Assembly: GCA_041484665.1 (NCBI GenBank)
Contig: JBGPIA010000013.1
Location: 1-64,000, forward strand
Reading direction: 5' to 3'
Source of the DNA: Candidatus Krumholzibacteriia bacterium
GTDB taxonomy: Bacteria > Krumholzibacteriota > Krumholzibacteriia > JAJRXK01
Length of the DNA stretch: 64,000 nucleotides
The notes beneath the pieces were generated by a model. The model saw nothing but the letters and a program-made list of their open reading frames with translations. It was not told the DNA's origin and searched no databases. Each line of letters starts with the position of its first letter. The stretch's first letter is position 1. This document shows positions 1-64,000 of this stretch, in pieces. The position numbers and the translations under genes were made by a program.

Positions 1-139
1 GCCACCGGCACCTGCTGAAGCTTCGCGAAGCGATCCAAGTGGAACTTAAGATCGAGCCGAGTGAGCAGCCATTCGAGGAAGAGGTGGCGTAGCCAACCGA
101 CGAGCCGTGGAGATTTCCAACTAGGAATGGGCTTGACTC
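1..139 (+). mobile_element. Right end of an IS256-family element (transposase C-terminus 3..92 plus terminal inverted repeat ending at 139)
   Basis: Frame 3 reads HRHLLKLREAIQVELKIEPSEQPFEEEVA*, like IS256 transposase C-termini. It is followed by GGAGATTTCCAACTAGGAATGGGCTTGACTC, which resembles IS256-type right ends. An unrelated reading frame starts abruptly at 140. Confidence 0.7.
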
Positions 140-616
140 GGGCAGAGCCCCAAAGCCGAGGAGCGAACAACCCTCGAGGATCTCCCCCAGTACTATGCCG
201 ACATGTTCGGCTGGCAGGAGCTGGTGGCGCGCATCGGCGCCGTGTACCAGACCCTCGCCCCCGATGACCAGCAGCACTGCGTGATCTACGTCCGCAACTA
301 CGGCGAGGCCGCGGCGCTCGACTTCTTTGGCAAGCGCTACGGGCTCCCGCGCGCCGTCTGCCCCCACAACAGTTATTGGTACTGGGGCGCGGGCGTTGAC
401 TCGATGCGCGTGGCGATCATCTTCGGAGGGCAGCGCACGCTCGAAGCGAACCTCGCCGATCTGCTGGGTCCCGGGCGGTTCGAGTCGGCCGATCTGGCCA
501 CGACCACGCAGTGCGAGCACTGCATGCCGTTCGAGAACCACCGCCTGATCTTCCTGTGCCGGGGACCGCGCTTCACGTTCAGGGAGATCTGGCCGGGGGA
601 GAAGCTCTTCATCTAA
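140..616 (+). pseudogene. 3' part of a GT39/ArnT-like membrane glycosyltransferase, interrupted by the IS
   Basis: The frame is open from 140 (GQSPKAEERTTLEDLPQYYADMFGWQE...RNYGEAAALDFFG...PHNSYWYWG). These motifs are typical of the GT39-like C-terminal domain. Confidence 0.65.
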
Positions 617-697
617 TAGCAGGTGCGGCTGTAGCAGCGACCGGCAGAAGCAGCGGCTGCGGCGCCGCGGGGGAATCGTCCCCTTGCGCAGCAGGGC

Positions 698-716
698 GTG
701 AATGAATATCATTCAC
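698..716. promoter_or_regulatory. Palindromic operator at the start of the ATPase gene
   Basis: GTGAATGA-ATA-TCATTCAC has perfect 8-bp arms and is AT-rich in a GC-rich background. Confidence 0.55.
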
Positions 717-2045
717 GGCATGAATGATTTACAGAAACTCCTCCCCCGCGCCCTCGAGCCGGTCGTGCGACGGGCCCTCGCGCGCGCCCCCGTGGTCGTC
801 CTGACCGGTGCGCGCCAGACGGGCAAGAGCACGCTCGTCACAACCGACGCGATCGGGCGAGGCCGCTCCTACCGGACGCTGGACGACTTCGACCTGCTCG
901 AGCGGGCGCAGCGCGAACCCGAAGCGCTCGCGGGCGGCGGCGAGCCCATGACCCTCGACGAGGTGCAGCGCGCCCCGGAGCTCTTGCGCGCCATCAAACG
1001 CGCCGTCGACCGCAAGCGCTGTGCCGGTCAGTTCCTGCTGACCGGCTCTGCCAACCTGCTGATGATGCGCCGGACTTCGGAGACCCTCGCGGGGCGCGCC
1101 GTTCACCTGGTGTTGTGGCCGCTGTCGGAGCACGAGAAGCACGGATGGGCACATCCAGTCCCCTGGGATCGCGTGGCCAAGGCGCGAAGCGCTGCCGCGG
1201 CGGTGGAGCTGCTGCGTGCGATGCCGGCAGGGCGCCCGCGGCTGTCGGATCATCCACGGGGCGCCACCGGATTGCGCTTGCTTCGCCGGGCCCTTGCGGG
1301 CGGGTACCCCGTGGCTGCGCTCGCTTCATCCAGCGAAGAGCGTTCACAGTGGTTCGACGGCTACATCCGTACCTACCTGGAGCGCGACTTGCAAGACGTG
1401 GCATCCATCTCGAATCTGGCCGACTTCCGCCGGCTGATGCGGCTGGCCGCGTTGCGGGTGGGGCAGGTGCTGAACCAGACCGACCTGGGACGAGATGCGG
1501 GCCTGACGCAGCCGACGACCCACCGGTATCTCAACCTGCTCGAGACTTCGTACCAGATCGTGCGGCTCCCCACGTTCGCCCTGAACCGCGGCAAGCGGCT
1601 GGTCAAGGCCCGCAAGCTCTACTGGACGGACACGGGGCTCGCCGGTCACCTGGCGGGGGTGAGCGATCGAGCGGACGACGGCTCAGAAGCTGCAGTCGTG
1701 GAGGATTCGCTGGCCGGCCCGCTGCTGGAGAATCTGGTGCTGGTGCAGCTGCTCACGTGGCAAGAGACCGTGAGTCCGCGCCCTGGGCTGTACTACTGGC
1801 GGGCTCACAGCGGACATGAAGTCGATTTTGTCATCGAAGCGGGGCGCCGTCTCTTGCCCATCGAGGTGAAGACCGGGTCGCGTGTGCGCCTGGCGGACCT
1901 GGAAGGGCTGGGCGTCTTTCTCGACCAGTACCCACGCGAGGCGCCGTTCGGGATCGTGCTCTACGGCGGCGCAGCATTGGAGCAGGTAACGGATCGGGTG
2001 CTGAGCGTCCCGCTCGACCTAGTCATGGCAGGTGGCCCCGCATAG
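702..2045 (+). CDS. AAA_14 ATPase with C-terminal DUF4143 (nuclease-like) domain
   Basis: Walker A GARQTGKS, Walker B LDEVQ, LTGSA, KLYWTDTGLA and HEVDFVIE...PIEVK motifs. The start may be 720. Confidence 0.9.
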   Translation: MNIIHGMNDLQKLLPRALEPVVRRALARAPVVVLTGARQTGKSTLVTTDAIGRGRSYRTLDDFDLLERAQREPEALAGGGEPMTLDEVQRAPELLRAIKRAVDRKRCAGQFLLTGSANLLMMRRTSETLAGRAVHLVLWPLSEHEKHGWAHPVPWDRVAKARSAAAAVELLRAMPAGRPRLSDHPRGATGLRLLRRALAGGYPVAALASSSEERSQWFDGYIRTYLERDLQDVASISNLADFRRLMRLAALRVGQVLNQTDLGRDAGLTQPTTHRYLNLLETSYQIVRLPTFALNRGKRLVKARKLYWTDTGLAGHLAGVSDRADDGSEAAVVEDSLAGPLLENLVLVQLLTWQETVSPRPGLYYWRAHSGHEVDFVIEAGRRLLPIEVKTGSRVRLADLEGLGVFLDQYPREAPFGIVLYGGAALEQVTDRVLSVPLDLVMAGGPA

Positions 2046-2090
2046 GGAGAGCCCGGTGATGGACCTAGTAATGAACCTGATTGCGCGCCG

Positions 2091-2219
2091 CGGCTCGACT
2101 TCGAGCCCGCGAACGAGCCCCCGAACACGCGTGCGAACGAGCCCGTGCCGCGCAAACCCGATGGCGGGCTCGACTGGGCGGCGATCACGGCCGTCCGCAT
2201 CCTCGAGGTGACCGACTAC
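2091..2219 (+). pseudogene. HigB-like (killer suppression) toxin C-terminal remnant
   Basis: RLDFEPANEP...VPRKPDGGLDWAAITAVRILEVTDY matches HigB C-termini. The N-terminus is absent and there is an internal ANEP duplication. Confidence 0.6.
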
Positions 2220-2238
2220 CGGCGCCTGCCTGGCGTGG

Positions 2239-2691
2239 TTCGGGGTAGCCAGCGTGGACGCGTGGCGAGAGCAGTATGGCGAGCTGGTCACTCGCTTCCG
2301 GATCGCACACCAGGCCCAGCGCAGCATCGGCGCCATCGCCGCCTGGATGCGCAAGGCCGAGCTCGATGCCAGCACCCTCCACTGCGAGCCCTTCGACCGC
2401 GGGGGATTCCGCCAGGCGCTTACCGAGCTGCGCGCGCTCACCACGGAGCCCGATCCCGCCGTATTCGTTCCCCGCCTGCAGTCCACGTGTGCCCGTCACG
2501 ACGTCGCCGTCGTGTTCGTGCCGACCCCTGCGCAGTGCCTCGCCTACGGCGCGACGCGCTGGGTTGGCAGCGACAAGGCTCTCGTCCAGTTGAGCCTGCG
2601 GTACAAGACCAACGACGCATTGTGGTTCACGTTCTTCCACGAGTCCGCGCACATCTTGCTGCACGGCAAGAAGCGGCTATTCCTCGAAGAC
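2239..2691 (+). pseudogene. HigA-type antitoxin with ImmA/IrrE Zn-peptidase domain, remnant
   Basis: GATRW...ALVQLSLRYKTNDALWFTFFHESAHILLHGKK (HExxH). The HTH N-terminus is missing and the C-terminus is replaced by a 12-bp tandem repeat. Confidence 0.7.
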
Positions 2692-2865
2692 TGGGTGGGT
2701 ACGTCCGCGGGTTCTGCGGCTGGTTCTGGCGGGAGTTCGTCCAGGGGTTCTTCCCGGAGTTCTTCCAAGAGTTATTCCGGCTGCGGGGCGCGTTCAATTG
2801 CGGACACGCCGCCCGCCCGCTACACTCGATGTGTGACAACCCAGCCTTCCGGATCGGACCACGAC

Positions 2866-3093
2866 ATGAACGCTCTTCTGGCGAAGCTGCTGGAGGAGGC
2901 CCTCGCGCTTCCGCCTGAGGCGCGCGCCGCGCTAGCCGGAAGCCTCCTTGACAGCCTCGATGACTCTGTGGATCCCGGTGCGGAGGCTGCCTGGGAGCAG
3001 GAGATCTCGCGTCGACTCCAGGAGCTGCAATCGGGAAAGGTCACGCCCATCCCATGGTCGCAGGCCCGCCGCTCGATCATGGGGTCGAGCTGA
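2866..3093 (+). CDS. Addiction-module antitoxin (ParD-like, TIGR02574 type)
   Basis: LLEEALALPPEARAALAGSLLDSLD...AWEQEISRRLQEL...IPW signature, directly upstream of a ParE-like gene. Confidence 0.8.
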   Translation: MNALLAKLLEEALALPPEARAALAGSLLDSLDDSVDPGAEAAWEQEISRRLQELQSGKVTPIPWSQARRSIMGSS

Positions 3094-3392
3094 CGGCCCA
3101 AAGCGTCGAGTTCCACCCCGAAGCGGTTGCGGAGGCTCTGGCCGCGGTAGCCTGGTAGCGAGCGCGTAGCGAGCGCGCGGCCGTGGCGTTCATCGCGGAT
3201 CTCGACGACACCGTCCAACGCATCCACGAGACGCCTGAGCGCTGGCTGCAGTTCCCTTCGGCCGCGCGCCGCTGCCTTTTGCGGAGTTTTCCATTCGCTG
3301 TCGTGGACGCGATCGAGCCCGACGCCATCCACGTCATTGCCGTTGCCCACGGTCGGAGGCGACCCGGGTACTGGAAGAGACGCGACACCTGA
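3090..3392 (+). pseudogene. RelE/ParE toxin with premature TAG at 3156-3158
   Basis: SVEFHPEAVAEALAAVAW*RARSERAAVAFI...RRCLLRSFPF...VIAVAHGRRRPGYW. The stop lies where the conserved Tyr (WY) is expected. Confidence 0.75.
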
Positions 3393-3683
3393 GCCCCAGG
3401 GAACGACGGCTCGAGAGGCCGTGCCCTCGCACCCTGCCGCGCGTGCCGCCAGCCACACCTGCTTCAGGCGCCCAGCCCCCGTCGTTCGGCGAGGCCCTGC
3501 TCCAAGAGCCTCTACGCGCCCGCCGTGTGCGGATGCGGCGCGCCCACGAGGTCCATCGGGACGTCCAGCAGCCGGTCCTTGGGAACTCCGGTGCAGGGAG
3601 GCCGCGATGGGGGGCGCGGTAGCGGGTCGCCCCCCAAGTATCGGCTGCCTCAGCGATGGCGGCTTCCGCAGTGGCGGAGACCG

Positions 3684-4193
3684 TCAGCTCTTCGCGGACG
3701 GCAGCGGCAGCTCCTCCCGCGTAGGCCCGTAGCAGCGCGTCGGACGACCACCGGCGAGACGGCACATCAGGACCAGCTGCCCGCGGTGGTGGATCTTGTG
3801 GTGCAGGAGTATTTCCCAGAGGAGCTGGCGGATCGGCGCGGCCGGCATCGAGAAGAACTCCATCGTCCGGTCCAGGTCCGCTGGCTTGAGCTTGAGCACG
3901 CGCGCGCGGGCGTCCCTGTGCACGCGTTCGTAGCCCGGCGCGAGCTCCTCGACCTTGCGGGGCCGCTCGATTCCGGCAGGCCTTTGCTCCGGCGAGAAGA
4001 CCCCCTTCTCGATGCCGAAGGAAATGAACGCGTCACCTTCCGAGAGATGCCAGGCCAGCTCGCCCAGCGATCTCCCCTGTGGATCGGGGCGGAAGTCGTA
4101 CTTGTCGCGCGGCAGCGCGCGCATCAGCTCGACTGTTTTCTTTGCCTCCTGATCCCAAATCTCGACGAACTGCTCGACCTCGTTGCGTGCCAT
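3684..4193 (-). CDS. DinB family protein
   Basis: FRPDPQGRSLGELAWH and HKIHHRGQL motifs. Confidence 0.85.
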   Translation of the reverse strand: MARNEVEQFVEIWDQEAKKTVELMRALPRDKYDFRPDPQGRSLGELAWHLSEGDAFISFGIEKGVFSPEQRPAGIERPRKVEELAPGYERVHRDARARVLKLKPADLDRTMEFFSMPAAPIRQLLWEILLHHKIHHRGQLVLMCRLAGGRPTRCYGPTREELPLPSAKS

Positions 4194-4278
4194 GATGGTT
4201 CTCCGATCGCTGGCCTGCGGGGGATCGTGTGCGCTTGCGTGGGCTCTTGTCAGCCCTGGACGCCCGGGACTATACTTC

Positions 4279-4298
4279 GTAGTTGACCGGTTGTCTAC
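4279..4298. promoter_or_regulatory. Possible TetR operator between divergent dinB-family and tetR genes
   Basis: Imperfect palindrome GTAGTTGACCGGTTGTCTAC next to TATACT. Confidence 0.4.
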
Positions 4299-4423
4299 AA
4301 CCCTTTGTCGCCTTGCCGCCGAGCTGCCGATCTGCGGTGCTGCCCTGCCGCCGTGCCCCTTTGCCGCACGCAGGGGACCGCACCCAGGGCCGCGGACAGG
4401 GCCGCGGAAGGAGCCCCCGGCGT

Positions 4424-5077
4424 ATGGGACGAACGAGCGACGCCAAGCAGAGGCTGATCGCGGCCATGGCGGACCTGGTCCATCGGCGGGGGTACACGAG
4501 CGTCACCGTGGACGACGTGTGTGCCGCCGCCCAGGTCAAGAAGGGCAGCTTCTACTACTTCTTTCCTTCGAAGCGCGATCTCATGCTCGCGGCGCTCGAT
4601 CGGAAGTGGGAGATGGGGCGCGACCACTTCCTGAGCGCCGCCTTTGCCGACGATCTGCCGCCGCTTCAGCGCATCCAGCGCTTCTTCACGATGATTGCCG
4701 ACATCGAGGCGAGCAACAAAAAGCGCACCGGCCAGGTGCTGGGCTGTCCGTTCGGAAACGTGGCCGCTGAGACCAGCACGACCGAGCCCGTGCTGGCCAA
4801 GCGAGCGGACGCCGCCTTCTGCGGCATGGCCGATTTCATCCGCGACTGTCTGCAGCGTGCGATCGCCGCCGGCGAACTCCCCCGGAGCACCGATGTTAAG
4901 GGAGCCTCCGAGGCAATCGTGGCCTATTTCGAGGGCTTGAGCGTGATGGCAAAGGCGCGCAACGACCCCTCGGTCTACCGTCGGCTCAGCCACCGCGCGG
5001 TGCTGCTGGCCGCCAACGTCCAGGACAAGACCCCGACGGCCGGCGGCACGCCACGCCGCAGGAAGGTGGCGAAGTGA
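4424..5077 (+). CDS. TetR/AcrR family regulator (NemR-like)
   Basis: HTH GYTSVTVDDVCAAAQVKKGSFYYFFPSK and GCPFGN motif. Confidence 0.9.
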   Translation: MGRTSDAKQRLIAAMADLVHRRGYTSVTVDDVCAAAQVKKGSFYYFFPSKRDLMLAALDRKWEMGRDHFLSAAFADDLPPLQRIQRFFTMIADIEASNKKRTGQVLGCPFGNVAAETSTTEPVLAKRADAAFCGMADFIRDCLQRAIAAGELPRSTDVKGASEAIVAYFEGLSVMAKARNDPSVYRRLSHRAVLLAANVQDKTPTAGGTPRRRKVAK

Positions 5078-5292
5078 GTCCACGGAAGAAGGTGAGCCCA
5101 ACGAAGAAAGCAAGCCCGAGGATGCAGTCGAATCCACCTGATGCCGCGGCGGACCCGCCGTTCACGCCGATCGTGGATGCCTTCGCCGATGACCGGCATG
5201 TCACGCTGCGCAAGATGTTCAGCTCATCAGCGCTCACCGTAGTGCGCGCCGGAGGGTTGTCGAGGGTCGAGCGGGTGGTCGAGCTGCGTTAG
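5074..5292 (+). pseudogene. Short truncated fragment, possibly TfoX/MmcQ-like
   Basis: PIVDAFADDRHVTLRKMFSS resembles the N-terminus of such proteins, after which similarity is lost. Confidence 0.3.
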
Positions 5293-5293
5293 A

Positions 5294-5599
5294 TCAACGA
5301 GTGCGCCACGCGGAACGACCGGCGTCGAACCTCGGGATCTCTCCGATCCCGAGCCGCTCCATCACCTCTGACGGCGCACCACGCGCACTCGCTCGAGCAG
5401 CCTCTGTACGCCGACCTTCCGCGCATGCGGGGCGCCGACCAGGTACATCGGGACGCTCGAGTCGACGAAGATCACCCCGGCCCCCCGCCGCCCGGAGCGC
5501 CTGCCGGACCCACTCCGCCACGGTCACGCGCTGGGAGCGGGCCGCTCGTTGGACTTCTCGCAGTTCGGTGTCGTCTAGGAGCATCTGGAGGCGTTCCAT
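5294..5599 (-). pseudogene. Collapsed VapBC toxin-antitoxin module
   Basis: The antitoxin start MERLQMLLDDTELREVQRAARSQRVTVAEWVRQALRAA is truncated. The PIN start (GTG 5475) MIFVDSSVPMYLVGAPH and the PIN end VMERLGIGEIPRFDAG remain, with the middle deleted. Confidence 0.7.
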
Positions 5600-5722
5600 C
5601 AGGGCTCTAAGTAGAGACGGCTCATCGACATGCGTCAAGGCCGTGCCGCAGCCGGGGGTGGCTCAATTCGAGCCCGGTCTTCGGCTCTCGGCAGGGAAGC
5701 ACACGGCGTTGCTGACGGCATG

Positions 5723-5764
5723 CCTCTGCGAATATGACCATCATTATGCTCATATTCGCAGAGG
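5723..5764. repeat. 42-bp inverted repeat with perfect 15-bp arms
   Basis: CCTCTGCGAATATGA-CCATCATTATGC-TCATATTCGCAGAGG. Confidence 0.85.
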
Positions 5765-5860
5765 GCCACGGCAACCAACGCACCATGCCCAGGGCTCCCG
5801 CGCCCCTGCCCTCCGCCCCCTTGCTTTTCCCCAACTTTCCCCTTGCGGCCTACCCGTACC

Positions 5861-5895
5861 TGCTAATAGACTAGCAGAATGCTAATCCACCAGCA
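5861..5895. promoter_or_regulatory. Tandem BlaI-type operator boxes
   Basis: TGCTA-ATAGAC-TAGCA (5861-5876) and TGCTA-ATCCAC-CAGCA (5880-5895) lie just upstream of the BlaI-family gene. Confidence 0.7.
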
Positions 5896-5923
5896 TGGAG
5901 ACGCCACCCGCGGGAGAGTGCCG

Positions 5924-6313
5924 ATGAACGCCAGTAACCACGCGCAGCTTGGGCGCCGCGAGCGCCAGATCATGGAGGCGGTCTACCACCTTGGACGGGC
6001 CACGGTGGCCGAGGTGCTCCAGCGCCTGGAGGATCCGCCCAGCTATTCGTCGGTGCGCGCGATGCTGCGCATCCTGGAGGAGAAGGGGCACCTCCGTCAC
6101 GAGCAGGACGGCCCGCGCTACGTCTACCTGCCCACGGTCCCTCGCGAACGCGCCCGCCGCACTATCCTGCGCGACGTCGTCCGCCGCCTGTTCAACGGCT
6201 CGACCGAGCAGGCCGTCGCGGCGCTGCTCTCGTCGTCCGACGGAAAGCTCTCCCCCGACCAGCTCGACCGGCTGCAAGGCCTGATCGACCACGCACGCCG
6301 GCAGGGAAGGTGA
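5924..6313 (+). CDS. BlaI/MecI/CopY family repressor
   Basis: LGRRERQIMEAVY...PPSYSSVRAMLRILEEKGHL, translationally coupled to an M56 peptidase gene. Confidence 0.93.
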   Translation: MNASNHAQLGRRERQIMEAVYHLGRATVAEVLQRLEDPPSYSSVRAMLRILEEKGHLRHEQDGPRYVYLPTVPRERARRTILRDVVRRLFNGSTEQAVAALLSSSDGKLSPDQLDRLQGLIDHARRQGR

Positions 6314-9300
6314 CGCCCATGATGCACCCTGAGATCCCTTCAATGATCGCAGCGATCGCGCCCCCGATGCTCGCAGTCGTCGCCGAGGCCACGGTCAAAG
6401 GGACGCTCGTGCTTGCCCTCGCGGCGACGATGGCGCTGGCCCTGCGTGGCGGCTCCGCTGCACGCCGGCACCTGGTGTGGACGTGCGCGCTCGCCGCTCT
6501 GCTGGTCCTTCCCGCCCTGCTCGCCGCTCTGCCTCCCTGGCGCGTGGAGGCGCCAGCGCTTGCATGGTTGTCGGTGCAGGAGCGGGCTGGCGGGGAGAGG
6601 GTTGGCGAGTCTGCGAACCGCAATCCGAGCCAAGCTGCAAACGGCGCGCCGAGCACCGCCGCGCCCAGCGATCCGGGTACTGCCATGGGTGACGCCGCGG
6701 GCAGCGCAGCGCTCGACGTTCCGGGCATCGCCTCAACCGATGCGGGCCTGACCCCGGCCACGGGGTCGCGTCACGTCGCCGTGCGCCCCACCACCACGAT
6801 TTCCCCGCCGTCGCGCCAGCCTTCGCGCCTGCCGGCGTCAGCCGTCCCGACATCGTCCTCCGCGACCGCAGGCGTCACATCCGTGCGCAGCCTGCCCTGG
6901 GGCACCCTCGCCGTTGCGGTGTGGGCATTCGGAGCGCTGCTCGTGTTCGGCACGTTCCTCACCGGGCACCTGATGCTTCGCCTGCTCACGCGCGACGCCC
7001 GGGTACTGACCGACCGAGCATGGCAGGACGCCGCGCTGGAGGCCGCGCAGCGGCTTGGCCTGACGCTCCCCTTCGCGCTGTTGCAGAGCCCCTCCGCGGG
7101 CATGCCCGTGACGTTTGGGCTGTTGCGCCCGCGTGTGCTGTTACCCGCCGATACCGAGAGCTGGTCCGTGGCGCGCCGTCGCGCGGTGCTGCTGCACGAG
7201 CTGGCCCATGTCAAACGCCACGACTGCCTGACCCAGGCGCTGGCCCAGGTGGTGTGCGCGCTTTTCTGGTTCCACCCTGGTGTGTGGTGGGCAGCGTCGC
7301 GCATGCGCGTGGAGCGCGAGCGCGCGTGCGACGATCACGTGATCGTTGCCGCCACGCCGGCCAGCGCGTACGCCGATCATCTGCTGGACGTCGTGCGGTC
7401 GCTGCGCGCGGCGCGGCTTGGCGCGCTGGGGGCGGTGGCCTTTGCGCGCCCGGCGCAGTTCGAGGGGCGGCTGCTGGCCGTGCTCGATCCACGCCGTGAC
7501 CGCCGTGGCGTGACGGCGCGCTTCGCGCTGCCCAGCGCCGCGGTCGGCGCGATCTTGCTGCTGCCGCTGGCCGCGTTGCAGCCCAGTGTCGCGCCGACCC
7601 AGGTGGCCGCCGCCCCGGCCCACGCGAGCGCCCCCCCTGCCGTAGCACCCGCCGCATCGGCAGAGCCGCTGGCCTCGCCTTCGGCGGTTACGGCCATCAC
7701 CATTTCCGGCACGTCCTTCACGTCGCGCCACGCGGCGGCAGCGGCAGCAAGCGAGCGCCCCTCCAAGATCCTGCGCGCGCCACAGGATGGCTCCCTACAC
7801 GATCGCATCGCGTGGGCACGCGGCGAGGCAGCTCGCCTGGGAGCGCACCACTGGTGGATCGCTTGGCAGCTCCAGCCCCACACCGGTATCCATGGCGGCC
7901 AGCTGAGCGACTCCCAGGGTGTCGATCTCGACGTGCTCGACGACCACTCGGGAGCCTTGACGCTGGACGACCTGCTGGCCGAGCGCGCCACCTCGACCTG
8001 GCCGACGCATACCGAGGGCAAGGAGAACCCGGTCGCGGCGCTGTTTCTGGTCAGCGGCGATTCGGGCAGCGCCATCGAGCGCACGCGCGTCCAGAGCCTG
8101 CGGCTTCCCGCCGACTGCGGCGGCCTCCCCCTGCTGTGGTTGGGCGAGGTGCCGGACGCGCAGAGTGTGGAGTGGATGCGCGCCCAGGCCGACCGCGAGC
8201 AGAATCGGCGCCTGCGCGGGGAGCTGGTCGAAGCGGTCTCGTTCCACGGAAGCTCCGAGCTGGTCGTTCCGTGGCTGCGCGGTGTGATCGGCGGGCGCGA
8301 CTCCGATGAGGTGCGCTCGCGCGCCGTGGACGGGCTCGGGCATCACCCAGGCCGCGAGACCATGGAGATCCTGCTGCAGATCGCGCACACCGACCGGTCG
8401 ACCGAGGTGCGGCGCAGCGCGGTGGAGGCGCTGGGACAATCGCGGACGCCAGGCGCGATGGACGCACTGATCGCGCTGGCGGGCGATCCGTCCAGCGGCG
8501 AGGAGGTCCGGGCCGGCGTATTCAATGCGATCGGCGACGCGGCGGCGCGCGGGGAGTCGCGCGGCGAGCCTCGCGCGGAGCCTGGCGCGGGGTCTCGCGC
8601 GGAGCCGGGTGATGCGGACTCAAGCAAGCTCACGACCACCACGACGGATCCGCGCGCTGCCTACGAGCAGGCGCAAGCCGCGATGGCACAGGCCGAGCGA
8701 GCGTTGGCCGAGGTTCAGCAGGCCGAGCGAGAGCGCGCGGAAGCCGGGCAGGCCGAGCGGGGGCGGACCAAGGCCGGTCCGTCCGATCGGGCGTTGACCG
8801 AGGCCGCGCGGGCCCAAGCGGAGCGGGCGCAACGAGCGTACGCCGAGGCTCAGCGGGCCGCGGAAGCCCTGCGCGAAGCGGCGCGGGCCGAGCAGGGGCT
8901 CGTTCGCGACAACCAGGAGGACCACGAGCAGGACCGCGAGCTGGACGGCGAGCAGGACGGCGATCGGGACGACGAGCCCTCCATGACGCTGGACCCGGGC
9001 GAGCTGGAGGTCCAGCGCCAGGCGGTGGAGTCGCTGGGCCGTTATCCCGAGGCCGACGCGCTGCCGCGCCTGCGCGGAATGGCGAGCGGTCACCCGAATG
9101 CCGAGGTGCGGGCCCAGGCGGTCGAGAGCCTTGCGCACCTCGGGACTCCCGCGGCGCTGGCCGTGGTCGAGGAGCTGGCCTGGAAGAGCCCCTACCCGCA
9201 GGTGCGCGAGATGGCGGTGAAGTGCCTTGGGCATCAGCTCCCCGCAGACCAGGCGCTGCAAAAGCTGGAGAAGCTCGCGCGCACGCACCCCAGGCCCGAC

Positions 9301-9789
9301 GCGCGCCGAATGGCCGCCGAGGCCCTCGGGAGCATCGGCACACCGCAGGCGACGGCCGCGCTCGAGCGCCTGGCGCGCGACGCGGATGATCCGGAGGTAT
9401 CCCGCCAGGCCGTCGAGAGCCTCGGCCGCTGCGACGATGCAGGAATGTCGGCTCGGCTGGACGAGATCGCGCGCACGCACCCGCGGTTGGAGGTGCGGCG
9501 CCAGGCCGCCGAGAGCATGGGCCGTCGCTCGGAGAACGACGCGGCCGACCGCCTGCTAGCGCTGGCGCTCGCCGACGTGCCCGAGGAGGTACAGCGCCAG
9601 GCCGTGGAGAGCCTGGGCCGTGTGGACAACAAGGACGTGATGCCCATTCTGGCCGAGCTCGCGCGCAACCACCCGTCACCCGAGGTGCGGCGCCAGGCGG
9701 TCGAGTCCATGACCCGCCGCGACCCGGAGCGAGCCCTGCCGCTGCTCCAGCAGATGCTCCACGCGCGGCCGCGCAAGCCAACGAGTTGA
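6310..9789 (+). CDS. M56 (BlaR1-like) metallopeptidase with C-terminal HEAT repeats
   Basis: AARRHLVW, VLLHELAHVKRHD, WFHPGVWW and ERERACDD motifs, then many EVRRQAVESLG HEAT repeats. Confidence 0.9.
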   Translation: MTPMMHPEIPSMIAAIAPPMLAVVAEATVKGTLVLALAATMALALRGGSAARRHLVWTCALAALLVLPALLAALPPWRVEAPALAWLSVQERAGGERVGESANRNPSQAANGAPSTAAPSDPGTAMGDAAGSAALDVPGIASTDAGLTPATGSRHVAVRPTTTISPPSRQPSRLPASAVPTSSSATAGVTSVRSLPWGTLAVAVWAFGALLVFGTFLTGHLMLRLLTRDARVLTDRAWQDAALEAAQRLGLTLPFALLQSPSAGMPVTFGLLRPRVLLPADTESWSVARRRAVLLHELAHVKRHDCLTQALAQVVCALFWFHPGVWWAASRMRVERERACDDHVIVAATPASAYADHLLDVVRSLRAARLGALGAVAFARPAQFEGRLLAVLDPRRDRRGVTARFALPSAAVGAILLLPLAALQPSVAPTQVAAAPAHASAPPAVAPAASAEPLASPSAVTAITISGTSFTSRHAAAAAASERPSKILRAPQDGSLHDRIAWARGEAARLGAHHWWIAWQLQPHTGIHGGQLSDSQGVDLDVLDDHSGALTLDDLLAERATSTWPTHTEGKENPVAALFLVSGDSGSAIERTRVQSLRLPADCGGLPLLWLGEVPDAQSVEWMRAQADREQNRRLRGELVEAVSFHGSSELVVPWLRGVIGGRDSDEVRSRAVDGLGHHPGRETMEILLQIAHTDRSTEVRRSAVEALGQSRTPGAMDALIALAGDPSSGEEVRAGVFNAIGDAAARGESRGEPRAEPGAGSRAEPGDADSSKLTTTTTDPRAAYEQAQAAMAQAERALAEVQQAERERAEAGQAERGRTKAGPSDRALTEAARAQAERAQRAYAEAQRAAEALREAARAEQGLVRDNQEDHEQDRELDGEQDGDRDDEPSMTLDPGELEVQRQAVESLGRYPEADALPRLRGMASGHPNAEVRAQAVESLAHLGTPAALAVVEELAWKSPYPQVREMAVKCLGHQLPADQALQKLEKLARTHPRPDARRMAAEALGSIGTPQATAALERLARDADDPEVSRQAVESLGRCDDAGMSARLDEIARTHPRLEVRRQAAESMGRRSENDAADRLLALALADVPEEVQRQAVESLGRVDNKDVMPILAELARNHPSPEVRRQAVESMTRRDPERALPLLQQMLHARPRKPTS

Positions 9790-9975
9790 GGCGCAACGCA
9801 GCGAGCGCGGGCGCCGCCCGCTGGGGCTGCCGATCGCGCGTCGCGCCCGTGGAGGACGTAGACTCTTTGCTCCGGGGTCGTGGCGCCGCGCGTGGGCAGC
9901 AGAGCGTTCGGTACCACCCCGGACGTACGCTTGCGTGCCATTGTTGACTGCTTGCCAGCGGCCCAAGAGAGCTCG

Positions 9976-11160
9976 ATGACACTGCTTTGGATCGCCTCCA
10001 CATGGCTTGCTCTGACCGGCGGCTCGCCACAGGGGGGACCCAACGGGGCTCTGGCGAAACCCGGGATCGAGTTCTGGGACCAACGGCGCAAGGGCGCGAA
10101 CTGCCAGAATCACCGCGTGCGCCGCGAGTACTGGCAGGCCGCTCACGCCGCCGGCATCCAGTTCATCCGCCTGGCCCCGGACGGGTGGTCCGCCGCGAAC
10201 CGGGACTTCCTGATCGGCAGCGCCGATACCTTCCGGACCATCGACACGACCGATCTGGCCGTGCTGCGCCACGTCCTCGACGATGCGGCTGCCTCGAGCG
10301 TCGGTGTGATTCTGACGATGTTCTCACTGCCGGGCGCGCGCTGGCGCCAGCTCAACGGCGACAAGGACGACGGCCGGCTGTGGACACAGCCCGAGTACCG
10401 GGCCCAGGCGTTCGCGTTCTGGCGACAGCTCGCGGCCGCGCTCACGAACCACCCCGCCATCGTGGCCTACAATCCGCTGAACGAGCCGCATCCGGAGCGC
10501 GCGTTCGGCCTCTACGACGAGAGCGCCGCACAGTTTGGCGAGTGGTACCGGGGCGCGCGCGGCACGGCGGCGGATCTGAACGAATTCAATCGCGGCATCG
10601 TCTCCGCCATCCGCGAGGTTGATCCGGACACGCCCATCATCCTGGATGGCTGGACCTACGCCTCCCCGCAGGGCCTGACCTTCCTGGAACCCGTCGAGGA
10701 TCCGGCGGTTCTCTACGCGTTCCACTACGGTGAGCCTTGGGACTACACGACCTTCCGGGTGAACCAGAACCGCTTCATCTATCCGACGCGCATGCCCGAC
10801 GGGTGGACGCCAGAAACCCCAGCCCGTCTGATGGGCGAGGTGGCGGCGTGGGCCGACCGGCACCATGTTCCCGCACGCCACATCATCGCCGAGGAATTCC
10901 ACGTGGACCGCAGGGTTGGCGGAGCGACGCAGTACCTGCAGGACGTCATCGCGCTGCTCGACCGACACGATTGGAGCTGGGCCTTCTACTCCTTCCGCGC
11001 CGACGATGCGTGGGGCGGCCTGGACTACGAGCTTGGCACGGCGCCCCTTGGCGAAGCCTACTGGGCCGCCGTTGAGCGGGGTGAAGATCCGGAGCGCCAC
11101 AAACATCGCGGTGCCAATCCGCTGTGGGACGTCCTGACGACTGCGCTGGCCGGTCCATGA
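9976..11160 (+). CDS. Secreted glycoside hydrolase family 5 (cellulase-like)
   Basis: Signal-like N-terminus, YNPLNEP acid/base motif, YAFHY and a nucleophile near AEEF. Confidence 0.85.
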   Translation: MTLLWIASTWLALTGGSPQGGPNGALAKPGIEFWDQRRKGANCQNHRVRREYWQAAHAAGIQFIRLAPDGWSAANRDFLIGSADTFRTIDTTDLAVLRHVLDDAAASSVGVILTMFSLPGARWRQLNGDKDDGRLWTQPEYRAQAFAFWRQLAAALTNHPAIVAYNPLNEPHPERAFGLYDESAAQFGEWYRGARGTAADLNEFNRGIVSAIREVDPDTPIILDGWTYASPQGLTFLEPVEDPAVLYAFHYGEPWDYTTFRVNQNRFIYPTRMPDGWTPETPARLMGEVAAWADRHHVPARHIIAEEFHVDRRVGGATQYLQDVIALLDRHDWSWAFYSFRADDAWGGLDYELGTAPLGEAYWAAVERGEDPERHKHRGANPLWDVLTTALAGP

Positions 11161-11213
11161 CCTCGATCCGCTTCCACACCCGGCGGATCGGACGCAGGTG
11201 CGCTCCGGTCCCT

Positions 11214-11276
11214 GCCTGACAGGCGCCTGAAGCTGACGGTTCGCAGCGCAGCGTACTATGATGTAAGCGCTTGGAC
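11214..11276 (+). repeat. Degenerate attC-like site (left half preserved)
   Basis: GCCTGAC-AGGCGC-CTGAAGCTGACGG resembles attC R''/L'' boxes. The right half is eroded. Confidence 0.35.
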
Positions 11277-11426
11277 CTCGGCGGCTGCCACGAGCAAGGT
11301 GGGGCTCATCTGCATCCTTTGCGGCGGCGTCCTGTTCCCGGTGCAGGCGTCCACAGCACCAAAGAGCCCCCTCCGGCACGTGTATGCGACGGTCGACGGC
11401 ACCGCGCTGACCGCATACGTCTTCGA

Positions 11427-11480
11427 GCCCAGCTCCAATGCGGACGCGCTGAGGCGCGGCGCTGAGCTTGGGCGTTCGGT
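11427..11480 (+). repeat. attC-like hairpin
   Basis: GCCCAGCTC...GCGGACGCGC-TGAG-GCGCGGCGCTGAGCTTGGGC-GTTCGGT, ending in an R'-like box just upstream of the next gene. Confidence 0.5.
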
Positions 11481-11508
11481 GGCATTCGATTGCTGATTCC
11501 GGGCCACG

Positions 11509-12089
11509 ATGATCCAGGACCAACCCAGTCACACGGCCCATCGGGTCGCCATGCACCGAGCGGCGCATCAGCTCCTCGGTGTGCCCGTCGTGTTCGAGGA
11601 TCCGCTGGCCCTGTCGATCCTCGGTCCAGAGCGGGGCGCCGCGCTCCGCGCCGACCCCATGCGGTTTGAGCAGGGTCTGCTGGCGCCCTATCTGCGCGCC
11701 TTCTTGGCGGTGCGTGGCTCGGGGTCACACCGTCCCTCGAGCGCGCGGTTGTCCGCATTACGCTGGAGGCTGTGGCGACGCTCAGTCGATGGGGCGGGGG
11801 CGTGATCTTCGACTACGCGATCCCGACGACGTCGCCCGACGTCCTGCAGCGCGCGGCCTTCAAGATCCTGGCGGCCCGGGTCAACGCGGTAGGCGAACCG
11901 TGGCAGACCTTCTTCGTCCCAGAGGATCTGATGCGAGAATTGGGCGCAGTGGGCTTTTCGGATGTGGAGGACCTGAGCGGTGACGTCCTCGATGAGCGCT
12001 ACTTCGCCGGGCGCCAGGAAAAGCTCCGGGTGGGACCGCTGGGGCATATCCTCAAGGCGCTGAGGCCGTCGCCCCGGAATGCCACCTGA
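11509..12089 (+). pseudogene. LCM-type SAM-dependent methyltransferase with internal deletion/frameshift
   Basis: The N-terminus PSHTAHRVAMHRAAHQ...VFEDPLAL...LRAFLAVR and the C-terminus VIFDY...GEPWQTFF lie in different frames. The SAM-binding core is missing. Confidence 0.75.
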
Positions 12090-12235
12090 CCCGCGCTTGG
12101 TGCTGCGGGGGCCGCGCTAGCTGTGCAGGCGCGGCGGCGTTAGGATTGTTGCGAGGACGCACCTGCGCCTGCGCCCACGCCTGCGCATCGCGCCGGCGCG
12201 TACGGACCCCGCAGCAGAAGCGCAGGACGTTCGGT
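12084..12235 (+). repeat. attC-like site
   Basis: ACCTGAC (contains the upstream stop codon), then CCGCGCTTGGTGCTGCGGGG...CCCCGCAGCAGAAGCGC-AGGAC-GTTCGGT. The arms pair with a bulged base, and the flanks GCCACC/GGTGGC pair. Confidence 0.6.
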
Positions 12236-12266
12236 GGCCGCGAGCTCAGCGCGAGGGGAGAATGCG

Positions 12267-12464
12267 ATGCAGCGTGCAAGACTCCCGCACAGCCAGGTGA
12301 GTTGGAGCCTCATCTGGATGGCCATGGTGCTTCTGCTCGGCGTGCTGCTGCTGGGTGTCGGCCACTTCCAGCATAACACCAGCGCATTCTATGCGGGCGC
12401 GCTGGTCACGCTCGCCGGTGTGCTCAATGGAGTGCTGCAGCGGGTGGTGCGCAGGGACCGGTGA
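12267..12464 (+). CDS. Small two-helix membrane protein
   Basis: GGAG RBS and two hydrophobic segments. The stop overlaps the next GTG. Confidence 0.5.
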   Translation: MQRARLPHSQVSWSLIWMAMVLLLGVLLLGVGHFQHNTSAFYAGALVTLAGVLNGVLQRVVRRDR

Positions 12465-13693
12465 GACGACTGCGTGCTCGCGCCGCCGAGGCTCGCTTGC
12501 AGCGCGCGGTCGCCGTTGGTGCGATTGCCGCGCTCATGCTCGTTTCGGCCTGCGCGTCGCACGCGCCGGGCCGCAAGCGCCCGGCCGATGCGGTTCCCAC
12601 CCCGCCACTCACACCCGCGCTTGCGCAGTCGCTCGCCCAGGCGCGCGCGTGGGCGACCGCCCTGCGCGCGAGCCGGGGCCTGCCCGGACTCGCCGTCGCT
12701 GTGGCCGTGCGCGGCGAGATGGTGATGGCCGAGGGCTTCGGCTGGGCAGACTCCGTACGCCAGATCCCGGTCTCGGCAGACACCCAGTTCCGCATCGGCA
12801 GCGTCTCGAAGCTCCTCACCGCGACCGCCGCCTTGCGACTGGCACAGGAGGGCCGGCTCGATCTGGAAGCTCCCGTGGGCCGGTACGTGGCGGGTGTTCC
12901 GGCGGACAAAGCCAAGATCACGCTCCGCCAACTCGCCGGGCACATGTCCGGCATCCGCCAGTACGGGCGTGACGAATTCATCAACCGGGTGACGTATCGA
13001 GACGTCACGCAGAGCCTCGAGCGCTTTCTGGCCGACTCTCTCCTCAGTACCCCCGGGGCGCATTACCGTTATTCGAGCTACGGGTACAATCTGCTCGGCG
13101 CGGCTCTCCAGGGTGCGGCTGGCAAGGAGTTCCGCGAGGTGATCGCGCAAGAGGTCCTCGGACCGCTCGGCATGCAGCGCACCGGCGTGGAGGACGGCGC
13201 TCCCGCAAGCGGAGCCGAACGAGCGCACCTCTACTCGCGCAACGCGCGCGGCGCAAGCGGTGCGAGCGGCGCGAGCGACGCGGGGAGCGCGCGCGGCACA
13301 GGCGCCACGGGCGGCGCGCTGCTCGACGCACCAGTCGCGGATCTGAGCGACCGGTGGCCGTCGGGAGGCTACCTGTCGACCGTGACAGACATGGCTCGGC
13401 TGGGCAGCGGCATCCTCGCACCCGACTTCCTGACGGCCAACTCGCGCGCCATGCTGCTCACGCCGCAACAGCCGACCGATGGCCATGCGACGCCCGTCGG
13501 AATCGGATGGCGGATCGGTGTGGACTCGCAAGGACGGCGCTACCTCCACCACGGTGGCGAGGCCATCGGCGGGCGCGCTTTTCTGCTGGTCTATCCTGAC
13601 GACAGCATCGTCGTGGCACTCGCCACCAACCTCACGTTCGGATCCATCGCCGAGGCGGACGCGCTCGCGCTGGCGCAGCTGTTTTGGCCATGA
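12461..13693 (+). CDS. Serine hydrolase (class C beta-lactamase fold) lipoprotein
   Basis: Lipobox-like VSAC, FRIGSVSK (SxxK), YRYSSYGY and HHGG motifs. Confidence 0.9.
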   Translation: MRRLRARAAEARLQRAVAVGAIAALMLVSACASHAPGRKRPADAVPTPPLTPALAQSLAQARAWATALRASRGLPGLAVAVAVRGEMVMAEGFGWADSVRQIPVSADTQFRIGSVSKLLTATAALRLAQEGRLDLEAPVGRYVAGVPADKAKITLRQLAGHMSGIRQYGRDEFINRVTYRDVTQSLERFLADSLLSTPGAHYRYSSYGYNLLGAALQGAAGKEFREVIAQEVLGPLGMQRTGVEDGAPASGAERAHLYSRNARGASGASGASDAGSARGTGATGGALLDAPVADLSDRWPSGGYLSTVTDMARLGSGILAPDFLTANSRAMLLTPQQPTDGHATPVGIGWRIGVDSQGRRYLHHGGEAIGGRAFLLVYPDDSIVVALATNLTFGSIAEADALALAQLFWP

Positions 13694-13954
13694 GCGCGCA
13701 CCCGCCGCGGGGGTGACCCCTGAGCGACCCTGGGGGTGGCCCCTGATTGGCGCGCGTGGCGTAGAGCCAAAACATGATTGGACAGGCGCCATGGATGTCA
13801 GGCGCCGAGGTTGTCGACGTAGGTGGACGCCTGGAATGATAGACTGCCGGTGATCGCTGGCGTCGCGGCGATGGATTGGCGATGGATCGGAGATGGATCC
13901 GCGGTCGAACGCGCGTCCGGTGGATTTCGACACTCCCAGCAGCACGGAAGAACC

Positions 13955-14530
13955 ATGAGCAAAGGACGGCTCGAAGCATTCAGTGATGGCGTGATCGCGA
14001 TCCTGATCACGATCATGGTCTTGGAGCTCAGAGTTCCCCATGGCGCGGATTGGCAGGCGCTGCGTTCCCTGGTTCCGTTGCTTCTGACGTACCTGCTCAG
14101 CTTCGTTTTCTTGGGGATCTACTGGAACAACCATCACCACATGTTCTCCGCCACCGAGCGGATCAACGGCAAGGTCCTGTGGGCCAACCTGCACCTGTTG
14201 TTCTGGTTGTCGCTCATGCCCTTCGCTACCCATTGGGTGGGAGAGAGCCAATTCGCTCCGTTGCCGATCGCTGCCTATGGGGGCGTGCTCTTGTTGGCAG
14301 CCGTGGCCTACTATATCCTCCAGACCACGATCGTTGCGCAGCCGGGCGCGAACCCCACGCTCGCCGCCGCGCTGGGAAAGGACCTGAAGGGCAAACTCTC
14401 GCCCGTCTTGTACGTCGCGGCGATCCCGCTGGCCTTCGCCAGTCGGTGGATCGCGATCGGGATCTACGTTTTCGTCGCGCTCTTGTGGCTCGTCCCCGAT
14501 CCACGGATCGAGTCGAGGCTGAATCGATGA
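13955..14530 (+). CDS. TMEM175 family potassium channel
   Basis: RLEAFSDGVIAILITIMVLEL signature and YWNNHHH. Confidence 0.93.
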   Translation: MSKGRLEAFSDGVIAILITIMVLELRVPHGADWQALRSLVPLLLTYLLSFVFLGIYWNNHHHMFSATERINGKVLWANLHLLFWLSLMPFATHWVGESQFAPLPIAAYGGVLLLAAVAYYILQTTIVAQPGANPTLAAALGKDLKGKLSPVLYVAAIPLAFASRWIAIGIYVFVALLWLVPDPRIESRLNR

Positions 14531-14672
14531 GCCAAGCGGGCGCTGCTGCGAGCGGGCTGCAGCGCGGTGTGCCGAGCATCCTTTTGCTGGCGACGCCTGA
14601 TCGGCCGCCCAATTCGCCTTCCGCCCGCGACGCGGCTGGGCCGACACGTCGTGCAGCCAGGAAGGAGCGTCC

Positions 14673-15011
14673 ATGGCGGATCCAGTCGTGCACTTCGAGA
14701 TCGCAGGTCCAGATGCAGCCCGTCTCGCAGACTTCCATGGAAAGCTCTTCGGATGGTCGATCAGTCCAGGACTGTTTCCGGGCTACCAGAGCATCGGGCC
14801 GATTGGGGCGGGCGGCCTACGGGGCGGGATCCGACAGGAGACATTCACGGAGCGCGTCTTCTACGTGAAGGTGCCCGACCTTCAGGCAGCGCTGGACCGG
14901 GCCGTGGAGCTCGGCGGTCGGGTCTTGGTTCCCCCGAAGCTGGTCCCGGGCGTGGTCCACTTCGCCATGTTCGAGGATCCGGCTGGGAATCGAACCGGGC
15001 TGGTCCAGTAG
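14673..15011 (+). CDS. VOC/glyoxalase family protein
   Basis: VVHFEI...LFGW and FEDPAGNRTGL motifs, with AAGGAG RBS. Confidence 0.85.
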   Translation: MADPVVHFEIAGPDAARLADFHGKLFGWSISPGLFPGYQSIGPIGAGGLRGGIRQETFTERVFYVKVPDLQAALDRAVELGGRVLVPPKLVPGVVHFAMFEDPAGNRTGLVQ

Positions 15012-15018
15012 GGCGGCC

Positions 15019-15186
15019 CGAGCAGTTTCTTGCGCTGGAACTCCATGGGATGGGCGCGGCTCTTGGAACCCTCGGAGGCAGCTCATTGCATTGAGTAAAT
15101 TTGCTCAGTGACGTTGACACTGGTAGAGCGTCGGCGAAATGAACGCACGCCATCCGCGTGGTGACTTTCCTTGACCTGCCGGCTCG
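15019..15186 (-). repeat. Inverted copy of 47161-47329 (leader, operator and first codons of the AAA_14 ATPase gene)
   Basis: Near-identical sequence, including ATGGAGTTCCAGCGCAAGAAACTGCTCG and the TTGAGT-N6-GCTCA palindrome. Confidence 0.9.
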
Positions 15187-15207
15187 CCTCTCCGCCGGCG
15201 GGAAAAC

Positions 15208-15774
15208 TCACGCCTCTCGCCGCGCGAGCTCCTGCGCGCGCGCCCATTGGGTCTCCAGCACCAGATCGCGCACCTACTGCTGGATGTATTCCCGGTCGAG
15301 TGTCGTCTGGGGGTCGCGCAGGATTCCCGCCACGTCCTCCAGTTGGCGCTCGGAAGCGCCCAGCTTCGCCCACTCGAGCTTGGAGAGCACCACGTCCTCG
15401 GCCGTGGCGATAGTGAGTCGAATGCCCAGGGCGTCCACGGTGAGCCGCCGGTCGAACTCGATGCGGCTGAACCTGCGATCCCGGCGCACGATCAGATCGA
15501 CTTTCCAGCCGCTGGCCATATCGATGACGTTGAACTGGGTCCGGCGACGCAAGGCGTCGAGGGCCGCGTCCGCGCTCACGTAGTAGGACGGAGAGGGCAA
15601 TGAGCGCAAGAAGGCGCGCAGCTGCGCCTCATCCGGCGCGATGACGAGGTCGATGTCCTGGGAGGCGCGGCCCTCGCCGTGATAGGAGCTGGCAATCGAG
15701 CCCGTCAGCATGTAGGGGACCCCGGCCTGCTCCAGAGCCGAGACCATTCGGCGCAACAGGTCCTCGACGCTCAA
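15208..15774 (-). pseudogene. Nucleotidyltransferase-fold protein (TA-like pair) with premature TAG at 15274-15276
   Basis: YMLTGSIASSYHGEGRASQDIDLV and AEDVVLSKLEW motifs. After LDREYIQQ* the frame continues VRDLVLETQW...*, with the stop where Trp is expected. Confidence 0.7.
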
Positions 15775-16001
15775 CGCAACACTTCCGGCAGTTGGCTTGC
15801 GGGGAACAGACGGCGCAGGAGCGCGCGCCGCAACTCTGCATCGGGCCAATCGGGGTGGAGAGCGCGCAGTCGGCACAGGGCGAGCGCGTGCGCCAGGTCG
15901 GACGCCTCGCAGGCCCGTCGCAGCCGTTCGCCGCGAGGCACGCGAGCGCGGACCTCGCGCGCGATCTGGGCGGCGGCGGGGTCGGTGTCGGTGGGCAGCA
16001 T
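15771..16001 (-). CDS. Small partner protein of the nucleotidyltransferase
   Basis: TDTDPAAAQI...ERLRRACEASD...HPDW. The stop overlaps the downstream TTG start. Confidence 0.65.
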   Translation of the reverse strand: MLPTDTDPAAAQIAREVRARVPRGERLRRACEASDLAHALALCRLRALHPDWPDAELRRALLRRLFPASQLPEVLR

Positions 16002-16375
16002 GAGGTTTCGTCCCGCACGAGAACTGGAGCGTGGCCGGGAACTGACCGAGTCCCGGCCGCCGGGCTCGTACCCAGGCTCGTGTAGAGGATGGTGGACAGG
16101 ATACAGGATCCGCCCTGTTCGGACCAACAGAGCGGCTGGCGGCCCGGCCCGCGCTCGACCGGGCATGCCGCAAGTGACGTGCGGGTACGCCCGAGCGTCG
16201 GTGGGCCACGCCCCCATCGCCGCAGCGTTGTGTCCGCGGCACGCGCCGCGTGGTAGGGTTGCCCCGGACCCAATCGCCATCGCAGCCCCACGATGCGCCA
16301 CACTCCACACGCGGGCCGGTTGAGCGCCGGTCGATTCACGACATTGCGTACGGTCCTCGATCGAGGAGGGTTACC

Positions 16376-16618
16376 ATGGCTCGGATCACGGTTCGCTACT
16401 GCGCGTATTGACTGTCCGGTGTGTTCGCCGTCCGTGTGGCGGCGCGGCTTCGCCGCGAGCTGAAGACCGATGTCGAGACCGTTCATGGCCGCTATGGGGA
16501 ATTCAAAGTGCTCGTCGATGGAGAGACCGTGATCGATGGCGGTGCGTTGGTTCTTCTGGGCGTTCTTCCGGCGGGGGAGAAGGTGGTTGACGCCGTGAGG
16601 ACGCGCCTGTCCGGGTGA
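16376..16618 (+). CDS. Rdx family (SelW/SelT/SelH-like) selenoprotein, Sec at UGA 16409-16411
   Basis: GAGGAGG RBS, then MARITVRYCAY-UGA-LSGVFAVRVAARL...GRYGEFKVLVDG...LP. This gives a CxxU motif and Rdx C-terminal motifs. Confidence 0.85.
16426..16444 (+). promoter_or_regulatory. Bacterial SECIS-like hairpin
   Basis: CGCCGTC-CGTGT-GGCGGCG forms a 7-bp stem with a G-containing loop, starting 15 nt after the UGA. Confidence 0.65.
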
Positions 16619-16759
16619 CTGCTCGTTCGCTCGTTCGGTCGGCCGCCAGCAATGCGCCCGCGTTGATGGGCCGACGGACGGCAGCGGAGCCCCCGCAGCT
16701 GGCGGCAGCTGACGACCGGGGGGTGGGCTTCGGTTCGTTCGTACTATCAGGAGGTAACG

Positions 16760-17320
16760 ATGGTCCCGATCATGTCGTTGTTGCTCCCGATTCTGTTATC
16801 GGGGGTAGTGGTGTTCCTGGCCAGTTTCGTCATCCACATGGTTCTGCCATTCCACCGGTCCGACTACCGGAAGCTGCCAGCCGAGGATGGAGTCATGGAC
16901 GCGCTCCGTCCGTTCAGCATCCCTCCCGGCGATTACATGATGCCGAACGCGGGCAGTCCTGCGGCGATGAAGGATCCCGCCTTCCTCGCGCGGTGGAACA
17001 AGGGGCCGTTGGCCGTGATAACCGTGCTGAAGCCCGGGCCAATGTCCATGAAAGCGAGCCTGGCCCAGTGGTTCCTCTATTGCGTCGTCGTGAGCGTGTT
17101 CGCGGCGTTCATCGCCGGGCGGGCCCTCGCGCCTGGCGCCACGCTTCGGGCGATCTTCAAATTCGCGGGCTGCACCACGTTCGTTGGCTACACCCTCGCG
17201 TTGTGGCAAGAGACGATCTGGTACAAGAAGGCCTGGACCACGACCTTCCGGTCGACGGTCGATGGTCTGGTGTATGCGCTCTTGACGGCGGGGGTCTTCG
17301 GCATGCTGTGGCCGAAGTAG
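16760..17320 (+). CDS. Conserved hypothetical membrane protein
   Basis: AGGAGG RBS, four hydrophobic segments, HMVLPFHRSDY and GDYMMP. Confidence 0.75.
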   Translation: MVPIMSLLLPILLSGVVVFLASFVIHMVLPFHRSDYRKLPAEDGVMDALRPFSIPPGDYMMPNAGSPAAMKDPAFLARWNKGPLAVITVLKPGPMSMKASLAQWFLYCVVVSVFAAFIAGRALAPGATLRAIFKFAGCTTFVGYTLALWQETIWYKKAWTTTFRSTVDGLVYALLTAGVFGMLWPK

Positions 17321-17389
17321 GCGCACCGGCACGACCCGCAGGAGGACACCGCCTGCCACTCACCGTCGTCGCGCAGGGCGGGGGGCGCC

Positions 17390-17530
17390 GTCGGCCCTTC
17401 GTCGATGTGGACCCGGACCAGATCCGAGCGCTGCTTGCCCCGCTGCTGCAGGGGCGCGTGATTGCCGCCGTCGAGCGCATCGACGGCGGCATCATCAACA
17501 CGATCGATCGGGTCGCGCTGGCCGACGGCA
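17390..17530 (+). pseudogene. Aminoglycoside-phosphotransferase-like N-terminal remnant
   Basis: RPFVDVDPDQIRALLAPLLQGRVIAAVERIDGGIINT. There is no catalytic domain downstream. Confidence 0.35.
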
Positions 17531-18023
17531 GAGCGCCGCGCCGACCGTTGGTCGCGCGCAGCGATCCTGACGCGCAGGTTGCACTCGGACCTCCCGAAGA
17601 CTCGCATCACGAAACGCGCACGGGGGCCGCGTCGGCCTCGGCTCGAACGCAAGCACCTCCGCGCCCGTGAAGAGCACCACCCCGCGGCAGAGGTGCCGGT
17701 CGAAACGCGCCTACCTCCATAGGGAGACGCCCTACGCAACTACCCCATGAGTCGGGCATTGGATGGGTCGCGAAGCAGCGACTCGTCCGACGAGTGGAAA
17801 CGCGTGCAGATCGTCGTGCGGCCCGCTTGACCCGGGCGCTTCCGCAACGCGATACTCGACCCACGCTAAAGCGGAGTACGGGGTCCGCACCCCCTGCGTT
17901 CTCCCTGCCTCCGCGCCGCCATGGCAAACCGCGCCCATCCGTATCGGCAGCATGCCGCGCATTTGGGCGGTGGCCCATGATCCGGCCCCGGCGCCCACCC
18001 GCGTCCCGGGCAAGGAGGTCCCC

Positions 18024-21000
18024 ATGCCCCGCGCGCACCGATTTCCAGACATTGCAACGACTGTGACCAACTCCTCGAGGCTGCTGATTCTGCTGGGGCT
18101 GCTCTTGTGCCCCCTCCCCGCCACCGCGCACATCTGCTGGGTCTACTCCGAGTCGCAGCCACCGAAGTTGTTCCTGGATTGCGCAGGAGTGTCTCCCACC
18201 ACGGTGCGTGAGGAGCACGGCCACTGGCATTGCAACTTCCCAGCTGCCGATACCGACGCCTGGGGGCTCAACTTCATTGGATTCCACCGCCAGTTCATCT
18301 TCGACTTCGACATCTTCCGCCTGAGCCTGGGCACCGATCGCCTGCGGGTGTGGGACGCCGCGCCCAACGACCCCATCCCCGGCAACGACGAGGACTACGT
18401 CACCGCGTTCACCCACTGCTTCACGGACGCCGGTGCGGGCTGCGTCGATGACAACACCCAGCGCGCCGCCGGAGCCCTGTGCGCGGGGTGCATCAACCTG
18501 CCCGCCGACTTGGTTGGACCGAGCAATCTCGGTGACTACGCGAACCTGGGCGCGGTGGGGGCGCGGCTGCAGTTCAGCGGTTGGCATGGGAGCTTCCACT
18601 GCGGTGCGGCTGCTGCCGGAGGGGGCGCCTGCAGCGGCGACAATCCGTGCGGCGCCTACGTGGCCGGGGTCTGCGACAACGTGGGCAACACCTGGACGAC
18701 GACGCACGACCCAGCATTCTGGATGGGCCACAAGATGCTCGACGAGGTCGCCCGCGATTGGCAGGAGCTGAAGGCTGCCGACGTGGTCGTGGTCATGGAT
18801 GTGTCGGGCAGCATGGACGACAACTGCCCCGGCGGAACCGCCGATCCCGGCGACACCCCCTGCAAGCTCAACGACGCCATCGAGGCAGCCAAACTCTTTG
18901 CGAGCCTGGTCCAGGACGATCGGCCGGGGTCCGTCGACGAGCACAAGATCGGGCTCGTCACCTTTGCGACGACGGCGACCGCGCGACTGGGCGGGGTCCT
19001 CGTGGGGGCCCCCGGCATCGTCACCGAGGGGGGTGGCGAGGAAACGCCCTACGAGAGCGCCCTCGCCGCCGTGGGCGCGGGCGGGGCCACTTCCATCGGA
19101 GACGGCATCACCAAGGGGCTGGATGTCCTGGCCACGGGCTCGAACGTCCACAAGGCGTTGCTGATTCTCAGCGACGGCGAGGAGAACACGGCACCGTTCA
19201 TCCAGGACATCCGCGACGCGGGGGCGCTCGGCACGACCCAGGTGTGCGCCATCGGATTCGGCGGTGCATTCGCCGACCCCGATGACAAGCTGCGCTCGCT
19301 GGCCGAGGACTTTGGGGGGGTGTTCCTCACCGACCAGGATTACTCCGAGAGTCCGATCCTGCTCGAGAAGTTCTTCGTCGACAGCTTTGGCCAGATCTAT
19401 GACGACGTGCTCAGCGAAGACCCCATCCTGATCTTGCCCGCAGGAAAAGCCGCCACTGCTTCAACCTGCGTGGATGTGTGCGGTTCGGATGAGCGGCTCA
19501 CGATCGTGCTCGGTCGCGACCGCCAGCAGTCGTCGTGCGACCTGCGGCTGGTGGTGGAGACGCCCTCGGGCAAACTCGTCGATCTGAACGACCCTGCCAT
19601 CGAGCAGTCCCACGATCGCAGCTGGCACTTCGTGCGCATCCCGCTTCCGTATCGCGGTGAGGGCGCAGGCCGCTGGTGCGCGACGGGCGTGCGGCCCCAA
19701 CGCATCTTCACGCACGGCTTCACCACCGACGCCTACGCCAACTTCAGCGAGGGCGTGAGCCTCGTCCGGCGCGAGATCCACCGTCTCTTTCCGTACGGAG
19801 TGGCGAACGCCCTCTACTATGAGGACGGTTCCATCACCGGGACATCGGCCTACGCGACGGCGCTGCAAGCGGAGCTGGCTGCCGGGACGATCCAGTCCGT
19901 CGTGAAGGCCGCCACGGCCGTCCAGTTCAATTCCCTGCTGACCCAGTCGTGGGGCCTGATCGTGTTCGCGCGCCAGATGAATCGGCAGGCGCAGGCCTTC
20001 GACAGCGCGCTGGCCGGTCGGCTCTGCCAGGGACAGAGGGCGCTCATCACCGACCTATGGACGCCGACAACATCGGCGAATCCCGTGCTGGTGTGCGCCG
20101 GCGCGACGCCCGGGACGCCGCTGAACTGGCTCAATGTCGTGGGCGATGGACTGCTGGTCCAGGGCGTGATCCCCTTGCGTAATCCCGGCTACAACGTGCT
20201 CTCAATCTCGCTGACGCCGGCGACCGGCTCCGGGCCGTGGATCGTCCAGGCTTTGAACGAGGCCCAGACAGGCAGCATCATCGGCAACGGGAGCACATGC
20301 GCGTCCCAGACCTACTTCATCAGTGCGTTGACCCGGGGCTTCGGAAAGGTCCGGGCCGCGGCCATCCGGCCGCGCGTTGGTCTGGGGGACAAGATCCTGG
20401 CCTCCTACCGCATGACCCAGCTGACGCGGCCGGTGGGTAATTGGGACGCGGTGAGCGCTACGGTCACCCTGAGGCGGCCCGGGGGAGTCCCCGCCGAGGT
20501 CTACCCTCTCTTCGACGACGGGACCAACGGCGACGTGATCCCCCACGACGACTACTGGGAGGTTGAGATCCCCGTCGCGGCCCAGACGGCCGGTCCCCAT
20601 CTGCTGCATGCCGAGTTCGAGCTCACCAAGGACGGCTGCACGATCCACCGCGAAGTGGAGTCCACGGTCATGGCGCAGCCTGATCCCCAGACCTGCCTGC
20701 GCACGATCTGTCCGCCGCCGCGCCCCGCTCGGGCGGGACAGGCCGTGGGAGTGCTGACGTGCGCGGTCAACCTCTGCCGCCCGGACGACCTGATCGAGGT
20801 CGTGCTGAGCGACTCCCGTGGCTGGCTGTGTCTGCAGAATGCCGACGGGTCGGTTGTGCCGGTCGGCACGAGCTACACCTTCCAGGTCTCGGTCCTGGGA
20901 CACAAGGAGGGCGAGTGCTTCCTGCAGGTCGGTGACAAGCGGTTGGTCGTGTGCGTGCCGCCCTCCGCCATACCTGGGCAGGAGGACGCCCTGGCGTACC

Positions 21001-21377
21001 AGATCCGGTCGCTGCGCAGCACGACACAGCCCGTGCAGCACTGCCAGTCGGCAGTGCGCGTGGCCAACCAGGCGACCGACGCCCCGGTCGCAACGGTGCC
21101 GACCGTGTTCTCGCTCCGGGTGCAGTCCACCGCGGGGAGCTCCCTCTACCAGTTCGAGCTCACCCTTCCACAGGCGGCGCCCACCCGGCTGAAGCTGTAC
21201 GACGCTCGTGGGCGGCAGGTCGCGACGGTGCTGGACGGCGATCTGGGCGCGGGAGTCCACACCGCCACCTGGCGCGGGACCGATGACCGCGGGGCGTCTC
21301 TGGCCGCGGGCGTCTACTACTACCACCTCACGTCGGGGCCCAACGAGACCACCGGCTCGGTGCTGGTGCTGCGGTAG
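18024..21377 (+). CDS. Secreted tyrosinase-like / vWA / FlgD-Ig multidomain protein
   Basis: AAGGAGG RBS and signal peptide. Type-3 copper-like His motifs (EHGHWH...FHR; WHGSFH...DPAFWMGH), MIDAS DVSGSM and LSDG, LFDDGTNGD, and a C-terminal YDARGRQV...WRGTDDRG...GVYYY. Confidence 0.8.
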   Translation: MPRAHRFPDIATTVTNSSRLLILLGLLLCPLPATAHICWVYSESQPPKLFLDCAGVSPTTVREEHGHWHCNFPAADTDAWGLNFIGFHRQFIFDFDIFRLSLGTDRLRVWDAAPNDPIPGNDEDYVTAFTHCFTDAGAGCVDDNTQRAAGALCAGCINLPADLVGPSNLGDYANLGAVGARLQFSGWHGSFHCGAAAAGGGACSGDNPCGAYVAGVCDNVGNTWTTTHDPAFWMGHKMLDEVARDWQELKAADVVVVMDVSGSMDDNCPGGTADPGDTPCKLNDAIEAAKLFASLVQDDRPGSVDEHKIGLVTFATTATARLGGVLVGAPGIVTEGGGEETPYESALAAVGAGGATSIGDGITKGLDVLATGSNVHKALLILSDGEENTAPFIQDIRDAGALGTTQVCAIGFGGAFADPDDKLRSLAEDFGGVFLTDQDYSESPILLEKFFVDSFGQIYDDVLSEDPILILPAGKAATASTCVDVCGSDERLTIVLGRDRQQSSCDLRLVVETPSGKLVDLNDPAIEQSHDRSWHFVRIPLPYRGEGAGRWCATGVRPQRIFTHGFTTDAYANFSEGVSLVRREIHRLFPYGVANALYYEDGSITGTSAYATALQAELAAGTIQSVVKAATAVQFNSLLTQSWGLIVFARQMNRQAQAFDSALAGRLCQGQRALITDLWTPTTSANPVLVCAGATPGTPLNWLNVVGDGLLVQGVIPLRNPGYNVLSISLTPATGSGPWIVQALNEAQTGSIIGNGSTCASQTYFISALTRGFGKVRAAAIRPRVGLGDKILASYRMTQLTRPVGNWDAVSATVTLRRPGGVPAEVYPLFDDGTNGDVIPHDDYWEVEIPVAAQTAGPHLLHAEFELTKDGCTIHREVESTVMAQPDPQTCLRTICPPPRPARAGQAVGVLTCAVNLCRPDDLIEVVLSDSRGWLCLQNADGSVVPVGTSYTFQVSVLGHKEGECFLQVGDKRLVVCVPPSAIPGQEDALAYQIRSLRSTTQPVQHCQSAVRVANQATDAPVATVPTVFSLRVQSTAGSSLYQFELTLPQAAPTRLKLYDARGRQVATVLDGDLGAGVHTATWRGTDDRGASLAAGVYYYHLTSGPNETTGSVLVLR

Positions 21378-21383
21378 CGTCGC

Positions 21384-23183
21384 ATGCGTGCGGGACGACG
21401 GCAGGTCATCGGTCGAGGGAGCGGCGCCCACTCTGGACGCGACCCCGCCGCGAAGCTCCCGGCCCTTGGCCTGCCGATCGCCCTCTGGCTGGTCGTCTGC
21501 GCGAGTCCCGCGTGGCCAGCGGTGTCGTTTCGCATGGAGACGGTGGACTCCATCCGTGACGTGGGGCGCTACGCGTCGCTGGCGCTCGATCCGTATGGCG
21601 ACCCGCACATCGCGTACTACGACGTCTCCAATGCCGACCTCAAGCACGCATACAGACGCGGCTCCGCGTGGACGATCGAGACGGTCGACAGCGCGGGTGA
21701 CGTGGGGCGCTACGCGTCACTGGCGCTCGACCCGTACGGCATCCTTCACATCGCGTACTACGACGTGGCCAACGCGGACCTCAAGTACGCGTACAAGACC
21801 GGTGCCATCTGGGTGATCGAGACCGTAGATGAGGCCGGCGACGTCGGGCAGGGCGCCTCGCTAGCGCTCGACGCAGAAGGCCGGCCCCACATCGCCTACG
21901 TCGACGCGACCTCCCGTGGCGACCTGAAGTATGCCCGTCGCGTCGATGCGGCCTGGAGCACGGAGATCGTGGATTCCGGATGCAGCACGTGCTTCGTTGG
22001 AGATGACCCCGCGCTCGCCATCGACTCCCAGGATACGGTCCACATCGCCTACTTCGACCGCACCAATGCCGACCTCAGGTACGCGCGCGGAACTGCCGGC
22101 GCCTGGACGATCGAGACCGCCGCCGATCTGGAGGACATGGGCCGATACGCATCGCTTGCGCTCGACGCCCAGGGAGCCCCGCGCATCGCCTACTACGATT
22201 TCAGCCTGATCCACTTGACCGGACGCCTGCGCTACGCGCGAAAGGACGGCCCGGTTTGGACCAGCGAGACGGTCGACGACAGCGGCGACGTAGGTGTGAA
22301 CGCCTCGCTCAAGCTGACTACCCAAGGTGAAGCGCGCATCGCCTATCACACCCACCATGACGGTGATCTCAGGTACGCGACCAGAGCCGTCGCGATCGGG
22401 AGCGACGCGACCAGAACCGACGCGACCACAACCGCCGCGACCGGCAGCGACGCGATCTGGAGCATCGCGACCGTGGACGAGGCCGGAAGCGTGGGCTGGT
22501 ACGCATCGCTCGCGCTCGACGCCGGAGGCAATCCCAGGTTCGCCTACTACGACGGCACGAACCTCGATCTGAAATACGCCGAAGGCACCCGCTCCGTTGG
22601 GCTACCGGCGTCGGCGATCGTGCTGATCGCTTTCACGGCAGAGCCGAGCCCCTCGGGTGCCGGAGCGGTGCTGCGATGGAGCACCGAGCCCCCGCCGGCA
22701 ACGCTGACCGGGTGTCGACTCGAGCGCGCCGACGCAGGCGGTGCGTGGGGTACGCTCGTGGCATTGACGCACGCAACCTCGCACACCGATCCCACGGCGG
22801 CCGGCTGGAGCCGCTATCGGCTATCTGCCTACAACGAGCGCGGCGAGCTGATCGTGCTGGGCGAAGCAGCCCTCTCCTTTGCGTGGCTGCCCGGCGCGCG
22901 GCTATCCGCCTGGCCGCTTCCCTACCCAGGAGGCGTGCTGCATGTATCGCTGGGCGCCTGGGGGGCGCCGGCGGAGAGGTCGGCGCAGGCCGACGTGACG
23001 CTCTTCGATCTGCGGGGACGGCGCGTGCGAAGCCTGTTCCGGGGGCCGGTCGCCACCGGTCGCCAGCTCCTCGAGTGGGACGGACGGGATGATCGTGGCC
23101 AACCCGCGGCTGCCGGAGTGTATGTTCTACGAGCGCGCGGAGCGCTGTGGGAGCAGGCCGTCAAAGTCGTGGTCGCGCGCTGA
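21384..23183 (+). CDS. Secreted beta-propeller repeat protein with C-terminal FlgD-Ig domain
   Basis: Repeated ETVD..GDVGRYASLALD..G.PHIAYYD...DLKYA units, and C-terminal FDLRGRRV...WDGRDDRG...GVY. Confidence 0.85.
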   Translation: MRAGRRQVIGRGSGAHSGRDPAAKLPALGLPIALWLVVCASPAWPAVSFRMETVDSIRDVGRYASLALDPYGDPHIAYYDVSNADLKHAYRRGSAWTIETVDSAGDVGRYASLALDPYGILHIAYYDVANADLKYAYKTGAIWVIETVDEAGDVGQGASLALDAEGRPHIAYVDATSRGDLKYARRVDAAWSTEIVDSGCSTCFVGDDPALAIDSQDTVHIAYFDRTNADLRYARGTAGAWTIETAADLEDMGRYASLALDAQGAPRIAYYDFSLIHLTGRLRYARKDGPVWTSETVDDSGDVGVNASLKLTTQGEARIAYHTHHDGDLRYATRAVAIGSDATRTDATTTAATGSDAIWSIATVDEAGSVGWYASLALDAGGNPRFAYYDGTNLDLKYAEGTRSVGLPASAIVLIAFTAEPSPSGAGAVLRWSTEPPPATLTGCRLERADAGGAWGTLVALTHATSHTDPTAAGWSRYRLSAYNERGELIVLGEAALSFAWLPGARLSAWPLPYPGGVLHVSLGAWGAPAERSAQADVTLFDLRGRRVRSLFRGPVATGRQLLEWDGRDDRGQPAAAGVYVLRARGALWEQAVKVVVAR

Positions 23184-23315
23184 CGCTCCGTCCCGGCCCT
23201 GCCGCTTGCAGGGCGGCCGCAAATCCCGGAACATGGGTCATCTGCGCTCTGCGGCACGACGCGGAGAGCCGTGACGCGGCGATCCGCCGGCAAACGCGGC
23301 GATCCCGAGATACGA

Positions 23316-23714
23316 ATGACCATGCCCACGAAGCCATGGGTCACCTACCGGCCGCCGGACCCCGAGCGGGAGTACCACGCGATCCTGTCCGAGCTTCCCA
23401 TGAAGCGATTCCGCGACCTCCGAACGTTCTTCGGCTACTCATTTCGGATCCAGGATCAGCTGCGGGAGGCACCCGGGCTGGTCGGGTACTCGCTGATCGC
23501 GCGGATCTTCGGAAAGCAATTCTGGACCCTCTCCGTCTGGGAGGATGAAGCCGCGCTGCGGTCGTTCGTCGCTCAACCACCGCACAGCCGGGCAATGGTG
23601 GCGCTGCAAGGCAAGATGGGGCGTACGCAGTTCGTGCAATGGACCCTCTGCGGGTCCGACTACCCACCGCCGTGGAGTGAAGCGTTCGCGCGCGGGAGCC
23701 CAAAGGACCTTTGA
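23316..23714 (+). CDS. DUF3291/antibiotic biosynthesis monooxygenase-like protein
   Basis: PGLVGYSL...FWTLSVWEDEAALRSFV...PHSRAM. Confidence 0.7.
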   Translation: MTMPTKPWVTYRPPDPEREYHAILSELPMKRFRDLRTFFGYSFRIQDQLREAPGLVGYSLIARIFGKQFWTLSVWEDEAALRSFVAQPPHSRAMVALQGKMGRTQFVQWTLCGSDYPPPWSEAFARGSPKDL

Positions 23715-24073
23715 TGACCCCACCATCGGATCGTTACACCGTCCGCGAGCACTTCGAGAATCGGGCGCCGGCCGTGAACGCCACGTACGCCGCGATCCTC
23801 GCGGCGGCGCGCAAACTCGGCCCGGTGCGCGAGGAAGCGAAGAAGACCTCGATCCACCTAGTCCGCAAGACGGCCTTTGCCGGGGTTGCCACGCGCAAGA
23901 CGGCTCTGATCCTGACGCTCAAGTCGGACGTAGATCTCCCGAGCGAGCGCGTCACGAACCACGAGCGAGCCTCCGCCAATCGCTGGCATCTGGAGATCCG
24001 CCTCGAGACACCCGCGCAAGTCGATCGTGAGCTCGTGGCGTGGCTGGCGAAGGCATACGGTCTTGCGGGCTGA
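23714..24073 (+). CDS. DUF5655-like protein
   Basis: EEAKKTSIHLVRKTAFAGV...VDRELVAWLAKAY. Confidence 0.75.
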   Translation: MTPPSDRYTVREHFENRAPAVNATYAAILAAARKLGPVREEAKKTSIHLVRKTAFAGVATRKTALILTLKSDVDLPSERVTNHERASANRWHLEIRLETPAQVDRELVAWLAKAYGLAG

Positions 24074-24577
24074 TGAAAACGCACACTCGGGATCGAAAGC
24101 TGGAGGCGGGCAGATCACAGCGATCAAGCCCGCCGCGGAAGAAGAAGCGCAGCCCTCCAAGGGCGATTGTTCAGCAGCCTGCTAGGCCAGTCTGAGGACC
24201 CAACTCACACCGGTCAGCAGTCCGTGCGCTGTCATCTCTGTCACCCTCCCTGCCAGCGTCCTGCACTTGCCGACCCCTTCGGCGCAGAGCCTCGAGGAGG
24301 AGACAGCCGCGCTCGCCCGTTGCGCAATCCGACCGGTCCGGACGCACCCCTGCAGCCCGGAGTCGATCGAACCCGCGTGCACGATCGTGCGCTCCACAGC
24401 GTTCGGGACACCGTGTGGCACGACGAGCCAACGGAATTGATCGTGCCCGGGGCTTGCTACGTTGAACGGCTCAATGTCGGCTGCGGACACCTCGAATGCG
24501 CCCCCAGGGGGGCGGGCCTTCATCGCTTTTCCGGCAAACCCGCCATTCGTCCGCCGGCAGGCCCTCCGATCCGCCGC

Positions 24578-25162
24578 TCAGAGCCTCCAGGTCGCCCCGA
24601 GCCCGAGGGTGCCATACCCGAATCCCACCTGACCTTGGACAGCAAATCTGTTCGATATGAAATAACGGACCCCAGCCTGACCCGCGAAATCAGTACTGCT
24701 TCCGCTGGCGGATGCGGTAGAGATGCCCGAGCCCTTCCAACTGGCGCTCACGTGCTGGTAGACGAGCGCCAGCCCGACGTACGGGTCGATCCGCTTGTTG
24801 CTCGCGAGTGCGAAGTGGTAGTTGCCGAATACCTGCACCGGCACCACCGAATAATGGTAGCTTCCGAAGGAGCCGTAGTCGTGGCTCCAGGAATACACAT
24901 CGATACCGACGCCGCCCGAGATGACTCCGGAGCCGTAAGCCCCCGGCTTGGAGAAACCGCGCTCGACCTGCGCTCCGAAGGCGACCGCGCCGTTCAGGTT
25001 GCCCAGCCAGATGCGAGGCCCTGCGTAAAACGTCTTGGTCTGGAATCCTTCTGTCTGCGCGTTCGCGGCTGTCTGCGCGATCGCGGGTGTCTGCGCGTTC
25101 GCTGCCGCACTGAGCGCGAAGATGCCGAACAGTGCGATGGAGCCTACTATCTTTGAACGCAT
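24578..25162 (-). CDS. Outer-membrane beta-barrel protein
   Basis: Signal peptide, amphipathic beta strands (GNYHF, DPYVGL, GVRYF) and an aromatic C-terminus. Confidence 0.8.
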   Translation of the reverse strand: MRSKIVGSIALFGIFALSAAANAQTPAIAQTAANAQTEGFQTKTFYAGPRIWLGNLNGAVAFGAQVERGFSKPGAYGSGVISGGVGIDVYSWSHDYGSFGSYHYSVVPVQVFGNYHFALASNKRIDPYVGLALVYQHVSASWKGSGISTASASGSSTDFAGQAGVRYFISNRFAVQGQVGFGYGTLGLGATWRL

Positions 25163-25189
25163 CGTAAACCCCTCCGAGATTAGGGTGAA

Positions 25190-25597
25190 CTAGAAGAACA
25201 AACGGTCGCTGCCTGCTCGCGTCGATTCCCACAGGATCTGCGGGATCCCGATGTCGAGGTCGCCGTCGGCGACCACCAACGTGCCGGTCGGCGAGGAGCC
25301 GGGCCCCGCGATGTTCGCCAGCGAGGGAGTGAGAAACGTGGCGTTGGTGTCCGAGAGCACGTTGTGAGCCGTGATGGCGTAGAGTCCTGGTAAAACCAAG
25401 AACACCCAGTGCCCCATGACCAAAGGGTCGCTGCTTTACAGGACGCCGTGGATCTCGGCCGTCATGGGGGTGCCACCCGCACAGCCGCCACCGCTGCTGC
25501 CCGGCGGTCCAACGAGGCCCTTGCCGCCGGCGCTGCATCCTGCCACAAACAGCACCGTTAGGCTGCCCAGGATTAGTTTTTTCACAATCCGTCTCAT
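25190..25597 (-). pseudogene. Lipoprotein with in-frame TAA (25436-25438)
   Basis: GGAGG RBS and lipobox VAGC. After MTAEIHGVL* the same frame continues to 25190. Confidence 0.5.
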
Positions 25598-25708
25598 CGA
25601 CCTCCGCGGGAACTGATGACCCCGGCCGCCGAAGTGCGCGCAGCGTCTCCCCACGTGTTTCGGGGGCCTCTTTGCCTGCCATTGCGTGGACCGGCCCAAG
25701 AAACCGTC

Positions 25709-26000
25709 ATGACGATTGCCGACCCTGAGAACTCCCGACCGGCCCGGCGGGCCGATGTCCCTGCCACGTTTCGAGAAAGGCAGGCGCTCGAAAACGTGTT
25801 CAGCGCCGCCCAGGAGGAGCTCCGCCGGATTGCGGGCACGGTCCGGCGGGGCGACATGGACGCCACGCTCGGCCACACCGCCCTGGTGAACGAGGCCTGC
25901 CTGAAGCTCGTCGGCACCCTGGCGGTCGCGGAAACCTCCCTGGTGCATTTCAAGAGGATCGCCGCCCGGGCCATGCGTCAGGTACTGGTCGAGGCTGCAC
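25709..26000 (+). pseudogene. ECF sigma factor (TIGR02999-type), region-2 half only
   Basis: EELRRIA...TLGHTALVNEACLKL...HFKRIAARAMRQVLVEAA. Region 4 is absent. Confidence 0.7.
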
Positions 26001-26077
26001 CAGATCGAGGTCTCTCTCGGCGTTCGTCGAAGTCTGCTCCTCCTGCCGCGCTGCGTGGTCGGCGTTGATGGGGTTCG

Positions 26078-26208
26078 GCGAGCGCGTCACGAAGCACGAG
26101 CGGGCCTCCGCCAATCGCCGGCATCTGGAGATCCGCCTGGAGACACCTGCGCAAGTCGACCGGGAGCTCGTGGCGTGGCTGGCGAAAGCAGACGGCCTGG
26201 CGGGCTAG
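26078..26208 (+). repeat. Diverged direct copy of 23943-24073 (3' end of the DUF5655 gene)
   Basis: 131-bp ungapped match with scattered substitutions, ending at the stop codon. Confidence 0.9.
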
Positions 26209-26303
26209 GTCCTCCCGCCAGCGCTTCCCGCCAGCGCTGGCTCGCAGTCGACAAGCGCGCTATGATCGCCAGCGCACAATCGCAGATCACCCAGGAGACC
26301 ACG

Positions 26304-26693
26304 ATGGCGGAGCGCGAATTCCGCTGCGCGTTCTTCGCAGCGGACTACGAGTCCACGCTGGCGTTCTATCGGGATGCCGTGGGATTTCCCGTGGTCGACA
26401 GCTGGGATCGTGGCCGCGATGATCGCGGGACGCTCCTGCGCGCCGCCTCCGGGATCGTCGAGGTGCTGGCGATGCCGTGCAAGCAGGAGGGCGGCTCGGC
26501 GTGGGACTACCGACGGCCCCAGGGCGTGTCGATGGTCATCGAGGTGGAGGACGTGGACGAGTTGTACCGCCGGGCCTTGGCGCGCAACCTCCCGGTCAAG
26601 GGAGCGCTGAAGAACCAGACGTGGGGACACCGCAGCTTTATCGTGGCCGACCCCAATGGATTGATGATCTACTTCTTTTCGCGCGTGGGGTAG
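26304..26693 (+). CDS. VOC/glyoxalase family protein
   Basis: AFYRDAVGF, EVEDVD and WGHRSFIVADPNG motifs, with AGGAG RBS. Confidence 0.85.
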   Translation: MAEREFRCAFFAADYESTLAFYRDAVGFPVVDSWDRGRDDRGTLLRAASGIVEVLAMPCKQEGGSAWDYRRPQGVSMVIEVEDVDELYRRALARNLPVKGALKNQTWGHRSFIVADPNGLMIYFFSRVG

Positions 26694-26863
26694 CGGGACA
26701 AAGTGGCCGCGGCCGCCGAAGCGCGGCCGGCGAAGCGCGGCGGGCCAAGCGCTGGCGGGTGGCGATGGCGCATCGCAGAGCTGGGAAGCGACGGCGCCAG
26801 CACTCCCGACGCCGCGAACGAAGCGCCGTGCCGTTGGTCGATCCTCGTAGCGGGGAGAGCGTC

Positions 26864-27331
26864 ATGACGACTGTGCCCGGGCCGATCGCCGAGTTTCTTC
26901 AGGGCAGACGCTTCGCTGTCGCAGGCGTTTCGCGCGATCCAGCGCAGGTCGCGAACGTGATCTTCCGCAAGCTGCGGACCTCCGGATACGACGTATTCCC
27001 GGTCAACCCCAACGCGAGCGAGGCCGAGGGCGCACGATGCTATCCGGATCTCGGGTCGGTTCCCGGGACCATCGACGGGGTGGTAGTCGCGACGCACCCG
27101 CGCGTCTCTGTCGAGCTGGTACGGCAATGCGGCGAGCGGGGCGTGGGTCAGGTCTGGCTCCACCGGTCCATCGGTCAAGGCAGCGTCTCGAGCGAGGCGA
27201 TCCGGGAATGCGACGCGCGGGGCATCAAGTGCATCGTCGGGGGCTGCCCCCTGATGTACTGCGAGCCCGTCGACCTTGGGCACCGGTGCATCAGGTGGTG
27301 GCTTCGACTGCAACATCGTATTCCGAGGTGA
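26864..27331 (+). CDS. CoA-binding protein (YccU-like)
   Basis: FAVAGVSR, VFPVNP, CYPDL and GGCPLM motifs. Confidence 0.85.
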   Translation: MTTVPGPIAEFLQGRRFAVAGVSRDPAQVANVIFRKLRTSGYDVFPVNPNASEAEGARCYPDLGSVPGTIDGVVVATHPRVSVELVRQCGERGVGQVWLHRSIGQGSVSSEAIRECDARGIKCIVGGCPLMYCEPVDLGHRCIRWWLRLQHRIPR

Positions 27332-27337
27332 TGGCCC

Positions 27338-27441
27338 GCATGACGGCGCGCCGCAGCGGACGAGTCCCGGCGCCGCTGAAGGGTTTCGGCGTTGCGGCCG
27401 GCGGGGTGCAACGCTGCAGCTGAGCGCGCCTGTCGTCGGGC
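27338..27441 (+). repeat. Degenerate attC-like site
   Basis: GCATGAC-GGCGCGCCGCAGCGGACG...GCAGCTGAGCGCGCC-TGTC-GTCGGGC lies between two co-oriented genes. Confidence 0.5.
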
Positions 27442-27472
27442 GAAGGATCATTGGACGAAGGATCGTGGCCAG

Positions 27473-28411
27473 ATGATCTTCCGCGATGTCACGGAGACCG
27501 TCGGCAGAACGCCCATGGTCGAGCTCGGACGCCTGGCGAAGGGCCTGCCCGGCCGGGTGGTCGCCAAACTGGAAATGCGCAACCCGTGCGGCAGCGTGAA
27601 GGACCGGGTCGGGGTGGCGCTCATCGAAGACGCCGAGCGTCAGGGGATCTTGCGGCCGGGGATGACGCTCGTCGAGGCCACCGGCGGCAACACAGGGATC
27701 GGGCTCGCCTTCGTCGCGGCGATCCGGGGCTACCGGCTCATCCTGACGATGCCCAAGATGATGTCGAAGGAGCGAGTCGCGTTGCTGCGGCACCTCGGCG
27801 CGGAGGTCGTGCTCACCCCCGGGATCCTCATGGGCGATGCCGTTGCGCGCGCCGCGCAGCTCGTCAAGGATATCCCGGGCGCGGTCATGCTGGACCAGTT
27901 CCGCAACCGCGCGAACCCCGAGGTGCATCGCCGGACGACGGCCGTGGAGGTCTGGGAAGACACGCGGGGGGCGGTCGACGTCTTCGTATCTGCTGTCGGC
28001 ACCGGTGGGACCATCACCGGAGTGGGTGAAGTGCTGAAAGAGCGCAAGCCAAGCGTGCGCGTCGTGGCCGTGGAGCCTGCCAACGCGGCGGTGCTCTCTG
28101 GCGGGCCCGCGCGCAGCCACAGCATCCCGGGGATCGGAGTCGGCTTCATCCCCGAGGTGTTGAACCGCGCCATCCTCGACGAGGTGATCGCCGTCACCGA
28201 CGAGGAGGCATTTGCATGTGCACGACGGCTCGCGCGGGAGGAAGGGATCATGGCCGGCGCCTCATCGGGAGCGGCGCTCCACGCAGCGCTTGCCGTCGCC
28301 TTTCGCCCGGACGCCGCGGGCAAGATGGTCGTGGTGCTCCTGGCCGATACAGGCGAGCGGTACGTGACGACGGCGCTCTTTACCCAGGAACGCGACGGAG
28401 GTGACGCTTGA
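27473..28411 (+). CDS. cysK: Cysteine synthase A
   Basis: KLEMRNPCGSVKDR (PLP Lys), TGGNTG, GTGGT and DTGERY motifs. Confidence 0.93.
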   Translation: MIFRDVTETVGRTPMVELGRLAKGLPGRVVAKLEMRNPCGSVKDRVGVALIEDAERQGILRPGMTLVEATGGNTGIGLAFVAAIRGYRLILTMPKMMSKERVALLRHLGAEVVLTPGILMGDAVARAAQLVKDIPGAVMLDQFRNRANPEVHRRTTAVEVWEDTRGAVDVFVSAVGTGGTITGVGEVLKERKPSVRVVAVEPANAAVLSGGPARSHSIPGIGVGFIPEVLNRAILDEVIAVTDEEAFACARRLAREEGIMAGASSGAALHAALAVAFRPDAAGKMVVVLLADTGERYVTTALFTQERDGGDA

Positions 28412-28572
28412 AACCGTTTCTCGGTGCTGGTGGGCTCGCTGCTGGTCGCCGCGCCGCTGGTGGTCGTCGCTACCGCTTCACCGATACATGGGTGCGCCGT
28501 AACGGGCACTGGCAGATCCTCGCGGCGCACGACTACCTCGTGCCGGCGGCACCGCGCTGAGGACATCGCGAC

Positions 28573-29170
28573 ATGGCATCGAACGCGGCATCGACATCGG
28601 ACACGCTGGCCTTCGTCACGGGGACGAGCTCTGGAATCGGGGCGCCGCGTCGGGCTCGTCAACAACGCGGCAAGTGCGGCGACGCTGGGCCCGCTGGAGA
28701 GCATCGCACCCGTGGAGCTGCTCCAGCTATATGCCGTGAACAGCGCGGCTCCGATCTGGCTGATGGGGTTTTTCGAGAGCAGGACTCGGCCGGACGCCGC
28801 GCTTCGCATCGTGAACATCTCCTCGGGCGCAGCAGTCCGTCCGTTTCCAGGTTTTGCGGGCTACGGCAGCAGCAAGGCCGCTCTCCGGATGGCCGGCATG
28901 GTACTGGCCGCCGAGTCCGAGTCGCCCGGGCGGCGCGCGCAGCGGCGCGGGGACCTGGCGATCCTGAGCTTCGAGCCGGGCGTCGTGGACACCGAGATGC
29001 AGATGACCGCTCGGTCGAAGTCCCCCGAGGAGTTCCCCTGGGTCGACACGTTCCGCGCGTTTGTGACACAGGGAGTCCTGGTGCAACCCGCAGCGGTTGC
29101 GGCGGAGATCGCGCAGTTCTTGGAGGCGGATGGTCAACAGCGATTCACCGAGCGCCGCTTCGGAGCCTGA
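28573..29170 (+). pseudogene. SDR oxidoreductase with internal deletion/frameshift
   Basis: VTGTSSGIG is in one frame, immediately followed by LVNNA...NISSG...YGSSK in another. The segment between them is missing. Confidence 0.75.
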
Positions 29171-29259
29171 GCGGCGCGCGGCGTCGGTGTTCCTGAGATC
29201 CTCTATCTGAGTGACGCGCACGCGGTCGCTGAGCAGGCTCACGAGGAGGTCGCACAACC

Positions 29260-30291
29260 ATGTCATCGTTTCTGCCCGCGCCCACACTCACCCTTGGCGA
29301 GCACGGACCAGCGATCACCCGGGTTGGCTTTGGCGCGTGGGCAATCGGAGGCGGCGGCTGGCTCTACGGCTGGGGTCCGCAAGACGACCGGGCCGCGATG
29401 AGGGCGATGCGCCATGCTGTCGATCGCGGCATCAACTGGATCGACACCGCCGCCGTGTACGGCCTGGGGCACTCCGAGGAGCTGGTCGGCCTATTGCTGC
29501 GCGAGCTGGCCAGCGGCCAACGTCCGTACGTCTTCACCAAGTGCGGGCTCGTGTGGGACGAGGCGGATCGCATGGTGGAGCCGCAGCGGAACCTGCGCCC
29601 GGCGTCGATCCGCCGCGAGCTGGAAGCTTCGCTCCGCCGGCTGGGAGTCGAGTGCATCGACCTCTACCAGTTCCACTGGCCCGATGACATCGGCACCGCG
29701 GTTGAGGACTCATGGGGCGAGCTGGTCCGTCTGGTGGACGAGGGAAAGGTGCGCTGGGCGGGCGTCTCGAACTTCGATGCCGCATTGCTTTCGCGCTGCG
29801 AGCGCATCCGGCACGTGGACTCGCTGCAGCCACCCTTCTCGCCGATCCGCCGCGAGGCCGCCCACGCCGAGCTCCCCTGGTGCGCGGATCACGGCACGGG
29901 CGTCATCGTCTACAGTCCGATGCAGTCGGGGCTCCTGACGGAGAAGTCGGCCGCCGACCGCCTGAGAGGCCTCGCGCCCGACGACTGGCGGCGGCGCTCG
30001 GCGGAGTTCCTACCGCCCAGGCTTGCGCGCAACCTCGAGCTGCGCGATGCGCTCGCAGCGGTCGCACGGCGCCATGCGGTGACGGTGGGGGCGGTCGCGG
30101 TCGCGTGGACGCTCGCCTGGCCCGGCATCACCGGCGCGATCGTGGGCGCGCGCTCACCCGAGCAGGTCGACGGATGGATCGCGGCGGCGACGCTTCAGCT
30201 GACCGGGGCCGACCTGGACGAGATCGCCCAAGCGATCGAGCGCACGGGGGCGGGCGCTGGACCGCGCCGCCCCGCCAACCACGGAATCTGA
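29260..30291 (+). CDS. Aldo/keto reductase
   Basis: GFGAWAIGG, IDTAAVYG, DLYQFHWP and GVSNF motifs. Confidence 0.93.
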   Translation: MSSFLPAPTLTLGEHGPAITRVGFGAWAIGGGGWLYGWGPQDDRAAMRAMRHAVDRGINWIDTAAVYGLGHSEELVGLLLRELASGQRPYVFTKCGLVWDEADRMVEPQRNLRPASIRRELEASLRRLGVECIDLYQFHWPDDIGTAVEDSWGELVRLVDEGKVRWAGVSNFDAALLSRCERIRHVDSLQPPFSPIRREAAHAELPWCADHGTGVIVYSPMQSGLLTEKSAADRLRGLAPDDWRRRSAEFLPPRLARNLELRDALAAVARRHAVTVGAVAVAWTLAWPGITGAIVGARSPEQVDGWIAAATLQLTGADLDEIAQAIERTGAGAGPRRPANHGI

Positions 30292-30329
30292 ACCCTCCGG
30301 CAACGCCCGGCTAGAACCGAGGACCTCCA

Positions 30330-31199
30330 ATGATCCGCATCTGTGTTGCCGGCGTGACCGGCTGGGTGGGGCAAAGCCTCGCGCCAGCGATCCTCGCCGC
30401 TCCCGACCTCGAGCTGGTGGGCGCCGTCTCGCGTGCCGCCAAGGGCAAGAGGTTGGGGGAGGTGTTGCATCACGCCAGCGTGGGCGCCGATAGCGTGAGC
30501 GCCGATCTGCAGACCGACTCGCCCCCGGATCGGCGCTCCGGTCTGTCGCTCCGCGTGAGCGGCACGGTCGAGGAGGCGCTCCGTGCGCAGACGGACGTGC
30601 TGATCGACTACACCGCTCCCAGCAGTGTCAAAGGGAACGTTCTCCACGCGTTGACTCGGAATGTCCATGTCGTGATCGGCACCTCGGGGCTGGCGGACGC
30701 CGACTACCAGGAGATCGACGCGGCGGCGCGGCGCAACGGGGTCGGCGTGCAGGCCGCAGGCAACTTCGCCATCGCGGCCGTACTGCTGCAGCACTTCGCG
30801 CTGATCGCCGCGAGGCACATGCCGAGCTGGGAAGTGATCGATTACGCCGCGGCCAACAAGCCCGACGCGCCGAGCGGCACCGCGCGCGAGCTCGTGCATC
30901 GGTTGGCCAAGGTGCGCTCCCCGCAGGTGGAGATCCCGATCGACGCAACCCAGGGTGCGCCCGAGGCTCGCGGCCTGACGCTCGACGGTACGCAGGTCCA
31001 TTCGATCCGTGTGCCAGGCCAGATCATCGGCCTCGAGGTGATCTTCGGCCAGCCGAGTCAGCGGCTGTCGCTTCGCTATGACGGCGGCAGCGGCGCCGAG
31101 CCTTATGTGGAGGGCACGTTGCTCGCGGCTCGCGGTGTGGGCAGTTTCGTGGGTCTGCGGCGGGGGCTCGATCAGCTCCTGGGTCTCGCGGCGCCGTGA
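30330..31199 (+). CDS. dapB: 4-hydroxy-tetrahydrodipicolinate reductase (DapB-like)
   Basis: AGVTGWVG, VIGTSG, AGNFA and KPDAPSGTA motifs. Confidence 0.8.
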   Translation: MIRICVAGVTGWVGQSLAPAILAAPDLELVGAVSRAAKGKRLGEVLHHASVGADSVSADLQTDSPPDRRSGLSLRVSGTVEEALRAQTDVLIDYTAPSSVKGNVLHALTRNVHVVIGTSGLADADYQEIDAAARRNGVGVQAAGNFAIAAVLLQHFALIAARHMPSWEVIDYAAANKPDAPSGTARELVHRLAKVRSPQVEIPIDATQGAPEARGLTLDGTQVHSIRVPGQIIGLEVIFGQPSQRLSLRYDGGSGAEPYVEGTLLAARGVGSFVGLRRGLDQLLGLAAP

Positions 31200-31349
31200 C
31201 TGCGGGCCAGGGCGCAGGAGGAAGGCTGGCTGAAGGCGTCGCCCAAGGCGCACCCGGTGCGGTCCGCCTCCCGTCGTATCGTGGCTATCCCACCCACCGC
31301 GCCGCGCCGCCGCCGTCCCCGCTCGTCGCGGGCGTTCGCTCCGCGCCCT

Positions 31350-32612
31350 TCACACGCTCCGTACCTTCCGGAGCCTTCGCCCCCCCGTGCCCTTCGTGCT
31401 CTCCTTGTCCTCCGCACCGTGCACGTCCTCCCGCATCATTCCGCGCAGCTCCGCGGCGATCCGGCGCACTGCCTCGCGGATCCGCTCCGGCGAAACGTTG
31501 GAGAAATTCAGCCGCGCGGTGTTGCGACGCTGCTCGTTGGGGAAGAACGACCCACCCGGCACGAATGCCACCTGGCGCGTCAGGCTTCGCCGCAACAGCT
31601 CGCGGGCGTCCACGCCGCCGGGCAGCTCGACCCACACGAACAGCCCGCCCCTCGGGCGAGTGAACCGCGTCCCCGCGGGCATTTCATCTTCGAGAGCGCG
31701 CAGCATGGCGTCGCGTCGCTCGCGGTAGGTGTCGCGGATGACGCGCAGATGCGGGTCCAGCGCGCCGCTCTCCAGCCAGCGCATCACCAGCATCTGTGTC
31801 AGGCTCGCGGTATGCAGGTCGGCAGACTGCTTCAGCAGGATGTAGCGGGAGAGCAGCGGTCGCTCCGCCGCCACCCAACCCACACGGATTCCCGGGCTGA
31901 GCACCTTGGAGAACGTGCCCAGACACACCACCGCACCACGGTCGTCGAAGGTCCGCAGCGACGGCACGACCTCCCCATCGAAGCTGACCTCCAGGTACGC
32001 ATCGTCTTCGATCACAGGCACTGGGTGGTCGGCCATCACCGCCATGAACTCGCGGCGCCGCTGCAGCGACCACGTGCGCCCCGATGGGTTCTGGCTGTAG
32101 GGGATCACGTAGACCAGTTTCGGGTGGTGCTGGGCGAGCGCGCGCTGGAGCGCCTCGATGTCCATGCCTTCGTCGTCGGTGGGGATCTCGACGAAGCGCG
32201 GGCGGCACACGCGGAACGAGCCCAACGCCGCCAGGTAGGTGGGGCTTTCGCAGAACACGACATCGCCCTCATCCAGGAACAGCTTGGCAGTGAGGTCGAG
32301 CCCCTGCTGCGAGCCGGTGGTCACCATGACCTCTTCATCGGTGAAGCGTGCGCCCCATACGCTGGTCATACGCTGCGCGACCCAGCGCCGCAGCGGCCGG
32401 AAGCCCTCGGTGGTCGCGTACTGCAGCGCGCGCGCACCGTCCTCACGCAGCAGATCGCGGGCGAGCTCGGCCAGCTTGGCCGCCGGGAACAGCTCGGGCG
32501 CGGGCAGGCCACCCGCCAGCGAGATGATCTCGGGATGTTCGGTCACCTTCAGCAGCTCGCGCACGTCGGACGCGGTGATGTCGTCCATGCGCCGAGCAAC
32601 GGGGAAATCCAT
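31350..32612 (-). CDS. PLP-dependent class I aminotransferase (LysN-like)
   Basis: ISLAGGLPAPELFP, QNPSG, EDDAY and GTFSKVLSPGIRVGW motifs. Confidence 0.9.
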   Translation of the reverse strand: MDFPVARRMDDITASDVRELLKVTEHPEIISLAGGLPAPELFPAAKLAELARDLLREDGARALQYATTEGFRPLRRWVAQRMTSVWGARFTDEEVMVTTGSQQGLDLTAKLFLDEGDVVFCESPTYLAALGSFRVCRPRFVEIPTDDEGMDIEALQRALAQHHPKLVYVIPYSQNPSGRTWSLQRRREFMAVMADHPVPVIEDDAYLEVSFDGEVVPSLRTFDDRGAVVCLGTFSKVLSPGIRVGWVAAERPLLSRYILLKQSADLHTASLTQMLVMRWLESGALDPHLRVIRDTYRERRDAMLRALEDEMPAGTRFTRPRGGLFVWVELPGGVDARELLRRSLTRQVAFVPGGSFFPNEQRRNTARLNFSNVSPERIREAVRRIAAELRGMMREDVHGAEDKESTKGTGGRRLRKVRSV

Positions 32613-32690
32613 GGTGCCACCTTCTTGCTGAGGGCCACCAACTGGGAGCCGATGGGGCAGCCGGCAGCCGCGATCCACACGGACGACACG

Positions 32691-32805
32691 ATTCACCCGA
32701 TCGAACGCAACCCATTCGCCCGATCGGGCGCCGCCCGTTCACCCGATCGAACGCCGCCCATTCACCCGATCCTGCGGTGCCCGTTCACACGATCGGGCGA
32801 AATCC
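32691..32805. repeat. Five tandem 23-bp repeats
   Basis: Consensus RTTCACCCGATCGNNCGCNRCCC. The last unit contains the stop codon of the MocR gene. Confidence 0.85.
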
Positions 32806-34515
32806 CTCGTTCGCGGCTCGCCGTGCGGATGGCTGCGCCGCCGCCGCCGCCATGGCGCGCGCCAGCCTCTTCACGCCCTCGCGCAGCCGCTCGGGCGTTG
32901 CGCCGCTGTGGTTGAGCCGGATGCAGTCCGCCCCATTCGCCCCGGTCGAGAACATCGTTCCCGGCAGGAACGTGACGTGCTCGCGCGCCGCCTCGGTCAT
33001 CAGGTGCGGCAGCGAGACCGCGGCGGGGAGCCGGCACCAAACGTAGAAGCCGCCGCGCGGTGTGCTCCACGACAGCCCCGGAACCGCCACCCGCTCGAGC
33101 GCCTGCAGCAGCACCTTGCGCCGGCGCGCGTACTCGCGGCGCGCGCGCTCGAGATGCCGCTCCAGCCTGCCCTCCGCGAGGAAGCGCGCGACCACCAGCT
33201 GCGCCCAGGTGCTGGTGTGCAGGTCCGCTGTCTGTTTCGCGTAGGCCAGGGGTCGCAGCGCCGTCTCGGGGCCCGCCAGCCATCCGACGCGCAGGCCCGG
33301 GAACAACATCTTCGAGCTGGTGGCCAGGTGCAGCACGCAGCCTGTGCGGTCCAGCGACAAGAGCGAGGGCAGCGGCTGTCCCTCGTAGCGCAGCTCCGAG
33401 TAGGCGTCCTCCTCGAGCACGGGGACCTGGTAGCGCCGGGCGAGCTCGAGCAGCCGCTCGCGGCGGGCGAGGCTCATCTCGCTGCCGGTGGGATTCTGGA
33501 AGGTCGGGACGGTATAGATGAGTTTAGGACGCCGGCGAGCGAGCGCCCGCTCGAGGGCGTCCATGTTCATCCCTTCGCGATCGACGGGCAGCCCCACGAT
33601 GCGCACGCCCGCGCGGCGGAAGGTCAGGATGGCGCCCAGGTAACCCGGATCCTCCATCACCACGATGTCGTCGGGCGCGAGGAACACGCGGCTGACCAGA
33701 TCGAGCCCCTGCTGCGACCCGGTCGTCACCATCACCTGCGCAGGCGTGCAGCGCGCCCCGCGCGCGGCCAGCCAATCGCACACCGCATGGCGCAGGGTGG
33801 GCGTCCCCTCGGTTGGGCTGTGCAGCATGGCGTCGGGACCATCCTCGTCGAGGATGCGCTGCTGCACCTCGCGCAGGTCATCCAGCGGGAGCAGCTCGCG
33901 GCCGGGCAGTCCCAGCCCCAGCGAGATCACTCCAGGGCGCTCCACATCGAGCAGGTCGCGGAGCAGCGGATCGTCCATCGCCGGCCCGCTGCGGGCGATC
34001 GGCTCCCAGGAGAACACGGGGCCGCTGGGGCGGCCGAAGCCGCCGAGGCTACCGGGGGTGCCAAGGCTACCGGGAGTGCCAGGGCTGCCGGGGCCGCCGG
34101 GCCTACCGGGGCGGCCAGTCCCGCGCGTCCCGCCCGTTCCGCCGGGGAGGCGAGCTCCAGCTGCCTGGCCGCTTCGGCCCGCAATCTCCGCAAGCCCCGC
34201 CGTAGGTTCTCCGGCGAATCCGCCGTCGAACCCCGCTGCCAGCCGCTCGTCGGCGGCGACCACTTCGGTCCCGCGACCCACGTGGCCCGAAATCAAGCCG
34301 TAGGCCTTCAGGTCCCGGTAGGCAGCCAGCACGGTGCTGCGGTTGACGCCCAGCGCGCGCGCGAGGGTGCGCTCGGGTGGCAGGCGGAATCCCGCCGGCA
34401 GCTGGCCCGAGGCGATGGCGCCCTCGATCTGGCGGCGGATCTGCTGGTAGATGGGTTCGGGCTGCGTCCGGTCGAGGCGCAGGCCCAGGTCGGGGAAATG
34501 CTGTCGGATTGCCAC
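32785..34515 (-). CDS. MocR/GabR family regulator (GntR HTH plus aminotransferase domain)
   Basis: LPPERTLARALGVNRSTVLAAY HTH, Gly/Pro-rich linker, FQNPTG and SKMLFPGLRVGW. Confidence 0.92.
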   Translation of the reverse strand: MAIRQHFPDLGLRLDRTQPEPIYQQIRRQIEGAIASGQLPAGFRLPPERTLARALGVNRSTVLAAYRDLKAYGLISGHVGRGTEVVAADERLAAGFDGGFAGEPTAGLAEIAGRSGQAAGARLPGGTGGTRGTGRPGRPGGPGSPGTPGSLGTPGSLGGFGRPSGPVFSWEPIARSGPAMDDPLLRDLLDVERPGVISLGLGLPGRELLPLDDLREVQQRILDEDGPDAMLHSPTEGTPTLRHAVCDWLAARGARCTPAQVMVTTGSQQGLDLVSRVFLAPDDIVVMEDPGYLGAILTFRRAGVRIVGLPVDREGMNMDALERALARRRPKLIYTVPTFQNPTGSEMSLARRERLLELARRYQVPVLEEDAYSELRYEGQPLPSLLSLDRTGCVLHLATSSKMLFPGLRVGWLAGPETALRPLAYAKQTADLHTSTWAQLVVARFLAEGRLERHLERARREYARRRKVLLQALERVAVPGLSWSTPRGGFYVWCRLPAAVSLPHLMTEAAREHVTFLPGTMFSTGANGADCIRLNHSGATPERLREGVKRLARAMAAAAAQPSARRAANEGFRPIV

Positions 34516-34933
34516 CCAATCACCTCATTGGATCGGTCCGTAAAGAGCATAATGCAGGGCTTCGGGCCTGCAAACCACCAATTGGAGGGCATTCGACCCA
34601 GCCAATCGTGGCGCGCGGCGGCGGCGGCGTGCGGCGATGCCCGGCCGTGCGCGGCAGCGTGCGACGACGCGCGGCGGGGCGCAGCGATGGCCGGCGGCGC
34701 CGGCTCAGGCCATGTCGGCAGAGGAGGTCTCGGGTGATAGACTGCGCGGCGCTTTGGCGGACGCGGCCAGCTGTTAAGCGGCTTCCCGATGGCGCGGCTC
34801 ATCGCTATCAGTCTTCGCCACGTGATGTCGCTCCAGACTGGTGTCGATCCACCTTACAGGAGGTCGGAACACCGACCGACCGGCCAGCCGTGCCGAATCA
34901 CGTTGAAGACAAGGGGAGGCGAAGGAGGCGAAC

Positions 34934-35914
34934 GTGTCGAGAGAGACCATGGCGACCGTACTGGCTGTGCTGGTGGGGCCGATGCTGGTTGCCTGCGCGT
35001 CCCCGGTGCCGCGTGAGCAGCAGGCTGCGGCGACCAAGCGGGCGCCCAAGGAGGAGCAAGCGATGACGATCAAGCCAAGCAAGTCCGGCTATGCCAATGT
35101 GAACGGCGTCAGGCTCTATCACGAGGTCTACGGGGCGGGAGAACCACTCGTCCTGCTGCACGGCGGCCTGATGACGATCCCCGAGATGGCGCCGCTGGTC
35201 CAAGCGCTGGCGGTCGAACGGCAGGTGATCGCGATCGAACTGCAGGGCCATGGACGCACCGCCGATACGGACAGGCCGCTGCGGCTGAAGACGATGGGCG
35301 ACGACGTCGCCACGCTGATCGAACACCTCGGCCTCAGGAAGGCGGATGTCGTCGGCTATTCGCTGGGCGCCGACGTGGCCATGCGCACGGCGATCCAGCA
35401 CCCCGACCGCGTGCGCCGCCTGGTTGTGCTGTCGACACCCTATGCGCGCTCCGGCTGGTATCCCGACGTGCTGGAAGGGATGGCGCAGGTCAATGCGAAG
35501 ATGGCCGAGCAGATGAAGGAAACGCCGACAGGCGTCGCGGCGCGGGACTGGCCGCAGCCGGAACGCTTCCCCCAATTCCTCGACAAGCTCGGCGCGATGA
35601 TGGCAGAGGACTATGACTGGTCAGCCGAAGTCCGGCGGTTGCAAATGCCGGTGATGCTGGTCTATGCCGACCACGACGCCATTTCGACGCGGCACATGGC
35701 TGAGTTTTTCGCCCTGCTGGGCGGCGGCCTCAAGGATCCGGGCTGGCAGTACACGCAGCTCACCAATGCGCGGCTGGCGATCATACCTGGCTACAGCCAC
35801 TACAACTTCTACACCGCGCCGGAGCTCGGCTCGATCATCGAGAAGTTCCTCGCCGATCCGCTGACGAAACCGCAGGGGGGCGAGGCGGCCGCCGCGTCGA
35901 AGGCTACGCAATGA
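34934..35914 (+). CDS. Alpha/beta hydrolase (possible lipoprotein; alternative start 35063)
   Basis: LLHGG, GYSLG nucleophile and YSHY motifs. Confidence 0.9.
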   Translation: MSRETMATVLAVLVGPMLVACASPVPREQQAAATKRAPKEEQAMTIKPSKSGYANVNGVRLYHEVYGAGEPLVLLHGGLMTIPEMAPLVQALAVERQVIAIELQGHGRTADTDRPLRLKTMGDDVATLIEHLGLRKADVVGYSLGADVAMRTAIQHPDRVRRLVVLSTPYARSGWYPDVLEGMAQVNAKMAEQMKETPTGVAARDWPQPERFPQFLDKLGAMMAEDYDWSAEVRRLQMPVMLVYADHDAISTRHMAEFFALLGGGLKDPGWQYTQLTNARLAIIPGYSHYNFYTAPELGSIIEKFLADPLTKPQGGEAAAASKATQ

Positions 35915-37056
35915 TCGCTCTGGGGATCCGACATCCTCGCTCGGCGCGCGCCGGCGGGCCGCCATGGGAACGCGGCGCGTCTTTCCTGACCTGGCTGTTC
36001 TTGCTGTTCTTGGGCGCGCTCGCCGCATGCGGGGACGGCGCAGCGCAATCCCATGGCGGGGGAGCGTTCCAGCCAACCGACGCACTCCTGCTGTCCACGA
36101 ACAGCCCGACCAAGGACGAGGATCCCAGCGTCCTCCGTGCCCGCGACGGAACGCTGTTCGTGGCTTGGTTCTCCGACCGGGGCGGGAATTCCGACATCTA
36201 CATCACCAGCACGAGCAATGGCCGGGACTGGAGTCCCCTAGGGCCCCCGGTCACCGCCAGCAGCGCCGGGGACTTCTACCCCACTCTCTTCCAGGATGAG
36301 CAGGGGACCTTCCACCTCACATGGTTTCGTTGGACGGCGCCGTTTCTGGGGCACATCTGGTACAACACTTCAACGGACGGCCTGACCTGGAATCCCGCTT
36401 CCGAGGTCCAGGTCACCACCGACGCGGGTGTGGATGACTGGGTACCGAGCATCACCCAAGCGGCTGATGGAACGCTGCTCATCTACTTCGTCAGCCGCCT
36501 GCGCAGGGCGCTGAGTCCGACCAACGACATCTACGTCGCGACCAAGCGACCCGCGCAGACCACCTGGGATCCCCCCGTGCCGGTGGCGGGCATCAACAGC
36601 GCCACCGAGCACGATCATCTCCCCTTCGCGGCCCGCACGGGGGCCACCATCACGCTCGTCTGGGACCGGTACGACACGACGAAGGTCATCCCGTGGGAAA
36701 ACCCGAAGTCCGACTTGTGGTACGCGACCTCTTCCAACGGCCTGAGCTGGTCGCCCCCGGCCAAGATCACCAACGACGTGGGCAACGTGGTGCACTTGTA
36801 TCCTGGGCTCTTTCCGAGTCTCACTGGAGAGTGGTCGCTGGTCTGGCTGTCCACCAAGCTCGGTCCGCCGTTGGTGTTCGAGCTTCCGCTCGCCAACGCC
36901 GGGATGTATCCGCTGGGGCTCACGCAGAACACGCTGCTGCCCGCGGGCTACTCCCATCGCATCGCTGCGACGTCGAGTCCGGGGGTCTACCTCGGCGTCT
37001 GGGTCCAGGGGCCAGACGGCGCGCAGGATATCTACTATCGCTTTTTCGAGAAGTAG
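35911..37056 (+). CDS. BNR/sialidase-like beta-propeller lipoprotein
   Basis: Lipobox LAAC and Asp-box repeats SxNGxxW/STDGLTW. Confidence 0.75.
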   Translation: MIALGIRHPRSARAGGPPWERGASFLTWLFLLFLGALAACGDGAAQSHGGGAFQPTDALLLSTNSPTKDEDPSVLRARDGTLFVAWFSDRGGNSDIYITSTSNGRDWSPLGPPVTASSAGDFYPTLFQDEQGTFHLTWFRWTAPFLGHIWYNTSTDGLTWNPASEVQVTTDAGVDDWVPSITQAADGTLLIYFVSRLRRALSPTNDIYVATKRPAQTTWDPPVPVAGINSATEHDHLPFAARTGATITLVWDRYDTTKVIPWENPKSDLWYATSSNGLSWSPPAKITNDVGNVVHLYPGLFPSLTGEWSLVWLSTKLGPPLVFELPLANAGMYPLGLTQNTLLPAGYSHRIAATSSPGVYLGVWVQGPDGAQDIYYRFFEK

Positions 37057-37183
37057 GGGTTCCGCGCGTCTTCGAGCAGTCGGGTTCCCGCGCGTGTTCG
37101 AGCCGTCGGTATCGCGCGCGCGCGCAGATCCGCGTCGGGTCGGTGTTGGACGCGATTCTCCGGAAGCGCGATGAGCCGACACG

Positions 37184-37255
37184 CTACCAGGAGCACCACG
37201 CAAAACGCCACCGAACGGCCTACTTGGAGCGTCACCCAAAACGCCACCGAACGGG
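37184..37255. repeat. 36-bp tandem duplication upstream of rubrerythrin
   Basis: CAAAACGCCACCGAACGG occurs at 37201 and 37237. Confidence 0.75.
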
Positions 37256-37348
37256 CTCCCCAACGAGCGCTTGCAGCAGCTGGGCCGGCTGACCATGTTT
37301 CGCCAGGCAGCGCGCGCTCTCGACCGGGCCTTCACCAGGAGGACGACC

Positions 37349-37846
37349 ATGCCGGGGACCGAGGAAAATCTCAAAGAGGCGTTCGCCGGCGAGAGCCAGG
37401 CGAATCAGAAGTACCGCGCGTTCGCCAAACGGGCGGAGCAGGAGGGCTTTCCCAACGTCGCCCGCTTGTTCCGCACGACGGCGGAGGCCGAACGGATCCA
37501 CGCCGAGGGGCATCTGGGTGCCCTGGCGGGCGTCGGCTCGACCGCCGACAACCTCCAGGCCGCCGTCGCGGGCGAGACCTACGAATTCACCGAGATGTAT
37601 CCGCCGATGCTCGCCCAGGCCGAAGCGGACGGGCACAAGGCGAAGCGCATGTTCGGGTACGCCGTCCAGGCCGAACAGGTCCATGCGAAGCTCTACCAGC
37701 TCGCCCTGGAAGCCGTGCGCCGCGGTCAAGACCTGACCGAGGTGTCGTTCTACCTGTGTCCCGTCTGCGGCCACATCGAGCTCGGCGGCGCTCCCGATTC
37801 GTGCCCCATCTGCGGGACGAAGGGCTCGAAGTACGTCCAGATCTAG
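37349..37846 (+). CDS. rbr: Rubrerythrin
   Basis: AFAGESQA, ExxH di-iron motifs and a C-terminal CPVCG...CPICG rubredoxin knuckle. Confidence 0.93.
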   Translation: MPGTEENLKEAFAGESQANQKYRAFAKRAEQEGFPNVARLFRTTAEAERIHAEGHLGALAGVGSTADNLQAAVAGETYEFTEMYPPMLAQAEADGHKAKRMFGYAVQAEQVHAKLYQLALEAVRRGQDLTEVSFYLCPVCGHIELGGAPDSCPICGTKGSKYVQI

Positions 37847-37975
37847 CGGCCGGCGGCCTCACCGATGTGGCCACACCTGTGGCCTCACCCCTTGCCCGTG
37901 GCGCGGCCGGCGGTGTAGCCTGATCGTCCCCCGGCTCAAGAAGCGGATCCGGCGGCTCGAGAACCGGATCCACGG

Positions 37976-38095
37976 ATGACCACGCGCGCGACAGGCACGC
38001 TCGAGATCAAGACCCGTGTCACTCGCCCTACGATCGGGTCGACTCGAGGGCGAAGCTCACCCGCGCCAGCGTGCCCAAGTCATTGGCCGAAAGCG
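37976..38095 (+). pseudogene. DUF3224-like remnant
   Basis: MTTRATGTLEIK is followed, in a shifted frame, by PYD...KLTRASV. Confidence 0.45.
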
Positions 38096-38132
38096 ACGCG
38101 GCCAACACCGGACCCCCTTGTCGGAGCCGATC

Positions 38133-38654
38133 ATGGCAGTGGTGCGGGAAAGCACGTGTCCGGGGTGCGGACTGCGGATGCCGGTCAGCGATCGGACGAT
38201 CTATGAGGGGTATTACAACGCCTCACCGGAATGCTGGGGCGTCTACACCGAGGTGCTTGGAGCCGAGTTCGGCAACGCCGTGCTGTTCGGGCAGGTCCAT
38301 CAGCTGACCGTGGACGCCTACGCGGCGCAGCATCCGGGGGGGATACATCCAGACAAGTCGGTGGCTGTCCATCTCACCGGACTGCATCTCGTCCTGGATC
38401 GAGGCGTGGCTCCCACCAGCGTGGCAAGGCAGCTCCAGAGTCTCGCCCTGACGATTCGAGAGTGGCCCCACTTCACACCTCCTGCTGATCGCGGGCGGCT
38501 GACGGTGTGCGACGTTGCCCTCTCCGACGATGCGGATGGGCACATCAAGAGCGTGCGGGAGTGGGCGGGGCTGGTCTGGCGAGCGTGGGGGCAGCACCAC
38601 GGCGCGGTGGCAGCCCTCGTCACGCAACATCTCAGTCTCGAGAGAACCCCATGA
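38133..38654 (+). CDS. DUF5946-like protein
   Basis: CPGCG, ASPECW and HQLTVDAYAAQHPG motifs. Confidence 0.75.
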   Translation: MAVVRESTCPGCGLRMPVSDRTIYEGYYNASPECWGVYTEVLGAEFGNAVLFGQVHQLTVDAYAAQHPGGIHPDKSVAVHLTGLHLVLDRGVAPTSVARQLQSLALTIREWPHFTPPADRGRLTVCDVALSDDADGHIKSVREWAGLVWRAWGQHHGAVAALVTQHLSLERTP

Positions 38655-39220
38655 CCCTGGCGGCGGCAGTCCGGCTCGGGAGCCTCCTGTGGCCAGCTTC
38701 AGAGCTTGTCCTGATCGCCGCTACGCGCAAGCGGCTGCGTGGCGCCTCCGGGCGCGACCGGGGCTCGCTTGCCATCTTGTGGATCGCGATCACGATCGCC
38801 ATCACGGCGGGCATCGGCTTGCATCGGGTCGCGGCCGCGCGGATCCCGATTCCCGGGCCCTGGCTGCAGATCGGCGGTCTGGTCCTGCTGCTCGGGGGGC
38901 TCGCCATCCGATGGGCGGCGATCCTCACACTGGGCCGCTTCTTCACGACCAGTGTGGCGATCCATCAAGATCACCAGCTCGTGCGGACGGGTCTCTTCCG
39001 TTACGTGCGTCACCCGTCCTACAGCGGCGCCCTGCTGGCTTTCTTCGGATTGGCGATCACGTACGGGAACTGGCTCAGCCTCGCGGCCATCTTCGTGCCG
39101 ACGCTGCTGGCATTCCTCTACCGCATCCATGTGGAGGAGTCCTCGCTGGTGGAGGCGCTGGGCGCGGACTACGTCGACTACCAGCGAACGACCCGGCGGC
39201 TCATCCCCGGCGTCCTGTAA
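38651..39220 (+). CDS. Isoprenylcysteine carboxylmethyltransferase family membrane protein
   Basis: HQLVRTGLFRYVRHPSYSG and RIHVEE motifs. Confidence 0.88.
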   Translation: MTLAAAVRLGSLLWPASELVLIAATRKRLRGASGRDRGSLAILWIAITIAITAGIGLHRVAAARIPIPGPWLQIGGLVLLLGGLAIRWAAILTLGRFFTTSVAIHQDHQLVRTGLFRYVRHPSYSGALLAFFGLAITYGNWLSLAAIFVPTLLAFLYRIHVEESSLVEALGADYVDYQRTTRRLIPGVL

Positions 39221-39232
39221 TCGAGGTCTTGA

Positions 39233-40417
39233 TTGGCTCGACCGACCCACGCAGTGGGCGCCCTCACGAGCGCGGTCCTGCTGTCTGCATGCGCGCATTG
39301 GTCGCCCCCGAGCAGCGTGAACCCGTCGCCGCACGCGGGCGATTGGGAGGCTGCCACGCGCTTCGCAACACGCGTGGACTCTCTTCGATTGGCCTCGCGC
39401 ATTCCGGGGTTGGCGATCGTCGTTCTGCGCGATACGACGGTCATCCTGGCACGCGGTTTCGGCTACGCCGATCTGGCGCGCGCCGTGCCCGTTACACCGG
39501 AGACGCCATTCAACATCGCCTCAGTGACAAAGCCGATCTCCGCTGTCGTTGCACTGCGCCTGGTGGAGCGCGGCCTGCTCGATTTGGATCGACCGTTGAC
39601 TACATACGATGGCTTCGCGGACTTCTGCACGGAAGTCCGGGGAGCGGGCGGCATCTTCTTCCGCGACTACGAGTGCGATCGTTACCCCCTGACGCTGCGT
39701 CACGTGCTGTCGATGACGGCGAATGGCGTGCCCGGTACGCACTTCCTCTACAATCCACCGTCATATTCGTGGGCATCCCGGCCCATGGCCCAAGTCAGTG
39801 GCACTTCGTTCTCGGAGCTGACGGCGAGCGAAGTGTTTGCACCAGCCGGTATGACGCACTCGGCGCGCATCCATCGGCGGCTCCCGTTGCCACCCGCTAT
39901 GGCAAGCCAGCTCGCGACGCCCTATCACGTAGACTCAACAGGGCGCATCGTGCCGTCTGATCCGCCGCCGCCCCAGGGCGACGGCGCAGCAGGCGGCGTG
40001 ATCTCGACTGCCATGGATCTGGCGCGCTTCGATGTCGCGCTCACCCAGGGCCGTCTTCTCTCTCCGGCGTCACTACATGCCATGTGGTCGGCGGGGCGCT
40101 CACCCTCGGGGATGGTGTTGCCGTATGGCCTCGGATGGTTCGTCCAAGAGTATGTCGACGAGCCGCTGCTCTGGCACTCGGGCTTATGGGAAAGCGCCTA
40201 CTCCGCCCTCTATCTCAAAGCACCGACCCGTCACCTCACCCTCATTCTGCTCGCCAACTCCGACGGGCTGAATTGGGACAACGGCTTGGACGAGGCGGCG
40301 GTCCACCGGTCGCCGTTCGTGACCGCCTTCTTGGCGGCGTTCCCACGCAAGGTGCTCGGCCAGCGTCGCCGGAGAGGCCCGCCGAACAGCTGTTGCCTAA
40401 CAGGGCGTTGCACTTGA
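39233..40417 (+). CDS. Serine hydrolase (beta-lactamase fold) lipoprotein
   Basis: LSAC lipobox, FNIASVTK, FLYN and WHSG motifs. The C-terminus reads into the attC-like site. Confidence 0.85.
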   Translation: MARPTHAVGALTSAVLLSACAHWSPPSSVNPSPHAGDWEAATRFATRVDSLRLASRIPGLAIVVLRDTTVILARGFGYADLARAVPVTPETPFNIASVTKPISAVVALRLVERGLLDLDRPLTTYDGFADFCTEVRGAGGIFFRDYECDRYPLTLRHVLSMTANGVPGTHFLYNPPSYSWASRPMAQVSGTSFSELTASEVFAPAGMTHSARIHRRLPLPPAMASQLATPYHVDSTGRIVPSDPPPPQGDGAAGGVISTAMDLARFDVALTQGRLLSPASLHAMWSAGRSPSGMVLPYGLGWFVQEYVDEPLLWHSGLWESAYSALYLKAPTRHLTLILLANSDGLNWDNGLDEAAVHRSPFVTAFLAAFPRKVLGQRRRRGPPNSCCLTGRCT

Positions 40418-40492
40418 CGAGGCGGCAAGCGCGCACGAGCGTGGAGAGCGGCGGCGTTTGCCGCTTCGCAAGTGAACGCCAGTGCGATGGAC
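40395..40492 (+). repeat. Near-canonical attC-like site
   Basis: R'' GCCTAAC, then GGCGTT(G)CACTTG(A)CGAGGCGGC pairing with GCCGCTTCGCAAGTGAACGCC with two extrahelical bases. R' is GATGGAC (GTT core mutated). Confidence 0.75.
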
Positions 40493-40496
40493 AGGC

Positions 40497-41384
40497 CTAT
40501 CGTCCGACGTCGGCGGCGCTCCTGGCTGCGACCTGGCGGACGATGCGCCGCACGTCGTTGAAACGGGTCGGGGAGTTCGGGGCGCCCAGCACGACGGCAA
40601 TCAGGTCGCGGCCGTCGTCCCGCAGCCAGGTCGCCACGCAGAAGCCCGCCGCGCCGATGTGGCCGGTCTTGCCACCCACGACCTCGTAGCGGTCGTAGAC
40701 CATGCGATTCGTGTTGCTCAGGTCGTGGGAGCGCCGGCTCGCGCTCACGAAGTGGTACTCGCGCGTGGTCATGATCCGGCGCAGAAGTGAATCCCCCGCG
40801 GCAGCGCGCAGGAGCGCTGCGACCTCGACGGCAGTGGAGACATTGCCCGGATCGAGCCCCGCCGGATCCACGAAACGCGTGTGGGCCAGCCCGAGCTCGC
40901 TCGCCCGCCCATTCATGCGGCCGACGAAGTCGTCCAACGGCAGCCCGGAGCCGCGGGCGAGCGCGCGCGTGGCGGCGTTGTCCGAGATCATGAGGCTCAT
41001 GCGCAGCAGATCGCCGATGCGGACGTGCTCCCGCCGGGTGAGATGCGTGTGGCCGGCGCCGTGCCGGTCGTCGAGCGTGATCTCGACGACCTGGTCCAGG
41101 TCCGGGTGCTGCTCGAGCAGGACGAGCGCCGTCATGAGCTTGGTGAGGCTCGCGATCGGCACCTCCGCGCCGGGATCCTTCTCGAACAGCGTGGTGCCGG
41201 TCTGCGGGTCGATCGCCACGGCATTGCGCGCGTAGACGCCGCCGGGGGGGCCGGGGCGGTAGCGCCCGCGCCTGACGCGGTTGGAGGCCGAGCCGTCCGA
41301 GGGCGACAGGGCCAGCAGGGCGAACAGGGCCAGCGCGGCCATCAAGGTGAGGACGATCGAGCTGCGCGAGGAGCGTGGCCGCAT
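40497..41384 (-). CDS. Peptidase S11 D-Ala-D-Ala carboxy/endopeptidase (PbpG-like)
   Basis: IASLTK, SDN and KTG motifs, with a signal peptide. Confidence 0.9.
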   Translation of the reverse strand: MRPRSSRSSIVLTLMAALALFALLALSPSDGSASNRVRRGRYRPGPPGGVYARNAVAIDPQTGTTLFEKDPGAEVPIASLTKLMTALVLLEQHPDLDQVVEITLDDRHGAGHTHLTRREHVRIGDLLRMSLMISDNAATRALARGSGLPLDDFVGRMNGRASELGLAHTRFVDPAGLDPGNVSTAVEVAALLRAAAGDSLLRRIMTTREYHFVSASRRSHDLSNTNRMVYDRYEVVGGKTGHIGAAGFCVATWLRDDGRDLIAVVLGAPNSPTRFNDVRRIVRQVAARSAADVGR

Positions 41385-41609
41385 GGGCACCTTTCGCGAG
41401 GGTGGGTTCCGGGGGAGGGGGCACCGCGTGCCGCCCTCCTCCTGCCGCCGGATCTCAGGGATAGAGGGATAGAATGAAGGCATAGCGAACGACGGGCCAA
41501 TGTAGGAGCGCTCGCGGCCAGGCGTCAACCGGACGATAGGCCAGGACCCGATTCCTAGAGTACGATCATACGATCAAAGGGCTCCCCTCGTGCCCCCCCC
41601 GGAACGCCC

Positions 41610-42332
41610 GTGGATCCAGAGCGCTGGCAGCGCATCCAGGAGCTCTTCGACGCGGCCCTCCCGCTGGGCGCGTCCGAGCGTGCGGATTTCCTCGACCGCG
41701 CTTGCGCGAGCGATGCCGATCTGCGCTCCGAACTCGCGACGCTGCTGCGACTTCACGACGGCGATCCGGCCTTTCTCGAGGAGCCTGCCAGCCCTCTGCC
41801 GATCGCGCCGGGGGCGAACCCGCAGGTGGATCTCAGGGAGATCCTGAAGGCGGATGATCGGCGGAAGGATCTCAGCGCCACGCCGGGGCCCGCCCCGGGG
41901 GCCGCGCCGGGGCCCGCGCCGGGAGCTAGCCCGATGGCCGTGCCGGGGCCCGCCCCGGGGCCCGCACCAGGAGCCGTCCCGGGGGCTAGCCGGATGGCCG
42001 TCCCGATAGCCGTCCCGGGGGCCGCTGCAGGCCCAGGCCGGGTGTTCGATCCGGCAATCCAGCTGGAGACCGACCCGCTGCAAGGCACGATGGTCGGCCC
42101 CTACCGCATCTTGCAGCGCCTGGGCGACGGCCTCGGCGGTCGCAACAGAGTCAACGTCCGCGTTTTCGGCGGACTCACGACCGACGAGACGGCCGAGGTC
42201 CTGCAAGTGGCACCCATGACGGTGAAACGGGCGTGGCTGCTAGCCAAGGCGTGGATTCGCAGGATGCGCAGGGAGATCGACGAGGGGGACGCCGGCGAGG
42301 GGGATGCCGGCGAGCGAGAGGCGCAATCGTGA
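41610..42332 (+). pseudogene. Chimeric remnant: Ser/Thr kinase N-terminus fused to ECF sigma region 4
   Basis: MDPERWQRIQELFDAAL...ERADFLDRAC...VGPYRILQRLG is joined to FGGLTTDETAEVLQVAPMTVKRAWLLAKAW. Confidence 0.7.
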
Positions 42333-45052
42333 TCGGTCGCCGAGTCGCTCACTACGAGATCGTCGAGCGGATCGGCGCGGGTGGGATGGGCGAAGTCTAC
42401 CGCGCGCGGGATACCACGCTCGGCCGCGACGTCGCCCTGAAGTTCCTGCCGGCGCCCCTGGCGTCCGATGCAGAGCGGCTGGCGCAGCTGCGGCGCGAAG
42501 GCAAGCTGCTCGCGTCGCTGAGTCACCCCAACATTGCTGCCATCTTCGGGCTGGAGGATGCGGGAGCCGACCACTTCCTCGTGCTCGAGCTGGTGCCAGG
42601 CGCGAGTCTCGCCGAGCGGCTGCGCGACGGGCCCTTGCCGGTGGCGCAGGTTCTGGAGGCCGGCCTGCAGATCTGCGATGCCCTGGCCGCGGCCCACGGA
42701 CAGAACCTGATCCACCGCGACCTGAAGCCGGGAAACGTGATGCTCCGTCCCGACGGGCGGGTCATCGTGTTGGACTTCGGCCTGGCGAAGGCGCTCGCCA
42801 GCGGGCCGGCGGCAGCGGACGGCGCTGGCGCGGGTGGCGCGGCTGCGACCTCGACTGCGGCTGCGACCGCGACTGCGACCTCGATCGGGTCGCCGCTGGC
42901 GGCCTCGGGCGGCGCGGCTGGCGCTGCCGCCGGCGCTGCGGCCGGCGACGCGCGCTGGGGGGGCACACCTCTCTATATGAGCCCCGAGCAGATCCGCGGG
43001 CGGGCCGTCGACACGCGGACCGATTTGTGGTCGCTCGGCTGCGTGCTGTACGAGTGTCTGACCGGGCACCCACCGTTTCACGGAGCCAGCGTCATGGACA
43101 TCCTCGGCTCGATCCTCAGCGACGAGCCGGAGTGGGGGGCGCTGCCTGCGGATGCCCCTGCCTCGTTGCGCACGATCCTGATCGCCTGCCTGCACAAGCC
43201 CGCCGACCGCCGCATCCAGACCGCCCGCGCCCTGCGCGAGCAGCTGCACGACGCGCGCGACCAGCTGCAAGCGCGGTCGCGCTCGGCCACAGCGACCGTG
43301 CGCCGCCTCGTCCAGGTGACCTTCGCGGATGCGGTCGAGGGCTCTCCTACCTGGTCCCCCGACGGGCGCGAGCTGGTCTACACCCTGCAGGTGGGCCGCG
43401 TGCGCAAGCTGATGCGCAAGAACCTCGAGACGGGCGAGACGCAGCAGATCACCCACGGCGAGCACGACGATTGGCAGCCGCGCTGGACGCCCGACGGAGC
43501 GCAGATCCTCTTCACGCGGGCGCGCGAGGCCGGGCGCAAGAGCGAGCCCGGCGACGTGTTCGGCGGTCACTTCGAAGAAGCAGACGTCTGGTGCCTGGGG
43601 CTGGTCACGGGCCGCGAGAACCGGCTCATCGAGAATGCCTACAACCCGGCCGCATCGCCCGACGGCGAGCGCATCGCCGTGGACGCATCGTGGGCAGGGC
43701 CGCGCCGCATCTGGATGGTGGACCGCTCTGGGCGCAACCCGCTGCAGATCACCACCGATACCTCCGAGGCGGTGACGCACGTGAGGCCGCGCTGGTCTCC
43801 CGACGGCCAGCGCATCGTGTTTCAGAACATCGAGCGCACGCAGTTCGACCTGCGGGTCGTCGACGTGCGTACGCGCGACATGCGGTGGCTGACGCGCGAT
43901 CTCTTTCACGACACCGGTCCCGAGTGGTCGCCATGCGGGCGGTTCGTGTACTTCACGTCGGCCTATCGCAGCGGCGGCCTGAATGTCTGGAGAGTCCCGG
44001 TGTCGCCCGAGGGAGCGCCTGCAGGGCCGTTGCAGCAGATCACTTCGGGTGCAGGCCAGGACGTGGAGGTGGCGGTTGCGCCGGACGGCCGCAAGCTGGC
44101 GTTCTCGATCCTGCGCCAGCACGCCTCGATCTGGCGTCTACCCGTCTCGCCCGAGACCGGCATCGCACAGGGCGCGCCCGAGAAGTTGGTCGCGACCACC
44201 CGCGAGGACAGCCGGGGGGCGTGGTCCCCGGATTGCCGTCTCGTGGCGTTCAACTCCGATCGCTCCGGTGACATGAATCTCTGGGTGCAGGAGATCGCAG
44301 GTGGCGGTGTCACGGGTGGCGGCCTGCCTGGTGGTCGCCTGGTGGGTGGTCGCCTGGCGGGCAGTGCCTTGCCTGGTGGTGGACTGCTGCAGATCACACG
44401 CGGACCGGGCGGCGACTACCAGCCGAATTGGTCGCCTGATGGGCGCACGCTCGCCTTCTTCAGCTCGCGCAATGGCAATCCCGGCATTTGGACCGTGGAT
44501 CTCGACTCGCTGCGCCTGCGGTGCCTGTCTCCGGCGGACTGCGTCGAGGTGAATCCCAGCTTTTCCCTCGACGGCGGGCGCATCGCGTACCAGTCCGATC
44601 GCGACGGGCGGCTGGAGGTGTGGGTGATGAACGCCGATGGCAGCGCCCCGCGGCAGCTCACGCGCATCGGCGTGATGGGCCATTTCCTGCGCTGGACTGG
44701 CGATGCACACTGGATTGTCTTCCGCTCACCGGGGCAGGGAAAGGCTGCAACCTACCGCATCGCGGTGGAGGGCGGGGCGGGTGGCGCCACGCCGGAGCAG
44801 CTCCCGGAGGTCATCGGCGGCTCGCACATGTCCTTCTCTCCCGACAGCAATATGATCCTCGATGTGCTCGGCCACCGGACGGTGTGGGTCTCTCCGTTGG
44901 ACGGGCGGCAACCCTGGCGCAGCTTCGAGTTCGACGACGCGGAGGTCCGGATCGACTACCCCGTCTGGTCACCTGACGGGCGCTGGGTGCTGTTCGACCG
45001 GTTCCGGCCGGAGGGTGGGGATATCTGGGTCGCGGAGGGGGTGGACGTGTAG
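42329..45052 (+). CDS. Ser/Thr protein kinase with C-terminal TolB/PD40 beta-propeller
   Basis: GAGGMGEVY, VALK, HRDLKPGN, DFGLA and GTPLYMSPEQ motifs, then multiple PxWSPDG repeats. Confidence 0.93.
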   Translation: MIGRRVAHYEIVERIGAGGMGEVYRARDTTLGRDVALKFLPAPLASDAERLAQLRREGKLLASLSHPNIAAIFGLEDAGADHFLVLELVPGASLAERLRDGPLPVAQVLEAGLQICDALAAAHGQNLIHRDLKPGNVMLRPDGRVIVLDFGLAKALASGPAAADGAGAGGAAATSTAAATATATSIGSPLAASGGAAGAAAGAAAGDARWGGTPLYMSPEQIRGRAVDTRTDLWSLGCVLYECLTGHPPFHGASVMDILGSILSDEPEWGALPADAPASLRTILIACLHKPADRRIQTARALREQLHDARDQLQARSRSATATVRRLVQVTFADAVEGSPTWSPDGRELVYTLQVGRVRKLMRKNLETGETQQITHGEHDDWQPRWTPDGAQILFTRAREAGRKSEPGDVFGGHFEEADVWCLGLVTGRENRLIENAYNPAASPDGERIAVDASWAGPRRIWMVDRSGRNPLQITTDTSEAVTHVRPRWSPDGQRIVFQNIERTQFDLRVVDVRTRDMRWLTRDLFHDTGPEWSPCGRFVYFTSAYRSGGLNVWRVPVSPEGAPAGPLQQITSGAGQDVEVAVAPDGRKLAFSILRQHASIWRLPVSPETGIAQGAPEKLVATTREDSRGAWSPDCRLVAFNSDRSGDMNLWVQEIAGGGVTGGGLPGGRLVGGRLAGSALPGGGLLQITRGPGGDYQPNWSPDGRTLAFFSSRNGNPGIWTVDLDSLRLRCLSPADCVEVNPSFSLDGGRIAYQSDRDGRLEVWVMNADGSAPRQLTRIGVMGHFLRWTGDAHWIVFRSPGQGKAATYRIAVEGGAGGATPEQLPEVIGGSHMSFSPDSNMILDVLGHRTVWVSPLDGRQPWRSFEFDDAEVRIDYPVWSPDGRWVLFDRFRPEGGDIWVAEGVDV

Positions 45053-45208
45053 GGAGCGGCCAACGGCCGCCGGGCTTCAATTGCACGGTGATGGCGGCGG
45101 CGGATCAGATCGAGCGCTACCCCGCCCTCGCGCTGGCGCGGCAGGAACGTGCCGAAAGCGCACTGGCGCTGGGATTCCATGCGTCGGCCGCTGCACATCA
45201 ATTTGCTC

Positions 45209-45238
45209 AGAGCATTGAGCAATTCTGCTCAATGCTCT
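45209..45238. promoter_or_regulatory. Palindrome of the TTGAGY-N6-RCTCAA family
   Basis: AGAGCATTGAGC-AATTCT-GCTCAATGCTCT. It precedes a minus-strand MESQRQ... remnant resembling the ATPase start MEFQRK. Confidence 0.65.
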
Positions 45239-45333
45239 TGGCACCGGTAGAGCCTCCACAGGAGGAGGTCGCGCCCCTCGGGAGGGCCCAGGAGAGACCG
45301 CACGCTGCCGCGCGTGTGTGACCAGCCCGTGGG

Positions 45334-47016
45334 TCAGGTTACCGCCCCCTGCGCGAACCATCTCCGTCGGCGCCGATCGAAGTACACCCACAGCCACCCG
45401 GTCTTCTCGGTGCGCACATAGTGGTACTCGCGGTGGATCTCGCGCACCCACCAGCCGCCGGTGACGACGAACGGACCGATCGCCTCCTGCACCGGGCCGC
45501 CTTCCAAGCCAAGGATCATCCAGCCGTCGGGCTCGTTGCGCTGCTGGCGCGAGAGCGCGAGCGGACGCTGCAGCAAGCGGCGGATGAGTGGGCGGTTGAG
45601 CACGACGCGCGGCTTGGCGTCGGGGAGCGCGGACACTGGCGCGCCGCTTTGGCCTGTGCGCACCGGGTCGCCCGATCCTCCTTCCCATACCTCCCATCCG
45701 AACCGCGCCTCCGGCAGGTGCCCGTCGGTGAGCTGCGCGCGCGCGATCGCGCCATCGCCGAACATCGCCCGCAGCCGCGCGAAGGCGCGGCCGGCCGCCG
45801 CCCGGTCGCGCTGCGGGCTCTGGGGAAAGAGCTCGAGCTGGTCGCGGTCCGGGGCGGCGCCCGCCAGCTGCAGCTCGATCCGGGCCACACCCGAGCCCAG
45901 GCCCCCGTTGAGCTGGAGCGCCTCGAGGCGCAAGCGGATCAGTTCGAGCATCTGCCGCAGGTCGCGAGTGGGGCGCGCAGGGTGGAGGTGATGCTCGATG
46001 GTGGAGGTGGCCGTTCCTGGTGCGGCGGGCCCCGCCGGCCGCTCCGCGGCCCGCCCCGCCCCTCGCGGCGCATCCTCCAACCCCAACCGCAGCGCCAACA
46101 TCGCTACCAGCTGCCGCCGCCGCCCCAGCTCCGCGACCAGCTGCCGCAGCAGCTCCTCGATCACGCGCATCAGCCGCTCCAGGTCGGCTTCTGGGTGGTC
46201 GAGGTGCGCTTTCGCTTCGATCGGCTCCTCCGCTGGCTGTGGTTGCAGCGGCGCCCACATCTCCCCCCGCGCGAGCTGCTGCAGCCGGTGCGCCTGCGGG
46301 CCGAAGCGCTCGAGCACCCCGTCGACCGGCAGGTTCAGGAAACCGCCCAGCGTGCTGATGCCCAGCTGGAGCAGGGCGTCGCGCAGCTGCGGCTCGAAGC
46401 CCAGGCGGTCGAGGGGAATGCCGCGAGCGAGCGCGGCCTCCTGCTGGGCGCTCTCCAGTACCAGGACGCCGGGGTGCCAACCTGAGCTGTCCCGACCGCC
46501 GCCCGCGCGTGGCGTAGCGCGTGGCGTGGCGCACGGTGTGGCCCTGGCCAGGGCGTAGGTCCCAAAGCGTGAGAAGCCGACAACCACCGAGCACAGCCAG
46601 CCCTCGCGCGTGAGGTCGTCGTGGATGAGGCGCGCCCAGCGCTCCAAGGATGGGTGCAGCAGCGAGAGCCCGCTGGCGCCCAGCCAGAAGCCTCCGACAT
46701 CCCTCGTCGCAACCTCCGCCGCCTCGACATCTGCCGTATAGAACCGCAGTCGGGCGGCCAGCTCGGTGACGGCCTGGACGATCTCAGCAGCCCCGACGAT
46801 GCCTGCCCGAAGCTCGCGGCACAGCGCCAGTCCCTGGGCGTAGCGCATCCCGGGCAGGATGCGCAGTCGGTAGGCGTGGGCGTTGACCCAGAGGATCAGG
46901 CCCTGCGGCTTGTCACGGTCGATGACCACGGCGGGGTGGGCGCACCAGTCGCGGTTGCGGCGCAGCAGCAACTGCAGCGGCAGGGCGGGAAGGGTGAGGC
47001 AGGCCAGGTGGTCCAT
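45334..47016 (-). CDS. imuB: ImuB (Y-family polymerase-like mutagenesis protein)
   Basis: ACLTLPALPLQ, PGMRYAQGL, QLELF clamp-binding-like motif and GPFVVTGGWW...REYHY...WLWVY C-terminus. Confidence 0.85.
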   Translation of the reverse strand: MDHLACLTLPALPLQLLLRRNRDWCAHPAVVIDRDKPQGLILWVNAHAYRLRILPGMRYAQGLALCRELRAGIVGAAEIVQAVTELAARLRFYTADVEAAEVATRDVGGFWLGASGLSLLHPSLERWARLIHDDLTREGWLCSVVVGFSRFGTYALARATPCATPRATPRAGGGRDSSGWHPGVLVLESAQQEAALARGIPLDRLGFEPQLRDALLQLGISTLGGFLNLPVDGVLERFGPQAHRLQQLARGEMWAPLQPQPAEEPIEAKAHLDHPEADLERLMRVIEELLRQLVAELGRRRQLVAMLALRLGLEDAPRGAGRAAERPAGPAAPGTATSTIEHHLHPARPTRDLRQMLELIRLRLEALQLNGGLGSGVARIELQLAGAAPDRDQLELFPQSPQRDRAAAGRAFARLRAMFGDGAIARAQLTDGHLPEARFGWEVWEGGSGDPVRTGQSGAPVSALPDAKPRVVLNRPLIRRLLQRPLALSRQQRNEPDGWMILGLEGGPVQEAIGPFVVTGGWWVREIHREYHYVRTEKTGWLWVYFDRRRRRWFAQGAVT

Positions 47017-47051
47017 GGCAGAGTTCCCAATGCCCCGGGGAGGCCGAGATC

Positions 47052-47080
47052 ACTATAGAAGAATTTTGTCTGATAAACAA
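47052..47080 (-). promoter_or_regulatory. imuB sigma70 promoter with candidate LexA box
   Basis: TTGTTT-17 nt-TATAGT, with CAGACAAAATTCT in the spacer. Confidence 0.7.
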
Positions 47081-47237
47081 ACGGTGGAAGAACGCCCCCT
47101 CGTTGCAAGATCGGCGAATGGCCCATGGGCCCGGCCAGGGGCGGCACCACGGCTGCGAGCCGAGCCGGCAGGTCTAAGGAATGTAACCACGCGGATGGCG
47201 TGCGTTCATTTCGCCGACGCTCTACCAGTGTCAAAGT

Positions 47238-47259
47238 CATTGAGTAGATTGACTCAATG
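47238..47259. promoter_or_regulatory. Palindromic operator upstream of the ATPase gene
   Basis: CATTGAGT-AGATTG-ACTCAATG. Confidence 0.65.
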
Positions 47260-47301
47260 CAATGACCCGCCTCCGAGGGCTCCAAGAGCCGTACCCATCC
47301 C

Positions 47302-48591
47302 ATGGAGTTCCAGCGCAAGAAACTGCTCGAGCCTCTCCTGCAACGCATTCATGAGCCTCGGCGCTCCTTGCTCGTGCTCGCCGGGCCGCGTCAGACTGGC
47401 AAGACAACGCTGGCCCTCCAGGCGGCGCGGGCCAGCGGACCGCGGGTGCGATATGCGCCCGCCGACGAGCCATCGCTGCGCGACCGCGTGTGGCTCGAGC
47501 AACAGTGGGACCTGGCCAGGGACCTCGCTCGCCGTGGGGCGCCCGCCGATACGTACCGTGCAGCGGGCCATAGCGGCGTCGGGGAAGCACTTCTGATCCT
47601 CGACGAGGTCCAGAAGATCGAGGGCTGGGCGGACGTGGTGAAAGCGCTGTGGGACGACGACACGGCGACGGGCCTGCCCCTGAGAATCGTGCTGATCGAA
47701 TCGTCCCCCGAGCACATGCAGCGCAGCCTAGACGCGAGCCTCTCCGGACGGTTCGAGCTGATCCATGTGCCGCACTGGTCCTTCGCCGAGATGCGCGATG
47801 CCTTTGGGTGGAGCGTCGACCAGTACATCTGCTTCGGGGGCTATCCCGGCGCGGCGCCCCTGATCGGCGAGCGACAGCGGTGGGCACGATACGTCGCCGA
47901 GTCGATCGTGGAGACCGCGGTGTCGCGCGACGTGCTCCTGACGACAAGGGTCGACAAACCAGCATTGCTGCACCGGCTGCTGCAGCTCGCCTGCGGGCAC
48001 TCGGGGCGGGAGCTCTCGTACCAGAAGATGCTCGGCCGGCTCGTGGACGCCGGCAATACGACGACGCTGGCGCACTATCTCGGGCTGCTGTCGGCGGCGG
48101 GGCTGGTGGCGGGGTTGCAGAAGTTCACCGGCGAGCAGGTACGGCAGCGTGGATCGAGCCCCAAACTGCAGGTATACAACCCAGCGCTCATGACTGCGTC
48201 GATGACCCTGTCGACGACTGCGCCGATGGGGATCGCGGCGGACGCGCCGCCGGCCGCCGCGCAGACCTTGGAGGACGTGCGCCACGATCCCGACCTGTGG
48301 GGTCGCCTCGTGGAGTCCGCCGTCGGGGCCCACCTGCTCAACGCGTCTGGCGCCGGAGGGTACGAGCTCTTCTACTGGCGCGACCGCAACCGCGTTGTGG
48401 ACTTCGTGGCGCGCGGTCAGCGCGGAATGCTCGCCATCGGGGTCAAGAGCAGCCAGCGGCGCCTGGTGGTGCCGGCACTGGAGTCATTTCGCAATGCGAA
48501 CCCGGGCATGCGTGCGCTGCTCATTGGTGGGCGCGGCATGCCGCTGGAAGCCTTCCTGCTGGCCGAGCCCGGGCGGTGGGTGGATGGGTAG
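47302..48591 (+). CDS. AAA_14 ATPase / DUF4143 protein
   Basis: GPRQTGKT, LDEVQK, GGYPG, SSPKLQVYN and YWRDRN.VDFV motifs. Confidence 0.9.
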   Translation: MEFQRKKLLEPLLQRIHEPRRSLLVLAGPRQTGKTTLALQAARASGPRVRYAPADEPSLRDRVWLEQQWDLARDLARRGAPADTYRAAGHSGVGEALLILDEVQKIEGWADVVKALWDDDTATGLPLRIVLIESSPEHMQRSLDASLSGRFELIHVPHWSFAEMRDAFGWSVDQYICFGGYPGAAPLIGERQRWARYVAESIVETAVSRDVLLTTRVDKPALLHRLLQLACGHSGRELSYQKMLGRLVDAGNTTTLAHYLGLLSAAGLVAGLQKFTGEQVRQRGSSPKLQVYNPALMTASMTLSTTAPMGIAADAPPAAAQTLEDVRHDPDLWGRLVESAVGAHLLNASGAGGYELFYWRDRNRVVDFVARGQRGMLAIGVKSSQRRLVVPALESFRNANPGMRALLIGGRGMPLEAFLLAEPGRWVDG

Positions 48592-48818
48592 ATCCGCCGC
48601 GGGTTCAGCTCCGACGCGCTCCGGAGGTGCTAGAGGTCGCCCAGCGGACACTCCACCACGGCCAAAATGGTTGAGCAAAACTACTCGATGTCTTGAGCAA
48701 ATCGACGGGTGACGGGCACCATTCCCCCGCGATTCCGGTAAGCGCTTGCAGGGCGCCATCGTTGCCACTCCCCGGCAGATGGCATTCGAGTCGAAGCTAG
48801 CGACGGCTAGAAAAAGTC

Positions 48819-48847
48819 TTGACCGTGTTCGCTAAGTCAGCTAACAT
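48819..48847 (+). promoter_or_regulatory. sigma70-type promoter for the sigma factor gene
   Basis: TTGACC-17 nt-TAACAT. Confidence 0.55.
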
Positions 48848-49065
48848 ATGGAACAAAGACGCATCCAATCTGGGACAGAAGGGCGTCCCCCCCCCCCGGA
48901 CCCAGAGGACAACCCCCTGGGACGAGCGGACATCCCACCCGGGTCCTGAAATCCGGCGGCCGGCGGCCTGGGCCCCGCCTGCAGATCTGCCTCAGCTCGC
49001 CATGGCCGGCCGAGGCCGCCCACGGGACCGACACTTCAGGATACAGACGCAAGAGGACGGAATCC

Positions 49066-49923
49066 ATGTACGAGGTCGAGAGAGGTTCGGATCGCCGCCA
49101 GGACCAGGCGCTGCAGCACTATCTCAAGGGGATCGGACGCTACCCGCTGCTGACCAAGGAGCAGGAGTTCGCGCTGGCCCGGCGCATCCGCAACGGCGAC
49201 GCCGCGGCGCTGGAGAAGCTCGTCTACTCCAACCTGCGCTTTGTCGTGAGCGTTGCCAAACGCTACGCGGGCCACGGCCTGAGCTTCCTGGACCTGATCG
49301 CGGAGGGGAACTCCGGCCTGATCACCGCGGCGCGCCGCTTCGATGAGCGGCGCACCTTCCGATTCATCAGCTACGCGGTGTGGTGGATCCGCCAGGCGAT
49401 CCAGAAGGCTCTGGCCGAGCAGACGCATACGGTGCGCCTGCCGATCAACCGCTCGCAGCAAGGTCAGAGGTTGCGCAGGATCAACAACCGCCTCGAGCAG
49501 AAGCGCGGCGGCTCCGTCCACGCGGAGGAAGTGGCCAAGGAGCTGCAGATCTCGGTGAAGAAGCTCTATGAGATCAACGCTGTGCTGCGTCCGCTGCTGA
49601 GCCTGGACGCGAGCCTGCACGACGACGACGGCCAGCCGTTGCAAGAGATCCTGGCGAACCCGGAGGATGCGACACCGGAGGAGAGCTTCGTGCAGGACGA
49701 GTTGCGGCTGCAGCTGGAGGCGGCGATGACGAAGCTCACGAACCGCGAGCGCAGCATCGTGATGCGCTACTACGGGCTCGAGGGCGACGAGTGCTCTTCC
49801 CTGGAGGCGATCGGCGAGGACATCAACCTCTCGCGCGAACGGGTACGGCAGATCCGCAACGACGCACTGCGCAAGATGCGCCACGCGGCGACCGGGGCTG
49901 GCCTGGGCGACTACCTTGCCTAG
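49066..49923 (+). CDS. RNA polymerase sigma factor, RpoD/RpoS family (no region 1.1)
   Basis: NLRFVVSVAKRY, DLIAEGN, FISYAVWWIRQAI and SRERVRQI motifs. Confidence 0.93.
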   Translation: MYEVERGSDRRQDQALQHYLKGIGRYPLLTKEQEFALARRIRNGDAAALEKLVYSNLRFVVSVAKRYAGHGLSFLDLIAEGNSGLITAARRFDERRTFRFISYAVWWIRQAIQKALAEQTHTVRLPINRSQQGQRLRRINNRLEQKRGGSVHAEEVAKELQISVKKLYEINAVLRPLLSLDASLHDDDGQPLQEILANPEDATPEESFVQDELRLQLEAAMTKLTNRERSIVMRYYGLEGDECSSLEAIGEDINLSRERVRQIRNDALRKMRHAATGAGLGDYLA

Positions 49924-49961
49924 CCGCGTCGCGCCTCCCACCAGGACAGCGCATTTCGAAC

Positions 49962-50093
49962 GTTCGCGCGGTCCTTCGGGCGATTGTTCGGGCCGTTGTT
50001 CGGGCCGTTGTTCGGGTCATTGTTCCGGCCGTTGTTCGGGCTGTTCTTCGTCCCGCCCGGCGCGTCATTGTTCCGGTCATCGTTCGACGCGTC
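49962..50093. repeat. About 11 tandem 12-bp repeats (GTTCGGGCCGTT consensus)
   Basis: Directly visible in the intergenic region. Confidence 0.85.
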
Positions 50094-50141
50094 CGGCGCG
50101 CGGCCCAACGCCAGGGTCGATCGCCCTCGCCTGTGTTCGCC

Positions 50142-50567
50142 ATGTCAGCTAACGCGAGAAACAAAAAAACGACGCCCCTCGGTCAGGAGGTCCGGCGGCT
50201 CCGCTTGGAGGCTGGCGACACGCTGCGCGGGCTCGCCAAGAAGCTCTCCATATCGCCGGCACATCTGTCGGACATCGAGCACGACCGGCGCCGGCCCTCT
50301 GAGAACCTGCTGCGCAGGATCGCGCATGAACTCCGCGCTGTCGGCGCGACGTTCGCTTCGCTCGAGGTGCTCATCACTGGGATCGACCCCCAGACGCGCG
50401 AATGGGCCGCATCGACGCCGGGAGCGCGCGCGCTGCTTCGGAAGGTGCTCGGAGCGGGCGCGGACCCCCTCGAGATCCTCCGCGCTCTGGAGAAAGGCGT
50501 GGCGCGCAACGGACGCCGGAGCACCCGGAGAGCGCAGGGAACCGGAACGAACCGAAAGGTCCGCTGA
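50142..50567 (+). CDS. XRE family HTH protein
   Basis: LGQEVRRLR...TLRGLAKKLSISPAHLSDIEHDRRRPS. Confidence 0.85.
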   Translation: MSANARNKKTTPLGQEVRRLRLEAGDTLRGLAKKLSISPAHLSDIEHDRRRPSENLLRRIAHELRAVGATFASLEVLITGIDPQTREWAASTPGARALLRKVLGAGADPLEILRALEKGVARNGRRSTRRAQGTGTNRKVR

Positions 50568-50793
50568 CCGGGTTGGGCTCGCCCGAGATCGCGCTGAGCT
50601 GGAAGCCAGTGTCAGACGGATCCGGGCCATCCAAGGCCGCAAGCCCGTCTACCCGGCGTTGCGCCGGACGCTCCCCTCGGCGAGCACTGGATCGGTCCAG
50701 TCCCGGCCAGAAGGGACAGGCATCCTGGAGGCCTCTGCAGTCACAGGAATCCTGGAGCCCTCCGCGAGCCTTCCTTTGTCCGTGTAGACCGGG

Positions 50794-51261
50794 TCAACCC
50801 CGCTCTCCCTGATCCTGTTCCTGCGCGCTGCGATTCCCCGACACGATCCGCTCGTACTGCGTTTCCATGAGCGGACTCGACAGCATGAAGTCGGCGCTCG
50901 CGCGGTTGCACGCGATCGGCGTGTTGTACACCACCGCGATGCGGAGCAGGGCCTTCACGTCGACGTCGTGCGGGTGCGGCTCGAGCGGATCCCAGAAGAA
51001 GACGACGAAGTCGATGCGCCCCTCGGCAATTGCGGCGCCAACCTGCTGATCGCCACCCAGCGGCCCGCTCAGGAACCGCGTGACCTCCAGCCCGAGCTCG
51101 GCCGCCAGCAAGCCGCCCGTCGTCCCGGTGGCGTAGAGCTCGTGCCGCGCGAGCGTCCCCCGGTTGAAGCGGGCCCACTCCAACAGGTGCCCCTTGCGGT
51201 TGTCGTGCGCGATGAGGGCGATCCGCTTGCGCTCGGCCATGCGGACAGTGGGTCGGGTCAT
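50794..51261 (-). CDS. mgsA: Methylglyoxal synthase
   Basis: [22 protein letters not shown] and [11 protein letters not shown] motifs. Confidence 0.95.
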
Positions 51262-51602
51262 TGCTGTCTCCACACGTTTCGGTGGGGGTGTCGAACGGTT
51301 CGCCGCATGGGTGGGGTTCGGTGCGCGGCGGGTCGCCGGGTCGGCCGATCGGTGCTCAACGCGGTGGGTCGGTTGGTCGGCCGACGGGCGCTGAACGCGG
51401 CGGGTGGATGTCGGATCGGCCGGTGGATGCTCGGACTGACCGGTGAGGGTCGGCTCTGCCGCTGAATGCCCGGATCCGCCGGTGGGTGCGGACTCGGCCG
51501 GCGAGCGTCGGGTTGGCCCGCGCCAAATCCGCCCGCACCACGTCCGCCCGCACCGATTCGGCCGGCACCCGAGCGAGCGTGGTCCCGGCGCCTGGACGAG
51601 CC

Positions 51603-52625
51603 TCATTTCTCGATCTTCATCGACTCCAGCGCCGTCGCAAACTCCTTCTCCGATACGTCCGGCCCGCGCTCGGGCCCGCTCATCCCGATGAGGAACACGA
51701 ACGACCCGCGCGGCACGATCCACATCCGCGTCAGCGTGCGGAATTGCAGGCTGTCGCCGGTCGAGAGTGTGTACTTGAACTTAGCGTGGGCGGCCTTCAG
51801 CCCGCAGACTACGGTCTCCTCGATGGGCGTCACCGTCTGGAAATCGGCATACGCGTGCTGGAGCGGCGCCATGGCGCCCTCGAGAAGCTTCGTCGCCGGT
51901 AGGCTGGCCAGGGCCCCGAGCGGCCTCAAACCGACCTGGATGCTCGGATTGAGATCGTCGTACGGCTCGGGATACTTCGTGAAGACGAACAGCGGCGCGC
52001 TCGCGCGCTTCTGGATGGCGTCCTGCAACTCGGCGTCGGAGAGGCGCACCCTTGCCCGGTTCTCCTCCACTTGCTGCAGCGATGCGGTGCTCCAGCCGGC
52101 GGGCCGGACCAGCGAGATCCCGGCCGTCGCGTTGTCGAAGCGCTCACCTCGGGGCTGGGTTGCTGGAGGGGTGGCTGGAGAGGACGGTTGGGCGGACGAC
52201 TGGGCTGGTGGCTGGGCGGACGATTGGGCGGGCGATTGGATGGACCGCTGAGCTGATGGCTGAGGTGATGGGTGGGCGGAGGACTGGGCCCCGTGATGGG
52301 GCACGGCCTGGTCTGAGGATGGAGCCAGTGGTTGGGGTGTAGGTGCATCGGTGGGCGACGCGGCGAACCGAGCGGGCGGCCGCGCCTCCGCTCGATGCGG
52401 CGCTGTGAGCGGCGCGGCTGCGAGCTGGACCGCTCCCGATCGGGTTTCCTGCGCGCGCGCGGTGGAGCCGGGGCCAGTGGGAAGCACAATCGCCACCAGC
52501 GCCGCGAGGGTGGCGAGCGCGGCGATCGCTGCCGACGCAGCGGGCCCGGCGACCGTGCCGGAGCGACGCAAGGCGGCGCGACCGGAGATGGCCCAAGGCG
52601 GGCTCGGGTGTTGGCGCTGCATCAT
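51603..52625 (-). CDS. Secreted hypothetical protein with Q/S/P/A repeat linker
   Basis: Signal/TM segment, 12-bp repeat linker and a globular C-terminal domain (PAGW...[10 protein letters not shown]). Confidence 0.65.
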
Positions 52626-52810
52626 GACCCACCTCGCGAGGCTGCGTGCGATGAGAAGTGCGGGACCTTCCGGGCTCCAGGGTAGCGCCGTGCGCGGGGT
52701 GGGGACAAGGAGCGGGTCGGTGGCGGGTCGGCGGCGAGAGCGCGGCGGCTGCGGAGCTCGGGCCTTGGGAGGACAGCGGTCGCCCAGCGAAAGGTGTCCT
52801 GATTCCCGGG

Positions 52811-52834
52811 ATGTGTCCTGAGATCATGACACAT
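52811..52834. promoter_or_regulatory. Candidate enhancer (UAS) palindrome
   Basis: ATGTGTC-N10-GACACAT lies about 165 bp upstream of a -24/-12 promoter. Confidence 0.5.
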
Positions 52835-52994
52835 GCACAACTCCCTGCGATTGAATTGATTAACCGCGATACGCGGCCGCAGTGCCCGGCCAGCAGTACA
52901 CCCGGGTCAGCCACGACCGACAGTCCACATGCGGTGGTCCGATGTAAGTGACGCATCGACAAGCGATCAGACAGGTGTCCGAGCCCAGCGGTGT

Positions 52995-53011
52995 TGGGCA
53001 TGGCGACTGCT
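52995..53011 (+). promoter_or_regulatory. sigma54 (-24/-12) promoter
   Basis: TGGGCATGGCGACTGCT = GG-N10-GC with GGCATG and TGCT flanks. Confidence 0.55.
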
Positions 53012-53172
53012 TTGTCTGCGGTGGAGCGAATGCCCGGCAGAGGGTGCTGGGCGCATGGTGCGGTGGTGCGACCGCACGCGGATTCTGGCGACTGCCGCAC
53101 GCTGATGCGACCGGTGGGGCCGCGCCCGGGCTGCCGATCAGGAGGCGGATCGAATGCAGCGAGGGCGCGAAT

Positions 53173-53376
53173 CAACTGCGAACGGCCGGATGGAGCGGGG
53201 CGGGGCGACGGGATTACGAGGGGCGACTGCGGACGGCCGGATCGTGCGGTCGCCGAGGTTGGAGGTCGACTGCGGACGGGTAGATCGAACGGGACGCGGC
53301 GACGGGGGCGCCAACTGCGAACGGCCGGTTCGCACCTGCGGTCGGACGGGGCTGCTGGCGGATGCGAACGTCGGCG
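53173..53376 (+). repeat. Spaced array of about 21-bp repeats (CRACTGCGRACGGCCGGATCG)
   Basis: Copies start at 53173, 53224, 53267 and 53312, with a degenerate one near 53359. The period is 43-51 bp. Confidence 0.7.
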
Positions 53377-54009
53377 AGGCCACCGACGATGGGACGCGAG
53401 AGGGCAGGGCGGCGAACGTCCGTGCACTCCGTCAGCCTTGGTTCTGGTCCGGCGGGAGGCGATGAACATCGGGGCCACTCAGCGCCCAACGAATGCGACT
53501 GAACATTGAATGGCGCTCTTCTGACGGCGGCGGCCGGGTCCGGTCTGGACGAACCGCCTTCGTTCTTGGGACGCCTGGCGCCAAGGCCACAGTGGCTGGC
53601 CGTGATTGGATCTAGGACTTTTCCTTAGAATCGTTGCTTGTCCGCGGCTCGCGCCGCGCGACGGGAGGCTCCACAACATCAACGAGTGGACCGAACGCTG
53701 GGGGGCGTCCGGCCTTGCACCATTGTTACCCTCCCGGTGTGCACCCGAAGCACCCGCATTCGAGCGGCCAGTCCCTTGCCAGGCACGGGACCCCTCGCGG
53801 GCGTGGGCCCCCTCTCGTCAGCCGCTTGACAGAGCGCCCCGCTCGCAGGCAAGCTTATTCCGCGCGGTCAGGCTGGACTCGCCACCGCCTGATCCCCTCA
53901 CATCGCCTCCACTCCTGACGGAAAACATGGCGAGACGGGGCCTCCAGCGCCCGGATTTTTGGGCCAGGTTCGACGCGGCTCCGCCTCAGAACGCGATAGG
54001 AGTCGTCCG

Positions 54010-54420
54010 ATGCTCGCTCGCACCGCCTCCCGCTTTGCCGCGCACGCGCCTCTCACGCGCGCCATCGTGTGCCTGGTAGCAGCATTCGTATTGGGCACCA
54101 CATGCGCACCGCAGACGGCCTTGGCCAGTCGTCCACACATGGCGGACGCCTCTGGCGGCATGTACGCCAACGGCGACCCGGACGGAGGCCATGGCAAGCC
54201 ATTTGATCCGGGCGCGACCACTCTCGGGAGAGCGTCGACCGGGCTCGTTGGTGGGGGTGAGATCTCACCGAACACGGCGCGGGTCAATCAGCTCCGACAG
54301 CCGGCGACCGGCGAGACACATCGGCCGGTTGTTTTCAGTCCAGTGTGGGCGCACGCGAGCCGCAGCGGGTTTGTCTCACTCTTGACCTGGCTGGCATCTT
54401 TCGCCCGAAGCTGGAGGTAG
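54010..54420 (+). CDS. Small secreted protein / putative signalling-peptide precursor
   Basis: AGGAG RBS, signal peptide ending TALA and a Gly-rich mature region with NGDPDGG. The last codons carry the GGAGG RBS of the next gene. Confidence 0.6.
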   Translation: MLARTASRFAAHAPLTRAIVCLVAAFVLGTTCAPQTALASRPHMADASGGMYANGDPDGGHGKPFDPGATTLGRASTGLVGGGEISPNTARVNQLRQPATGETHRPVVFSPVWAHASRSGFVSLLTWLASFARSWR

Positions 54421-54423
54421 GCC

Positions 54424-56982
54424 ATGGTTCGTGCCCCACTGCCGAACATCGAGCAACTGGCAGAATTGCATGAGAGGATCGCGGCAAGGGCGGACACGGT
54501 CCGGCCGTCTCCTTCGGCCCCGGTGGAGTTGCTATCGCTCGTTGAGGATCTCCTAAACGCTGGCGCCCCGGAGTTGGCTGGCCAGTTGATCGCAGAGCCA
54601 AACATCCCGCGCCCGAGTTCCGGTTCCGAGGCGGAGTCTCGGGCTCATCTACTTTTCGCACGCGTCCTCTACGAACAGCATCGGTGGGAGGAGTTGTTCT
54701 CGTTCGTGGAGTCGCACGAACGAGACCTGGAGCCTGAAGAGGCCGGACGGGCTTGCGTCCGAGCTGCCTGGGCTGCGCTCCTCTCAGGTGACGTGGCTCG
54801 CTGCAGCGAGTACGTGCACCGCACGATAGCGCACCAAGTTTCGGCTCGGTCCTTAGCCATCGCTGCAGATCTCGGCTTTTTGGGCGGCTACCGAGCCGCG
54901 CACACGGGTGGGGCGATCATTGAAGCCAAGCGTGAAGTCGAAACCGCGATCGCGCTGTATCGCCACGCGGGTGAGTCCCATTATCTGATTCGCGCGCTGC
55001 TACTTGGGGCAGCATTAGAACTAAGGCTCGGCAAGCTGGAGAGCAGCACTTCCTACGGACTCGAGGCTCTGGAAATTGCGGCGTCCAAAGGTAACGTATC
55101 CGAATCGGTTGGGGCGCTTGGAATCCTTGCAATCGTGCAATACCGGCAGGCGGCGTTTGACCAAGCGATCGAAACGATCGAGCGGGCGAATCGACTCTGC
55201 GTGTTGTTTCCAGGGCTCTTACGAAGTCACCAAGTAGGTCTTCTTGATGCTCGCGTGCAGCTCTTTCTTGGGAATTTGGACGCTGCGCGCTCTCGACTCG
55301 CCGATGTGGCGGAAACTCTCCGCGGTGCACCGAGCACCACGTCCTCAAGCCTAGTTGCGGAATACAACGGGTTAGCGTCCCTGCAGGCAGGTGACCCAAC
55401 GCGCGCGATGCAAGATTTTCGCGAGGCGGAAAACATTCTGAAGACTAGCTCTTATGACTCGTACTATGCGGCCGAGATACTTCTGCGCCAAGCGGAAGCG
55501 TCGTTAGAGTTGGGAGCCTACGAGGGTGCGCGAGACCTCGCCGGCCGCGCGCTCGCGATGAGCCGAGCTAGAGGGATCGAGCTGGAAGTCGGCCATATAC
55601 TCCGGGTGGACGCCCTGGCGAGGTGGTTCTTGGGAGACGGACAGGGAGCGCGTGCTACCTTGCGTGACGCCGAATCCCACCTCCGCCACATCGGCGACCT
55701 GTACGAAGTCGGCCGCGTCCTCCTTGCTCGAGCCGAGTTCCTGGCCGAGACGCCCGGGGCCGCCGTGGCTGCGGCTGCCGAGGCTCTGAACCTCTTCGAG
55801 CGCATGGGCGTGATCCACCTCGCCGACCGCGCGCGCGACCTGCTGGCGATCTCGCAGGTGCGCCAGCGCGCGGCGCAGGCGCACGCCGAGCACGCCCCCG
55901 ATCTGGATCAGTCCCGCTCGAACGACCCAGCGCGCTCGGCGCGAACGACCTCGGACGCTGCGGCTGCCCTCACGCCATCCACCACGCCGGCCATTGCGCC
56001 ATCCACCACGCCATCTCCCGCATTCGACCCGATCATCGACCTCTCGACCGGCCCCATCGTAGCCGCCTCCCCCGCCACGCGGGAAGTGCTCGCCAAAGCC
56101 AGGACCATCGCTCCCCACCCCGGCTCCGTCCTCCTCACCGGTGAGACCGGCGTCGGCAAGGACATCATCGCGCGCTTCATCCACGACCACAGCGCGCGCG
56201 CCGGGAGCGAGTTCGTCCCTGTCAACTGCGCCGCGATCCCCGACACGCTCTTCGAGCGCGAGCTGTTCGGACACGCCCGCGGCTCGTTCACCGGCGCCGA
56301 CCGCACGTCGCCGGGGCTCGTCGAGTACGCCAACGGCGGTACGCTGTTCCTCGATGAGATCGGCGAGCTGCCCATGCCCCTGCAGGCCAAGCTGCTGCGC
56401 CTGCTACAGGACGGCTCATTCCGGCGCGTCGGCGAGGCCCAGGAGCGCAAGGTGGACGTGCGCGTGATTGCCGCGACCAATCGCGATCTGGGTGGGCAGA
56501 TCTCCCAGAAGATCTTCCGCGAGGACCTCTGGTTCCGGCTGTCGCTGTTCGAGCTCGAGATCCCGCCGCTGCGGGCGCGCTCCGAGGATGTCATCCCACT
56601 CGTCCACTTCTTCCTGGAGCGCGAGAGCCGGCGCCTGCGCAACACTTTCTGGATGACCAAGGATGCGTGGCAGCTTATCAAGCGCTATGGCTGGCCGGGC
56701 AACGTGCGCGAGCTGGAGTCGGCGATCGTGAGCTCGACCGCGCAAGCGGGCAAGGACGGCTGCGTGCACACCGAGCACCTCCCGCGCTCGCTGCGCGGGA
56801 TGGGCAGCATCCCAACGTCGGTGACCCTCGACCTCACCAAGCATCTGGAGAACGAGGAGCGCCGCATGATCCTGCTGGCGCTGCAGCGCTCTCGCCAGAG
56901 CAAGGCCGAGGCGGCACGCTATCTGGGCATCAGCCGCAATTCGCTCTACGACAAGCTGAAACGGTTGGGAATCGAGGACTGA
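54424..56982 (+). CDS. sigma54-dependent activator (TPR-like helical N-terminus, AAA+, Fis HTH)
   Basis: GETGVGKD, ELFGHARGSFTGA, LFLDEIGE, WPGNVREL and C-terminal HTH. There is no receiver domain. Confidence 0.92.
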   Translation: MVRAPLPNIEQLAELHERIAARADTVRPSPSAPVELLSLVEDLLNAGAPELAGQLIAEPNIPRPSSGSEAESRAHLLFARVLYEQHRWEELFSFVESHERDLEPEEAGRACVRAAWAALLSGDVARCSEYVHRTIAHQVSARSLAIAADLGFLGGYRAAHTGGAIIEAKREVETAIALYRHAGESHYLIRALLLGAALELRLGKLESSTSYGLEALEIAASKGNVSESVGALGILAIVQYRQAAFDQAIETIERANRLCVLFPGLLRSHQVGLLDARVQLFLGNLDAARSRLADVAETLRGAPSTTSSSLVAEYNGLASLQAGDPTRAMQDFREAENILKTSSYDSYYAAEILLRQAEASLELGAYEGARDLAGRALAMSRARGIELEVGHILRVDALARWFLGDGQGARATLRDAESHLRHIGDLYEVGRVLLARAEFLAETPGAAVAAAAEALNLFERMGVIHLADRARDLLAISQVRQRAAQAHAEHAPDLDQSRSNDPARSARTTSDAAAALTPSTTPAIAPSTTPSPAFDPIIDLSTGPIVAASPATREVLAKARTIAPHPGSVLLTGETGVGKDIIARFIHDHSARAGSEFVPVNCAAIPDTLFERELFGHARGSFTGADRTSPGLVEYANGGTLFLDEIGELPMPLQAKLLRLLQDGSFRRVGEAQERKVDVRVIAATNRDLGGQISQKIFREDLWFRLSLFELEIPPLRARSEDVIPLVHFFLERESRRLRNTFWMTKDAWQLIKRYGWPGNVRELESAIVSSTAQAGKDGCVHTEHLPRSLRGMGSIPTSVTLDLTKHLENEERRMILLALQRSRQSKAEAARYLGISRNSLYDKLKRLGIED

Positions 56983-57177
56983 GGGCGACTCTGGCGGGTC
57001 CTGGCCTGCGGGGCCCACGCGGGCCCGCGCTGGCGAGCGCGGGGTACCCGGGGGCGTCAGCGGCTCAGATGGCCGTGGCAAGTTTCCACGAGCGCGGGCG
57101 TGTGCGAGCGTACCCGGGCGCAATTCCCGCGGCCCATTCGCAGCCCATTCCCCGCTCGCGCGTCCCTTCACGCCCCC

Positions 57178-58107
57178 TCACGTCAATCCCTCCGGGCCCC
57201 TGCAGATCTCCTGGTGCCTCCACCCCGGCCCGCGCCGCTTGTCCTTGGTGACGACCAGCTCGCAGACGAACCGCTGCCCTTCGGCGCGGCGCACGCTGCC
57301 CTCGGCGCGCAGCGAGATGAGTGAACCCAGCCCAGTCCGCTCACCCTTGGTCAGGAACAGCAGCACCGCGTTGTGCTTCTTCACCAGCCCCGCCAACCGC
57401 GTGAGCGCGGGCTGCGTGACCTGTCCCCGTGGACCCTGCGCGCCCGCCGCCGCGAGATCCATCACCACCAGCCCGAACGCCCCGCTGCGCAGGAGCTGAT
57501 CGGCCGCGCGGGCCGCATTGGCAGCATTGGCGGCATTGGCTGCACTGGCAGCATTGGCTGCGCTGGCAGCGCCGGCCGCACCCGAGCTGCCGTTCAGGCG
57601 CACCACGGGCAACGCCGCCAGGTCGATCCCCCACGCTGCCATGTCGGGCGGGAAGAAGGTCGACCCGCCAACGGCGATCCACGCCACGGGCTGTCCACGA
57701 TGTTGGGCGTCGAGCACCAGCGAGGCCGCGAACGTCAGCAGCGGCGTCTGCCCGAAGCTGACGAGCTCGCACAGCCGGCCGCTGAGGGCGTCGAGGCTCC
57801 AGGACTTGCCACGGCCGGTGTCGGGTCGGGTGTCAGGTCTGACGTCAGGTCGGGTGTTTGGTCTGGCGTCGAGTCGAGTGTCGGGCCTGGCGTCGGGTCT
57901 GGCGTCAGGACTGATGCCAGAACGAGCGCCGGGCATGGCGTCGGAGCCGGCGCCGCGCCGAATGCCCGGCCAATCGTCAATCTGGCCATCCGGCTGGGGT
58001 AGAAGCTCGCCCTGGACCTTGCGCAGCACCTCGATGCTGCCCGCCGGCAAGGCGGAGGCCAGGGAGTCCGCGAGGGACTCGACGAACGAACGGGCGGCGC
58101 TTTCCAT
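57178..58107 (-). CDS. imuA: ImuA (RecA-like mutagenesis protein)
   Basis: LSGRLCEL, VAWI...FFPPD, LLRSGAFGLVVMD and LGSLISLR motifs. There is no canonical Walker A. It is near lexA and has the shared promoter box. Confidence 0.8.
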   Translation of the reverse strand: MESAARSFVESLADSLASALPAGSIEVLRKVQGELLPQPDGQIDDWPGIRRGAGSDAMPGARSGISPDARPDARPDTRLDARPNTRPDVRPDTRPDTGRGKSWSLDALSGRLCELVSFGQTPLLTFAASLVLDAQHRGQPVAWIAVGGSTFFPPDMAAWGIDLAALPVVRLNGSSGAAGAASAANAASAANAANAANAARAADQLLRSGAFGLVVMDLAAAGAQGPRGQVTQPALTRLAGLVKKHNAVLLFLTKGERTGLGSLISLRAEGSVRRAEGQRFVCELVVTKDKRRGPGWRHQEICRGPEGLT

Positions 58108-58181
58108 GAGAACGCGCTCCGGTGCGGAGCCCACGGGGACCCGGGGGACCCGGGCGGTGCGTGGGGCGTCATGGCGTTCTC

Positions 58182-58210
58182 AGGATAGCAGACGTTTGTC
58201 TGAAAGACAA
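58182..58210 (-). promoter_or_regulatory. imuA sigma70 promoter with candidate LexA box
   Basis: TTGTCT-17 nt-TATCCT, with the palindrome CAGAC-AAAC-GTCTG in the spacer. Confidence 0.8.
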
Positions 58211-58378
58211 GGTCGCGGTGAGATGTGGGCCGCTCGGAGCCCACCCTCCGCGGTGGGGCGAGATCTCGTCACCGCTCCGGTATCCGCAACCGCGGGATCC
58301 ACCGCCCGCCGGGACGACATACCGGTCGAAGTCGATGGGACGACGCGCCCGCGCCCGCGACTAACACTGCCAACGGGC

Positions 58379-59035
58379 TCATCGGCGATCGTCATCCTGC
58401 TCGGGCTTGTGGAGCCGCCCGTCGCCAACGGTCTCGACGACCTGGTCGTCGCGGTGCGTCGCGAAGCCCTGGGCCAGCTTGCGCGCGATCTCCTTCATGT
58501 CGACGGACCCGTCGGCCGCGCGCTGCACGCCGTAGACCGTGCTTGGGAAATCCAGCGGTTTCTGGACGGCCCAGATCCGCTCGTGCTCGCTCGGCGGGAA
58601 CAGCTGGGCGGGGTCGCCCACCGCTACCCACGCGATCGGCACGGTGACGCCGGGGCCGACGACGGTGTTCACGTGCACGACGCCGTTCACGCGCACCTCG
58701 GCGCCACGGCCGACGCGCGCGCCGAAGAATACCGTGACCCCCGTGGCGAGAAACACCTCGTTCTCGATCGTGCACCCCATCAGGCTGGCGTGCGGCCCGA
58801 CCAGTACGTGGCTGCCGATGTTCACCGGATGTCGGACGGTCGCGCGGAGCAGCGCCTGCTCGCGCACCACCACCGATTCGCCGAGCACGATTGGCGAGCC
58901 CTCGGCGACCAGCACGGCGCCGAATCCGATCTGGCAGTGCGGGCCGATCCAGACGTCGCCGCAGACAGTCGCCGTTGGCGCAACGTACGCGCTGGGATGG
59001 ATGGTCGGCGCCTTGCCGCGGTGCGTCAGAAGCAT
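58379..59035 (-). CDS. Gamma carbonic anhydrase family / hexapeptide repeat protein
   Basis: PTIHPSAYVAPTATVCGDVWIG and left-handed beta-helix repeats. Confidence 0.85.
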   Translation of the reverse strand: MLLTHRGKAPTIHPSAYVAPTATVCGDVWIGPHCQIGFGAVLVAEGSPIVLGESVVVREQALLRATVRHPVNIGSHVLVGPHASLMGCTIENEVFLATGVTVFFGARVGRGAEVRVNGVVHVNTVVGPGVTVPIAWVAVGDPAQLFPPSEHERIWAVQKPLDFPSTVYGVQRAADGSVDMKEIARKLAQGFATHRDDQVVETVGDGRLHKPEQDDDRR

Positions 59036-59203
59036 AGCGGCCTGTTCCTTTGGGGGGCTGGCGGAGGGGACGCGCACGCGGAGGGGACGCGCACGAGGTC
59101 AACAAGGCTAGTCCACGGTGAGCGCGACCGACAAGGCCTCCGGACGGACCGCAGGAAGGATCTCAGGACGGACGCCGGGACGGACCTCAGAAAGGACCCA
59201 TCT

Positions 59204-59707
59204 TCAAGAGAGTCCCCGACGACCGTTCGCCTGGGCGCCGGCCCGCCGCGCTGGTGCTCTCGCCCGCGCCCAGAGCCCACCGGCGTATGCCGCGAAGTTG
59301 ACGAGCGCGAAACCCAGCAGCACCCACCGGACGCCGTTCACTGGGAACGGCCGGACGATCTGATAGCCGACGTTGACGAACCAGAAAATGGCCATGCCCT
59401 TGGGCACCAGGCCGTCGCCCGCGGCGTTTGCGACGCCTCCGATGGCTGCACCGCCCGGGTCGCTCCCGGTGCCGGGGTCGCTCGCGAGGCGGCGCGCCAC
59501 GAGAATTGTCGCCACGCCGCCGAGCAGCATCAGCGTGCTGAGAAACACATTTATCGAGACCACACCCCAGCGGATGGGGGCGGGAATCGTGGTGATGAAG
59601 CGTTCCCAGTGGAAGATCGTAGGCAGTGCGAAATGGAATGCGCCCATCGCTGCACTGGCGAAGCCCGCGACGAGCAGCAAGGGTCTTGCTACGGCATCCC
59701 GCTGCAT
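59204..59707 (-). CDS. Hypothetical membrane protein
   Basis: Four hydrophobic segments, GGAGG RBS and HFALPTIFHW. Confidence 0.6.
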   Translation of the reverse strand: MQRDAVARPLLLVAGFASAAMGAFHFALPTIFHWERFITTIPAPIRWGVVSINVFLSTLMLLGGVATILVARRLASDPGTGSDPGGAAIGGVANAAGDGLVPKGMAIFWFVNVGYQIVRPFPVNGVRWVLLGFALVNFAAYAGGLWARARAPARRAGAQANGRRGLS

Positions 59708-59784
59708 GAGACCTCCGTGGAGAGCGCGGCTGCGGGCCCAGGGTATGGCGCGGACCCAGCGCTTCGGCTTGCCCGTGTGCAGTC

Positions 59785-60402
59785 TCAGCGCGGCGCGCTC
59801 TCCAGGTACCGCCGGACCTCGATGACTTTGCCGAGGATCGTGCAGCTCTCGGGGACGATTGTGTCGTACGCGGCATTGGCCGGCTGGAGGTGGACCTTGC
59901 CGCGCCGCACGCGCAAAGTCTTGACCGTGGCCTCGTCGCCCACCAACGCAACGACGATGTCGCCGGACCGGGCGGCGCGCTGCGCGCGCACGATCACGAT
60001 GTCGCCCGGCAGGATCCCCACTCCGGTCATGCTCTCGCCACGCACGCGCAGCCCGAACACCTCGTCGTCGCTTGCACGGGTCTGGACCGGGACGTAGCCC
60101 TCCAGATCCTCGACGGCTGCCGACAGCCCGCCGGCCTGAACGCGGCCCAGCACCGGAACCAGGCGCGTCCCGCGTGGCTGGAACGGCCCCGGCAGACGGT
60201 AGCCCCGGGACTTGCCCTGTTCCTTGGTGAGGCGACCTTCCTCGACGAGCCGCGTGAGATGGGTCGCGGCGGTCTGCACTGCGCGGAAGCCCATGGCTTT
60301 CTGGACTTCGCGCACGGTGGGCGGGCGGCCCTGCATCAGGCGCTGGTGGATGAAGCGGTAGACCCGATTACGGGTCTCGCCGGGTGGGGTGATAGGTGAC
60401 AC
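59785..60402 (-). CDS. lexA: LexA repressor
   Basis: PPTVREV HTH, VQAG cleavage site, GESM (Ser) and TVK (Lys). Confidence 0.95.
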   Translation of the reverse strand: MSPITPPGETRNRVYRFIHQRLMQGRPPTVREVQKAMGFRAVQTAATHLTRLVEEGRLTKEQGKSRGYRLPGPFQPRGTRLVPVLGRVQAGGLSAAVEDLEGYVPVQTRASDDEVFGLRVRGESMTGVGILPGDIVIVRAQRAARSGDIVVALVGDEATVKTLRVRRGKVHLQPANAAYDTIVPESCTILGKVIEVRRYLESAPR

Positions 60403-60411
60403 GGCGTGGTG

Positions 60412-60440
60412 AAGATAGAGGACGTTTGTCTATGCGGCAA
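60412..60440 (-). promoter_or_regulatory. lexA sigma70 promoter with candidate LexA box
   Basis: TTGCCG-17 nt-TATCTT, with TAGACAAACGTCCT in the spacer. Confidence 0.8.
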
Positions 60441-60649
60441 GTCGTTTCTGTGCTGTGGGAGGCGTACGGGAGGGGTGGTGCGCGGTGGAGGAAGCACGCG
60501 CCGCGCACGCCGCGGGCGCCACGTACGCCGCACGCGCCGCGCGGGCGACACGACGACACCGCGAGGGCGACGCAATAATGTTCCCGGCGGGGCCGTAAGC
60601 ACAAAGTGCATACGGCGCCTGGCTGTCCCGACACGCGCGATCTGGACAG

Positions 60650-60685
60650 GCGAGCTTCGGATATACAATGTATGTCCGAGCTCGC
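60650..60685. repeat. 36-bp imperfect inverted repeat with AT-rich core
   Basis: GCGAGCT-T-CGGATATACA-A-TGTATGTCCG-AGCTCGC. Confidence 0.7.
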
Positions 60686-60893
60686 AGGGGACAATCGTAG
60701 TGGGGCCTTCCATGCGCCCTGCTCGCGCTGCTTGCACTGCTCGCGCCAACCGCGACTCCAGCCGCCCAGAGCGCCCACTGCTCCAGCCGATCCCGCCGTC
60801 CAGCTTGAGGAATCGATCCGGTCGCGCGTACCATTGATGAACCGCCCCCAGCGCGGCACCAGGCTGCGCTGCCCCTCGACGCCCGGAGCGACC

Positions 60894-63800
60894 ATGCCCC
60901 GTCCCCAGTTCAGCATTCAGGCCGCGGAATTCCAGCCGCGCGCGGCCGCCCGGGCTTGGGCGCGGGTGGCAGTCCTCACCGCCGCTCTGAGCTGGGCCCT
61001 CGGCGCCGGGCCTCCCAGCGCTGCCGCCGCCACTACCCGCGCCGCCGACCGCGCCGCCGACCGAGCCACCGGCCGCACCACCGACCGAGCCACCGGCCGC
61101 ACCACCGACCGAGCCACCGGCCGCACCACCGACCGAGCCGCCGACCGCGCCGCCGACCGCGCCGCCGACTACGCCGCCGACCGCGCCACCCGCCGCGTCG
61201 CCGAGTTGACGCAGATCGATGGCCTCCTCGCCCATCACGCCTGGGGCGAGGCCGAGCGGCTCGCCGACACCGCCCGCGCGCGGCTCCTGGCGCAGCCGGC
61301 TCCCGACTCGCTGGCGGTCGCGGCCATGCTCACGCGGCTGGTGCTCGCCCGTGACCCCGGCTGTCGCTGGTGGGTTCCCGGCACGCGCGACCTTGCGCAG
61401 GAAGCGCTGGGGATCCGAGCCCGGCGGCTTCCGCCCGACGACCTGGACGTAGCGGCCAGCCAGCTCGCCCTCGGGCGGATCCTGTCGCGCGAAGCCGATT
61501 TCACCCACGCGCGCCCGCTGATCGAGACGGCGCTGGCATCCCGCGAGAAGGCCCGCGGCCCCGACGCACTCGAACTCGCCGCAGCGCTCGATGCGCTGGG
61601 CACGATACTCCTCGAGCTGGAAGAGACCGACGCGGCGGCCTCCCTGCTGGAGCGGGCGCTGTCGATCCGCGAAAAGGCGCTCGGACCCAACCATCCCGAC
61701 GTCGCGCTCAGCCTCAACTCCAGAGGGAATCTGCTGGTGGCGCAGGGCAAGTACACCGAGGCGCAGCCGGTGTATGCGCGCGCCCTCGCGATCCAGGAAG
61801 CGACGCTGGGAGCCAAGCACCTCGATGTGTCACAGACGCTGGTCAATCTCGTGGTGCTCGGTCGCGACAACGGAGCCTACCAGCAAGCGCGGCCGCAGGC
61901 CGCGCGCGCGCTCGCCATCCAGGAGGCTGCACTTGGACCGGTCAACGCCGAGGTCGGACGCACCCTCGATTACCTCGCGAGCCTCATCTACTTCGCGGGC
62001 GACTATTCTGGGGCGCAGTCGATGTGGGAGCGCTCGCTGCGCGTGCGCGAGCAGACGCTGGGCCAGGACCACCCCGATGTGGCCACCACCCTCACCAACC
62101 TTGCCCTCGTCTCCGAGTCCCAGGGCGACTACGCCGCCGCGCGCACCATGTACGATCGCGCACTGAGGATCTACGAGCAGGCGCTCGGTCCGGAGCATTC
62201 GCTCGTGGCGATCACCCTGAGCAATCGCGGCCACCTCGACAAGATGATGGGTGATTACGACTTCGCCCGCGCCGACTACGAACGCGCGCTGCGCATCAAA
62301 GAGAAAGCGATGGGTCCCGATCATCCCAGCGTCGCTACCAGCTTGGTCCACATTGCGAATCTGCTGCAGAACATCGGCGACTACGCCGGTGCGCGCCCCT
62401 ACTTCGAGCGCGCCCTGGCGATCTACGAGCGCACGCTCCGCGCCGACCATCCCAACCGTGCGAGCGTCCTCAACAGTCTCGCCGTTGGCTACGAGCGCAA
62501 CGGGGACTCGCAGCGGGCGCGTCCCTACTTCCAGCGCGCCCTCGACAGCTACCAGAGGAGCCTTGGCCCGCGGCATCCGTGGGTCTCCAGCATCCAGCTC
62601 AATCTGGGCGATTCGCTGCGCAAGACCGGGGAGTTGGCGCGGGCGGACTCGCTGATTGCGGCCGCGCTCGCGACGCGCCGCGAGATGCTCGGCGAGGACC
62701 ATCCGTTCGTTGCCGAGGCGCTGGGCCGCCGGGCGTTGCTGGAGTGGGCGCGGGGCAACCTCCGGGTGGCTCTGGAATCGAGCCTGGCGGCCGAGCGGAT
62801 CGGCCGCGCGCACCTGCAGCTCACGATCCCCACGCTCCCCGAGCGGCAGGCGCTGCTCTATGCCGCGGTGCGATCGTCGGGGCTCGACCTGGCGCTGTCG
62901 CTGGTGGAGCGCGGGCCGATCGGCAGGCAAGTGAGCCGCCAGCCGGGCGGCGGCCAGGCCGAAGCCGGCCGAAAGGGCGCTCGCGCGCAGGCAGCCCACA
63001 AGCGGGCAGCCCGCAATCAGGCGGCCCGCTCGCTGGACGCGACCACCGGGCGCCGCGTCTGGGACGCGGTGATCGGATCGCGAGCGCTGGTGCTCGACGA
63101 GATGGCCGAGCGCCGCCGTACTGCGCGGGCGGAGGCCGCAGCCGCGGCGGACTCCGAGACGGCCGCGCTGTTCGCCAAGTACGGCGCGGCCACGGAAGCG
63201 CTGGCCAAGCTGATGGTCCAGCAGGTCGGGACGAGCACGGCCGACGAGCTGCGCGCCAAACTCGCCGACGCGCGCGAACGTGCGGAGCAGGCCGAGCGTG
63301 CACTCGCCGAGCACAGCGCCACGTTCCGCAGCCACCAGGCGCGGGCGAATCTGACGTTGTCGGATGTCGCCACGGCGCTGCCGCCGCGTAGCGCGCTCGT
63401 GGGCTACGTGCGTTACCGCCGCGTGGAGCCGGCGCCGCGCAGCGGCGGGCAGGATCACACCGAGCCGGCGTATCTTGCGTTCGCGCTGTCGCAGGGACGG
63501 GCGGCCGGCGGCGGCGCGTCCTCCGCCGCAGCGCTTTCGCAGGTCTCGTGCGTCTCGCTGGGCGATGCGGCACAGGTCGAGGGTTTGGTCACGCGCTGGC
63601 GCGACGAGGTCACGCGCGGGCCGCTCCTTACCGGTCGCAGCCCGGCTGCCGCCGACGCCGCCTGCAGGATTGCGGGCGCCGAGCTGCGCGCGGCCGTGTG
63701 GGATCCCGTGGCGCGCCACCTCGCCGGCGCCGAGCGCGTCTTCGTGGTGCTCGACGGGCAGTTGAACATCGTCAACCTGGCGGCGCTGCCCGGCGCGGAC

Positions 63801-64000
63801 GGCCGTTACTTGGTTGAGACCGGTCCGCTGCTCCACGTGCTCAATGCGGAGCGCGACCTCGTGCCCGAGCAGCCGGGGGCGCCACAGCCGGCAGGCGCGG
63901 GCCTGCTCGCGGTCGGTGGGGCGGCGTTCGATGACGCCGCGGCTACGATCGCTTGGGCAGCGGCGGACGCAGGCACGAGTGCCAGCGCAGGCGCAGGTGA
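60894..64000 (+). CDS. Secreted TPR (kinesin-light-chain type) plus CHAT domain protein, runs off the window (absent from the ORF track)
   Basis: The frame is open from ATG 60894 to the edge. It has a signal-like N-terminus, repeated ERALxIxEKALGPxHPDVAxSL, and the CHAT N-terminal motif AVWDPVARHLAGAERVFVVLDGQLNIVNLAALP...GRYLVE. Confidence 0.88.
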   Translation, partial: MPRPQFSIQAAEFQPRAAARAWARVAVLTAALSWALGAGPPSAAAATTRAADRAADRATGRTTDRATGRTTDRATGRTTDRAADRAADRAADYAADRATRRVAELTQIDGLLAHHAWGEAERLADTARARLLAQPAPDSLAVAAMLTRLVLARDPGCRWWVPGTRDLAQEALGIRARRLPPDDLDVAASQLALGRILSREADFTHARPLIETALASREKARGPDALELAAALDALGTILLELEETDAAASLLERALSIREKALGPNHPDVALSLNSRGNLLVAQGKYTEAQPVYARALAIQEATLGAKHLDVSQTLVNLVVLGRDNGAYQQARPQAARALAIQEAALGPVNAEVGRTLDYLASLIYFAGDYSGAQSMWERSLRVREQTLGQDHPDVATTLTNLALVSESQGDYAAARTMYDRALRIYEQALGPEHSLVAITLSNRGHLDKMMGDYDFARADYERALRIKEKAMGPDHPSVATSLVHIANLLQNIGDYAGARPYFERALAIYERTLRADHPNRASVLNSLAVGYERNGDSQRARPYFQRALDSYQRSLGPRHPWVSSIQLNLGDSLRKTGELARADSLIAAALATRREMLGEDHPFVAEALGRRALLEWARGNLRVALESSLAAERIGRAHLQLTIPTLPERQALLYAAVRSSGLDLALSLVERGPIGRQVSRQPGGGQAEAGRKGARAQAAHKRAARNQAARSLDATTGRRVWDAVIGSRALVLDEMAERRRTARAEAAAAADSETAALFAKYGAATEALAKLMVQQVGTSTADELRAKLADARERAEQAERALAEHSATFRSHQARANLTLSDVATALPPRSALVGYVRYRRVEPAPRSGGQDHTEPAYLAFALSQGRAAGGGASSAAALSQVSCVSLGDAAQVEGLVTRWRDEVTRGPLLTGRSPAAADAACRIAGAELRAAVWDPVARHLAGAERVFVVLDGQLNIVNLAALPGADGRYLVETGPLLHVLNAERDLVPEQPGAPQPAGAGLLAVGGAAFDDAAATIAWAAADAGTSASAGAG

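Follow-up and report, generated by a model that had tools for sequence, protein, structure and literature searches.

The window analysed, 64,000 nt from the genome of a Candidatus Krumholzibacteriia bacterium, carries on its plus strand a small open reading frame of 136 aa (54010-54420), followed after a 3-nt gap by the ATG of an 852-aa activator (54424-56982); a GGAGG sequence (54413-54417) precedes this ATG. The small ORF, a candidate propeptide gene, comprises a predicted Sec signal (approximately aa 1-39) with a hydrophobic N-terminal segment that ends in A-L-A, the sequence GGMYANGDPDGGHG, a GDPDGG core (aa 55-60, nt 54172-54189), a linker, and an amphipathic, aromatic C-terminal tail. 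The activator consists of a TPR/SUPR-like sensor domain (aa 1-480, 54424-55863) and an AAA+ sigma-54 interaction domain with lid and Fis-type HTH (56056-56982). Its Pfam matches include Sigma54_activat (545-711, E 1.4e-64), the AAA lid, and HTH_8 (808-848). The sigma-54-contact loop reads GSFTGA, a variant of the GAFTGA or GAYTGA found in the six closest relatives; with this AAA+ loop, a Walker A motif, the Fis HTH, and RpoN encoded in the genome, the protein has the make-up of a sigma-54 EBP. The N-terminal 480 aa were modelled as an all-helical TPR solenoid (pLDDT 92.3), and no receiver or GAF family was found among the Pfam matches of the activator. This domain make-up agrees with the original prediction, in which a signal-peptide ORF is coupled to a TPR-AAA54-Fis activator whose TPR-like N-terminal part of about 480 aa replaces a receiver or GAF domain.

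An enhancer-promoter unit is located upstream on the same strand. It starts with a tandem UAS (52794-52834), composed of an imperfect site of the TGTCC-N8-GGACA type and a TGTGTC-N10-GACACA palindrome (52811-52834), and has seven matches in the genome. An AT-rich stretch (52850-52863), loosely kept among paralogous copies, is followed by a third, weaker activator-type site (52883-52900), about 90 nt after the first and aligned in the paralogues, and by a box between enhancer and promoter (52943-52963), possibly IHF-like, that is kept in several paralogous copies. Activator-site pairs 91-92 nt apart recur in genomes G001 and G003. The sigma-54 -24/-12 promoter (52996-53011; GG at 52997-52998, GC at 53009-53010) would start transcription at about 53023, roughly 990 nt ahead of the small ORF, with a repeat-bearing, probably non-coding stretch in between. 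By itself this promoter matches modestly, at 9 of the 12 consensus letters, and the genome has 0.65 sites of this quality per kb; on the lineage matrix it reaches 11.8 bits, and sites of at least 10 bits occur at 0.076 per kb. It is nevertheless well beyond chance because it is part of a repeated element: all seven UAS matches in the genome precede a -24/-12 promoter by 136-217 nt, five of them by 196-199 nt. The UAS, the AT-rich stretch, and the promoter are thus present as originally predicted, but they are not private to the operon, being one of 7-9 dispersed units and lying about 1 kb upstream.

The scattered copies share enhancer and promoter; with one exception they continue with strand-specific GCGAACG boxes. 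Judging from the sequence, the first product of the dispersed unit is likely a repeat-bearing, non-coding RNA, represented in the window by the putative transcript 53023-53430 (plus strand) with six GCG[A/G]ACG boxes 43-51 nt apart. The boxes are often found at predicted hairpin tips; most read GCGAACG, and GGA is present in a minority only. No Rfam match was found for this transcript. Interpretation of 53154-53465 as a coding region (103 aa, with a good SD) was set aside, since the boxes fall in different frames and the 43-nt spacings break the frame.

A rather doubtful alternative concerns the upstream element only: it may be repetitive DNA scattered over the genome, either REP-like or derived from a promoter fragment by duplication, that is read by another sigma-54 activator and stands beside the operon by chance. 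Consistent with this, the boxes are largely confined to the source genome (37 versus 15 in the control, with no clear enrichment in 60 relatives), some box clusters lack the enhancer (C14:63495 and C8), and the whole-transcript fold of 53023-53430 was no better than that of shuffled sequences (z -0.81). Moreover, genome G008 (97% complete) has enhancer-promoter units although the activator was not found in that genome, and the source genome encodes 26 other sigma-54 AAA domains. Against a chance repeat, boxes in the seven UAS-chosen copies lie strictly on the transcribed strand (27 versus 0, with about 1.8 expected), the enhancer type also occurs upstream of the operon in three of six family relatives, and the enhancer is family-restricted, as is the activator clade (the exact enhancer-related pattern was detected in 7/9 same-family genomes versus 6/51 others).

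Autoinduction of the operon from the 53023 transcript appears possible, because a search of the plus strand turned up no T-tailed terminator and two of six family relatives have a same-strand -24/-12 promoter within 340 nt of the ORF. In the wider family autoinduction is not general: most of the adjacent promoters there either face away from the operon or are situated downstream. A TTGACA hexamer (53826-53831, plus strand) might belong to a separate housekeeping promoter of the operon; it is a lead only, because no full sigma-70 consensus was found.

The gene pairing extends across the class Krumholzibacteriia. A signal-like ORF of 80-160 aa lies directly upstream at 105 of 108 TPR-activator loci, and 95 of these 105 ORFs carry the motif; at held-out loci, with the rule fixed beforehand, the values were 31/32 and 30/31, respectively. 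Among controls in the source genome, such an ORF preceded 1 of 25 other sigma-54 activators and none of nine other TPR proteins, and the background frequency of the motif was 29 in 688 signal-like ORFs. Six-frame translation of this genome gave 19 class-motif matches, of which only two are short signal-bearing ORFs, each located before a TPR activator. Two of the refuting conditions set for the original prediction therefore do not hold: homologous activators have an upstream signal-peptide ORF, and the GDPD-type motif is conserved. An intact upstream ORF was missing at two loci of one genus. A word-index protein search with the small ORF returned only itself. Its look-alikes in the ESM Atlas (0.86-0.88), mostly from Eiseniibacteriota where the taxon is known, are a lead only.

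The family precursors are 97-145 aa long (median 120). By sequence heuristics (n/h/c regions and small-x-A) rather than SignalP, 97 of the 105 upstream ORFs have a K/R n-region and 94 a small-x-A site, with one lipobox and no Tat signal. The G[DE]P motif forms an island of 8-11 residues with variable flanks, and its dN/dS in 15 close pairs was 0.07 versus 0.36-0.59 in the other regions. Motif classes track sensor clades (11 changes versus 54.8 after shuffling) on a FastTree tree whose long-branch warnings extend to the window's own row; such tracking is expected from linkage alone. Co-variation of peptide and TPR, a check attached to the original prediction, did not reach significance: rates of motif and sensor in 20 independent sister pairs were not significantly correlated (rho 0.24-0.37, p 0.10-0.31), nor were those of tail or motif with either sensor half. 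The motif lies 37-100 aa ahead of the stop codon, and an arrest-peptide reading was set aside on account of this distance; SecM and VemP are arrest peptides of this type.

The hydrophobic or amphipathic tail is kept throughout the family, a feature that the diffusible-peptide model does not explain. Most tails are not regarded as transmembrane anchors, since only 15 of 105 reach a 19-residue hydrophobicity of 1.6. It is quite unlikely, though conceivable, that the mature protein is a membrane-associated partner, held by its tail at the inner membrane as an anti-activator or relay, or that cleavage at G[DE]P frees the tail as ligand. The tail persists even in a tandem second small ORF of genome G002, which has the same SGDPDGG core and does not abut the activator, and D-P bonds are cleavage sites in some other systems; yet most tails are unlikely to span the membrane, constraint within the propeptide is weakest in the tail (dN/dS 0.59), and many motifs have E-P or N-P where others have D-P.

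Codon usage differs along the operon. GC3 is 0.57-0.73 in the propeptide gene and the sensor up to aa 420 (0.57-0.72 in the sensor part), 0.80-0.95 in the remainder (0.83-0.95 from the AAA+ domain to the HTH), and 0.81-0.91 in neighbouring genes. Across the family, TPR GC3 was below that of the AAA part by more than 0.1 at 15 of 88 loci, and the reverse was observed at one. These values suggest that propeptide and sensor were swapped in together. Signal-receptor pairs elsewhere move as units; propeptide and sensor, too, are likely transferred between lineages together, as a cassette that joins an AAA-HTH output module already resident there.

Monitoring of export or of the envelope within one cell is an unlikely alternative function for the pair; here the motif would bind the TPR domain only when the precursor is not, or not yet, exported, so that the activator would read Sec capacity or envelope stress and not cell density. 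The tight gene coupling, with an 11-nt overlap at 41 of 92 loci, would fit such a monitor, and re-import across the diderm envelope would not be required. Likewise, no processing protease or importer was found as a conserved neighbour across families in a scan that covered 18 of the 40 recurring neighbour clusters, and in relatives the enhancer-promoter precedes lipoprotein-like ORFs (at L188, L201, and L205). However, a monitor has no obvious need for many clade-specific motif classes, which may instead resemble specificity codes, or for the apparent cassette swapping.

Fold prediction places the sensor close to the pheromone receptors of Gram-positive bacteria. The model matched Rap-peptide (Z 25.2, rmsd 4.6, 338 aligned), AimR (Z 24.5, rmsd 3.5, 328 aligned), and NprR-NprX (Z 23.5, rmsd 5.2, 339 aligned); close scores were also obtained for human APPBP2 and for generic TPRs. 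Complex prediction for the TPR domain and a motif fragment of 40 residues gave ipSAE values of 0.01 and 0.02, with the mark at 0.32, which speaks neither for nor against binding. A word-index search with the TPR region gave one same-sequence fragment, and a profile search mostly generic TPR proteins. The best structural match was domain III of MalT (SUPR, PDB 1hz4; Z 28.3, rmsd 3.9, 359 aligned), and the best Pfam TPR family was TPR_MalT (113-416; 38.8 bits, below the cut-off of 45). It is improbable that the sensor is MalT-like, its SUPR/TPR domain recognizing some other protein or a small molecule while the small ORF supplies a co-expressed exported product rather than the ligand. The fold and Pfam matches and the two activators lacking an intact small ORF favour it; the near-obligate pairing, the absence of the small ORF before other activators, and the short island under strong selection within an otherwise low-complexity protein oppose it. 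MalT is a STAND/LuxR sigma-70 activator that senses maltotriose, and it has no paired exported ORF; in the present activator the STAND domain is absent, the SUPR-like fold being joined to a sigma-54 AAA+ domain and a Fis HTH.

RRNPP(A) systems of Bacillota and phages (Rap-Phr, NprR-NprX, PlcR-PapR, and AimR-AimP) are defined in the accessible text of PMC10075063, and their mechanism is treated in that of PMC9765709. The former describes cytoplasmic peptide receptors as a Gram-positive Bacillota feature and lists a Sec-secreted propeptide of 10-100 aa, a receptor of 250-500 aa with TPRs, and adjacent genes. The pair resembles these systems in the adjacency of the genes for a small protein of Sec type, as called heuristically, and a cytoplasmic TPR regulator (3-nt gap; TPR model with pLDDT 92.3), in a short core that is conserved but varies from one receptor clade to another, and in a sensor fold close to Rap, AimR, and NprR (Z 23.5-25.2). 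It differs in its diderm host, in a precursor with a hydrophobic tail that is placed upstream, in the acidic G[DE]P core, and in the receptor, which has about 800-1045 aa and leads from an N-terminal TPR part through a sigma-54 AAA+ domain to a Fis HTH at the C-terminus. In the window both proteins exceed the size limits (136 versus 100 aa and 852 versus 500 aa), the TPR part alone being about 480 aa. As given in the accessible part of PMC10075063, the limits of the RRNPP detector would skip such pairs. No description of the pair was found in the open-access literature, including the accessible text of PMC12316311 and PMC13443453; the RRNPP_detector supplements could list such pairs.

We give about an even chance to the reading that the pair forms a peptide circuit of RRNPP-like type whose output is sigma-54 transcription. 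The pairing, the motif conservation, the RRNPP-like TPR fold, RpoN, and three SBP_bac_5 (Opp/Dpp-type binding) proteins encoded in the source genome, along with seven TonB receptors, are in line with this part of the original prediction, but its promoter dedicated to the operon is not. In such a circuit Sec would export the propeptide, and cleavage around GDPDGG would yield a short acidic peptide. After crossing the outer membrane or staying inside it, the peptide would re-enter the cell by an Opp/Dpp-type route and bind to the neighbouring activator's TPR sensor, with a positive or negative effect. The sensor would thereby control sigma-54 transcription from the family-specific enhancer, provided that this activator reads it. 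In the source genome, the circuit likely switches on about nine scattered repeat-bearing, probably non-coding transcripts, which may act as RNAs; the enhancer precedes 7-9 of these, one directly upstream of the operon. If correct, the circuit would represent peptide communication via internal receptors across an uncultured diderm class, using sigma-54 activators, and a sensing input for which no description was found in open-access literature. The enhancer would define a first candidate regulon, comprising the repeat-bearing transcripts in the source genome and lipoprotein genes in relatives. The reading is directly testable, as the motif peptides are short and the enhancer and promoter are delimited at single-base resolution.

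In Vibrio, one Qrr copy adjoins the activator gene, and here too one transcript copy lies beside it. As far as the accessible text of PMC2632942, PMC10162802, and PMC8043402 describes the LuxO/sigma-54/Qrr system, the two are also alike in that a signalling sigma-54 activator drives, or here would drive, several scattered, partly redundant non-coding transcripts. The present system differs in having a TPR sensor and not a phosphorelay receiver, and transcripts of about 400 nt with repeated boxes; neither a receiver family nor an Rfam match was found, nor was Hfq detected with PF17209 in the source genome (93.65% complete). CsrB/RsmZ and CrcZ are sponge RNAs, the last driven by sigma-54. The putative transcripts resemble them in the short boxes repeated every 43-51 nt, often at predicted hairpin tips, and CsrA is encoded in the source genome; the box core differs, being GCGAACG with GGA in a minority of boxes, and no binding protein was identified.

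More tentatively, and on the doubtful side, the whole may amount to class-wide diderm quorum sensing, in which an RRNPP-type receptor is joined to sigma-54 with swappable pherotype cassettes and about nine sponge-type RNAs, one feeding the operon. The pherotype motifs would then be GDPxGG, GDPLDxND, GDPGDGVL, EPGEDPHL, and GEPGHDPF, and the sponge-type RNAs would form a new family with GCGAAC hairpin tips.

The adjacent genes on which the original prediction was built, a 136-aa ORF with a signal peptide (the precursor, 54010-54420) and an 852-aa sigma-54 activator (54424-56982), were both confirmed. Family searches assigned a sigma-54 AAA+ domain, a lid, and a Fis HTH to the activator, with a weak match to MalT-type TPR at residues 113-416, and found no receiver or GAF domain; the small ORF matched no family in Pfam or NCBIfam. 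The structural model of the N-terminal TPR part (the sensor, residues 1-480) had a pLDDT of 92.3 and a pTM of 0.92. Among 48,161 chains, its best fold match was MalT domain III (Z 28.3), and further matches included APPBP2 with an RxxGP degron (Z 25.6), phage Rap with its peptide (Z 25.2), AimR (Z 24.5), and NprR-NprX (Z 23.5). The likeness of the modelled fold to MalT, Rap, AimR, and NprR is no proof of function, and a MalT-like sensor with a ligand unrelated to the small ORF is considered improbable.

The sensor profile, built from 17 sensors, was matched in all 201 genomes searched, generic TPR proteins included. The 140 loci fetched yielded 115 distinct ORFs with both TPR and AAA matches, of which four below 100 bits and three with less than 700 nt upstream were dropped. 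Upstream ORFs of 80-160 aa with a signal-like N-terminus and an end adjoining the activator start, picked by hydrophobicity and not by motif, were present in 105 of the remaining 108 loci, and 95 of these 105 carried a G[DEN]P-type pattern. Since this pattern was drawn up after inspection of the 108 loci, it was retested on new ones: the ORF was found in 31/32 and the motif in 30/31 (14 incomplete loci were left out, and five of the 32 end before the AAA domain; all belong to one family and are hence not independent). In the genome holding the window (G000), only one of 25 other sigma-54 activators had such an upstream ORF, a transporter-like one lacking the motif, and none of nine other TPR proteins had an upstream signal ORF; the motif background among signal-like ORFs was 29/688. 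The expectation that related activators carry an upstream signal ORF with a conserved GDPD-type motif was thus borne out. Among the misses, L015 and L254 retain the ORF with one gene broken, and L104 and L107, from one genus, lack an intact one. Orphan or broken members comprise L104 and L107 (no intact precursor), L018 of G006 (frameshifted activator), L015 of G032 (in-frame stop in the sensor), and L254 (interrupted precursor). Two neighbour clusters recur, represented by L074:4460-5317 (11 genera; mostly downstream on the same strand) and L115:8503 (14 genera), both without Pfam matches.

Each motif class of the precursors preserves an 8-11-residue island between varying flanks (EGDPLDxND, EGDPGDGVL, EPGEDPHL, GEPGHDPF, and SGDPxGGE, the last being the class of the window's clade, with seven members, all in the window's family). 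The dN/dS was 0.07 in the island, which is partly defined by conservation, versus 0.36-0.59 elsewhere (15 close pairs). Mean identities over 20 sister pairs were 0.88 for the motif, 0.85 for AAA, 0.73 and 0.69 for the sensor halves, 0.54 for the tail, and 0.47 for the signal. The motif classes track the sensor tree (11 changes vs 54.8 when shuffled), as linkage alone would also give. For the proposed peptide/TPR co-variation, the rate co-variation of motif and sensor was not significant over these 20 pairs. In L062 (G002), a tandem second precursor precedes the activator by about 600 nt and has the same SGDPDGG core, a hydrophobic tail, and a perfect enhancer-type palindrome inside its coding sequence.

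An RRNPP-like circuit with sigma-54 output is ranked as the most likely role of the pair, at about an even chance. The small protein would be exported and cut to a short acidic peptide, which would be re-imported and bind the TPR sensor to drive sigma-54 output. The precursor signals have a Sec/SPI appearance; with a distinctly lower probability, the pair could instead monitor export, the sensor being bound by precursor that stays unexported. The precursor tails are hydrophobic, strongly enough for a membrane span in just 15/105, and a membrane-associated partner, or the tail itself as ligand, seems somewhat less probable still. The genome (5.45 Mb, 93.65% complete) encodes 27 sigma-54 AAA domains, RpoN, three SBP_bac_5 proteins, seven TonB receptors, and CsrA; Hfq was not found in it. 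The host is probably a diderm of the Krumholzibacteriota, as most named relatives of the sensor family are Candidatus Krumholzibacteriia and the genome search puts those families into the window's class. RRNPP systems are defined by five criteria in PMC10075063, of which the pair shows predicted Sec export, TPRs, and adjacency, while precursor and receptor both fall outside the size limits. By analogy, the pair may work like RRNPP yet is not classed as a member because of both sizes. Searches of open-access literature yielded no description of such a pair.

The small ORF has a GC3 of 0.73 and sensor residues 1-420 one of 0.57-0.72, against 0.80-0.95 beyond them and 0.81-0.91 in neighbouring genes; a difference of the same direction occurred in 15/88 loci and the reverse in one. 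The step after residue 420 suggests that precursor and sensor came in together, joining a resident output module.

The tandem enhancer (52794-52834) and the -24/-12 promoter (52996-53011) exist, but they had been taken as the operon's own and proved to be one copy of a dispersed unit. The enhancer pattern occurs at seven places in G000, each with a -24/-12 site at 136-217 nt (five at 196-199); two degenerate copies (C4:237690(+) and C26:34620(-)) were recovered via GCG[A/G]ACG boxes, which also follow the window's promoter. The other copies are C13:125761(-), C15:92063(-), C30:28865(+), C43:1649(-), C5:144403(-), and C7:47690(-). Boxes lie within 620 nt in all further copies except C43; over this distance past the promoters, 37 were on the transcribed strand and none on the opposite one (about 2.3 expected), with 27 vs 1.8 expected in the seven enhancer-chosen copies. 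Further box clusters, for which no enhancer was detected, are one of 11 boxes at a contig edge (C14:225-748), one with a 60-nt period (C14:63495-63689), and C8:183334. The genes beside the listed copies differ, the next gene being convergent in several. Predicted folds often place the boxes at the tips of hairpins (mean unpaired 0.59, compared with 0.36); the window's box stretch folded no better than shuffles and had no Rfam match, and box enrichment was not clear in 60 relatives. Judged from sequence, the box-bearing units are likely non-coding sigma-54 transcripts, an output reminiscent of LuxO-Qrr; they may instead be a DNA repeat.

In 3/6 family relatives, the operon is preceded by a TGT[CA]C-N8-G[GT]ACA site, accompanied by same-strand promoters in L061 and L065. 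The exact pattern, derived from G000, G002, and G003, was found in 7/9 same-family genomes (5/7 without those used to derive it) vs 6/51 others, and a promoter was near 5/18 fetched perfect palindromes vs 19/539 background windows. Lipoprotein-like ORFs of 170-250 aa, which are candidates for the regulon, directly follow an enhancer and sigma-54 site in L188 (G003), L205 (G008), L201 (G009; imperfect palindrome), and L202 (G006; weak site, 5.9 bits). Counting against the enhancer-activator link, no orthologous activator was found in G008, which has such units. Across the wider family, most promoters next to short-type loci are divergent, at -300 to -600, and most of those next to long-type loci lie 200-340 nt downstream; within 450 nt of 25/39 there is no ORF bearing a ribosome site (promoter matrix trained on the same sites). 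The long type is represented in G000 by L067 (C3:253168-256727, minus strand), where a 114-aa signal ORF with GDPGG and GDPDD precedes a TPR activator of about 1030 aa; strong -24/-12 sites lie downstream, at 200 and at 890 nt. For the window's operon, autoinduction by read-through may be possible, as no T-tailed terminator was found on the plus strand.

The enhancer's intergenic region is shared with a divergent 340-aa ORF (51603-52625, minus strand) with an N-terminal hydrophobic stretch, Pro/Ser/Gln repeats, and no Pfam family. Pfam identified LexA among three minus-strand ORFs (45334-47016, 57178-58134, and 59785-60402); its companions, without Pfam matches, are presumably ImuA- and ImuB-like. 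If so, about 10 kb including the peptide-activator locus splits two usually adjacent genes, hinting at an insertion.
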